A DNA stretch of 32,000 nucleotides from Caldimicrobium thiodismutans. GTDB lineage: Bacteria > Desulfobacterota > Thermodesulfobacteria > Thermodesulfobacteriales > Thermodesulfobacteriaceae. A model generated the notes under the pieces. It did no database searches and was not told where the DNA came from. It saw only the letters and a list, made by a program, of their open reading frames with translations. The translations under genes were made by a program, and so were the position numbers. Below are positions 1 through 32,000 of this stretch, piece after piece; positions within the stretch are counted from its first letter, which is position 1, and each line of letters starts with the position of its first letter. Location: contig NZ_AP014945.1 in NCBI RefSeq assembly GCF_001548275.1, positions 60,001 to 92,000 of the forward strand. The letters run 5' to 3'.

Positions 1-200
1 TACTATTCCCTTCCTAAGTTTTTTTCTATATGTTAGATTTTAAAAAAATTTTTTCAAGAGGTTGTTTAAGTCCCAATCTTTGGTTGAATGTGGGGGCGAA
101 TTACTTTTTAGTTGAAACCTGCCCTGTAAATATTATTCAAAAAATAATTGACCTGGGTTGAGTGTATCTGTCTGTGGCAGGCCTGCCTTAATTAACTACC

Positions 201-404
201 TGTATAAGTTCAGATCCTTACAAGAAAAAAGGAAGGGTGGTAAAAGAGGAATTAGATATCTATACAAGTCTGAAAGTAACACAGGCAATCTTGCCTGTAA
301 AAGTAAATTACACTCCAAGGTATGAAAGTAACACAGACAAGAATGTCTGTGCTACAACATACCCCCAAAAAAATTCAAGGGGTATAAAATTTTAAACCCC
401 TACT
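201..404 (+). repeat. Intergenic modular repeat, copy A (short variant: 5' module, twin hairpin units and G4/C4-flanked AT palindrome; lacks two segments present in copies B and C)
   Basis: Aligns by eye along its whole length with 4649-4863 and with the reverse complement of 30625-30850. Hairpin units at 268-298 and 320-351 are identical to those in the other copies. Confidence 0.85.
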
Positions 405-410
405 ATTTAA

Positions 411-468
411 GTCTCAAAAGATATGGACGCATACAATACATTGACAAGCTTAAAAAGTCTTATATAAT
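411..468 (+). promoter_or_regulatory. Conserved upstream box plus sigma70-type promoter of bioY-purD
   Basis: Box GTCTCAAAAGATATGGACGCATACA at 411-435. -35 TTGACA at 441-446, 16-nt spacer, -10 TATAAT at 463-468. SD AGAGGTG lies 6 nt before the ATG at 496. Confidence 0.7.
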
Positions 469-495
469 TTTAAAAAAATTTCAAAGAGGTGCCCT

Positions 496-1083
496 ATGCA
501 GAAAAGAGAGGAAGTTTTTGAAATGAAGAGCCTATACCTTCAACGATTAGCTTTGATCTTTTCCTTTACCATACTTCTTGCATTACTCTCTCAGATTAGA
601 ATTCCTCTCCCTTTTACACCTGTTCCTTTGACTCTTCAAACCCTTGGGATACTTTTCATCGGCTATTACCTGGGGGCTAAACTTGGCTTTCTCAGTGTAG
701 CTTTTTATCTCGTTCTTGGTGCTTTAGGATTACCCTTCTTTTCAGGAGTAAAAGGGGGGCTTCTTGTTCTGAGTGGTCCAACAGGCGGTTACCTCTTTGG
801 CTTTTTACTCAGTGTCTTTCTTGTGGGAAAGGCAAAGGAAAGGGGCTTATTAACTAAAGCGGGTTCTACCTTTCTTGTGGCTATTTTAGCCCATCTTATT
901 ATCTACTTTTTTGGGACTCTCTGGTTTATGGCAGGTTTTTATTTCCTTGGTTTTAAGGAAACCTTGAGGGAAATTCTTGCCCTTACAGTTTTTCCCTTTC
1001 TACCTGTAGACCTAATCAAAGCCCTTATATTTACAGGATTTGTTTTTTCAGAGAGAAAATTTCGTAAGGTAGGGAGCAGATGA
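496..1083 (+). CDS. bioY: BioY-family biotin transporter (ECF S component)
   Basis: 195-aa strongly hydrophobic multi-TM protein. PFTPVPLTLQT and GPTGGYLFGF stretches are typical of BioY. Good SD. Stop overlaps the purD start (ATGA). Confidence 0.85.
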   Translation: MQKREEVFEMKSLYLQRLALIFSFTILLALLSQIRIPLPFTPVPLTLQTLGILFIGYYLGAKLGFLSVAFYLVLGALGLPFFSGVKGGLLVLSGPTGGYLFGFLLSVFLVGKAKERGLLTKAGSTFLVAILAHLIIYFFGTLWFMAGFYFLGFKETLREILALTVFPFLPVDLIKALIFTGFVFSERKFRKVGSR

Positions 1084-2357
1084 AGGTTCTTGTTCTTGGT
1101 TCCGGTGGGAGGGAACACGCCCTCTGCTATGTCCTTGCCAGGAGTTCTCTTCTTAAAAAGTTATACTGCCTTCCTGGGAATGGAGGAATTTCTGAGATAG
1201 CTGAGATTCCTCAAGGGCTTACGCTTACAGATTTTGAGGGAATTAAAGAGTTTTGCCTCAAAGAGAAGATAGATCTTGTTATCCCCGGTCCTGAAGACCC
1301 CCTTGTAAGAGGAATACGGGATTATCTGCAAAGAGAAAATATTTCAGTCTTTGGTCCAGATAAGTATACAGCTCAACTTGAGGGTAGTAAGGCCTTTGCT
1401 AAAGGGATCATGGAAAAGGCGGGTGTTCCAACAGCAGATTTTAAAGTCTTTGAGGATTACAATGAAGCTTTAGAATATCTTAGGAAAAAAGGGGCTCCTG
1501 TGGTTATTAAAGCAGATGGACTTTGTGCTGGAAAAGGTGTCTTTGTCTGTGATACAGAAGCTGAAGCTAAATCTGCCCTTGAAAAAATTTTCATTGAAAG
1601 GATTTTTGGAGAAGCAGGCTCAAAAGTAGTTATAGAGGATAAATTGGAAGGGGAAGAGGCCTCCTATATTGTCATAACAGATGGAGAGAATTTTAAGGCC
1701 CTACCTACCTCGCAGGATCATAAAAGACTGCTTGATAATGATGAAGGGCCAAATACAGGTGGAATGGGTGCTTATTCACCAGCTCCTTTAATTAATGAAG
1801 ATTTGAGAAAAAAGATTGAGGAGAGAGTTATTGCACCAGTCCTACGGGTTTTAAAAGAAGAGGGACATCCCTATCTCGGCTTTCTTTATGCTGGGCTTAT
1901 GATCTCCAAGGGTGAACCCTATGTGCTTGAATTTAACTGTCGCCTTGGAGACCCAGAAACCCAGGCTATTCTGCCAAGAATTGAGGGAGATTTTCTTGAA
2001 CTTATTCAGATTGCCTTAGAGGGTAAATTATCATCTTATAACCCTAAAGAAATTGACAAGGCCTGTGTTTGTGTAGTAGTTGCAAGCAAAGGATATCCTG
2101 GAAGTTATGAAAAAGGTAAGGTAATTACTGGCTTAGAGAGAGTGAAGAATATGGCAGATATCATGGTTTTTCATGCAGGCACAAAAAAGGAGGGAGACAC
2201 CTTTTATACTAATGGGGGAAGAGTCTTTGGTGTGACAGCTCTTGGGAATACAATCTCTCAAGCTATTCAAAGAGCATATGAAGCAGTAAACCTGATTCAC
2301 TTTGAGGGAGCTTACTACAGAAAAGATATTGGTAAAAAGGCTGAAAAATATCTTTAG
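1080..2357 (+). CDS. purD: Phosphoribosylamine-glycine ligase (GAR synthetase)
   Basis: 425 aa. N-terminus [18 protein letters not shown]-grasp core ([18 protein letters not shown]) and C-terminal GGRVFGVTA are all classic PurD signatures. Confidence 0.95.
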
Positions 2358-2866
2358 GTCTCTTTATTTAGGTATTCTTTATACCCCTCTTTACTTAATT
2401 TTTTACCCTTTTCAAGCACCATCTCCTTGAGTTTAGTCCTGTAATTTTTTAATTTTGCTCTTAGTTCAGGATATTTTATAGCCAAAATTTGAATAGCTAA
2501 AAGGCCTGCATTTTTGGCATTATTTATAGCAACAGTTGCCACAGGGATACCTGCTGGCATCTGGACAATAGATAAAAGTGAATCAAGGCCTTTTAAGGCC
2601 TTAGTCATAATAGGAACTCCTATCACAGGAAGTGTAGTGAGAGAGGCAGTCATACCTGGTAGGTGAGCTGATCCTCCTGCACCTGCAATAATAACCTCAA
2701 TTCCTCTATCTTCAGCTGTTTTTGCATACTCATACATAAAATCAGGAGTTCTGTGGGCAGAAACTATGGTTATTTCGTAGGGGACTTCAAATTCTTCAAG
2801 GACTTCAGCTGCCTCTTTCATAACCGGCAAATCAGAATCACTTCCCATAATAATTCCTACCATCAT
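2354..2866 (-). CDS. purE: N5-carboxyaminoimidazole ribonucleotide mutase
   Basis: 170 aa. Motifs [16 protein letters not shown] and [10 protein letters not shown] (class I PurE). Start overlaps the purK stop. Confidence 0.95.
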
Positions 2867-3993
2867 CTTTGTCTCTCTCCTTTTATTTTGAGGATTTTTT
2901 TCACCTCTTTAGCCTTAGCTAAGGCCTCTTCAAGAGTATCTGCAAGTATGGTAACATGTCCCATTTTCCTCAAGGGGAAGGTCTCTTTTTTTCCATAGAT
3001 GTGGACAGAGACCCCGGGTAAAGACATAGCCTTTTCAAGTCCTTCATAAAGAGGTTTCCCATAATATCCTTCTTCACCTAAAAGATTTATCATCACTGCA
3101 GGGGATAGAAGTTTTGTTGATCCAAGAGGGAGTCCTGTGATAACCCGAATGTGTTGTTCAAATTGACTTGTATAACAGGCTTCTATAGTATGATGTCCTG
3201 AATTATGAGGCCTTGGTGCAATTTCATTTACATAAAGTTTCCCTTTTTTATCCAGAAAGAGTTCCACTCCAAAGAGTCCAAAGCCATTAATGGCCTTTAC
3301 CGCTTCTATGGCAAGTTCCTTGGCCTCTTTCTCAATAACTGGTTCAATCTTAGCTGGACAAAAAAGATATTCAAGAAGATTTCCCTCGGGATGAAAGACC
3401 ATCTCAACCACATCGTAAACAGCAAGTTCTCCATTTTCACTCCTGACTACCATAACTCCCAATTCTTTTTCAATATCTAAGTATTCCTCAACAAAAGATG
3501 GACAGGGAAGGGCTTTAGGGAGGTCTTCTTCACTTCTAAGGATTGCCGTTCCCCGGCCGTCATATCCTCCTGTAATAGATTTTTGCACGCAGGGCAAAAG
3601 GGCCTTTAAGTCTTTTGGACTTTTGATTTCTATAAATTTTGGAATAGGCAGACCAGCTCTCTGGTAAGCCTTTCTTTGTTCAAGTTTGTTTTGGATTAGT
3701 AAGAGAACCCTTGGGCGTGGGACTACCCTTTTTTCTGGAAGAAGTTCAAATAGAGGGGCAACTTCAACATGTTCTATATCAAAGGTAATAATATTACAGT
3801 CCTTAGCAAAATTTTTGATATCATCAGGATCTTTAAAAGAACCTACAATCTGTTGAGCTACAGCACTTGCAGGACATTCAGGAGAAGGGTCAAGAACTTT
3901 TACAGTAAAACCGAGTTTTCTTGCAGATTGAGAGGACATCTTTGCAAGCTGCCCCCCACCAAGAATTCCAATGACTACATCTTGGGGATTCAT
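2863..3993 (-). CDS. purK: N5-carboxyaminoimidazole ribonucleotide synthase
   Basis: 376 aa ATP-grasp protein. N-terminal [11 protein letters not shown] and GGYDGRG. Sits upstream of and overlaps purE. Confidence 0.9.
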
Positions 3994-4017
3994 CTTGCAC
4001 CTCTTTTTTTTCTCCTA

Positions 4018-4077
4018 AAATTACATCAATTCATGTGAGAAGTCAATTATTTGTATGCGTCCATATTTTTGAGACTC
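4018..4077 (-). promoter_or_regulatory. Conserved upstream box plus sigma70-type promoter of purK-purE
   Basis: Minus strand reads GAGTCTCAAAAATATGGACGCATACA (4077-4052), then -35 TTGACT (4046-4041), 17-nt spacer, -10 TAATTT (4023-4018). SD AGAGGTG precedes the ATG at 3993. Confidence 0.65.
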
Positions 4078-4133
4078 AAGAGTTTTTTCTACTACTTCTG
4101 TTATAAGAAAATTGAATATGTATAGGAGACATT

Positions 4134-4212
4134 TTGTAGGGACAAACCTATGTGTTTTCCCTCTCACTTTTTTCCACCCTTTCTTTTTCTTGTAAGGATA
4201 TGAACCTATGCA
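4134..4212 (-). repeat. Truncated or variant copy of the intergenic repeat (5' module plus X box, no twin hairpins)
   Basis: Minus strand 4212-4174 reads TTGCATAGGTTCATATCCTTACAAGAAAAAGAAAGGGTGG, which matches the 5' ends of copies A, B and C. 4134-4158 (TTGTAGGGACAAACCTATGTGTTTT) matches 13754-13778. Confidence 0.7.
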
Positions 4213-4617
4213 AAAAAGGTTAGGCTAAATCAAGGTCTTTTTAAAGATAAAAAGTATTGTCTAAATTAAATGAGAGGTCTCTAAAGGAGTGAAGAGGGTA
4301 TGTTCCTGTTTTATCTTTTGTGTTTTATGATTGGAAAAGAGCCTGGGAGTATCCTGAAAGGCCTGTCTGCTAACTGGCAGGATAGAGAAATTTTTAATAC
4401 CAGATGGTTAAGAGAGGGAGATATAAAATCTTTATATGGTAGACTTAAAGAGGGGGTGAAGAAGAGAGGATTTTAAGATATACCAGCGGTTAATTCAGGA
4501 TTCAATAGAGCTTGTCCTTTCCGCTATAGAAGGTAAGCTTGGGCATGTCCCAGAGGAAGCGAGGGAGAGGGGTTGTGGGAAAAGGACAAAGGAGTTCTAA
4601 TTGAAAAAAATATACTT

Positions 4618-4644
4618 GAGTCTCAAAAGGTATGGACGCATATA
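4618..4644 (+). promoter_or_regulatory. Orphan copy of the conserved upstream box (no convincing -10 downstream)
   Basis: GAGTCTCAAAAGGTATGGACGCATATA is followed at the usual distance by TGCATA, which is the first bases of repeat copy B. No TATAAT-like hexamer follows at 15-18 nt. Confidence 0.5.
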
Positions 4645-4648
4645 TAAC

Positions 4649-4958
4649 TGCATAAGTTCATATCCTTACAAGAAAAAGAAAGTGGGGTAAAAGGGGAATT
4701 AGATATCTATACAAGGAAGGCTTTACAAGTCTAAAAGTAACACAGGCAATCTTGCCTGTGGAGGTAAATTACACTCCAAGGTATGAAAGTAACACAGACA
4801 AGAATGTCTGTGCTACAACAGACCCACAAAAAATTCAAGTGGTATAAAATTTTAAACCCCTACTTAAGGAAAGATTTTGCAGATTTTTTATCCTTTCTTT
4901 CCGAAGGGGAACGGGTATGTGGAGAGATTTGTGTTATGGACTAAGAAAAAATCCTATA
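4649..4958 (+). repeat. Intergenic modular repeat, copy B (full-length variant)
   Basis: Roughly nine in ten positions match the reverse complement of 30525-30850 by eye. Contains hairpin units at 4729-4760 and 4781-4812, an AT palindrome at 4838-4861 and an extra ~95-nt 3' module (4864-4958) absent from copy A. Confidence 0.9.
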
Positions 4959-5018
4959 GAGTCTAAAAAGATATGGACGCATACATAAACTTGAAAAGTT
5001 CAAAAGATGGTATATAAT
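4959..5018 (+). promoter_or_regulatory. Conserved upstream box plus strong sigma70-type promoter of tRNA-Pro
   Basis: Box GAGTCTAAAAAGATATGGACGCATACA at 4959-4985. -35 TTGAAA at 4991-4996, 16-nt spacer, -10 TATAAT at 5013-5018. The tRNA starts at 5038. Confidence 0.75.
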
Positions 5019-5037
5019 GTAGAAGCATTGACAGTTA

Positions 5038-5111
5038 CGGGGCGTAGCGCAGCCTGGCAGCGCACCTGCCTTGGGAGCAGGGGGTCGGCAGTTCAAATCT
5101 GCCCGCCCCGA
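5038..5111 (+). tRNA. tRNA-Pro (anticodon UGG)
   Basis: Manual cloverleaf. Acceptor CGGGGCG/CGCCCCG; D stem GCGC/GCGC; anticodon stem CCTGC/GCAGG with loop CTTGGGA (anticodon TGG at 5072-5074). Variable loop GGGTC; T stem GGCAG/CTGCC with loop TTCAAAT; discriminator A. CCA is not encoded. Confidence 0.95.
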
Positions 5112-5185
5112 TCCTCAAGAATGCAAAGGAACACACTCATAACAAGCAAATATTTGAGTTTGGCCCTGCCAGATGGTTTCTACTC

Positions 5186-5208
5186 AAGTTCATTTTCTTA
5201 CAAAAGAG
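5186..5208 (+). repeat. Degenerate copy of the repeat 5' module directly upstream of the lon-like promoter
   Basis: AAGTTCATTTTCTTACAAAAGAG compared with AAGTTCATATCCTTACAAGAAAA in copies A, B and C. Short and imperfect. Confidence 0.4.
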
Positions 5209-5230
5209 TTTGCAGAAAAAATACTCATTA

Positions 5231-5289
5231 AATCTCAAAAAATATAGACCCATAGCATTTCTTGTTTTTTTAAATTTTTTCCTTAGAAT
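5231..5289 (+). promoter_or_regulatory. Degenerate upstream box plus candidate promoter of the lon-like gene
   Basis: AATCTCAAAAAATATAGACCCATAGCA at 5231-5257. -35 TTGTTT at 5262-5267, 16-nt spacer, -10 TAGAAT at 5284-5289. SD GAGGAG at 5311-5316. Confidence 0.55.
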
Positions 5290-5322
5290 TATGTAAATAT
5301 CCTAAAATAAGAGGAGAGTAAA

Positions 5323-7686
5323 ATGCCCTGGAAAAAGATTGAATTTAAAGATCTTAAAATTGAAGCTCAATTTTCAGAGGGAACTTTAGCCTTTCATCCC
5401 GAGGAGCTTTTTCCTCATCAAGAACGTCTTGAAAAGGCCTTTGATCTGGCCCTAAGGATAAAGGATGAGGGATATAATGTTTATGTTTGTGGCCCAAGAG
5501 GTATTGGCAGAACAAGATATACTTTAAAGCGTATTGAAGAGGTAGCCAGTAATTTTCCTACTCCTCCTGATTTATGTTATATAAATAACTTTGAAGATCC
5601 AGCCAGACCAAAATGTCTTCAACTGCCAGCTGGTTATGGAAAGAAACTTGAAGAAGGTCTTGAGGAGGCTTTAAATTTCCTTAAAAGAGAGACCTTTAAA
5701 TCCTTTGAAGGAAAGGACTACGAAGAAGAACTTTCCAAGCTTACAAAAGAAATTGAAGCTGAGAAAGAGAAGGTTTTTGCCGAGCTTACTGATGCAGCTA
5801 AAAAATATAATTTAATGGTTCTTTTTGGACCACAAGGTGTAAAGCTTTTACCTCTCTTTAAGATTCAGGCCCCTGTTTCTGAAGAAGAGCTTTTTAAAGA
5901 TCCCAGGATCCGGGAGGAGTATCAAAAAAGCTTGATTGAATTTGAACCAACCTTTCGTGAATACATGCGGAAACTTCGTGATCTTGATACCGCCTTTGGA
6001 GAAGCCCTTTTTAAATTAAGAGATAAGATTGCTGAAAATCTTGTAAATAAGGCCTTTGAAAGACTTGAAGAAACCTTTCAAACTTTAGAAGAGGTTAAGC
6101 TCTATTTCCAGAGCCTGAAAAAAGAGATAATTAAGAATATTCATCTCTTTATAGAATGGGAAAAGGCTCGAGGCAATATTATGGTGCAGAGTGGAATTAA
6201 TAAGGCCTTAAATATGTTCAGAATTAATCTTTTAGTTGATAATTCGCAAACTCAAGGTGCCCCGGTTATTTATGAGAAAGTCCCAACTCTAAAGGGACTC
6301 TTTGGACAGATTAATTATCGTGCTGAAATGGGAATCCTATATGCGGATCATCTAAGTCTTACCGCAGGAAGTCTTCACAAGGCAAATGGAGGTTTTCTGG
6401 TAATTGATCTCTGGGAGATTTTGAAAAATCCTTATATGTGGATTATTCTAAAAAGAGCGTTACTTCACAAAAAACTCCACCTCATGGGCGGGATGATGGA
6501 GGAAATCCCTGTTCCCCATGTAGGACTTCTGCCTGAACCAGCTCCCTTCACAACTAAGGTTTTTCTAATCGGAGATCCCTATCTCTATTATCTTCTTTCA
6601 ACTTATGATGAAGAATTTGGAGAACTTTTTAAAATTAAGGCTGAATTTGATCCTATTTTACCCTTAGATGAGCTAACAGTTAAAACCTTTCCCAGAATAG
6701 TGAAAAAAATGATTCAGGATGACGGTCTGAAAGAGCTTTCTGCTCAGGGCTTAAATGAACTTTTGAGGTATGCTATTACTGAATCAGGCCATAGAAAAAA
6801 GGTTAAATTTATTTTGGAAGATCTTAAAAATGTATTGAGAGAGGCTAACTACCTTTCTAAAAATCAGGAGATAACTTCAGAAGATATTCAAAGAGCATTA
6901 AAAGAAAAGATAAATCGCATGAACCTCTTAGAGGAAAAGATCAGGGAATATATTAAAGAAGGGAAAATACTTCTTTCTGTTGAGGGAAAAAAGATCGGTC
7001 AGATTAACGGTTTAAGTGTAATTAGCCTTGGAGACTATGCCTTTGGCAGGCCTTCAAGAATCACTGCCTCTGTTTATCCAGGTTCTAAAGGGGTAATCAA
7101 TATTGAAAGAGAAATAGAAATGAGTGGTCCAATTCATACTAAGGGAGTTCTTACCCTTTCATCCTATATTTTTCATCGCTATGGTGAAGATTTTCCTCTT
7201 CAACTTTCCTGCACACTCACCTTTGAGCAAGCCTATGAACCTGTTGAGGGCGATAGTGCTTCTTGCGCAGAACTAATAGCTATCCTCTCTGCCATTGCCC
7301 AGATTCCTTTAAGGCAGGATATTGCTGTCACTGGCTCTATCGATCAATTTGGAAATCTTCAGCCCGTAGGTGGAATTAAAGAGAAGGTGGAAGGGTTTTA
7401 TCGGATCTGTAAAATATTAAATTTCACTGGAAAACAGGGTGTTATAATCCCTGTGCAAAATGTAGATAATCTCCTTTGCGATGAAGAACTTCTTGAAGAT
7501 ATCAAAGGAGAAAGGTTTAATCTCTATTCCGCTGAGACCGTTGATGATGTTATTGAACTTCTTACAGGATTAAAGGCAGAAAAATTTCATAAAAAAGTCT
7601 ATGAAAGATTAAAGAAATTTTACGAACTCTCCAAAGAAACCCCAATTAAGAAGAAAAAAAGAAAAAAATCCCCTAAAAAGAAATAA
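5323..7686 (+). CDS. Lon-like protease (LonB/LonC type): AAA-like domain with long helical insertion plus C-terminal Ser-Lys protease domain
   Basis: 787 aa. C-terminal Lon protease domain has GDSAS (catalytic Ser context) and GGIKEK (Lys). The N-terminal P-loop is degenerate (GPRGIGRT, nt 5491-5514) and the Walker B position reads VIDLWE. Lys-rich tail KKKKRKKSPKKK. Confidence 0.8.
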   Translation: MPWKKIEFKDLKIEAQFSEGTLAFHPEELFPHQERLEKAFDLALRIKDEGYNVYVCGPRGIGRTRYTLKRIEEVASNFPTPPDLCYINNFEDPARPKCLQLPAGYGKKLEEGLEEALNFLKRETFKSFEGKDYEEELSKLTKEIEAEKEKVFAELTDAAKKYNLMVLFGPQGVKLLPLFKIQAPVSEEELFKDPRIREEYQKSLIEFEPTFREYMRKLRDLDTAFGEALFKLRDKIAENLVNKAFERLEETFQTLEEVKLYFQSLKKEIIKNIHLFIEWEKARGNIMVQSGINKALNMFRINLLVDNSQTQGAPVIYEKVPTLKGLFGQINYRAEMGILYADHLSLTAGSLHKANGGFLVIDLWEILKNPYMWIILKRALLHKKLHLMGGMMEEIPVPHVGLLPEPAPFTTKVFLIGDPYLYYLLSTYDEEFGELFKIKAEFDPILPLDELTVKTFPRIVKKMIQDDGLKELSAQGLNELLRYAITESGHRKKVKFILEDLKNVLREANYLSKNQEITSEDIQRALKEKINRMNLLEEKIREYIKEGKILLSVEGKKIGQINGLSVISLGDYAFGRPSRITASVYPGSKGVINIEREIEMSGPIHTKGVLTLSSYIFHRYGEDFPLQLSCTLTFEQAYEPVEGDSASCAELIAILSAIAQIPLRQDIAVTGSIDQFGNLQPVGGIKEKVEGFYRICKILNFTGKQGVIIPVQNVDNLLCDEELLEDIKGERFNLYSAETVDDVIELLTGLKAEKFHKKVYERLKKFYELSKETPIKKKKRKKSPKKK

Positions 7687-7687
7687 T

Positions 7688-9607
7688 TTATATCTTTCTT
7701 GGAACCCTTTTATCCCCAACCCTAAGTGTTATTTTTTGTTTATCAAGATATTCTAAAATGGGAATGAGATATTTTCTTGAAACTCCCTCGCCAACAATCT
7801 TTTTAAAGTCTCCAATTGTTAGTTCTGAATGATTTTTAAAAAAGGCCTTTACATCCTCTTCAATTTTTCTTAGCACCTTGCTATGAAAAATAAGCTTTTC
7901 TGAAAGTTTAACAAGAATTCCTTCCCTGAGTAATAATTTTAAGACCTCCTCTGCTGCTTTTACATCTTTTCCAAATTCCAGTAGAATTTCCTCAACATCT
8001 CGTGGTGTTAGACCTTCTTTTAAAAATTTTTCTTGAAGTTGCTTTTTAAGTTCTTCTAATGTTGAAGATTTTTTCTGAAATTCAGGTATAAAATAAAGTT
8101 CCCTTTCTCTTTGAATGACTCCTTCGTGAATAAGATCCTCTAAAGCCCTTTCAAAGAGTATTTCTCGAGGGTCAAGAGACAATCTGCTTTTTAAAAATTC
8201 CTTGGTAAGACCAGGAGAAAAAGGGTTACTCTCATGAAATTTACGAAGTCTCTCAATTATCTCCCTTTTTAAGTGCTCAAGGGCCTTAAAGGTAAAAAGA
8301 AAGATGGTATCTCCCGCTTTAATCTCTAAAATATTGGATTTAAGATTAGAGATCATCTGGAGTAAATTTTTTCCAAAAATACTAACTGAAAGGGAGAGTT
8401 CTCTTAGAGAAATCCCTCTGCCCCCTTTTTTTTCAATATAATAAAGAATAAGGGACTCATCTTTGGAAGAGGCTAAAAATTCAAGTTCCTTTCTTTCCCA
8501 GGGTTTAGTTCTTTTTCTTCTCTGGGAAAGGGGATTTAATATTACACCACCTCCAACAGTCTCATTGGTTCCTGGTCTTCTTAATATGAATCTATCTCCA
8601 CGCCAGGCACAGAGAGGTTTCTGTAAAAATATTTGAGCAATATCCTCTTCATCTTTAAGATAATCTTTATTGAAAAGGATTAATTTTCCCAGAATCTCTG
8701 AGGTCCCAACATAGAATAACAAGGTTTCAAAGGCCTTAAGAGGTGGCTCTACTTCTTTTAAAACCTTAATTTTTACATCTATCCATTGAGAAGGCTCAAG
8801 GACCTCTGGTTCAGCCAGCACATCTCCACGCTTGATTTCCTCTTTTTCAGCCCCAAGAATATTTACAGCAACCCTCATCCCTGCAAAGGCCTTTTCAACG
8901 GACTCACCATGAACCTGAAGATTTCTAACCTTTACCCTTTTCTGATGGGGATAGAGCATAAGTTCCTGATTTAGAGAAACCTCTCCGGAAAGAGCAGTTC
9001 CCCTAACGACTAATCCAAATCCTTTAATAAGGAAGACCCCATCAATAGGAAGTCTAAAAGGAAGAGTCCTCTCGCGTATTCTTAAGGTTTTTGCTTTTTC
9101 ATCAAGGATTTTTATGAGTTCTTCTTTCCCCTGAAGAGTAACTGCAGAAAAAGGCACAATAGGAGCGCCTTTTAAAAAGGTGCCTTTTAAATAATCTTCA
9201 ACCTCAGCCTTTACAAGCTCCAGCCATTCCTCGTCAACAAGGTCAATCTTAGTTAGGACTACAACTCCCTCTTTGATTCCGAGAAGTTCACAGATTTCTA
9301 AATGTTCCCTCGTTTGAGGCATAATGCCCTCATCAGCTGCTATAACAAGCATTACAAGATCAATGCCAGATGCTCCTGCCACCATGTTGCGAATAAAGCG
9401 TTCATGCCCTGGAACATCAACGATGCTGGCTTGAATCCCTGAAGGCAATTGAAGTTTAGCGAATCCTATATCAATAGTTATACCACGCTCTTTTTCTTCT
9501 CTTAAACGATCAGTATCAATTCCTGTTAGAGCCTTAACAAGAGCAGTTTTTCCATGATCTATGTGACCAGCGGTTCCTATGACTAAACTTCGCTTAACTT
9601 CATTCAT
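7688..9607 (-). CDS. selB: Selenocysteine-specific translation elongation factor
   Basis: 639 aa. GTPase motifs [19 protein letters not shown] and TKIDL, followed by the long C-terminal winged-helix extension characteristic of bacterial SelB. Confidence 0.9.
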
Positions 9608-9608
9608 T

Positions 9609-11681
9609 TCAGGCTAAAGAAGAAAGATCACCAAAACTATAAAAATACTCAGAAACCCTTTTTAAAAGGGAAAGACGATTAAAACGAAGCTTTTCCTCAT
9701 CCACCATCACAAATACCTCGTCAAAGAAAGTGTCAATCAAAGGTTTAAATTGAAGTAATTCCTCAAGATATTTTAAGTAATTTTTTTCTAATTCTAACTG
9801 AAGTAAAATGGGTTCAAGGGTAGAACTCTTTTCAAAGAGTCTCTTTTCAGCTTCATATTCAAATAGCTGGGGATCTATAGCTGGAAGAGTAGTTAAATCA
9901 ATATTTTTAAGAATCTGAGTTATCCGTTTAAAAAGAGTAGCAAGGTCTTGAAAATCTTCCCTTGGAAAAATTTCCTTAAGAGCCTTTAATTTTAGATGTT
10001 GAATATGAGGATTGAGAGGTTGATCAATAACTACTTGTATAAAATTTTTCGTAAAATCAATTGATAAAAACTCACCTTCAAGGCGTTTTCTTAAAAATTC
10101 CAAAAGATCCTGTAGGGCCCTTTTATTTTTTAAATAACCCTGATTTTTGAGCAGAGAAAGAGAAAAATCTAAAAGGGGTTCAAGCTTTAGATCTATTTCT
10201 TTTATCAGCAGTATTTTAATTATCCCATAGGCAGCCCTGCGTAAGGCATAGGGGTCGCCTTCACCACTTACTTTTTCTCCAGCTCCGATAAGAGCACAGA
10301 GATGATCTATTTTGTCAGCAAGAGATAAAATTATTCCTAAGGTTGTTTCAGGATAGGCCTCATCCTTAGGGGATGGAAGATACTGCTCGTATATTGCAGG
10401 AGCAATATTTTTTTCTCCCTCCAAAGAAAGGTATTGATTTCCCATATAGCCTTGAAGACCTGGAAATTCCTTTACTACTTCAGTAGCAAGGTCAGCTTTC
10501 GCATATAAACAGGCTTTTTCTATATCCTGAGGAGAAATATAAGGAAAAAGGTGCTTTCCAAGATATTTACCTATTCCAATAAGCCTTTCGGTTTTTTCAA
10601 AAAGGGTTCCGCATTTTATGTGATATACAATACCCTTAAGTTTTTCCACATAGCTTTTAAGAGGTCTTTTAATGTCTCTTTCATAGTAAAAAAGGGCATC
10701 TTCTAATCTTGCTCTGGCTACCCTTTCATGTCCTTGAATAACGATTTCAGGATTTTTGGGTTTATTATTGTTTACTGCGATAAAATAGGGCAGTAGCTCT
10801 CCTCTGTTGTTTCTTAAAAAAAAGTAGCGTTGGTGCTCCTGAAGGGCAGTAATAACAAGTTTTTCAGGTAATTTTAAGAACTTTTCAGAGAATTTACCCA
10901 GAACAGGAAAGGAATATTCAAGAAGATTTGCATTTTCTCTCAAAAGATCTTCCTCTATAACTGGGATTCCAATATTAACTGAGACTTCATGAATACTTTT
11001 CAAGGTGTGATTTTTTCTCTCTTCTACCTCAAGGATAACATAGTTTTTTAAAAGCTCCTCTTTATAATATTCCCAATTTGCAGAGGCAATATTTATTGGG
11101 CCAGGAGAGAGGAAGCGATGTCCATAGGTTAACCTTTGACTTTTAATAGTAGCAATCTCCAAAGGGATAAGTTCTTCTCCATAAAGGGCAAGGAACCATT
11201 TTATTGGTCTTGCAAAGGTAAAGTCAAAGTTTCCCCAGTGCATCCTTTTAGGGAAGTAGATATTATGTAAAAGTTCAATTAAAAAATTTGGCAAAAGTTC
11301 TATGGTTTTTTGACCGGAAATTAATTTTTTAAGACAAAAATAAGGCCCTTTAGGAGTATCCTTGATAAAAAGTTGATTGAGTTCTGCTGAATGTTTTTTT
11401 ACAAATCCAAGAAGAGCAGGGGTGTAATTCCCCTTTTCATCTTGACCAATTTTTAGGGATGGTCCTAATATCTCTTCTTCTTTATCGCTCTGTTTTTCTG
11501 CTAAGGCCTCTATAAAAAGACTTAGCCTTCGACAGGTTCCACCAACTTTTATATCTTCAAAGGTTAATTCAAGGTCTTTCAATTTTTTTTGAGTAAAGCT
11601 TAAAATACTTTCAAGAGCTGGTTCAATAAAACGAGCAGGAAGTTCTTCTGTTCCGATTTCAAAGAGTAGATTTTTACTCAT
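9609..11681 (-). CDS. glyS: Glycine-tRNA ligase beta subunit
   Basis: 690 aa. N-terminus [11 protein letters not shown] is typical of GlyS. Overlaps the glyQ stop by 4 nt. Confidence 0.92.
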
Positions 11682-12520
11682 GCTTTCCTCTCAAGCCAGG
11701 TTTCCGCAGCTCTTTTAGCTAATGCCCTAACTCGGGCAATAAAATTAGCTCTTTCCACTGGAGATAAAGCCCCTCTGGCATCAAGAAGATTAAAGGTATG
11801 AGAGCACTTAAGCACATAGTCATAGCCGGGAAGGGCAAGTCCAAGTTCAAAAAGCCTCTTGGCTTCAGCTTCAAATCTATCAAAAAGTTCCTTTAAAAGA
11901 GTAATATCAGCCACCTCAAAATTAAAAATAGAAAATTCCACTTCTCCTCTTAAGTGCACCTCTCCATAGGTAACATTCTTGTTCCACTTGAGTTCAAAGA
12001 CATTATCAATCCCTTGGAGATACATGGTAAGTCTTTCTAAGCCGTAGGTAATCTCAACTGTAACAGGTCTACACTCGAATCCTCCCACCTGTTGAAAATA
12101 AGTAAACTGGGTAATCTCCATACCATCAAGCCAGACTTCCCACCCAAGCCCCCAGGCTCCAAGCGTTGGAGATTCCCAGTCATCCTCTACAAAGCGAATA
12201 TCGTGCTCTGAAGGATCTATCCCAAGAAATTTTAAACTTTCTAAATATTTTTCTTGAATATCAAGAGGGGATGGTTTAATGATAACCTGATATTGATAAT
12301 AATGCTGCAAGCGATTGGGATTTTCACCATATCTTCCATCCGTTGGCCTTCTGGATGGAGCAACATAGGCACAAGCCCAGGGCTCTGGGCCAAGGGCTCT
12401 TAAAAAGGTTGCTGGATGAAAGGTTCCAGCTCCAGATTCCACATCATAGGGCTGGAGGATTAGGCAACCCTCTTTAGCCCAAAAAGAATTAAGTCTGGCA
12501 ATAACCTCTTGAAAATACAT
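11678..12520 (-). CDS. glyQ: Glycine-tRNA ligase alpha subunit
   Basis: 280 aa, highly conserved GlyQ sequence ([38 protein letters not shown]-like block). Confidence 0.95.
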
Positions 12521-12525
12521 AGGCC

Positions 12526-13572
12526 TTAGATTAACTGAACCTGAGATTCCTTTTCTTGTAATTTTTCAACATGTCCGAGAATATAAGATATTTCTCCTAA
12601 GGCATTTAAAAAGGCTATTACTTCATCTACTGATGATTTATCTACAATAAGAGCCATTCCGATTCCACAATTAAAGACATGATACATTTCCTCTTCACTG
12701 ATATTTCCTAATTTCTGTAGGTATTTAAAAACTGGTGGCCATTCCCAGGCTTTTTTTTCTAAAACCACTTTACAATTTCTGGGTAAAATTCTGGGAATAT
12801 TATCGTAAAAGCCTCCCCCTGTAATGTGGGCGATACCTTTTATTTTAAGCCCTTTATTTATTAGGGTTAATATGGTAGGAACATAGATCTTAGTTGGTGT
12901 AAGTAATTCTTCAGCTAAGGGTTTTCCAAGCTCAGGTGGAATATAATCAAGGGAAAATTTATGTTCATCAAGAATAATTTTTCTGACAAGAGAAAAACCA
13001 TTACTATGTAATCCACTTGAGGCAAGTCCTATCACAACATCCCCAATAGAGATCTCTGAACCATCAATGATTCTATCTCTTTCTACAATTCCCACTACAA
13101 ATCCAGCAAGATCATAATCTTCTTCAGCATACATCCCTGGCATTTCAGCTGTCTCACCACCCAATAAGGCACACTGGGATACCTCACACCCCTTGGTGAT
13201 TCCCTCTATAAGTTCGTTAAAAACCTTTTCATTAAATTTTCCCATGGCAATATAATCTAAAAAGAAAAGGGGCCTTGCCCCTGTGGTAATAATATCATTT
13301 ACACACATGGCTACCAGATCAATGCCTATCCCGGTATGAAGATCAGCAAGTATGGCTAATTTAATTTTAGTACCCACTCCATCCGTTGAAGACACAAGCA
13401 CGGGATTTCTGCAACAGGAAAGATCAAGAGAATACAACCCCGCATAACCACCGATATCATGAATAACTCCCTTTTGAGGGAGTTTTTGGGTCTTTCTTTT
13501 CACTATTTCTATTAGCAGATTAGCCTTTTCAAGGTCAACTCCAGCCTCTTTATACCGCTCTGCCTCTCTCAT
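12526..13572 (-). CDS. purM: Phosphoribosylformylglycinamidine cyclo-ligase (AIR synthetase)
   Basis: 348 aa. Motifs YKEAGVD, GGYAGLY, TDGVGTK and GGETAEMPG. Confidence 0.93.
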
Positions 13573-13612
13573 ATCAACAAAACCCCCAGATAAAACAACC
13601 TCTAAAAAGATA

Positions 13613-13671
13613 ATTTTAGCTTATATTTGACCAAAAGCAAGCCTTGTGTATGCGTCTATAACTTTTGAAAT
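13613..13671 (-). promoter_or_regulatory. Upstream box plus candidate promoter of purM-glyQ-glyS-selB
   Basis: Minus strand reads ATTTCAAAAGTTATAGACGCATACA (13671-13647), then -35 TTGCTT (13640-13635), 16-nt spacer, -10 TAAAAT (13618-13613). Confidence 0.6.
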
Positions 13672-13753
13672 TTAAATCTACCTATTTGGGGCATATCAAT
13701 CTGCTTTACCCTTAAGTTGTATTGCCTACCCTATGTAAATCTCGTAAATCCCC

Positions 13754-13778
13754 TTGTAGGGCAAACATATGTGTTTGC
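13754..13778. promoter_or_regulatory. X box shared with 4134-4158; contains the perfect palindrome GCAAACA-TATG-TGTTTGC (13761-13778)
   Basis: TTGTAGGGCAAACATATGTGTTTGC compared with TTGTAGGGACAAACCTATGTGTTTT at 4134-4158. 7-bp inverted arms with a 4-nt centre, located in the divergent purM/topA control region. Confidence 0.45.
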
Positions 13779-13879
13779 AAGCTGTAGGTCTTTGCTTTAT
13801 TGGCAGACACTAAAACCTTTTGCGGATCAATTTTGTAAGGAAAATATTATTCAGAAGGTATCTATTTCATTGATAGAAA

Positions 13880-13938
13880 GGTCTCAAAAAATATGGATGC
13901 ATATATGTAGTTGACGAAACCAAATTTGCTATTAATTT
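13880..13938 (+). promoter_or_regulatory. Upstream box plus candidate promoter of topA-cbiL-cbiF-cbiGH-orf-cobU
   Basis: GGTCTCAAAAAATATGGATGCATATA at 13880-13905. -35 TTGACG at 13911-13916, 16-nt spacer, -10 TAATTT at 13933-13938. The ATG at 13948 is only ~10 nt after the -10 and has no SD. Confidence 0.6.
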
Positions 13939-13947
13939 AAATTTTCA

Positions 13948-15627
13948 ATGACTAAAAAGCTTAATGGTAAAAATAAATTTCTTTTCATTGTTGAATCACC
14001 AAGTAAGATTAAGACTTTAAGTAAAATTCTAAATAATTCAGGGCATTCCTTTCTTTTTTTAGCTACCTTTGGACATATTAAGGATCTTCCAATAAAAAGT
14101 ATGGGAATAAATCCCCATACCTTTGACCCCTATCTTGAAGTTCTTAATTCTAAAAGAGCTGTTTTATCTAAATTAAAAAAACTTCTCTCTTCAGTAAATA
14201 AAATTTACATTGCAACTGACCCAGACCGCGAAGGTGAGGCTATTGGATATCATCTTCTTGAATATATTCAGAAAAACCAACCTTTTCCTTTAGAAATTAA
14301 ACGCATTGAGCTTAGAGAAATTACTGAAATTGGTATCAAAAATGCCTTTAATAACTTAAGAGATATTGATGAAAATCTTTACACTGCCTGGAAAGCAAGA
14401 AGAGTGCTTGATAGACTTATTGGCTATAAAGTATCCCCCTTTTTATCCAAAAATTTTAAAAAGGCCCTTTCTGCTGGAAGGGTTCAAAGTCCTGCTCTAA
14501 GACTTATTACAGAGAGGGAAAAGGAAATCGAAACCTTTAGACCAGAAAAGAGCTATTCTCTTATGGTGATAGCAGAGTCTTCTTCAGGAGAGTGCTTTGA
14601 AATTGAACTTTTCTCAAAAAAAGAATTACTTAAAACTAAAAACTCAGAAGGATTATTAGAAATTTTTAAAGAATATCTTGAAGGAAAAGAGATAGAGCTT
14701 TCTTCTATTAAAGATAAAACCTTGAAAAAATATCCGCCTCAACCTTTAAAGACAAGCACTTTGATTGAAGTTGCTGGCAAATTTTTGGGGCTTTCTCCTA
14801 AGGAGACCATGAAGATAGCTCAGACCCTTTATGAAGAAGGATACATAACTTACATGAGAACAGATTCAACAAGGGTAAGTCCTTTGGCTAAGAAGGAGGC
14901 TAAAGCTTATATTGAGAGGCTTTTTGGGAAAGAATATGTGGGAGGTGAGAGAAAGGTTAAGTTATCAGCCCATGCCCAGGATGCTCACGAATGCATAAGA
15001 CCAACTCAAATCCTGAGACAAACACCTCCTATAGGGAAAAGGGAAAGAGCCCTCTATGAACTCATAAAAAGGATTTTTCTTGCCTCACAGATGAGGGAGG
15101 CTATTTATGCGGAGAGAATGTATGTGTTTAAAAATGCATATCTTCCAAAGGATCTCAAACTTATTCTAAAAAGGCAAAAGTTGGTTTTTGATGGATATTT
15201 ACTTCTCCTTGGCAGGGAAGAAAAAGAAGATAAAGATTTTCCAGACCTAAGAGAGGGTGACCTCTTAAAAATAAAAGGTTATAAAATCAAAGAGCATATC
15301 ACTAAGCCACCTGAGAGATATACTCCTCAATCTCTAATTAAAAAATTGGAGGCCCTTGGTATTGGCAGACCTTCAACTTATGCAAGCATGCTTGATATTC
15401 TTTTCACAAGAGGTTATATAGAAGAAGAGGGAAGGTATCTTAAACCAACAGAGCTTGGCAGAAGGGTTTGTGAATTTTTAGAAAGGGTAACCCCACTTTT
15501 TATGGATTATCAATTTACTGCTAACCTGGAAAAAGCCCTTGATGAAATAGCGGAGGAAAAGAGAAGTTATTATTCTACAGTTAAAGAAGTCTTTGAAATC
15601 TTAGAGGGTTATCTTTCAAAAAGATGA
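13948..15627 (+). CDS. topA: Type IA DNA topoisomerase, core only (no C-terminal zinc-ribbon region)
   Basis: 559 aa. Toprim motifs FIVESPSK and TDPDREGEAI, SAGRVQSPALRLI, and active-site Tyr context EGYITYMRTDS. Ends right after the conserved core. Stop overlaps the cbiL start (ATGA). Confidence 0.88.
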   Translation: MTKKLNGKNKFLFIVESPSKIKTLSKILNNSGHSFLFLATFGHIKDLPIKSMGINPHTFDPYLEVLNSKRAVLSKLKKLLSSVNKIYIATDPDREGEAIGYHLLEYIQKNQPFPLEIKRIELREITEIGIKNAFNNLRDIDENLYTAWKARRVLDRLIGYKVSPFLSKNFKKALSAGRVQSPALRLITEREKEIETFRPEKSYSLMVIAESSSGECFEIELFSKKELLKTKNSEGLLEIFKEYLEGKEIELSSIKDKTLKKYPPQPLKTSTLIEVAGKFLGLSPKETMKIAQTLYEEGYITYMRTDSTRVSPLAKKEAKAYIERLFGKEYVGGERKVKLSAHAQDAHECIRPTQILRQTPPIGKRERALYELIKRIFLASQMREAIYAERMYVFKNAYLPKDLKLILKRQKLVFDGYLLLLGREEKEDKDFPDLREGDLLKIKGYKIKEHITKPPERYTPQSLIKKLEALGIGRPSTYASMLDILFTRGYIEEEGRYLKPTELGRRVCEFLERVTPLFMDYQFTANLEKALDEIAEEKRSYYSTVKEVFEILEGYLSKR

Positions 15628-16301
15628 AGCTTTATGTAATTGGAGTTGGCCCAGGGGATCCTGAATTAATAACCCTTAAGGGTTTAAAAATTTTAAAAGA
15701 CTGTCCCCTCCTTTTTTATCCTACAGGAGGAAGGGAGACCCTTGCCTTATCAGTCATTGAAAAGGTTGTTTCCCTTAAAGACAAAAGGCTTATTGAGCTT
15801 TATTTTCCTATGCAGAAGATTGATGAGCTTTACAATCACTGGGAAGAACTTGCCCAAAGAGTTAGTTCTGCACTTTCTGAGTCAAAAATAGGGGCTTTTA
15901 TCACCCTTGGAGACCCTGCTTTTTATTCCACCTTTTTTTACCTTAAGCCCTTTCTTGAAAAAAGTGGAATTGAAATGGAAATTATCCCGGGAATAAGTTC
16001 TTTTTCTGGATTTTCAGCTAAGCTCAAAATCCCCCTGTCCCTTAATAAAGAAGAAGTTGTAATAACCAATGCAGATACTTTTTTAAAAAGCCTTTCAAAT
16101 TATCTTATCTTTGATACCATAGTTTTGCTGAAAACCCATCGGTATTTGAAAGAGATAAAGGAATTTTCAAAAAAGCATGCATATATGGGATTGGTTGGCA
16201 AGAGAGTAGGGCAGGACTTGGAAAAGATATGGTATAATCTGGATGAGGTTGAGGAAAATGAGCTTGATTACTTTACCTTGGTGGTTTTGAAAAAACTATG
16301 A
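15624..16301 (+). CDS. cbiL: Cobalt-precorrin-2 C20-methyltransferase
   Basis: 225 aa tetrapyrrole methylase (YVIGVGPGDPELITLKG). The FYPTGGRETLALSVIEKV block resembles the CbiL/CobI pattern. Operon context supports the call. Confidence 0.8.
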   Translation: MKLYVIGVGPGDPELITLKGLKILKDCPLLFYPTGGRETLALSVIEKVVSLKDKRLIELYFPMQKIDELYNHWEELAQRVSSALSESKIGAFITLGDPAFYSTFFYLKPFLEKSGIEMEIIPGISSFSGFSAKLKIPLSLNKEEVVITNADTFLKSLSNYLIFDTIVLLKTHRYLKEIKEFSKKHAYMGLVGKRVGQDLEKIWYNLDEVEENELDYFTLVVLKKL

Positions 16302-17047
16302 AAAAGGTATATTTTATTGGAATTGGTCCAGGAGATCCCGAGCTTTTAACCCTCAAGGCCCTGAGAGTAATAAAAGAGGTAGATCTTATCATCTATCCCG
16401 GAAGCCTCATAAGTGAGGAAATGTCTTCCTTTTTAAGAAAGGAGAATGTAAAAGCCGAGTTTTATAATGCCTTTGGAAAGCCTCTTGAGGAGATTATTGC
16501 AAAGATAAAGGAATATCTTGAGCAAAATAAGGTTGTTGCAAGGCTTGTGAGCGGAGACCCTGCCCTCTATAGTTCTATAATGGAACATATTGAGGTTTTA
16601 AGAGATGAGGGCATTACTTATGAAATAATTCCCGGGATTTCATCAGGTTTTATGGCATCTGCTCGCTTAGGAATTGAGTTTACCTATCCGGAACTTTCAA
16701 ATTCTGTTGTTTTTACAAGGCTTTCTGGAAAAACAGGTGGCGCAACTGAAGAGGAAATTCTTACATTAGCCAAAACTAAATCCACTCTTGTTTTTTTTCT
16801 TAGCTCAGGCCTTGCAGAAAAACTCTCCACCCTTTTGCTTAAAGTCTATAACCCTGAAACACAAGTTGCTATTCTTTATAAGTTATCGCGAAAGGATGAA
16901 AAAATTATTCTAACTACCCTTTCTCAACTGGCAGGAACCATGCTTAAAGAAGGTATAACCAGAACAGCTCTTATTGTTGTAGGAGATGTTTTAAAACTTA
17001 TGGATAAAAATTTTCACAAAAGATCAATTCTTTATGGAAAAAAATAA
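16298..17047 (+). CDS. cbiF: Cobalt-precorrin-4 C11-methyltransferase
   Basis: 249 aa. VYFIGIGPGDPELLTLKA, IIYPGSLI, RLVSGDPALYSS and IIPGISS are typical of CbiF/CobM. Confidence 0.85.
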   Translation: MKKVYFIGIGPGDPELLTLKALRVIKEVDLIIYPGSLISEEMSSFLRKENVKAEFYNAFGKPLEEIIAKIKEYLEQNKVVARLVSGDPALYSSIMEHIEVLRDEGITYEIIPGISSGFMASARLGIEFTYPELSNSVVFTRLSGKTGGATEEEILTLAKTKSTLVFFLSSGLAEKLSTLLLKVYNPETQVAILYKLSRKDEKIILTTLSQLAGTMLKEGITRTALIVVGDVLKLMDKNFHKRSILYGKK

Positions 17048-18788
17048 AGAATTTATCATTTTCTATCTTTCAGAAGAAGGAAAGGCTTTGGCGGAAAGAA
17101 TTAGTGTTTTTCTGGAAAAGGCAGAGATTTACAAGTTTGATCGAGAGACAAAGAGGGATATTAAAAGGCATTTTAAGCCTGAAAAGGTCCTTATTTTTAT
17201 TATGGCCCTTGGGATTGTAGCCAGGGTCTGTGCAGGATTTATAAAAAATAAAGACCATGATCCTGGAATTATTGTCATAGATGAAACAGGAAACAATGTT
17301 ATTGCCTATCTGGGAGGGCATTATGCCGATATCAATAGAATTACCCTTGAGATAGCAAGTTTTTTAGAAGCTCATCCTGTGATCACCACAGCTTCAGACA
17401 ATAGGGGATTACCCCCCCTGGATAACTGGATTAAAGAACTTGGATTTTTTATTAAAAATAAAGATCAACTATATGTGATAATGTCAAAATTTAATGAAAA
17501 AGGAAATCTTAAGGTCTATCTTGAAGAGGGATTGAATTATCCCCTTTCTTCAAAACTTGAGAGAGTTTCTACCCCTGAAGAGGCAGATATTGTGGTGTCC
17601 TATAAAAAACAAGAACTGGAAAACAAATTAATTCTTATTCCCCGATGTCTTTATGCAGGGATTGGGTTCCATGAGATTTTAACTGAGGAAGATTTTGAGG
17701 AGCTTTTAAAGAGGACTTTTGAAGAGCTTTCACTTGAGTTTAAAGCCTTAAAGGGAATTGCAACCCTTGATAAAAAGGCAGAGTATTTACCCCTTAAAAA
17801 CTTTGTCTTAAGGGAGGGGTTAGATCTTAATGGTTTTAGAAAAGATGAGCTTTCAGAGGTTGAGGTTATTTCTCCATCCCAATCAGCCAAAAAGGCCCTT
17901 GGAATTGAGAGTGTATCTGAGGCCTGTGCTCTTTTGGTGTCTAAAGGGGTCTTACTTTATCCAAAAAGGATTTATAAAGATTTTACTATAGCTCTTGCAC
18001 TCAAGCCTTTTCAAAAGGTTGGGAAACTTTATGTGGTGGGAATTGGTCCCGGTTCAAGAGATTATTTAACTCTTAAGGCATTAAGAGTCCTAACCAATGT
18101 TTCAGCGGTTGTAGGTTATAAAAGCTATATCAAACAGATTTTACCTCTTATTAAAACCAAAGAGGTCTATGATTTTTCTATGACTCAAGAGATTGATAGG
18201 GTCAAGAAGGCTATTGAGCTTGCTTTAGCAGGAAAAGATACCGCCTTAGTAAGTGGTGGGGATCCCGGGATTTACGGAATGTCTGGTCTTGTGCTGGAGA
18301 TATTGCATAAAAATAAGTTCAGCCTTGAGGTAGAGATCATACCGGGAATTTCTGCTTTAAACATGGGAAATGCCCTTCTTGGGGCTCCTCTTGGTAATGA
18401 CTTTGCTGTGATAAGCCTTTCTGATAGACTTACCCCCTGGGAAGTTATTGAAGAGCGTTTAAAAAGACTTTCGGAAATAGAAATTCCCCTTGTAATTTAC
18501 AATCCAAGGAGCAAGGGAAGAAAAATTCAATTTGAGAGGGCTCTCCAAATTTTAAGGGAAAATAAATCTCCGAATACAGCAGTTGCTATTGTAAATTCTG
18601 CATCAAGAGAAGGTGAGGAAATCATTTTCTCAACTCTTGAAAAACTCTCTTCAGAAAAAATAGGAATGAATAGTCTTATAATTGTGGGAAGTAAATATAC
18701 CCAATTTTTGGGCAAATTTTTGATAGCCAAGAGGGGATATGAGAGGAAATACGGAGGAAAATATGAAATCAGCTCTCCTTATCTCTGA
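17034..18788 (+). CDS. cbiGH: CbiG-CbiH fusion: cobalt-precorrin-5A hydrolase plus cobalt-precorrin-3B C17-methyltransferase
   Basis: 584 aa. The N-terminal ~330 aa is CbiG-like. The C-terminal ~250 aa is a tetrapyrrole methylase starting KLYVVGIGPGSRDYLTLKA..VVGYKSY, typical of CbiH. Confidence 0.8.
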   Translation: MEKNKEFIIFYLSEEGKALAERISVFLEKAEIYKFDRETKRDIKRHFKPEKVLIFIMALGIVARVCAGFIKNKDHDPGIIVIDETGNNVIAYLGGHYADINRITLEIASFLEAHPVITTASDNRGLPPLDNWIKELGFFIKNKDQLYVIMSKFNEKGNLKVYLEEGLNYPLSSKLERVSTPEEADIVVSYKKQELENKLILIPRCLYAGIGFHEILTEEDFEELLKRTFEELSLEFKALKGIATLDKKAEYLPLKNFVLREGLDLNGFRKDELSEVEVISPSQSAKKALGIESVSEACALLVSKGVLLYPKRIYKDFTIALALKPFQKVGKLYVVGIGPGSRDYLTLKALRVLTNVSAVVGYKSYIKQILPLIKTKEVYDFSMTQEIDRVKKAIELALAGKDTALVSGGDPGIYGMSGLVLEILHKNKFSLEVEIIPGISALNMGNALLGAPLGNDFAVISLSDRLTPWEVIEERLKRLSEIEIPLVIYNPRSKGRKIQFERALQILRENKSPNTAVAIVNSASREGEEIIFSTLEKLSSEKIGMNSLIIVGSKYTQFLGKFLIAKRGYERKYGGKYEISSPYL

Positions 18789-19950
18789 TTCTCATCTTTG
18801 GGGGCTTTGGACTTACAGAGCTTTAAAAAAGGTTAATCTTGATTTTGATCCAATTCTTTCTGAAGAAATTGATGAAACCTTTTTATCAAAATATAAAGGC
18901 CTTTTTGTTCCGGGGGGATGGTCTAAAAATAAATTTGAGGGTTTAACAGAAAACCAAAGGGAACTTTTAAAGGAATTTGTCAAAGCTGGGGGAATTTTTA
19001 TTGGAATTTGTGGTGGAGCAAGTTTGGCAGGACAGGAGGGCTTAGGGATAGCAAGTGTTAAAAGGAATTCAAAGCGTGTTCCAAGCTACAGCGGGCCTTG
19101 TAAAATAGAATTTGAGAGGAGCCATCCTTTCTTTGAAAAAGTTAAACCTAATTTATTCCTCTGGTTTCCTCCAGAACTTGATATTCTGTCTCAAAATGTA
19201 AAGATATTAGCAACTTTTAGTGCCCCTGATAAAGATGCTTATGTATCTGACTTATGTCTTGATGATCATAGAGAGCATTTGGAATTTTTTGAAAATATAT
19301 ATGGAATTCGTTTAAATCCTGATTTTATGAGGAAAAAACCCTTAATTTTAGAAGAATCCTTCGGAAAAGGAAAAATTCTATTATCTCTTATTCATTTTGA
19401 TACGCCTAATTGTAAAAATGGACATCAATTTCTTAAAAATCTTATTGAATACTATAAGTTCTCAATAAATCCTAAAGCTTTTAAACTCATCACACGCAAG
19501 ACCCTACTTCAGAGAAAATTCAAAAAACAGCTTGATACCTGTTATAACAATGCTCTTGAGGTTTTAAATTTTGGTCTAAGAAATTTTCTATTTCACAAAA
19601 GATACCCCTTTTTTTATCAATGGAAAAGAGGAATAAGGGGCCTTGAACTACTTAATTTAATTTATCTCTTTGAGGAAATCGTATTTTTACTTCACCATAT
19701 AGAACTTGGTAAGGAGACCCTTGATTTTTTTAATGAAATCTGTCAATCTGCTGAGGAAATGATAAAAAAAGTTTTGGTCGCTTTAAAATATGATTATTTA
19801 CAATATAGAGGTATAAAAATCAAAAATACCGAGGCACTTTTTGAGGAAGTTTTTGGAAATAACAAGAAAAGTTATGGTGGATTATATAAAATGATCATCA
19901 ATATTCTTGAAAGAGTTTTAGTAAAACTCTGGAGAGAAGCTTATAGATGA
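18763..19950 (+). CDS. Uncharacterised protein: N-terminal class I glutamine-amidotransferase-like (BPL_N-type) domain plus C-terminal helical domain
   Basis: Start moved to the ATG at 18763 (GGAGG at 18753-18757), rather than the track start at 18739. The block LFVPGGWS...GGIFIGICGGASLAG looks like a GATase1 nucleophile elbow. The ~170-aa C-terminal part is not recognised. Overlaps the cbiGH stop and the cobU start. Confidence 0.6.
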   Translation: MKSALLISDSHLWGLWTYRALKKVNLDFDPILSEEIDETFLSKYKGLFVPGGWSKNKFEGLTENQRELLKEFVKAGGIFIGICGGASLAGQEGLGIASVKRNSKRVPSYSGPCKIEFERSHPFFEKVKPNLFLWFPPELDILSQNVKILATFSAPDKDAYVSDLCLDDHREHLEFFENIYGIRLNPDFMRKKPLILEESFGKGKILLSLIHFDTPNCKNGHQFLKNLIEYYKFSINPKAFKLITRKTLLQRKFKKQLDTCYNNALEVLNFGLRNFLFHKRYPFFYQWKRGIRGLELLNLIYLFEEIVFLLHHIELGKETLDFFNEICQSAEEMIKKVLVALKYDYLQYRGIKIKNTEALFEEVFGNNKKSYGGLYKMIINILERVLVKLWREAYR

Positions 19951-20495
19951 TAACCTTTGTGCTTGGTGGTGCAAAGTCTGGAAAAACAAGATGGTCCCTG
20001 AGATATGCTGAAGACTTAACAGGTTTTAAAAACTATTATTACCTTGCTACTGCAGAGGCTCATGATGAGGAGATGCAAGAAAAAATAGAGCTACATAAAA
20101 AGGAGCGATCCGCCTTCTGGAAGACAATTGAAGAGCCTATAAATATTAGTTCTTATTTAGAGAGATTAAAAGACACATCTTCTGTGATACTTCTTGATTG
20201 CCTTACCCTTTGGGTTTCAAATCTTATACATTACAGGAAGAGTTTTGAAGAGGAGATTAAAATTTTTATAGAAATTCTTGAGAAATATAAGGGGCATGAA
20301 AGGGACTGGATAATTTTAGTGTCCAATGAGGTGGGGTTGGGAATAGTTCCTGAAGGAAAGCTTGCCCGAGAATTCAGGGAAAAAGCTGGTCTTCTAAATC
20401 AGAAAATTGCAGAAATCTCAGATGAGGTCTATTTTATTGTAGCAGGGCTTCCCCTTTTATTAAAACAAAAGGGTTTTACAGGGTCTATGATTTAA
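19947..20495 (+). CDS. cobU: Adenosylcobinamide kinase / adenosylcobinamide-phosphate guanylyltransferase
   Basis: 182 aa. P-loop VLGGAKSGKT at the N-terminus and NEVGLGIVP block; CobU/CobP family. Confidence 0.88.
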   Translation: MITFVLGGAKSGKTRWSLRYAEDLTGFKNYYYLATAEAHDEEMQEKIELHKKERSAFWKTIEEPINISSYLERLKDTSSVILLDCLTLWVSNLIHYRKSFEEEIKIFIEILEKYKGHERDWIILVSNEVGLGIVPEGKLAREFREKAGLLNQKIAEISDEVYFIVAGLPLLLKQKGFTGSMI

Positions 20496-20515
20496 AGCTT
20501 CTTTATTTGAAAGTA

Positions 20516-21727
20516 TCAGGCTCGTAATACCTTTAAAATAAAAAGGGGATTTTCTGGCTTCAGATAGTGATAGTCTTTAAGAGAGCTAAATCTATGAATT
20601 TGAAGTTGAATAAGATCAAGTTTATAATTTTTTTCTTTATAAAAGCACAGGGCATCATTTAAATTTTCAAAGGTAACAAAAGAAAAGACTTTAATTTTTA
20701 AATTTTCAAGGCCTTCAAGATAGAGAAGAATTTCTTTTAATTTACCTCCGGTTCCACCCACAAAGACTCTATCAGGGGAAGGAAGTTCCTTTAGAACTTG
20801 AGGGGCTTTACCCTCAATGATTTTAATATTGGTAATGAAGAATTTTTTACAGTTTTTTTCAATAATTTTGCAACAATTTTTCTCCTTCTCAATGGCATAA
20901 ATTTCAAGATGGGGAGAGAGCCTTGCAAGTTCAAGGCTTACAGAACCAGACCCAGCTCCTATATCCCAGATAATCCCTTTCTGTGGGGGTTCAAGTTGGT
21001 GAAGAATTACTGCCCTTGCTGAATCTTTGGTAATCATTCCCTTTTCATGAAGGATTTCTTCTTCCCTCAATCCTAAAATAGGATGGCTTCCCCATTTAGG
21101 ATTTTCAATTAAAAGAGAACATGGTTCTAAAAAAGTTTTTTTAGATATCTTTTCAGGGCCTCCCAAGGTGATTTTTTCATCAGGATAATTAAGTTTCTCA
21201 CCCACATAAAGAGTTAAGGTTTCAAAACCCTTTTCCAAAAGAAGAGAAGCTAAAAAGGCTGGATTTTTCTCAGGGTCGGTATAGACAAAAAGGTAAGGAT
21301 TTAAGGAAACTTCTCTTAAAAACATTTCTTCACTAAAGTAACGTCCATGTATGGAAATTACTCGGACCTTATAAAAAGGAATTTTTAGCCTGGCACAGAG
21401 AATCTGGGGAGTAGTTAAGTCTGGATAAATCTTTATAAACTCCTTTGGAAATTCTTTAAGCAAAGTCTCACCTATTCCGCAAAAAAGGGGATCTCCTCCT
21501 GCAAGAACTATCACTTCATCAAGCTCTTTTTTTAACACAGAGATAAGCTCACTTACTCTTGAAAAGAGGACTATTTTTTCCTTAATCTTTTCAAATTGGG
21601 GGTATCTTTCAAAGAGCTTGAGAGTGCCTTTAAGACAATAGATTTTAGGGATCTTAAGGAGAAGAGCTTCCTCTTCTTGAGTTAAGGGCTTATAGCCAAT
21701 TCCCAGAATATGTAAAACTTTAACCAT
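20516..21727 (-). CDS. cbiET: CbiE-CbiT fusion (CobL-like): cobalt-precorrin-7 C5-methyltransferase plus cobalt-precorrin-6B C15-methyltransferase (decarboxylating)
   Basis: 403 aa. N-terminal tetrapyrrole-methylase fold. C-terminal class I SAM methyltransferase with IWDIGAGSGSVSLELA. Confidence 0.82.
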   Translation of the reverse strand: MVKVLHILGIGYKPLTQEEEALLLKIPKIYCLKGTLKLFERYPQFEKIKEKIVLFSRVSELISVLKKELDEVIVLAGGDPLFCGIGETLLKEFPKEFIKIYPDLTTPQILCARLKIPFYKVRVISIHGRYFSEEMFLREVSLNPYLFVYTDPEKNPAFLASLLLEKGFETLTLYVGEKLNYPDEKITLGGPEKISKKTFLEPCSLLIENPKWGSHPILGLREEEILHEKGMITKDSARAVILHQLEPPQKGIIWDIGAGSGSVSLELARLSPHLEIYAIEKEKNCCKIIEKNCKKFFITNIKIIEGKAPQVLKELPSPDRVFVGGTGGKLKEILLYLEGLENLKIKVFSFVTFENLNDALCFYKEKNYKLDLIQLQIHRFSSLKDYHYLKPENPLFILKVLRA

Positions 21728-21731
21728 ACTT

Positions 21732-22475
21732 TTATCTTTCAGGTTTTAAAAGATAAATTTCCATAAGATAGCCTTTATTTTTTTTAAGCTCTTTTCTAAG
21801 ATTTTTAATTTCCTCAGAGATATCTTTTAAAGTGCCACTTTTAAAGATTTCTTCTTTCCCTCCCACATAGGCTCCCCAGTAAATCTTAAGGGGCTGATCT
21901 TTAAAGAGACTAAAGGTTTCATAGTTGTCAAGAAAAACCACGACTGGATGTTTAATTTCCTTTGCGTTTCTTAGGCTTCTGGGGGTATGCAAGGTTAAAG
22001 GAGTAGCAAGATCTGTTAGAGAGACCTTCATTTTTGCACCAAGCACCTGAAAAGAGGAAAGACCTGGTATCACCTCAAAAGAGAGCTTCATTTCTTCTGC
22101 AATTTCATGAAGAATATCAAGGTGTCCATCATAGAGAGTAGGGTCTCCCCAGATTAAAAAACCTACCTCCTCTTCCTGAATATGCAAAAGAGCTTCCCTC
22201 AAAATCTCAGCCTTTTCTTTTCGCCACTCCTTTACTTTTTCCCTATAGTTTATGCCTCTTTTCCTTTCTGGAAAAGGAAGATATATACATTGATAAGTTT
22301 TTCCCCCTTTTACAACCTCAAGAATTTCAATTCTTTTCTTGGTAAGCTCCTCTTTTTTACCTTTCTTTTCAGGGATGAGAAAAAGATTGAGTTTTTCAAT
22401 AAGACTTTTAGCTTCAAGAGTTAGATATTTGGGATCTCCAGGACCGATCCCGATTAGATAGAGTTTTTTAAGCAT
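21732..22475 (-). CDS. cobF: CobF-like tetrapyrrole methyltransferase (precorrin-6A synthase family)
   Basis: 247 aa. LYLIGIGPGDPKYLT, IPEKKGKKEELTKKRIEIL, IWGDPTLYD, IYWGAYVGGKEEIFKSG and GYLMEIYLLK parallel the CobF-specific blocks as I recall them, rather than those of CbiD or SUMT. Confidence 0.7.
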   Translation of the reverse strand: MLKKLYLIGIGPGDPKYLTLEAKSLIEKLNLFLIPEKKGKKEELTKKRIEILEVVKGGKTYQCIYLPFPERKRGINYREKVKEWRKEKAEILREALLHIQEEEVGFLIWGDPTLYDGHLDILHEIAEEMKLSFEVIPGLSSFQVLGAKMKVSLTDLATPLTLHTPRSLRNAKEIKHPVVVFLDNYETFSLFKDQPLKIYWGAYVGGKEEIFKSGTLKDISEEIKNLRKELKKNKGYLMEIYLLKPER

Positions 22476-22493
22476 TTTAACTAACCTCTCCCT

Positions 22494-23453
22494 TTATTGA
22501 GAAAGCCTCAAGAGGGCATTAATCACAGCTGAGCAGGCTGGACTCCCTCCCTTTCTACTCAAATTGGTAATAAAAGGAAAGTTCTGTGTTGAGAGAAGAA
22601 GCTTGGATTCAAGGGCTTTAACAAAGCCTACCGGCATTCCAATGACCACAATATCTTTAATATTATATTTGTTTAATATTTCAACTGCTTTTATAAGGGC
22701 AGTTGGAGAGTTCCCAATAGCTATTATTCCGAGATTTTTTTCCCTTTCAAGGGCAAGTTCTATGGCTTTTTCTGTGCGAGTGCCCTCTTCAGGCTCTTCA
22801 GTAATCTCAGAAAGATAAGATAAAACTTGATTTCCCTTAAGTAATTTCTTTGAAATACCTGCTTTAACCATCTCTACATCCACAAGAATATCCTTTCCCA
22901 TTTTAAGATTTTTTATAGCCAAAGGGATAGCTTCTTCATGAAAGACCATAGTATACTTAAATTCAGGATCCGCTGTGGCATGAATAACTCTTTTGATAAT
23001 CACCTTTTCCTCTTCTGAAAAAGAGCTTAAATCCACCTCCTTTTCTATAATTTCAAAGCTTTTTATTTCAATGGCAGAGCCACTTTTTATACCCAGTTCT
23101 TCAATTCGTTCTTTTACAATCTCAGCAAGCTTTTCGTGAACACCAAGGGGTCTGGTATAAAGGATTTCAACCTCAGGATACATTTTCTTAGCTTCTTCAA
23201 GAATCTCTGGAATATCCTTACTGACATGAAGTCCAGAACTTAAAAAAAAGGGGTGCACAATAATTTTATAAGTTCCTTCACGAATGTAATCTTCAAGAGC
23301 GGATTTTATATCGGGTTGTCCAAATTGAAGAAAGGCAATTTTAAAATCATCACGGGGTCTTTGAAAGACTCCTGAAAGAAGATTTAAAAAACTATCCCAG
23401 TAATTAGCCTCCTTCTTTGGACTTCCGTGAAGCACAAGAAGAATCTTTTCCAT
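22494..23453 (-). CDS. cbiXC: CbiX(small)-CbiC fusion: sirohydrochlorin cobaltochelatase plus cobalt-precorrin-8 methylmutase
   Basis: 319 aa. The N-terminal ~125 aa has LLVLHGS and HPFFLSSGLHVSKDIP (CbiX-S). The C-terminal ~195 aa has RVIHATADPEF and IIAIGNSPTAL (CbiC/CobH). Confidence 0.8.
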   Translation of the reverse strand: MEKILLVLHGSPKKEANYWDSFLNLLSGVFQRPRDDFKIAFLQFGQPDIKSALEDYIREGTYKIIVHPFFLSSGLHVSKDIPEILEEAKKMYPEVEILYTRPLGVHEKLAEIVKERIEELGIKSGSAIEIKSFEIIEKEVDLSSFSEEEKVIIKRVIHATADPEFKYTMVFHEEAIPLAIKNLKMGKDILVDVEMVKAGISKKLLKGNQVLSYLSEITEEPEEGTRTEKAIELALEREKNLGIIAIGNSPTALIKAVEILNKYNIKDIVVIGMPVGFVKALESKLLLSTQNFPFITNLSRKGGSPACSAVINALLRLSQ

Positions 23454-23479
23454 TTTTCTCCTCCTCCTACAATTTTTTG

Positions 23480-23509
23480 TTTATAAGATAAGCATGTCCC
23501 CTTTTGCAA
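23480..23509 (-). promoter_or_regulatory. Candidate internal promoter for cbiXC-cobF-cbiET (lacks the conserved upstream box)
   Basis: Minus strand: TTGCAA (23509-23504), 18-nt spacer, TATAAA (23485-23480). SD GGAGGAGGAG precedes the ATG at 23453. Hexamer match only. Confidence 0.35.
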
Positions 23510-23755
23510 AAAATCTCTTCTTTCCACATCCAAAAACTCTTTTCCTTGAAAGCCAAATTGAAGAACTATTCACCCTTCTTTTAAAAAGATCATCAAATAT
23601 GCAGGGCTTGATCCTGTGATTAAGAGTCCCGGTAAAGGGAAGAGCTATAAAGGTATTTCTAAAAAAGGATGTGCCTAACTTGTTCTTCTCTCTAAAAGGA
23701 TTAATAATTCTGAGGTAATTTGCCATGGCTAACATTTTTCCCTTACCCTGTTTTC

Positions 23756-25066
23756 TTATAGTTGACTCCTTGAAGGATTTTTTTCTTCAGTTGCAAGAAA
23801 GTGAAGATAAGTTGCCAGAGCATTTTTATAACGATATCCCTCAAGAAATCTCTCTTTCTCGTGAGTTGAAACCTTAAAGATTTTCTTAATTTTTGAGGTC
23901 TTAAGAGGCGCTTTTAGATGAGAGTAGTGAAATTCATGGGCATAAAAACCTTTTATGTCTCCTAAGAAAGGATGAGTTTCAAGAATTGAGACCCTTCTAT
24001 ATCCAAGGGTCAAGCCTTTTTTCTCAATTTCATAAGGGAAGACCCCTGAAAGGTGATAAAATCTCTTATTCCAATAGATTCCTTTAGAAAGATAAATAAG
24101 GCCACCACATTCTGCATAAAGGGGATTTCCCTCCTCAACAAAGGCCTTCAACTCCTTTATAAAGGTTTGGTTTTCGCAAAGTTCCTGGGCAAAAAGTTCA
24201 GGATATCCTCCTCCAAAATAGAGGGCCTCAACTTGCGAGGGAAGTCCTTTATCCCTAAGGGGACTAAAAAAAAGTAGCTCACTTTTTGTAGAGAGCTCAT
24301 CAAGAAGATGTTGATAATAAAAATTGAAAGCAATGTCCTTTGCAAGGCCAACTTTTTTAAATGGAAGGGGAGGTAAAAAGGAGGGTAGAGGATAACCCTC
24401 AAAAGATGGGTTTTCAAAAGTTTGAAGCAGGGACAAATCAAAGGAAATTTCAAGGGCACCTGCAACTTCTGAAATAAGGGCTTCTGCCTCCTTAAAATGT
24501 TCAGGAAGAAAGAGTCCAAGATGCCTTGAAGGAAGCTCATATTCTTTATTCCTGAAAAGATAACCAATAACTGGATATCTCTTTAAAGCCTTCTCCAATC
24601 TTAAAAGATGTTTTTCTGAAGAGACTCTGTTTAAAAAAAGAAAAAAAGGTAAAGAGGCTCTTTTAATTTTCTCTGCAAACCCTTTGACCACAAAGGTAAG
24701 ACTTTCTGCTAAACCATAGGTATCTAAGATCAGGATAATGGGAAGTTTAACAAGTCTTGCTACCTTAAAGGTAGAATACTTTCCATCAAAAAGCCCCATT
24801 ACTCCTTCAACTACAGAGTAAATACACCCTTTACTTTTATGATAAAAGAGGCCTTTAAGTCTTTTTTCTCCCATGGAAAAGAGATCAAGATTATAAGAGG
24901 GTCTCCCGCAAGCAAGAGCATGCCACTTAGGATCAATATAATCTGGCCCGATCTTAAAGGGTTGAACCTTAAATCCCTTTTTAGATAAAAGATGTAAAAT
25001 CCCAAGGGTAATAAGGGTTTTTCCCTCTCCACTTCTTGTTGCAGAAATTACAAAGCCTTTAGCCAT
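23756..25066 (-). CDS. cbiA: Cobyrinate a,c-diamide synthase
   Basis: 436 aa. N-terminal ATRSGEGKTLITLG nucleotide-binding loop and C-terminal GATase block LYAECGGLIYL. Confidence 0.9.
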   Translation of the reverse strand: MAKGFVISATRSGEGKTLITLGILHLLSKKGFKVQPFKIGPDYIDPKWHALACGRPSYNLDLFSMGEKRLKGLFYHKSKGCIYSVVEGVMGLFDGKYSTFKVARLVKLPIILILDTYGLAESLTFVVKGFAEKIKRASLPFFLFLNRVSSEKHLLRLEKALKRYPVIGYLFRNKEYELPSRHLGLFLPEHFKEAEALISEVAGALEISFDLSLLQTFENPSFEGYPLPSFLPPLPFKKVGLAKDIAFNFYYQHLLDELSTKSELLFFSPLRDKGLPSQVEALYFGGGYPELFAQELCENQTFIKELKAFVEEGNPLYAECGGLIYLSKGIYWNKRFYHLSGVFPYEIEKKGLTLGYRRVSILETHPFLGDIKGFYAHEFHYSHLKAPLKTSKIKKIFKVSTHEKERFLEGYRYKNALATYLHFLATEEKNPSRSQL

Positions 25067-26136
25067 TCCCTTAAAGCCCCTATAAAAAGTTTTAAACTTT
25101 TTTCATCTTTTAGGGAAACCCTGAAATCCCCTTCAGTTAATCCATAAAAATTAAAACAGGGTCTTATCAAGATATGTTTTTCTTTAAGGAGCCAGAAGAA
25201 AAAATTCTTTCCACCTGGAAGATGCCTTAGTAGATAAAAATTAGTATAGCTTGGAAGAAAGTTAACCTCCATTTCTTTTAGGGCTTTCTCAAAAAGGGTT
25301 TTTAAATTTTGAAAATATTTTAAGCTCCTTTTTTTAAACTCCTGGTTTAAAAGGAGTTCTCTGGCAAGATATTGAGAGAGAGTATTGGCACTCCAGGTGG
25401 GAACCAAGGCTTTGACTTTAGAAAGAAGGGGATTTAAAGTAACTAAATATCCAATTCTTACTCCTGCAAGACCATAAAATTTGCTTAAGGATCTAAGAAT
25501 AAAGAGATTTTCATGGGTTTTAGTTTGGGAGATAAGAGATTCCTCCTCCACAAAATCAATAAAGGCTTCATCAATTATAAAAAAGGTTTCTTCATATTTA
25601 GAGATTAAAGTAGAGAGAGCCTCCTTGTTAAAAACTAATCCTGTTGGATTGTTTGGATGGCAAATAATTACTGCCTTTCCTTTACTTTCCTTCTTTAGAA
25701 ATTTTTCAATAGCTTCGAGATGTTCTTCCGGATTAAGGGAAAAGTGGGTATAAATTTTTGATTTTTCCTTTAATTTAAGAATTTTTCTATATCCTACAAA
25801 GGTTGGTTCAGGAAGAAAAAATTTTGTTCTCTCAGGCAAAATTAGTATTAGCCCTTGAAGAAGTTCATAGGACCCATTTCCAATCACAATAGATTTTTTA
25901 TCTATACCATAGGTTTTGGAAAGGACTTCTTTTAAATCTTCCCCCTCTGGATCTGGATAAAATTCAAGAATACTTAAAAGTTTTTTAGAGTTTATTTTAA
26001 GAAATTTTTTAATCAGAGGATTTGCAGAAGAACTTAAGTCTATGATTTCAAAAGGTGAAAGCTTTAAATTTTTTGCATAATAATAAACATTTCCACCATG
26101 CTCAGTAAATTTTTGAAGAAAGTTTAAATCAGTCAT
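25048..26136 (-). CDS. cobD: L-threonine-O-3-phosphate decarboxylase (PLP-dependent, aminotransferase class I/II fold)
   Basis: 362 aa. HGGN near the N-terminus and the PLP-lysine block LRSLSKFYGLAGVRIGY. Lies between cbiB and cbiA. Confidence 0.8.
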   Translation of the reverse strand: MTDLNFLQKFTEHGGNVYYYAKNLKLSPFEIIDLSSSANPLIKKFLKINSKKLLSILEFYPDPEGEDLKEVLSKTYGIDKKSIVIGNGSYELLQGLILILPERTKFFLPEPTFVGYRKILKLKEKSKIYTHFSLNPEEHLEAIEKFLKKESKGKAVIICHPNNPTGLVFNKEALSTLISKYEETFFIIDEAFIDFVEEESLISQTKTHENLFILRSLSKFYGLAGVRIGYLVTLNPLLSKVKALVPTWSANTLSQYLARELLLNQEFKKRSLKYFQNLKTLFEKALKEMEVNFLPSYTNFYLLRHLPGGKNFFFWLLKEKHILIRPCFNFYGLTEGDFRVSLKDEKSLKLFIGALREWLKAL

Positions 26137-27110
26137 TTAAGCCCTTTAAAAATTAAGATTATAAAAAGCATAAAAAAACTGCTTAAGTATAAAAGATTTT
26201 TGGCTAAGGGGATAGCCTGTTCTAAATTTGTTAAGTAATCTTCTCCGAGATAGGGTTTTTCAACGAGTTTTCCTCCGTAATAGGCAGGTCCAAGAAGTCT
26301 TACTCCAAGTGCACCAGCAAGTGCAGCCTCAGGATATCCACTGTTAGGAGAGGGATGTTTTGGGCCATATCTAAAAGTCCATTTAAGAGCCCTACATCCT
26401 GAAGAAATGCCAAAATAAATAGAGGAAGAAAGAACTATAAGTAAAGCGGTTAATCTTGCAGGAATAAAATTTAAAAGATCATCCATTTTGGCAGAAAACC
26501 AGCCAAAGTGAATATACCTTTCATTTTTATAGCCTACCATGGAATCAAGGGTATTTACTGTTTTATAAAAAATTATCCCTGGAAGGCCAAAAAGGGAAAG
26601 CCAGAAAAGAGGAGCAATCACTCCATCATTAAGATTTTCTCCATAACTCTCAAGGATAGCTTTGCGAATAGAATTTTTTTCTAAATTATCTGTATCCCTT
26701 CCAACAAGGGCCTTAAGTTCCCCTCTTGCCAGCGCTATTTCTTTTTTCTGAAGATATTCCTCAATTTTTAGACCTGTGGTGATAAGCCCTTTTAAGGCAA
26801 GAAAAAGAGAAATAGTAAAAATAAATAAAACTTCTGAAAGCATAAAATAGTTATTCTTGAGGCTTTCCAAAATCAACAGAAAGAAAAGGGTTATAAGAAG
26901 CACTGTGAGATTTACCGCAAAGAAAAAGAGAATTCCTTTAACCTTTTCTGAAAATATTTTTAATCTTCTAAAGGGCTCTTCATAGATTGAGATAATTTTC
27001 CCAATTCCTGAAACAGGATGAGGAAAACCTCTGGGATCACCAATAATTAAGTCAAGAAAAAAGGAAAGGGCTATGTGATAACCTTTAATCTCAAAAGGGG
27101 TCATCTTCAA
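26133..27110 (-). CDS. cbiB: Adenosylcobinamide-phosphate synthase
   Basis: 325 aa membrane protein. FPHPVSGIGKII and HPSPNSGYPEAALAGALGVRLLG are characteristic of CbiB. Confidence 0.88.
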   Translation of the reverse strand: MKMTPFEIKGYHIALSFFLDLIIGDPRGFPHPVSGIGKIISIYEEPFRRLKIFSEKVKGILFFFAVNLTVLLITLFFLLILESLKNNYFMLSEVLFIFTISLFLALKGLITTGLKIEEYLQKKEIALARGELKALVGRDTDNLEKNSIRKAILESYGENLNDGVIAPLFWLSLFGLPGIIFYKTVNTLDSMVGYKNERYIHFGWFSAKMDDLLNFIPARLTALLIVLSSSIYFGISSGCRALKWTFRYGPKHPSPNSGYPEAALAGALGVRLLGPAYYGGKLVEKPYLGEDYLTNLEQAIPLAKNLLYLSSFFMLFIILIFKGLK

Positions 27111-28600
27111 AGTCCAAGGAGTTGATTGATAGCCTTCATGTCTAAGTGTTTTTCCACAAAATCAGAAAGATCAGATAAAGCCTCGTTTACCTCTTGCCAA
27201 TAAGAAACTTTTACAGGAAGTGCAGGTAAACCTTTTTTTAAACGATGGCGATTTATGAGGGCTCTTCTTAAGTTATCATTAGTAAAAATCCCGTGAAGAT
27301 AAGTCCCCCAAACATTTCCTTTTTTGGAGCCATCCCTTAGGGTTTCTCCATGAGCTAAGCGAAAGATTTCAAAAAGATTTAAATCTCCTGCGGAGATGCC
27401 CTTGTGAATTTCAAAACCCCAGAGATTTTCTCCTGGGAAATTTTCTTCAAGCGACTTTGCATAACATTGAGTTGTGATCTTTTCAGGATAAAAAGTGGTT
27501 TCTATTTCAAGAAAGCCAAGGCCATTCATTTCCTCAAGATCTCCCTCAAGTTTATAGGGGTTTTTAAGGACCTTTCCAAGCATTTGAAATCCCCCACAAA
27601 TTCCGATAATTTCTGCCCCTCGGTTGAGGGCTTTTTTTATAATCTCATCAATACCTTTTTCTTTAAGCCATAAAAGGTCGCTTAATGTATTTTTACTTCC
27701 AGGAAGAATGATGATATCTGCTGAAAGAAGCTCTTCCTCTCTAAAGGAATAAGAAATCTCTACATCCTCTTCAAGATAAAAGGGATCAAAGTCATAAAAG
27801 TTTGAAATGCGCCTAAAGGGAAGAATAACAAGCTTGACTTCCCCCCTTTTTAAGGCTTTAGGTTTTCCAAAAAATGAAAAGCCATCTTCATCAGAGATTT
27901 TCAAATCCTCTTTATAAGGAAGTATTCCAAGGGATTTGAGCTTAGTAAGTTCTTTAAGTCTTTCAATTCCAGAGCGAAGAAGCCTTTCATCTCCTCTAAA
28001 CTTGTTAATAATAAAACCAAAAAGTTGATGGGCATATTCTGGTTTAAATCTTTTTAATAGCTCAAAGGTTCCAAAGATAGAAGCAAAAACTCCCCCTTTA
28101 TCAATATCACCAAGAAGAAGAACAGGGCACTTCAAATAAAGAGCAGGTTTAATGTTAACAAGATCAACCTCAAGGAGATTTATTTCAGCAGGACTTCCAG
28201 CCCCCTCAAGAAGAATAAGCTCATACTTATTTTTAAGATAATCAAGAACCTCTTTCACAGTTTCCCACAGCAGATCTCTTTCCTGATAATAATCTCTGGC
28301 AGAAAGGGTTTTATAGAGTTTTCCAAGAAGAAGAACCTGGCTTTTTTGATTTCCTTCAGGTTTTAAAAGAATGGGATTAAAATACTTTTCAGGCTCAAGG
28401 TAAGAGGCCATGGCCTGTAAAGCCTGAGCAAGCCCGATTTCGCTTCCATCCTTACAGACAAAGCTCTGAAGACTCATATTTTGTGCCTTAAAAGGAGCAA
28501 CTCTTATTCCTTTTTTAGCAAAGTGTCTGCAAAGGGCTGTTACCAGAAAGGATTTTCCAGCAGAAGAGCCTGTTCCTGTAATCATTAAAGCCTTTCCCAT
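27107..28600 (-). CDS. cobQ: Cobyric acid synthase
   Basis: 497 aa. N-terminal MITGTGSSAGKS and C-terminal GATase block IIGICGGFQMLG. Confidence 0.92.
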   Translation of the reverse strand: MGKALMITGTGSSAGKSFLVTALCRHFAKKGIRVAPFKAQNMSLQSFVCKDGSEIGLAQALQAMASYLEPEKYFNPILLKPEGNQKSQVLLLGKLYKTLSARDYYQERDLLWETVKEVLDYLKNKYELILLEGAGSPAEINLLEVDLVNIKPALYLKCPVLLLGDIDKGGVFASIFGTFELLKRFKPEYAHQLFGFIINKFRGDERLLRSGIERLKELTKLKSLGILPYKEDLKISDEDGFSFFGKPKALKRGEVKLVILPFRRISNFYDFDPFYLEEDVEISYSFREEELLSADIIILPGSKNTLSDLLWLKEKGIDEIIKKALNRGAEIIGICGGFQMLGKVLKNPYKLEGDLEEMNGLGFLEIETTFYPEKITTQCYAKSLEENFPGENLWGFEIHKGISAGDLNLFEIFRLAHGETLRDGSKKGNVWGTYLHGIFTNDNLRRALINRHRLKKGLPALPVKVSYWQEVNEALSDLSDFVEKHLDMKAINQLLGL

Positions 28601-29367
28601 AAAACCGCTCCATAAAAAAGGGTAACCCCCTCTATAATTTCAACAAGAGCACCATAATTATCCCCTGTAAGTCCCAAAAAGGCTTTTTCAAATTTGTTCT
28701 TAAAGTAAAAAGATATTAATAAATTTATACATAAAATCAAAAGGAAATGATAAATTTTTAAGAATTGTTGTGAAAAAACAAAAACCCCCCAAATAAACAC
28801 ACTTAGAGCGAGACCAAGAGCAAGGCCAGAGGGTTTTAAGCTTTTTTTCATTAGAAAACCAAGGCCATCTTTTCTTGCTGGCTGAGAAGAATAGATGATT
28901 ATAAGTAAGAGCGCCCTTGAGAGAAAAAAGGGCAGAAACAGGAAACTTAAATTATTCTGGTTGAGTATTTCCTTTATTAAAAGAAACTTCAAGAGAAGAT
29001 TCACCACTATGGTTGTAACTCCAGAAACTCCAACAGTGCTATCTTTCATAATAGCAAGTCTTTTAATTCTATCTTCTTCAGGATTACCACTTCCTTTATA
29101 GGATAAAGCATCAAAGGTATCAGAAAGGCCATCAAGATGAAAGATACCCCTCAGAAGCAAAAGGGTTAAAAGAAGCAAAAGGGCGAGGATATCTTCTGGA
29201 AGATATGGTGCTAAAAGGCTTGAAAGAAAAAAAATTATTATTCCTTCAAGGGCTCCTATTACAGGAAAGAAAATTAGTGCTCTTTCAAAGTCCTTTTCTG
29301 TAATTTTCCCAATTTTTATAGGGATTCTCCACAAAAAAGAGGCTGAAAGTAAAAGCCCTTTAAACAT
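28585..29367 (-). CDS. cobS: Adenosylcobinamide-GDP ribazoletransferase (cobalamin synthase)
   Basis: 260 aa polytopic membrane protein with the HLDGLSDTFDAL motif. Confidence 0.88.
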   Translation of the reverse strand: MFKGLLLSASFLWRIPIKIGKITEKDFERALIFFPVIGALEGIIIFFLSSLLAPYLPEDILALLLLLTLLLLRGIFHLDGLSDTFDALSYKGSGNPEEDRIKRLAIMKDSTVGVSGVTTIVVNLLLKFLLIKEILNQNNLSFLFLPFFLSRALLLIIIYSSQPARKDGLGFLMKKSLKPSGLALGLALSVFIWGVFVFSQQFLKIYHFLLILCINLLISFYFKNKFEKAFLGLTGDNYGALVEIIEGVTLFYGAVLWERL

Positions 29368-29369
29368 GG

Positions 29370-30428
29370 TTAATGGAGATTTTTGGAGACTCCTGCAGAG
29401 TCAAAGGTTGCCATTTCATGATAGATTTTTAGAGAAGCCTCAATAAGAAGCATGGCAAGAGCTGCCCCTGTTCCCTCACCAAGTCTAAGATTGAGATCAA
29501 GAAGGGGAGAAAGCCCCATGTATTCAAGCTGGGCCTGGTGCCCCCTTTCCATAGATCTATGTGAAGCGATCACATAATTTTTGACCAGGGGATTAATTTT
29601 ATATGCGATTAAAACCCCTGCTCCAGTTATAAAGCCATCCATAACAACAGGCACTCTCCTTTCTGCACAAGCAAGCACAACACCTGCACAGGCCCCGATT
29701 TCAGCCCCACCAACCTTAGAAAGAACATCAATAGGATCTTCAGGATTAGGCTTGTGAAGAGCTATTGCTTTTTTAATTACCTCAATTTTTCGCTGAAAGA
29801 AATGGTCATTTATTCCTGTTCCTCTTCCTGTGACTTCTTCAACAGGTCTTCCTGTTATTACTGCAGTAATAGCTGAAGAAGGTGTCGTATTACCAATCCC
29901 CATATCTCCAATTCCAATAAGATTATACCCTTCTGAAATAGCCTCTTTTGCAAGTTCATAACCTACCTCTATACACCTTAAGGCCTCTTCCCTTGTCAGG
30001 GCCTGCTCTTTGGCAAAATTTCTTGTTCCGAAACATACCTTTTTATCGATAAGCTCTGGAATATTTTCAAACTTACAATCCACACCTACATCCACCACTT
30101 TGACCTCAGCTCCTGAAAATCTGGCAAGAACATTTATGCCAGCTCCTCCTCTCAAGAAATTATAAATCATTTGCGCTGTAACCTCCTTAGGAAAAGCAGA
30201 AACTCCTTCCTCCGTAACCCCATGATCCCCTGCAAAGACAAAACTTAGTTTTTTATTTATTTTAGGGTAGGGGGTTTCAAAAATAGCCACCATTTGGGCT
30301 GCAAGTTCCTCAAGCCTGCCAAGGCTACCCTTGGGTTTTGTAAGATTATCAAGTCTTTCCCAGGCTTTCTTAAACCACTCCTCTTTTAAGGGCTCAATTT
30401 TTATCTGAAAAGGCCATTCTTTAGCCAT
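29370..30428 (-). CDS. cobT: Nicotinate-nucleotide-dimethylbenzimidazole phosphoribosyltransferase
   Basis: Motifs GSLGRLEEL, GDMGIGNTT and LGEGTGA. Start set at MAKEWPF (ATG at 30428, SD GGGGGTGGA upstream), because the track start at 30464 falls inside the predicted -10 region. Confidence 0.88.
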   Translation of the reverse strand: MAKEWPFQIKIEPLKEEWFKKAWERLDNLTKPKGSLGRLEELAAQMVAIFETPYPKINKKLSFVFAGDHGVTEEGVSAFPKEVTAQMIYNFLRGGAGINVLARFSGAEVKVVDVGVDCKFENIPELIDKKVCFGTRNFAKEQALTREEALRCIEVGYELAKEAISEGYNLIGIGDMGIGNTTPSSAITAVITGRPVEEVTGRGTGINDHFFQRKIEVIKKAIALHKPNPEDPIDVLSKVGGAEIGACAGVVLACAERRVPVVMDGFITGAGVLIAYKINPLVKNYVIASHRSMERGHQAQLEYMGLSPLLDLNLRLGEGTGAALAMLLIEASLKIYHEMATFDSAGVSKNLH

Positions 30429-30463
30429 CCTGCATCCACCCCCTATGGTAAAATCATTTACCA

Positions 30464-30524
30464 TAAATATACCCTAAAAATTTCTTTTTCAAAGTTTTGT
30501 ATAATTCCATATCTTTTGAGACTC
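30464..30524 (-). promoter_or_regulatory. Upstream box (partly degenerate) plus candidate promoter of the cobT-cobS-cobQ-cbiB-cobD-cbiA operon
   Basis: Minus strand reads GAGTCTCAAAAGATATGGAATTATACA (30524-30498), then -35 TTGAAA (30492-30487), then TATATT or TATTTA 15-17 nt downstream. Confidence 0.55.
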
Positions 30525-30850
30525 TATAGGATTTTTTCTTTGGGCCTAACACAAATTAAATCTTTCCACATACCCGTTCCCCTTCGGAAAGAAAGGATAA
30601 AAAATCTGCAAAATCTTTCCTTAAGTAGGGGTTTAAAATTTTATACCCCTTGAATTTTTTGTGGGTCTGTTGTAGCACAGACATTCTTGTCTGTGTTTCT
30701 TTCATACATGGGAGTGTAATTTGCCTCCACAGGCAAGATTGCCTGTGTTACTTTCAGACTTGTATAACCTCCCTTGTATAGATATCTAATTCCCCTTTTG
30801 CCCCACTTCCTTTTTCTTGTAAGGATATGAATTTATGCAAAGGTTTAATT
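30525..30850 (-). repeat. Intergenic modular repeat, copy C (full-length variant, inverted relative to A and B)
   Basis: The reverse complement aligns end to end with 4649-4958. Hairpin units at 30676-30707 and 30728-30759; AT palindrome at 30627-30650. Confidence 0.9.
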
Positions 30851-30978
30851 CTTTGGGAATCCAAATTTAATCTTGAATAGATTTTTCAAAAGCTCAATAT
30901 GTTAGATAGGACGAAGGTTTTAAGAGAGATTAAATATATTAATTACACCTTGAGGGGTACAATATAAATATTTTCTAT

Positions 30979-31299
30979 TTAAAAGTTTGAAGGATATATT
31001 CTGCTATTTTTTTTGGCCTCTTCATCAGGAATATAATTGTCCCCAAATTTCGGCATACCAGGCCCAGGGTTTCGCATTTTACTAATTATATCTTCAGGAG
31101 TTTTAATATTGTTGGCGTCAAGATCCTTTTTATGTAAAGTCTTGCTACGATTAATAATATTTCCTCCATTGGGATGACAAATAGCACAATGTTCCCTAAA
31201 TAGGACCTCCCCTGTTTTTCCTTTTAATGGTTCTCCAGAAAAGGCTAAAATAGAAGGGAAGCTTATACTTATGGCTAAACTTATGATAATTTTTTTCAT
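30979..31299 (-). CDS. Monoheme class I c-type cytochrome (secreted)
   Basis: 106 aa. N-terminal signal-like MKKIIISLAISISFPSILA, a single CAICH haem-binding motif, and a distal Met context (PGPGMPKF). Confidence 0.8.
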   Translation of the reverse strand: MKKIIISLAISISFPSILAFSGEPLKGKTGEVLFREHCAICHPNGGNIINRSKTLHKKDLDANNIKTPEDIISKMRNPGPGMPKFGDNYIPDEEAKKNSRIYPSNF

Positions 31300-31311
31300 C
31301 TTTTCACCCCC

Positions 31312-31629
31312 TTATTTGGTCCCATAATTAATAGTAAGATAATTGATTATTACCTCAACATCAGGCTCAGGAATTGGCGCTCCATATACTTTTATCATCT
31401 TATTAACTATTTCTGACCACTTATTTTTTGAAAATTTAGGTTGCATAATTATGTAATCTGTGCTATGACAAATATTGCAATAGGTCTCCACTTTCTCCTT
31501 TCCTTTCCCTGCTTTAAGTTCAACTTGGATAGGTGGAAGCTCAATAGATTTTACTGAATCCTGAGAAATAGCCCAAGAAACTCCACTAACTAATATTAAT
31601 CCAGAGATCCATATTATTATTTTTTTCAT
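31312..31629 (-). CDS. Monoheme c-type cytochrome, probable electron-acceptor subunit of the upstream molybdoenzyme
   Basis: 105 aa. Signal-like N-terminus and a single CNICH motif. Immediately downstream of the sulfite-oxidase-family gene. Confidence 0.7.
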   Translation of the reverse strand: MKKIIIWISGLILVSGVSWAISQDSVKSIELPPIQVELKAGKGKEKVETYCNICHSTDYIIMQPKFSKNKWSEIVNKMIKVYGAPIPEPDVEVIINYLTINYGTK

Positions 31630-31640
31630 TTTTCTCCTCC

Positions 31641-32000
31641 TTATTCAACTACTATTTCTATTTTTTCTATTTTATTCCAAAGATAGCCTGCTGGATTCCA
31701 CAAACTTTCAAAGGGCTGAGATTCACCAATACTATTTGTAGCTCTTGCCATTAATACATATTTACCAGATTTTGTGGGTTTAAAACTATAAAACCATTGA
31801 ATCCATGAGTATCTACCTAAATCTTTGCCAAGCCTTGTGGTATGCCATGTCGTTCCTCCATCTATAGATACAATTACATCTTTTATACTATATCCCCCTG
31901 AAAAAGCTATTCCCATAATATTAATTTCTCTACCCCTTTTAAAGATAGCTCCATCCTGAGGTTCAATTATCAGAGATCTTGTAGTCATTCTACTAACGGG
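31641..32000 (-). CDS. Sulfite-oxidase-family molybdopterin oxidoreductase (SorA/SoxC-like), C-terminal part only
   Basis: The visible part matches the Moco-oxidoreductase dimerisation domain (VSIDGGTTWHTTRL, ARATNSIGESQP, WNPAGYLWN). The reading frame stays open to the window edge, so the ATG at 31988 is probably internal. Confidence 0.7.
   Translation of the reverse strand, partial: PVSRMTTRSLIIEPQDGAIFKRGREINIMGIAFSGGYSIKDVIVSIDGGTTWHTTRLGKDLGRYSWIQWFYSFKPTKSGKYVLMARATNSIGESQPFESLWNPAGYLWNKIEKIEIVVE

Follow-up and report, generated by a model that had tools for sequence, protein, structure and literature searches.

In a 32-kb stretch of DNA from Caldimicrobium thiodismutans (the window, by which the whole of this stretch is meant), a box of 26-27 nt occurs in eight copies, and seven of them adjoin a TTGACA-like hexamer at a distance of 5 nt (6 nt in one case). 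What kind of sequence is this box, and how does it come to lie beside promoters in so regular a manner? The initial annotation suggested that it could be bound by a global DNA-binding factor or represent an organism-specific extended promoter. The presence of eight copies was confirmed by scans with the full 27-mer, with its core and with a PWM. The full 27-mer with at most 3 mismatches was found at 4 sites in the window against 0 expected, and the core TATGGACGCATA with at most 2 mismatches at 8 sites against 0.8 expected; the core match at 15055-15066, inside topA, was a chance match, and the degenerate box at cobT was detected with the long pattern only. The box coordinates were assigned by the PWM scan of the window, which revealed nothing above chance level in the 32 kb beyond the eight box copies, and those given in the initial annotation were correct to 1-2 nt. 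The features are listed in Table 1. Inverted box pairs bracket two intergenic segments, 4052-4644 and 13647-13905. An Rfam search found tRNA-Pro alone.

Table 1. Box copies, elements and adjoining promoters in window coordinates (IRL and IRR, left and right terminal inverted repeat).
Feature	Position	Strand	Description
MITE copy A	197..435	+	239 nt, internal deletion; IRL starts TGTATAAGTTCAG at 197; IRR = box #1, 409-435
Downstream of copy A		+	ATACA, TTGACA (441-446), TATAAT (463-468), then bioY
Short MITE	4052..4212	-	161 nt; IRL 4212-4169; IRR = box #2, 4077-4052, one base shorter than the others; tip 4052
Downstream of box #2		-	AATAA, TTGACT (4046-4041), then purK-purE
Box #3, solo IRR	4618..4644	+	followed by TAAC, then by the IRL of MITE B in the window strain
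MITE copy B	4649..4985	+	337 nt; IRL 4649-4678; IRR = box #4, 4959-4985
Two REP-like hairpins in copy B	4741-4760, 4806-4823		
Transposase remnant in copy B	4886-4930		FYPFFPKGNGYVERF
Native tRNA-Pro promoter	4986..5018	+	spacer TAAAC, -35 TTGAAA (4991-4996), -10 TATAAT (5013-5018)
tRNA-Pro gene	5038-5111		
Mini-element	5181..5256	+	76 nt; decayed IRL TACTCAAGTTCATTTTCTTACAAAAG joined almost directly to IRR = box #5, 5230-5256
Downstream of box #5		+	ATTTC, TTGTTT (5262-5267) = lon promoter
Box #6, IRR	13647..13673	-	tip 13647; 6 nt, TTGCTT, TAAAAT = purM-glyQS-selB promoter; a decayed IRL is possible near 13830-13855
Box #7, solo IRR	13879..13905	+	followed by TGTAG, TTGACG = topA-cbi promoter
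MITE copy C	30498..30839	-	342 nt, 92% identical to copy B; IRL at 30839; IRR = box #8, 30524-30498
Downstream of box #8		-	AAACT, TTGAAA = cobT-operon promoter (CobT, 352 aa)

The geometry of the promoter side was evaluated at each tip of the box. The -35 hexamers of the seven promoter-side copies matched TTGACA at 6/6, 5/6, 5/6, 3/6, 3/6, 5/6 and 5/6 positions, and all seven were followed 15-17 nt further on by a -10-like hexamer, several of these being weak; among the box promoters, a simple sigma-70 scanner called the tRNA-Pro promoter alone (11/12). The placement described in the initial annotation, 5-6 nt upstream of the -35 and spanning about -67 to -41 relative to the promoter, was correct and far above chance. 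For this evaluation, 11 promoter-side tips were taken from three genomes, namely the window lineage, L024 (upstream of rpsT) and L060, the sample being a small one of about 45 kb of one lineage and two single loci. A hexamer matching TTGACA at 5/6 or better began exactly 5 nt past the tip in 9/11 cases (background 0.0058 per position), the best -35/-10 pair was located at offset 5 in 10/11 and at offset 6 in 1/11, and the orientation was identical in 11/11. In pairwise comparisons of the copies the mean identity was 0.77 for the box and 0.28 for the 5 nt past its tip; for the -35 hexamer it was 0.64, and for the spacer 0.33. The similarity from copy to copy drops to background right at the tip.

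The box forms one terminus of a family of repeats with inverted ends and transposase remnants. Seven element copies could be aligned at their 5' ends on TGCATAAGTTCATATCCTTACAAG. The left end TGCATAAGTTCATATCC..., anchored at the termini (TG...CA), agreed with the reverse-complemented box at 15 of its first 24 positions (shuffle p = 1.4e-4); imperfect terminal inverted repeats are present at both ends of the element. The left end starts with TGC or TGT and the right end closes with ...ACA, in agreement with the 5'-TG(T)...(A)CA-3' termini which are a feature of the IS481/IS3 families (bioRxiv 10.1101/2022.12.17.520857; PMC10045372). BLAST with copy B revealed full or partial copies, each of them terminated by the box, at copy A, the short MITE and copy C of the window, and in other contigs at L051 501-841, L070 3810-4151 and L060 4225-4453. 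The element is small, multicopy and dispersed, with at least 9 ends in about 40 kb, and every reading frame is broken by stops.

Remnants of the C-terminus of an rve-type transposase were detected a short way upstream of the box, whose orientation they share, both in the window and in two other Thermodesulfobacteriaceae contigs: PKGNGYVERF in the MITEs of the window, PRNLKGNAYVERFNRTLKEQFIDFREWQLEE in L060, and ERFNRTLEEQF... and YNTERPHRGMEGKAPLEYFL in L024. The concatenated remnants scored 35 bits against Pfam rve_3 (cut-off 26.5, E = 1e-8), and the native pieces matched successive parts of rve_3 with 20.8, 16.8 and 12.3 bits (E = 3e-4, 6e-3 and 0.14). Against the C-terminal end of the NCBIfam models, 28.5 bits were obtained for IS481 and 26 bits for IS3, values far under the whole-protein cut-offs. 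The best tblastn matches of the remnants were located on plasmids and annotated as ‘IS481 family transposase’ (E about 2e-8), and a word-index homologue search with a 56-aa transposase fragment gave no match. No more transposase remnants were revealed by all-frame translation of 4213-4650 and 13647-13905, and no full-length element with an intact transposase was found in the sequences examined. A promoter of the transposase gene inside a left end was also considered and rejected, as the orientation is wrong and the remnants read towards the box.

Candidates for target duplications of 5 nt were found in the flanks of several copies. They were imperfect at lon (GTTTC/ATTTC) and at copy B (ATAAC/TAAAC), and shifted at L051-500 (TGGTA/TGGTA, 1-nt offset) and at L060 (TTTCA/TTTCA, A-run offset), while the flanks of copies A and C gave no convincing duplication. 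The spacer TAAAC before the -35 of tRNA-Pro is a possible target duplication. In our assessment the box, with its tip ...GCATACA-3', is probably the IRR of an insertion sequence of the DDE/rve class and IS481/IS3 type, which in this genome is represented by internally deleted MITEs (76-342 nt) and by solo ends and probably inserted in an oriented manner beside -35 hexamers.

The comparison of strains and species was used to determine whether the box belongs to the promoters that it adjoins. Copy B is missing from L051 and L072, strains that are 99.4-99.5% identical, and in both of them boxes #3 and #4 are represented by one fused box before the tRNA-Pro promoter. This single box is made up exactly of parts of #3 and #4 that are joined by a crossover within TATGGACGCATA, which would fit a recombinational deletion between boxes equally well as an insertion. 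The -35, spacer and -10 of the lon promoter are kept in L063, L065 and L067, all without the box, and L065 retains ATTTC too; the purM and topA hexamers are kept in L063, and relatives whose PurM is 82-89% identical have the same -35/-10 hexamers and no intact box. The cobT promoter is kept in L073, where the box is an 18/27 relic in the same register, and a scan of the sister species at a lower threshold revealed decayed box relics at cobT (clear) and topA (partial). Three related lineages, with about 75 kb of sequence between them, yielded no intact box, and the box was accordingly rejected as a conserved promoter feature of the Thermodesulfobacteriaceae. Because conserved promoters lack the box or hold a mere relic of it, because the box is part of a repeat, and because one copy is polymorphic between strains, it is neither an ancestral nor a necessary element of the promoter.

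Beyond these relatives, a scan of a genome collection with TCAAAARNTATRGAYGCATA gave 50 matches, of which 49 were single chance matches in unrelated genomes and one, in a Thermodesulfobacterium geofontis MAG (L024), was real. Among 9 matches of a 22-nt pattern in metagenomes L060 alone was real, and all 5 matches in a viral collection were due to chance. The patterns of these collection scans were exact and hence too strict for diverged copies.

A host cis-element, either the site of a global factor or a promoter extension read by RNA polymerase, which the repeats had merely picked up, would account for the constant position of the box, for its weak dyad TATG-N4-CATA and for its presence at 7/7 units that begin within the window and at 9 of the roughly 11 promoters inspected. 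The statement of the initial annotation that every transcription unit bears the box was valid for all units with their first gene in the window; however, it did not extend to the leftward phoH operon, whose promoter (about 1-196, gene just outside) has none, and the Mo-oxidoreductase operon just past the right edge, evaluated in the sister strain L070, was also without a box. Moreover, the inverted end and the transposase remnants travel with the box into Thermodesulfobacterium (L024) and L060, the species with 82-89% identical PurM keep the hexamers without an intact box, and the centre of the dyad, at about -48.5, does not coincide with the positions usual for class I or class II sites. We regard a host element as distinctly improbable. 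The global-factor site or extended promoter proposed at first gave way to a terminal inverted repeat on the evidence of the inverted end, the transposase remnants and the presence or absence in strains, and the orthologous promoters of related Caldimicrobium species, which keep -35 and -10 with the box missing or decayed to a relic, speak against a host promoter element. That the box might occur merely as part of a dispersed repeat had been foreseen; it does belong to the repeat, but its link to promoters is genuine and needs an explanation of its own.

Such an explanation could be that the repeated unit itself includes the -35 and -10 and delivers them facing outward, like Correia elements or the outward promoters of IS. 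Copies #1 and #4 are indeed 80% identical over 59 nt including both hexamers, and in view of the relics in the sister species the conservation of promoters there is, taken alone, no proof that the promoters came first. However, in the 5 nt past the tip and in the -35/-10 spacer the identity is at background and the hexamers alone are alike, the symmetry of the inverted repeat stops at ...ACA, box #3 precedes the left end of another element instead of a promoter, and the lon promoter with its spacer is kept in three box-less lineages, all of which makes a mobile promoter very unlikely. Hardly credible at all is a site for site-specific recombination (Xer/dif-like or an integron-like att), with cassettes moving by recombination between boxes. 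The hybrid box of L051/L072 with its crossover in the core and the two inverted box pairs would be compatible with it, but homologous recombination between direct repeats of 27 nt also gives a hybrid box, and the other end of the element is a diverged inverted copy, as is typical of transposon ends. A Xer/dif-like site was rejected, as no likeness to XerC/XerD arms was seen by inspection and the adjoining remnants derive from a DDE transposase, not from a tyrosine or serine recombinase.

The remaining alternative starts from the same transposon. MITEs would have inserted into intergenic DNA at random or with weak bias, and selection would then have retained the IRR at -41 as a UP-like or activator site, so that the box would be of transposon origin and exapted at most promoters. 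The invariant spacing and orientation, the retention of the box in the solo IRR #7 and the mini-element #5 though the element body was deleted, and the location in the alpha-CTD binding zone are in favour of it. On the other hand, the 5-nt geometry is found in three genomes and already in young, near-identical copies, and selection alone is not expected to yield 10/11 tips at 5 nt and none at other helical phases. Boxes #5-#8, the oldest copies, are decaying (20-24/27), and the cobT and topA copies of the sister species are reduced to at most 18/27 with their promoters kept. Exaptation is therefore judged unlikely, and the composition of the box also speaks against it. The UP element is an A+T-rich sequence at -40 to -60 with the consensus AAAWWTWTTTTNNNAAA. 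Like a UP element or class I site, the box lies at about -67 to -41 and has an A-tract, CTCAAAAGATAT, which is located in the IRR at about -62 to -51 relative to the promoter, so that position and A-tract fit; however, its core GGACGCATACA, with GGACGC, is G+C-rich and unlike the consensus, the box belongs to a mobile repeat, related species do not conserve it together with the promoter, and a dyad at about -48.5 is atypical. The initial view that the box matches no described promoter element was upheld.

In the reading preferred here, each copy lies directly upstream of a sigma-70-type promoter that the element did not bring, with the IRR always facing that promoter. The fixed geometry could result from targeted insertion or from strong selection, the A-tract of the IRR acting in a UP-like manner. 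We tentatively put forward, as a possibility rather than as the expected outcome, that an IS481-like DDE transposon and its MITEs home to sigma-70 promoters, inserting upstream of the -35 in one orientation and with a 5-bp duplication by way of TTGACA or of docked RNA polymerase/sigma; most promoters of this thermophile would have been colonised, and the end at -41 to -67 may modulate transcription. In such a process the transposase would act in trans from a full-length copy, transposition would presumably follow the copy-out/paste-in route, and the target would be chosen in an oriented way beside TTGACA-like hexamers, through recognition either of the hexamer sequence or of the bound RNA polymerase/sigma. 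The 5 bp between tip and -35 would be the target duplication, and harmful insertions would then be purged by selection. The conservation of the box would reflect a transposase-binding end and recent spread, not a need of the host promoter, and the box may also be used secondarily as a UP-like element.

Oriented insertion at a fixed distance from a target has been described for the ISAba32 subgroup of the IS1202 family, which inserts 5 bp from XerCD sites (Siguier et al., bioRxiv 10.1101/2022.12.17.520857), is always oriented and generates 5-bp repeats; in its tandem insertions the target-proximal copy is the latest arrival, and where a copy is partial, the proximal end is the one preserved (bioRxiv 10.1101/2022.12.17.520857; PMC10045372). 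Its transposase is related to IS481, circular intermediates have their ends about 5 bp apart, and the IS1202 family is marked by a signature Q that replaces K/R at a position downstream of the catalytic E (bioRxiv 10.1101/2022.12.17.520857). The elements studied here are alike in that one end lies 5 nt (once 6) from the target in a single orientation (11/11), the repeat itself being only partly recognisable, in the tandem ‘box #3 - TAAC - MITE B - TAAAC - -35’ with its polymorphic proximal copy, and in partial copies that retain the target-proximal end at an equal distance. Differently, a TTGACA-like -35, with a -10 and a gene behind it, takes the place of the XerCD site as the target here, and no dif-like 11-6-11 site is present; the right, transposase-distal end abuts the target, whereas it is the left end in ISAba32; and the remnant VERFNRTLK has K at E+7 instead of the signature Q. 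By analogy with ISAba32 at XerCD sites, these results suggested an oriented, target-specific insertion next to -35 hexamers.

MITEs of the IS481-IS3 type share with our elements the size of 76-342 nt, imperfect TG...CA inverted repeats, many dispersed copies, the lack of an intact gene, remnants of the transposase C-terminus and presence or absence between strains. The present family is unlike them in that no autonomous parent was found, that target duplications are only partly recognisable, and that every copy examined adjoins the -35 at 5 bp in one orientation. A full-text literature search found no report of such 5-bp adjacency to the -35 for IS481-IS3-type families, and we know of none that describes it in one orientation. 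Correia elements, promoter-associated MITEs and IS with outward promoters are also short inverted-repeat elements that accumulate upstream of genes and can affect transcription, but they provide hexamers from inside their ends or lie at variable distances, while here both hexamers are outside, were not brought by the element, and the distance is fixed. The yeast retrotransposon Ty3 integrates at the start sites of Pol III through TFIIIB; it is similar in principle only, as a mobile element whose position is fixed to one or two bases by a promoter landmark, and differs as a eukaryotic retroelement with another enzyme and another target.

A motif search on this genome would rank the box as the top “promoter element”, a false discovery that is avoided once the box is recognised as the end of a repeat. 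If the geometry holds genome-wide, it would represent bacterial promoter-directed transposition, with the ISAba32/Xer-site system as the nearest precedent, and could become a possible tool for tagging or inserting beside promoters. Promoters that occur both in a form with the box and in one lacking it provide a natural series for testing effects on expression. If promoters are indeed the targets and most of them have been colonised, then the majority of transcription units would have a transposase-binding end at -41 to -67. This would bear on the way in which mobile DNA locates safe sites within compact genomes, and on how transposon ends reach the zone in which the alpha subunits of RNA polymerase and activators bind.

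The eight copies of the 26-27-nt box proposed in the initial annotation were all recovered, essentially where they had been placed. The full 27-mer with at most 3 mismatches matched 4 sites in the window against 0 expected, the 12-nt core with at most 2 mismatches matched 8 sites against 0.8 expected, and the position-weight matrix recovered all eight copies and no other above-chance site in 32 kb. One of the core matches, inside the topA coding region, lacks any box context and was rejected as a chance match. The claimed spacing also held: a TTGACA-like hexamer was located 5 nt (purM: 6 nt) past seven of the eight copies, with a -10-like hexamer 15-17 nt past the -35, and the first genes behind these seven boxes were bioY, purK, tRNA-Pro, lon, purM, topA and cobT (ORF map; tRNA search). 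By a simple sigma-70 scanner the tRNA-Pro promoter alone was confirmed, and certain -10 hexamers were weak. The statement that every unit starting in the window carries the box applied to the seven units whose first gene lies in the window; the leftward phoH-operon promoter (window 1-196), whose gene is just outside, has none, and the promoter of the Mo-oxidoreductase operon past the right window edge was likewise without a box.

BLAST with copy B revealed that the box is the 3' end of every copy of a ~340-nt repeat, present in the window as three copies and fragments; among the shorter copies are one of 161 nt ahead of purK and a mini-copy of 76 nt ahead of lon. At their 5' ends, seven copies aligned on TGCATAAGTTCATATCCTTACAAG, outside which the sequence was unrelated. 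When anchored at the termini, this left end agreed with the reverse-complemented box, TGTATGCGTCCATATCTTTTGAGAC, at 15 of 24 positions (shuffle p = 1.4e-4). The termini, TG...CA, are like those of the IS3 and IS481 families (bioRxiv 10.1101/2022.12.17.520857; PMC10045372), and target duplications at the element flanks were imperfect. Upstream of the box, and reading towards it, transposase remnants were detected which matched successive parts of Pfam rve_3 (joined pieces: 35 bits, E = 1e-8; native, unjoined pieces: E = 3e-4, 6e-3 and 0.14), the C-terminal end of the NCBIfam models for IS481 and IS3 transposases and, in tblastn against plasmids, genes annotated 'IS481 family transposase'. From the inverted left end and these remnants, the box is very probably a transposon end, namely the IRR, the transposase-distal right end, of an IS481/IS3-like element, of which the window copies appear to be internally deleted derivatives (MITEs). 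No autonomous copy was found in the about 45 kb of the window lineage examined.

Several further features were observed in and around the copies. In five of seven left-end flanks, TAAC or TAAAC lay 0-8 nt beyond the terminal TGCAT, with a short run of pyrimidines after it; this may reflect a target preference, belong to the end itself, or be filler. The MITE body held two REP-like hairpins spaced about 58 nt apart. Another MITE copy, in the JGI strain, carries an IS110-family insertion immediately behind its first hairpin, which makes the hairpin a possible target of IS110; the contig begins about 340 nt before the IS110 transposase gene. A 58-aa ORF between the purK MITE and box #3, the copy without its own promoter, is a gene call in L051 and is conserved in three of three strains; no Pfam hit is recorded for it. 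A 20-nt palindrome, a candidate operator, lies downstream of the cobT -10 hexamer and ahead of the true start codon (30428; CobT of 352 aa, versus 364 aa for the longest ORF) and is kept in the sister species; Rfam gave no cobalamin riboswitch in the window.

Locations of the repeat copies and associated features (window coordinates unless a contig is named)
Feature	Location	Sequence or remark
Copy A	197-435	
Copy B	4649-4985	
Copy C	30498-30839 (-)	
Left-end (IRL) flanks	188-196, 4645-4648, 30840-30850, 4213-4224; L070 210-221	
REP-like hairpins	4741-4760, 4806-4823; also 300-351, 30690-30760	GTAACACAGRCAA..TTGYCTGTG
Transposase remnant, window copies	4886-4930	PKGNGYVERF
Transposase remnant, T. 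geofontis MAG	L024	ERFNRTLEEQF..., then past frameshift YNTERPHRGMEGKAPLEYFL
Transposase remnant	L060	PRNLKGNAYVERFNRTLKEQFIDFREWQLEE
Core-like 12-mer in topA	15055-15066	TATGAACTCATA
58-aa ORF	4301-4477	
cobT palindrome	30445-30464; L073 about 5948-5967	ATGGTAAAATCATTTACCAT
MITE copy, JGI strain	L070 220-335	
IS110-family element	L070 340-1563	coordinates of the DEDD_Tnp_IS110 transposase; MITE copy and element together in L070 220-1700
Sister-species hairpin repeats	L063 3073-3232, 9867-9905, 18442-18549; L073 about 5600-5870	ACGCAAGCTGAAGCTTGCGGCTACCAGAA

Two metagenomic strains with 99.1-99.5% identity to the window (L051, NCBI; L070/L072, JGI) both lacked copy B together with one box. Their single box had the left-hand variants of box #3 and, on its right side, the variant and the flank of box #4 (tRNA-Pro). 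The difference could have arisen by deletion through recombination between two direct boxes, by integration of a circular copy through recombination inside the box, or by insertion followed by two small changes; the left junction of copy B reads GCATATA-TAAC-IRL, versus the GCATACA-TAAAC-IRL predicted by simple insertion with a TAAAC duplication. It is the promoter-proximal copy that varies, a parallel to the tandem ISKpn21 arrays known from the ISAba32 group (bioRxiv 10.1101/2022.12.17.520857). Short-read assemblies broke within the box or at the IS beside it (Logan contig L052 starts at window 4972; L070 at its position 1). Metagenome contigs therefore probably contain too few copies of the repeat, a possible reason why collection scans gave few matches.

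The geometry was evaluated on 11 independent promoter-side tips, seven from the window and one each from L051, L024 (rpsT), L060 and a relic in L073. A hexamer matching TTGACA in at least 5 of 6 positions began exactly 5 nt past the tip in 9 of 11 (background 0.0058 per position), and a free search over offsets 0-11 chose offset 5 in ten cases and 6 in one. IRR faced the promoter in 11/11, the left end never. Mean pairwise identity among ten promoter-side copies was 0.77 in the box (27 nt), 0.28 in the next 5 nt, 0.64 in the -35 hexamer and 0.33 in the -35/-10 spacer; the promoter hexamers are outside the repeated unit, and resemble each other because all are promoters. CobT was 100% identical to the Caldimicrobium thiodismutans protein. 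Among relatives by PurM, which belong to Caldimicrobium and Thermodesulfobacterium, species with 82-89% identical PurM (L063/L064, L065, L067-69) conserved the lon -35, spacer and -10 without any box, L065 keeping the 5 nt ATTTC as well; in L063 the purM and topA hexamers were conserved and homology broke just upstream of the -35. Across about 75 kb from these relatives, no intact box was detected. At a lower threshold, the orthologous cobT promoter of the sister species showed a decayed box (18/27, same register, then CTCAG and TTTACA), and topA a partial relic of the core; some insertions are therefore older than the species split and are now decaying. In keeping with this, identity in the window was graded, 25-26/27 for young boxes #1 (bioY), #3 and #4 and 20-24/27 for #5-#8 (lon, purM, topA, cobT). 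Mobile DNA would be expected to show such a pattern; a promoter element that is required would not. The sister Caldimicrobium carries its own hairpin repeat family in the same intergenic regions, at no fixed distance to the -35.

These data bear on the rival readings. A host factor site or extended promoter is improbable, as the inverted end, the transposase remnants and the loss of the box in relatives all speak against it. A promoter carried by the element itself is very unlikely given the identity profile and the comparison at lon, and an att/dif-like recombination site is hardly credible, the hybrid box of the other strains being explicable without one. Exaptation, in which the A-tract of IRR would serve as an UP-like site and selection would fix position and orientation, is possible, if rather unlikely. 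A host-specific accident is unlikely because three genomes are involved, and random insertion with tolerance would yield scattered distances.

The most likely mechanism would be oriented, target-specific insertion, in which the 5 nt after the tip would represent the target duplication and the landmark would be either the -35 hexamer or the polymerase/sigma complex bound there. The best precedent, by analogy, is the ISAba32 subgroup of the IS1202 family, which inserts 5-6 bp from XerCD sites in a single orientation, with 5-bp repeats, tandem re-insertions and the proximal end kept in partial copies (bioRxiv 10.1101/2022.12.17.520857; PMC10045372). Membership was rejected: the putative target is the -35 side of promoters instead of XerCD sites, the other end of the element abuts it, and in the remnant K instead of the Q of the IS1202 family follows the catalytic E. 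IS-derived MITEs close to promoters are well known already; our literature search found no description of a genome in which, at most promoters, such an end abuts the -35 hexamer at a fixed 5 bp and in one orientation. The chance that the spacing itself reflects target choice is about even, and the combined reading, a transposon end whose spacing would reflect target choice, is modestly favoured.

Follow-up and report, generated by a model that had tools for sequence, protein, structure and literature searches.

The window, 32,000 nucleotides (nt) of DNA from Caldimicrobium thiodismutans, carries members of one repeat family upstream of bioY, purK, a tRNA-Pro gene, lon and cobT, in front of the topA-cbi operon and at the divergent phoH promoter (Table 1). 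The family accounts for most of the intergenic DNA of the window. Three members, upstream of bioY (copy A), tRNA-Pro (copy B) and cobT (copy C), had been reported in the initial annotation, and alignments confirmed them. The conserved box AGTCTCAAAAGATATGGACGCATA was matched five times at up to three mismatches and the 5' module four times, with 0 matches expected for either from shuffled sequence. Over 282 nt, copies B and C share 95% identity, or 92% over 354 nt when the box is included. Copy A, about 86% identical to each of them, begins with TGTATAAGTTC.. and ends with ..GGACGCATACA; alignment against B and C showed that it indeed lacks a short segment (14 nt) as well as the optional 3' module of ~95 nt. 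The number three is correct for such copies in the window, but at least three further full copies were found on related contigs and several short or decayed members lie in the window itself.

Two supposedly truncated relatives upstream of purK and lon also proved to be real, but the purK sequence (4212-4164) forms the left-hand end of a short member, E, which is 161 nt long and finishes with the purK box at 4052. The first 49 nt of E are 88% identical to copy B and its right end with the box is the same, while its interior differs. The mini member upstream of lon consists of a left-end-like sequence, AAGTTCATTTTCTTACAAAAG, and a right end with the box. The 90 nt that precede copy B still resemble the right-hand portion of an element and represent the relic of an older member (local alignment score of 52, compared with a mean of 27 and a standard deviation of 3.8 for shuffled sequence), so that B is located between this relic and the -35 hexamer of tRNA-Pro. 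A decayed E-type member adjoins, with its right end (13670-13647), the promoter of a minus-strand operon. None of this segment exists in the orthologous spacer (13573-13947 in the window) of an uncultured Caldimicrobium, where the spacer is ~180 nt shorter and contains no boxes. With nine right ends in the 32 kb of the window and more copies on four other contigs or loci (L001, L017, L018 and L019), the census over ~110 kb comprises at least six full and at least eight short or solo members of 78-396 nt. Members have their first ~49 nt and their last ~45 nt in common, and their interiors vary by subfamily.

Table 1. Repeat-family members, parts of copy B and adjacent promoters. Positions refer to the window unless another contig or locus is named.
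Feature	Position	Strand	Description
Degenerate right-end-like box	63-86	-	precedes the TTGAAA -35 of the divergent phoH promoter by 5 nt
Copy A	201-435	+	235 nt; limits from family alignments
bioY promoter	441-468	+	TTGACA, 16-nt spacer, TATAAT; 5 nt after right end of A
purK promoter	4018-4046	-	TTGACT, 17-nt spacer, TAATTT; 5 nt after right end of E
Short member E	4052-4212	-	161 nt; upstream of purK
Relic of older member, right part	4556-4644	+	closes with the 'left box' 4619-4644
Copy B	4649-4985	+	337 nt, full-length; limits from alignments
Left terminal inverted repeat of B	4649-4673	+	TGCATAAGTTCATATCCTTACAAGA
Two tandem hairpin units of B	4737-4760 and 4789-4812	+	GTAAC-ACAGRCA-loop-TGYCTGT-G; REP-like
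AT-rich palindrome of B, G4/C4-flanked	4839-4860	+	terminator-like hairpin with T-run on the opposite strand
Optional ~95-nt module of B	4865-4958	+	in B, C, D, H and I; not in A
Right terminal inverted repeat of B	4961-4985	+	the 'box' of the initial annotation; ..GTCTAAAAAGATATGGACGCATACA
tRNA-Pro promoter	4991-5018	+	TTGAAA, 16-nt spacer, TATAAT; 5 nt after right end of B
Mini member	5181-5258	+	~78 nt; upstream of lon; limits approximate
Decayed E-type member	13647-13850	-	left limit approximate
Solo right end/box	13880-13905	+	precedes the TTGACG -35 of the topA-cbi operon by 5 nt
cobT promoter-like pair	30464-30492	-	TTGAAA, 17-nt spacer, TATTTA; 5 nt after right end of C
Copy C	30498-30839	-	342 nt, full-length; upstream of cobT; limits from alignments
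Copy D	L001 841-501	-	~4.2 kb left of the window start
Copy G	L017 220-335		cut by an IS110-family element directly after hairpin 1
Copy H	L018		full copy on another contig
Copy I	L019		full copy on another contig
Mini form, homologue of the lon member	L019 6758-6635		124 nt; mini forms (this and lon) measure 78-124 nt
E type	L019 7121-7378		E types (this and purK) measure 161-260 nt
Hairpin-bearing type			about 235-396 nt

The related sequences derive from several sources. L001 is a 239-kb contig of a sibling strain (assembly GCA_017880035.1) that encodes an identical Lon and is 99.4-99.6% identical to the window. A second sibling strain (L010 and L017, JGI contig Ga0401068_000165) was reached through a BioY search, and L011-L014 represent a sister species with a BioY identity of 80%. 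The uncultured Caldimicrobium mentioned above (L006, Lon identity 90%) is the nearest species genome in the searched collection. Exact look-ups of BioY, CobT and two small proteins matched no record, owing to strain differences or a wrong start codon. L018 and L019 have a GC content of 39-42%, compared with 36.5% for the window, and their assignment to a species is tentative.

To define the limits of the element, we aligned copies A, B, C, D, H and I, all six of them full and each from a locus of its own. Homology extends from TGCATAAG to ATACA, both limits being exact. The left flanks are unrelated, and beyond ATACA five variable nucleotides precede a TTGACA-like hexamer. A full copy of ~340 nt thus starts with (N)TGCATAAGTTCATATC.. 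and finishes with ..GATATGGACGCATACA, so that its tips are TG..CA. The left tip reads TGT in copy A and TGC in the other six left ends; the right tip is ..ACA in nearly all copies and ..ACC in a partial copy on L018. The two ends form imperfect inverted repeats: of the 19 positions of TGCATAAGTTCATATCTTT, the left repeat of copy D, 16 agree with the reverse complement of the right end, TGTATAAGTCTATATCTTT, and in copy B 15 of 25 positions are matched. A scan with the inverted-repeat consensus recovered both ends of every copy. Since homology runs on to ATACA, and because the 342-nt insert at copy D (see below) includes the box, the box is the right terminal repeat of the element and not a separate promoter element. 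While the copies as initially delimited are real, their boundaries consequently had to be moved to take in the box (Table 1). At the left end, a candidate second inner repeat (AATTAGATATCTATACAAGG, 14 of 20 positions) lies ~24 nt inside and is marginal (p ~0.04); none was found at the right end.

Comparison of near-identical strains revealed filled and empty sites. At copy D, L001 contains a 342-nt insert that L010 lacks. The filled site reads ..GGTGC TGGTA [A TGCATAAG ... CTTATACA] TGGTA TTTACA.., with one extra base between the duplication and the TG tip, and the empty site reads ..GGTGC TGGTA TTTACA... TGGTA, a 5-bp target-site duplication, therefore stands on both sides of the insert in one strain and once in the other, and the flanks are identical in all aligned bases but one, which is situated 30 nt downstream. 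Copy B is present in the window strain and absent from both L001 and L010. However, its empty allele is also the product expected from a single crossover within TATGGACGCATA between the box at 4619-4644 and the right end of B, and B may therefore have been lost from these two strains rather than gained; the direction is ambiguous. Copies A, C and E occur in all sibling strains examined (A in L001 and L010, C in L017 of the latter strain). Decayed duplications were recognized at copy C (AACCTT at 30845-30840 and AAACTT at 30497-30492, 5 of 6 positions) and at the mini member on L019 (CAATTC and AAATTC, 5 of 6), and the positions flanking the composite that contains copy I agree at 4 of 6. None was clear at A, B, H, E or the E-type member on L019, and a perfect duplication confirmed by an empty site exists for copy D only. 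The duplication measures 5 bp, possibly 6 bp. Taken together, the element is small, multi-copy and without a transposase gene, it has terminal inverted repeats and a duplication seen at a filled and an empty site, it is present or absent between near-identical strains, and it forms subfamilies with common ends. Hence the suggestion that it is a non-autonomous, MITE-like element has held up.

As initially stated, a sigma70-type -35/-10 pair follows each of the three copies, although the -10 of cobT fell outside the strict promoter definition that we used when counting right ends. Among 13 independent right ends, 12 are followed by TTG after 4-6 nt, the exception being copy D (TTTACA). A strict -35/-10 pair at an offset of 5 ± 1 nt was present at 8 of the 13, compared with 0.7-0.8% of background positions. 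The 11 left ends had no such pair (0 of 11) and no outward promoter. A single exception to the placement was seen: the right end of a decayed ~95-nt copy on L018 (~7210-7300) is not beside a -35. The distance from the right end to the -35 equals the length of the duplication (5 nt). While selection might account for part of the promoter adjacency, the genome being compact, it can hardly produce this precision of spacing together with the strand bias, and we infer that insertion prefers the upstream edge of the -35. The placement, in one orientation and almost always 5 nt from the -35 of a resident promoter, suggests promoter-targeted insertion.

Alternatively, the box might be a host regulatory module, either bound by a host factor or acting as an UP-like element that is required around -43 to -66. 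Its spacing would then be maintained by selection for promoter function, and the element would be no more than a vehicle or a duplicated upstream region. Such a module would explain why the box recurs at one position before many promoters, among them the strong ones of tRNA-Pro and, in the sister species, of rplU, and why the tRNA-Pro box is conserved between two species. We nevertheless consider this explanation unlikely. The box is an inverted copy of the left end of the element; at the D site it occurs in one strain and is missing from another with identical site flanks; and orthologous promoters of bioY, purK and the topA region work without it in related species. Selection alone would also leave unexplained why the spacing equals the duplication length. 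A genus-wide promoter element was rejected for the box, given its absence from the orthologous promoters of L006 and L011. A regulatory role of the box is compatible with the transposon reading.

The interior of the element contains two tandem hairpins, each with a GTAA/GTAG tetranucleotide and a GC-rich CACAGRCA stem, the combination that characterizes REP sequences. It might accordingly be argued that the element is of the REP/BIME type and was dispersed by a RAYT (Y1 transposase), the hairpins being the active part and the rest mosaic filler, comparable to the BIMEs of E. coli. Hairpin unit 2, read on the minus strand as GTAGCACAGACATTCTTGTCTGTG, is nearly the same as hairpins on L004, an unrelated high-GC contig. 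There, three near-identical hairpins (GTAGCACAGACAATCCTGTCTGTG) were found, two of which flank a Y1_Tnp gene (PF01797, E = 1e-6), which makes this a REP/RAYT arrangement. GTAG-type REPs moreover occupy the same niches in related Caldimicrobium species, and in copy G an IS110-family element has cut the copy directly after hairpin 1. REP-type palindromes are among the known targets of the IS110 family. Specific target-site selection has been reported for this family (PMC11187229), and the cut beside hairpin 1 is compatible with the hairpins being a recognized target.

Dispersal by a RAYT is nevertheless very unlikely. Across ~110 kb the hairpins occurred inside copies of the element only, none of them free-standing; they are direct repeats and not inverted doublets; short family members lack hairpins, yet keep the ends; and neither inverted repeats nor a 5-bp duplication are features of Y1/RAYT transposition. 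The search for a RAYT or Y1 gene that had been proposed returned none in the window or the loci examined, and a tblastn search with the RAYT of L004 found nothing. Scanning 185,579 species genomes for the hairpin-unit pattern gave 0 matches, and scanning JGI metagenomes gave two unrelated ones, one of them the L004 REP beside the RAYT-like gene and the other uninformative. Thus, the REP-like character noted earlier applies to the hairpins, which resemble those of L004, but not to the element as a whole. Because of this likeness we call them REP-like cargo; they do not explain the spread of the whole element. The two hairpins, the AT palindrome and the optional ~95-nt module together make up the cargo of its interior.

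The initial annotation had also considered a cassette that delivers promoters. If the element were a mobile promoter of this kind, the spreading unit would include the -35/-10 pair and install it in front of new genes. In accordance with this, homologous upstream regions precede non-homologous genes, which is how putative mobile promoters have been described (PMC3575422), and the promoters of bioY and tRNA-Pro are 64% alike beyond the box. However, the unit that is shared by the family stops at ATACA, 5 nt before the -35. Furthermore, the empty D site in L010 already possesses the same -35 (TTTACA) and -10, the empty B sites in L001 and L010 have the same -35/-10 without an element, and the tRNA-Pro promoter exists in the sister species too. 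In the sister species, bioY and purK likewise have promoters with the same -35/-10 and no element: the alignment of these promoters to the window spans the region from the -35 through the gene, and upstream of the -35 stands other sequence, including GTAG-type REPs. Because empty sites and sister-species orthologues (for copies A, B, D and E) keep the same hexamers without the element, the adjacent promoters are resident and were not delivered by it. A promoter-spreading unit is therefore highly improbable.

Least of all do the data fit a multi-copy structured non-coding RNA gene, which we regard as extremely improbable: the element does fold better than shuffled sequence (z = -3.25) and a G:C pair in the stem of one hairpin unit is A:T in the other, a compensatory change, but the opposite strand folds equally well (z = -3.37), as expected of DNA palindromes, the hairpins are invariant across copies so that covariation is absent, neither a promoter upstream of the left end nor a forward terminator exists, the position upstream of the -35 puts the element outside the adjacent transcript, and Rfam gave no match to it at the gathering or the E-value threshold. 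In the covariance-model search of the window, only tRNA-Pro (5038-5111) reached the gathering score and nothing credible appeared up to E = 10.

Open reading frames inside the copies had been reported as absent. Small ones (49-58 amino acids) are in fact annotated, but they are spurious gene-caller artefacts. When the translation of 4783-4941 was compared with a protein collection, four such 'proteins' were matched and led to copies on other contigs; one is the hypothetical protein WP_153303643.1 of cultured Caldimicrobium thiodismutans. Small 'hypothetical proteins' annotated inside copies can thus be flagged as spurious. The occurrence of the family in a cultured organism also makes the insertion model set out below testable.

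No autonomous partner or transposase gene with these ends was detected in ~110 kb of related sequence, and no TnsB-like transposase of about 440-460 amino acids appeared in the Pfam lists of the examined loci. The statement that transposases do not flank the copies needs a qualification: in a sibling strain, an IS110-family transposase lies ~1.1 kb past the right end of the window. The only transposase that we saw belongs to this RNA-guided family (NF033542, 242 bits). The IS110 family is compatible neither with inverted repeats nor with a variable 5-bp duplication. As a mobilizer it was rejected on these two grounds, and the targets of the element have no long sequence in common. An Rfam search of the non-coding region of the IS110 element gave no match. 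Scans of viral contigs yielded 0 matches for the left end and two chance matches in coding regions for the box, and BLAST against plasmids and phages found no match to the element.

We therefore return to the MITE reading. Probably, the repeats are a family of non-autonomous DNA transposons (MITEs) of a hot-spring Caldimicrobium species (Thermodesulfobacteriota) that are inserted by a transposase acting in trans, in one orientation and at the upstream edge of -35 hexamers. The family is previously undescribed and ordinary in kind, whereas its placement against promoters is unusual. In the mechanism that we propose, a DDE transposase, most plausibly TnsB/IS1202-like as the TG..CA ends and the 5-bp duplication would suggest, is supplied in trans. 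It would place the element, always the same way round, against the upstream side of sigma70-type -35 hexamers and might choose this target through the TTGAMA sequence itself or through contact with a protein bound to the site. A promoter that is hit repeatedly would accumulate a stack of copies, the youngest nearest to the -35; the position of copy B between an older right end and the -35 of tRNA-Pro fits such stacking. Copies may later be lost through recombination between the repeated right ends. More tentatively, and with somewhat less than even confidence, we propose that the transposase or a partner recognizes promoter DNA, or promoter-bound RNA polymerase or sigma factor, and integrates the element in one orientation exactly at this edge. 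Such a system would be a promoter-directed counterpart of IS1202, which targets XerC-bound dif sites, or of Ty3, which targets Pol III promoters.

If the model is true, the DNA upstream of most promoters of the genome would gradually be replaced by stacked transposon ends. If the placement is mechanistic, a transposase that reads promoters or the polymerase bound to them would represent a new mode of target selection. It would offer a route by which the DNA upstream of many promoters is rewired at once, and possibly a tool for marking or trapping promoters.

Several known systems share some of these properties. TIMEs, which derive from Tn3, have inverted repeats of ~38 bp beginning with GGGG and a 5-bp duplication; duplication length is all that agrees, since the ends of the Caldimicrobium element begin with TG. 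The yeast retrotransposon Ty3 integrates at RNA polymerase III promoters, and its interaction with TFIIIB is known. A fixed position relative to the transcription-initiation complex is common to both, but the present element is bacterial and an interaction of this sort is only conjectured. REP, REPIN and BIME sequences share the hairpins with GTAA/GTAG and a GC-rich stem as well as the extragenic mosaic, whereas here the hairpins are passengers of an element that is bounded by inverted repeats and a duplication, and the loci examined contain no RAYT. Putative mobile promoters likewise show upstream likeness before unrelated genes, but the Caldimicrobium unit ends short of the -35 (PMC3575422).

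MITEs are common, and the bacterial MITEs Correia/CREE, ERIC, RUP, BOX and bcr1 are closer: like the present family, they are small, non-coding, intergenic and multi-copy, have inverted repeats and a target duplication, vary between strains, form modular subfamilies and insert beside or into one another (PMC10969869). Correia elements differ by a TA duplication, 26-bp inverted repeats and promoters of their own, compared with TGGTA and resident promoters in Caldimicrobium. For no MITE does the review of bacterial MITEs describe placement at a fixed distance and in fixed orientation beside -35 hexamers (PMC10969869).

A fixed distance and orientation relative to another kind of site is known from the IS1202 family. 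Its elements have TGT/ACA ends, imperfect inverted repeats of 24-26 bp and a 5-bp duplication, and they always face the same way, at exactly 5 bp from a XerC site; for the ISAjo2/ISAba32 subgroup, contact between the TnsB-like transposase and XerC bound at dif-like sites has been suggested (PMC10132070; bioRxiv 10.1101/2022.12.17.520857). The Caldimicrobium element has in common with this subgroup the TG(T)..ACA ends, the imperfect repeats of ~20-26 bp, the duplication of 5 (or 5-6) bp and one particular end that is held 5 bp from a defined site in fixed orientation. It differs in being non-coding and 78-342 nt long, whereas IS1202 elements are autonomous, measure 1.5 kb and target XerC/D sites. 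Its neighbour is not a XerC/dif-like site but a -35 hexamer that is followed by a -10 after 16-17 nt. We also compared the box and -35 directly with dif-like XerC/D sites and rejected this assignment, because only CGCATA resembles a XerC arm and it lies inside the element. The outer ends of IS1202 are TGT, while most left ends here are TGC, and for the second inner repeat that IS1202 and Tn7 ends possess (7-10 bp from each end in IS1202) there is a marginal candidate at the left end and none at the right. By analogy, then, the likeness to IS1202 is a resemblance in behaviour.

Sequence to the left of copy B, a full copy of the element, differs between strains more than sequence elsewhere: over the 100 nt concerned (window 4560-4660), identity to two sibling-strain loci (L001 and L010) is just 91-93%, compared with ~99.4% elsewhere. 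Gene conversion between the repeated right ends may account for this lower identity. At copy A, the 5 nt separating the right end from the bioY -35 vary by strain (ATACA versus TACAA).

At a further sibling-strain locus, L017, an IS110-family gene lies ~1.1 kb to the right of the window, whose last position (32000) corresponds to L017 2650, and adjoins an element copy that is cut off directly after hairpin 1, the first of the two REP-like hairpins (..CCTGTGGAG|TCAAC). The far side of this insertion reads ..GTAGGAG|GTAAATATG, which comprises the Shine-Dalgarno sequence and start codon of a Mo-oxidoreductase gene. This stretch repeats the GGAGGTAAAT that intact element copies have at the break point; the repetition may be a coincidence or may represent the target of the insertion sequence.

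Copy I, located in L019, is a composite. It carries an additional 54-nt internal insertion, and a solo left end precedes its own by 36 nt. One CTCCC lies 2 nt ahead of the solo left end, and a second immediately follows the copy I right end. The interiors of both E-type members, short copies with a different interior, have in common the motif TTGTAGGG(A)CAAAC(C/A)TATGTGTTT (window 4127-4157 and 13753-13780). A 58-aa ORF at window 4300-4476, called as a gene in L001, sits in apparently decayed element sequence.

The mechanical cobT ORF starts at window 30464 and overlaps the -10 box, and the gene call in the sibling strain is 12 codons shorter. Given the shorter call, the true cobT start is probably 30428. 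Downstream of copy D, the -10 (TAAATT) of a T2SSE/MshEN ATPase gene is separated from the ATG by just 8 nt, and the gene lacks a Shine-Dalgarno sequence. Its mRNA may be leaderless.

Coordinates of features at element copies and in the compared contigs
Feature	Locus	Position	Strand	Remark
IS110-family RNA-guided transposase gene	L017	340-1563	minus	NF033542, 242 bits
Spacer, copy A to bioY -35	window; L001	436-440; 5455-5459
Solo left end at copy I	L019	9801-9830
Internal insertion of copy I	L019	10149-10202
T2SSE/MshEN ATPase promoter/start region	L001 / L010	459-500 / 5291-5332
tRNA-Pro and rplU promoters with diverged boxes, sister species	L011	7340-7395, 7795-7850
GTAG-type REP/REPIN repeats	L011	7110-7350, 7650-7760
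GTAG-type REP/REPIN repeats	L006	9690-9880, 18356
Y1_Tnp (RAYT-like) gene	L004	56-592	minus	unrelated high-GC metagenome contig
REPs	L004	23-49, 598-625, 2323-2350

In the sister species, both the tRNA-Pro and the rplU promoter possess a diverged right-end-like box, each 5 nt before the -35 and each preceded by a AAAACAAATTTTRSATAGAAGGATACA segment. The diverged boxes and their common segment suggest a subfamily related to, yet different from, the element of the window.

GTAG-type REP/REPIN repeats (GGTAGCCGCAAGCTTTAGCTTGCG) were found directly upstream of promoters in the sister species and in another Caldimicrobium (L006), and none in the 32 kb of the window species. These REPs and the element appear to be two repeat systems that fill one niche in different species. 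In the metagenome contig, the REPs on either side of the Y1_Tnp gene and the element's hairpin unit 2 are near-identical, and a RAYT pseudogene fragment is located together with another REP upstream of mraZ.

Follow-up and report, generated by a model that had tools for sequence, protein, structure and literature searches.

Gene X, which lies in a cobalamin (cbi) operon of Caldimicrobium thiodismutans, belongs to a family that is undescribed inside the known class I glutamine amidotransferase (GATase)-like superfamily. It probably has a tetrapyrrole role of some kind, and the reading that we tentatively favor is that it is an amidase stripping the DsrN-installed acetamide from sirohydrochlorin-type tetrapyrroles. 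The observed fold, triad conservation, neighborhood, fusions and distribution of gene X call for a hydrolase with three properties: its importance should be greatest where one cell has both DsrAB/DsrN and corrin ring synthesis, it should belong with the cbiL-cbiF-cbiGH steps, and it should be able to serve some purpose in the absence of B12 synthesis. A deamidase fits all three.

Gene X and its operon

The window (the whole stretch of 32,000 nucleotides analyzed here) comes from a genome that is 100% complete and consists of a single 1.81-Mb contig. Gene X (18763..19950, plus strand) encodes 395 amino acid residues from an ATG start with GGAGG 5 nt ahead of it; an alternative in-frame ATG at 18739 would give a 403-residue product. 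Its 5' end shares 26 nt with the cbiG-cbiH fusion and its 3' end shares 4 nt (ATGA) with cobU, in agreement with the open reading frame and the two overlaps described in the initial annotation, and translational coupling is predicted from these overlaps only. The plus-strand order is topA-cbiL-cbiF-cbiGH-X-cobU. It includes cbiL for the C20 methyltransferase (15624..16301), a gene for a CbiF-like C11 methyltransferase (16298..17047, with a best match to TIGR01465 that is below the cut-off of this model), the cbiG-cbiH fusion (17034..18788), which is the conserved neighbor 5' of gene X, and cobU (19947..20495), which adjoins gene X mainly in Thermodesulfobacteriaceae. An opposite run on the minus strand, cobT-cobS-cobQ-cbiB-cobD-cbiA-cbiXC-cobF-cbiET, contains cobF for the C1 methyltransferase (21732..22475; 224 bits with TIGR02434, cut-off 195.8) and cbiA with its own GATase domain (23756..25066), which is separate from the DsrN of the same genome (G000 C1:591773-593155). 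The only RNA family found in the window was a tRNA, with no B12 riboswitch, and promoter and terminator matches in the window were at chance level.

The nearest homologues of gene X, from Caldimicrobium MAGs, are 75-77% identical to it. A profile search returned 212 family representatives at E < 1e-30, and the family is single-copy and found in Desulfobacterota and Nitrospirota. In the ESM Atlas it appears as "hypothetical" clusters, mostly from Thermodesulfobacteriota.

Fold and predicted catalytic triad

The AlphaFold model of gene X (pLDDT 95) comprises a class I GATase-fold domain (residues ~1-238) followed by a four-helix bundle with a beta-hairpin (residues ~244-395). The first domain has a flavodoxin-like alpha/beta/alpha fold with a nucleophile elbow, and Foldseek matched the protein to the class I GATase-like fold with an E-value of 2.6e-9. 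Residues 1-238 resemble class I glutaminase subunits, namely Pdx2 (Z 20.4), HisH (Z 20.2) and PurQ (Z 19.5); the comparison with 2abw_A (Z 20.4) gave an rmsd of 2.7 over 188 aligned residues. The structural search with the C-terminal domain yielded only generic bundles from unrelated helical proteins (best Z 9.9, rmsd 3.7).

All of the motifs originally pointed out are present: FVPGGWS, GGIFIGICGGASLAG with Cys83, LSLIHFD with His211 and Asp213, and FHKRYPFFYQWKRGIRGLELLNL. We followed them through two alignments of homologues, A1 (n=101) and A2 (n=83, distant members). The nucleophile-elbow cysteine, Cys83 (19009..19011, plus strand), is conserved in 101/101 and 83/83 sequences, respectively. 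The remainder of the predicted triad is His211-x-Asp213 (19393..19401, plus strand), where His211 does not vary in either A1 or A2 and position 213 is occupied by Asp or Glu throughout, with Glu in 61 of the 83 distant members. Gene X thus has the conserved Cys and His-x-Glu/Asp of the class I GATase-like superfamily, and because these positions are so constrained its predicted triad looks intact. Other strongly conserved residues are K57, R101, R105, W134, P136 and D163, and in the C-terminal domain R280, W287 and G293. A conserved R280...W287-R-R-G element on the hairpin of this domain (19600..19647, plus strand) is a candidate carboxylate- or substrate-binding element. The initial annotation had proposed a GATase fold with its Cys and His and an unfamiliar helical C-terminal part, and had suggested AlphaFold modeling with Foldseek as a check; the model, the structural matches and residue conservation bear both proposals out. 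Its remark that no synthetase domain is attached was also confirmed.

Relationship to known families

Gene X shares the fold of class I GATase subunits (PdxT/Pdx2, HisH, PurQ, GuaA) over residues 1-235 and, likewise, their conserved Cys-His-Glu/Asp triad. However, it is only 10-21% identical to them, scores far under the NCBIfam cut-offs and carries an added helical domain of 150 residues, and a synthase partner for it was not found. A sequence search of the PDB gave weak DJ-1/PdxT matches only, and literature searches found no description of the family. Its architecture has no characterized counterpart that could be found among the structures and literature searched.

The suggested likeness to the BPL_N type holds in part. 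The Pfam model BPL_N (PF09825) matched gene X above its cut-off (25.3 vs 24.2 bits), but the match is marginal and restricted to the elbow segment (residues 39-89, 51 of 283 model positions), where the two are alike over PGG...GICGG. Homologues of gene X are automatically labeled "BPL-N domain" in databases. Unlike what this label implies, gene X lacks a biotin-ligase domain, and no linkage to biotin genes was seen in the loci examined. Membership in the biotin ligases was rejected, as neither gene X nor nine long homologues had a ligase match in Pfam and the C-terminal domain is a helical bundle. Several hundred proteins carry the label "biotin-protein ligase N-terminal", which is misleading and which our results correct.

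The GATase_3 domains (CbiA, CobQ, DsrN, GatD) belong to the same superfamily and the same pathway neighborhood as gene X, and one natural DsrN-X fusion links it to DsrN; the score with GATase_3 (PF07685) is nevertheless 20.6 against a cut-off of 27. Unlike CbiA, CobQ and DsrN, which are encoded in this genome by genes of their own, gene X has no ATP-binding synthase domain. An amide synthase of their type was rejected on the lack of a PF01656 (P-loop synthase) match and the subthreshold PF07685 score. Similarly, a DJ-1/PfpI deglycase was rejected, with 20.2 vs 26.6 bits for PF01965 and 17.6 vs 139 bits for TIGR01382. CbiJ/CobK takes the operon position after cbiH that gene X has here, and no genome in our samples has both, but the fold and predicted chemistry of gene X are unrelated to it and no PF02571 match was obtained, so membership in that family was also rejected.

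Linkage to cbi genes and natural fusions

We surveyed the neighborhoods of 80 genome loci representing the closest relatives, mostly from Nitrospirota and Thermodesulfobacteriaceae. Among the 75 of these loci whose sequence extends far enough, 55 have cbiH directly 5' of gene X, as do 56 of 67 metagenome loci. A survey of this kind had been recommended from the outset, and it revealed a consistent link to cbi genes. As for the cbi/cob setting as a whole, the upstream cbiH is conserved but cobU is present at only 10 of the 80 loci. According to the tree, adjacency to cbiH may be one ancestral arrangement common to Nitrospirota and Thermodesulfobacteriaceae. A complex prediction for gene X with CbiH scored 0.00, which counts neither for nor against an interaction.

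Within the family to which the window belongs, 16 of the 26 CbiC-bearing genomes have gene X, vs none of the 11 that lack CbiC. The family genomes with the CbiL type of the window are precisely the 16 with gene X, and in nine X-negative relatives CbiL is of another type. The X-negative relatives examined have the ring genes and neither gene X nor CbiJ, therefore gene X is not universally required.

Fusions of gene X were found with CbiH (P0123), with CbiG-CbiH (P0266), with CobA (P0068 and P0127) and with DsrN (P0141). The last of these, a single MAG sequence, is 960 residues long; its N-terminal part falls within the DsrN clade in the tree and keeps the GATase_3 domain. A fusion to an unrelated CofD-family protein was also found.

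The close adjacency and fusion to cbiG/cbiH, together with the co-segregation with one cbiL-cbiF-cbiGH module in 16/16 family genomes, could also mean that gene X is an ester or lactone hydrolase of ring contraction, opening the ring-A lactone or, together with CbiG or CobF, freeing the two-carbon fragment. A Cys-His-acid triad would suit ester hydrolysis. We nonetheless regard this as improbable: CbiG is already encoded beside gene X, gene X accompanies CbiD in some cases and CobF in others, its restriction to genomes with dsrB is left unexplained, and it is kept in genomes without CbiH, CbiC or CbiL, including a closed genome that is 99% complete.

Alternatively, gene X might be a glutaminase acting in trans, its ammonia being used by a tetrapyrrole amide synthase (DsrN, CbiA, CobQ) or in an unrecognized amidation, in the manner of PdxT or HisH. 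Its top structural matches are stand-alone glutaminase subunits, most distant members have H-x-E, and the DsrN-X fusion and adjacency to dsrN point to a suitable recipient. Against this, CbiA and CobQ are both present here with GATase domains of their own, as initially noted, and their glutaminase Cys/His motifs look intact; furthermore, the DsrN part of P0141 retains its GATase_3 domain, and the conserved neighbor is cbiH, which needs no nitrogen. We consider such a role rather unlikely.

Distribution with dsr genes

Presence of gene X was recorded in 251 Desulfobacterota and 121 Nitrospirota genomes (372 in all), which are related, so that the counts are not independent. dsrB is present in every one of the 33 carriers from Desulfobacterota and in 30 of the 31 from Nitrospirota (63/64 overall), and gene X was present in one of 175 dsrB-negative genomes. 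Among Nitrospirota with dsrB, 29 of the 39 CbiC-positive genomes have gene X, vs 1 of the 28 CbiC-negative ones; none of 22 dsrB-negative, CbiC-positive Nitrospirota has it. The correlation with dsrB is largely lineage-level.

CbiH is missing from nine of the 33 Desulfobacterota carriers. Five of these nine were tested further: CbiC is absent from all five and CobS from two. Of the tested carriers without ring synthesis, 5/5 have a CbiA/DsrN-type gene, assigned to DsrN where it was included in the tree, and 4/4 have AhbD. In two of the nine CbiH-less carriers (G071 and G163) gene X adjoins dsrN, and dsr genes are near gene X at 18 of the 80 surveyed loci. Gene X is not purely a B12 gene, because nearly all carriers have dsrB, more than a quarter of those in Desulfobacterota lack CbiH, and several have it beside dsrN or other dsr genes. 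Confinement to dsrB-bearing genomes, retention without corrin ring synthesis and the link to dsrN all go beyond the initial annotation.

In Desulfovibrio-, Desulfarculaceae- and Syntrophobacter-like genomes gene X has no cbi or dsr genes next to it. In the Desulfovibrio-like genomes it is divergent from valS, which in several cases is followed by a cobA/hemD fusion. That neighborhoods vary outside two clades, that the gene X tree looks vertical, that weak DJ-1/PfpI matches were obtained, and that one fusion involves a CofD-family protein would all suit a function unrelated to tetrapyrroles, for instance as a general amidase, as a deglycase or as a peptidase in sulfate reducers, the gene having been captured once beside cbiH. 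This is unlikely, though it deserves more weight than the two roles considered above; gene X was lost along with ring synthesis in two clades, is fused to three different tetrapyrrole enzymes, and its divergent partner in the Desulfovibrio-like genomes is the valS-cobA/hemD unit.

A possible deamidase at the sirohydrochlorin branch point

Siroamide, heme and corrinoids in sulfate reducers come from one precursor. The amide of siroamide is reportedly on the ring-A C2 acetate (Matthews 1995). DsrN amidates siroheme (PMC10504309). CfbB, a protein related to DsrN, converts the acetates on rings A and B of a metal-sirohydrochlorin to amides (PMC7242693). CbiH makes the ring-A lactone and AhbC takes off the ring A/B acetates (PMC7242693).

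The preferred reading places gene X, as a putative stand-alone Cys-His-Asp/Glu amide hydrolase, where the pathways of sulfite reducers diverge from sirohydrochlorin. DsrN, a CbiA paralogue, amidates an acetate side chain of siroheme for the sulfite reductase DsrAB and might also mis-amidate cobalt intermediates. The ring-A/B acetates would be needed as free acids both for the CbiH lactone in B12 synthesis and for AhbC removal in heme synthesis, and an amide at these positions would be expected to block both routes. Cys83 would then attack the side-chain amide, forming a thioester with release of ammonia and leaving the free acid, and the helical C-terminal domain may aid tetrapyrrole binding. 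Deamidation would let ring contraction by CbiH or heme synthesis by AhbC go ahead, and reversal of DsrN amidation would thereby help to divide the supply of sirohydrochlorin between the siroamide, B12 and heme routes. What speaks most strongly against this reading is the absence of gene X from 41 of the 65 Desulfobacterota with both dsrB and CbiH; therefore the conflict would need another solution in most sulfate reducers.

We found no description in the literature of how amidated and free-acid pools are separated in sulfate reducers. The gene X family, which is single-copy, has an intact-looking triad and is linked to CbiH as well as DsrN, offers a concrete candidate for keeping these pools apart. 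There is a somewhat less than even chance that gene X represents a proof-reading deamidase for modified tetrapyrroles, the first of its kind, or, less likely, a CbiJ stand-in. Homologues exist in Desulfovibrio-like genomes, therefore a knockout is feasible, and it would also bear on the 20-year-old gap of the missing CbiJ.

Missing B12 steps

The initial annotation listed several pathway steps without a gene and suggested that gene X is an accessory or substitute function. The list holds for the cluster only; the genome does have CobF, a CobA adenosyltransferase (G000 C1:243718) and a histidine-phosphatase-family gene (PF00300, C1:1044139) with a putative phosphatase role. CbiJ and CbiD were not found in the complete genome; CobF fills the C1-methylation step and so accounts for the absence of CbiD, and CbiJ is the only listed gene without a counterpart. 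An accessory function is plausible, and the substitute idea is weakly supported for cbiJ and unsupported for cbiD, cobA and the phosphatase.

The CbiJ gap is already known in delta-proteobacteria (PMC545781), and gene X could conceivably be a non-orthologous replacement of this cobalt-precorrin-6A reductase. Gene X and CbiJ occur in 64 vs 16 of the 372 genomes with no overlap, an exclusion that is confounded by possible whole-operon replacement, since the CbiJ-positive Nitrospirota operons are built differently. Of 39 dsrB- and CbiC-positive Nitrospirota, the five with CbiJ all lack gene X and lie in three separate places of the dsrB tree among X-positive relatives, and CbiJ directly follows cbiH, in the slot of gene X, in 10 Desulfobacterota with both CbiJ and CbiH. 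On the other hand, a hydrolase triad is ill-suited to reduction, nothing points to a binding site for a nucleotide or a flavin, and gene X persists without ring synthesis. Neither gene is present in 78 of 112 CbiH-positive Desulfobacterota or in 22 dsrB-negative, CbiC-positive Nitrospirota, and no other gene takes the slot in the genomes examined that lack both. A distant gene X homologue was not found in five such CbiH-positive genomes. The 78 genomes without both genes and the nine CbiH-less carriers do not agree with the distribution expected of a functional analogue of CbiJ, which should accompany ring synthesis wherever CbiJ is lacking and be absent elsewhere, and replacement of CbiJ by gene X seems quite improbable.

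The other substitutions were rejected more simply. For CbiD, CobF is encoded in the window and gene X lies beside CbiD in 27 of 80 loci. For the phosphatase, the fold of gene X is wrong and the PF00300 gene exists. For the adenosyltransferase, CobA is encoded elsewhere in the genome and the X-CobA fusions keep both parts.

Distribution of X and CbiJ

In the Desulfobacterota sample (251 genomes), CbiJ, the cobalt-precorrin-6A reductase, was found in only 10 of the 112 CbiH-positive genomes, and 78 of the 112 had neither CbiJ nor X, the gene for the protein with a class I glutamine amidotransferase fold; thus, the gap in precorrin-6 reduction remains across most of this phylum. Both X and cbiJ are also absent from close relatives with the gene order cbiXC-cbiD-cbiET-cbiF-cbiGH (loci L287-L293; genomes G394, G395, G396 and G399), which carry a different cbiL, located elsewhere, and provide a natural set for comparison. 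Two genomes nested among X-positive Nitrospirota (G374, locus L203, and G326, locus L207) have cbiJ inside cob operons of different organization, which suggests that the operon was replaced there via transfer.

Genomic context of X

The GC content of X (window 18763-19950) is 32%, compared with 35-37% for its operon neighbors. The topA gene (window 13948-15627) overlaps cbiL and is the first gene of the cbiL-cbiF-cbiGH-X-cobU run in five Caldimicrobium-like loci. A CofD/UPF0052-family domain is joined to X in one metagenome sequence (L200, positions 1772-4063), followed by a GT9 glycosyltransferase gene.

CobF, fusions and recurrent ORFs in cobalamin loci

CobF, usually assigned to the aerobic route, is encoded at window 21732-22475 and replaces CbiD in the early-cobalt (CbiX, CbiG) pathway of this anaerobe. 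Among the 80 related loci bearing X homologs, CbiD is present in 27 and CobF in 10. The CbiX-CbiC fusion (window 22494-23453), which matches the known model PRK05782 slightly below its cut-off, has counterparts in many Nitrospirota and Thermodesulfobacteriaceae. One Nitrospirota clade (L204-L206; G356, G335 and G320) encodes a CbiG-CbiJ fusion of ~510-530 amino acid residues, followed by cbiF, cbiH and cobU. CbiH-CobQ fusions of ~770-800 residues occur in some Desulfobacterota (L265, L269, L271).

Several Nitrospirota cbi operons (L020, L029, L040, L045, L051, L054, L069, L079) contain or adjoin a conserved ORF (cluster c35), frequently directly ahead of cbiD, whose product is presumably similar to radical SAM enzymes. 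Another conserved Nitrospirota ORF (~260 residues, HD-like motif; L029, L032, L040, L045, L046, L054, L063, L068, L069) recurs between cbiL and cbiF. On the minus strand of the window, a small c-type cytochrome with a CAICH motif is encoded upstream of cobT (30979-31299).
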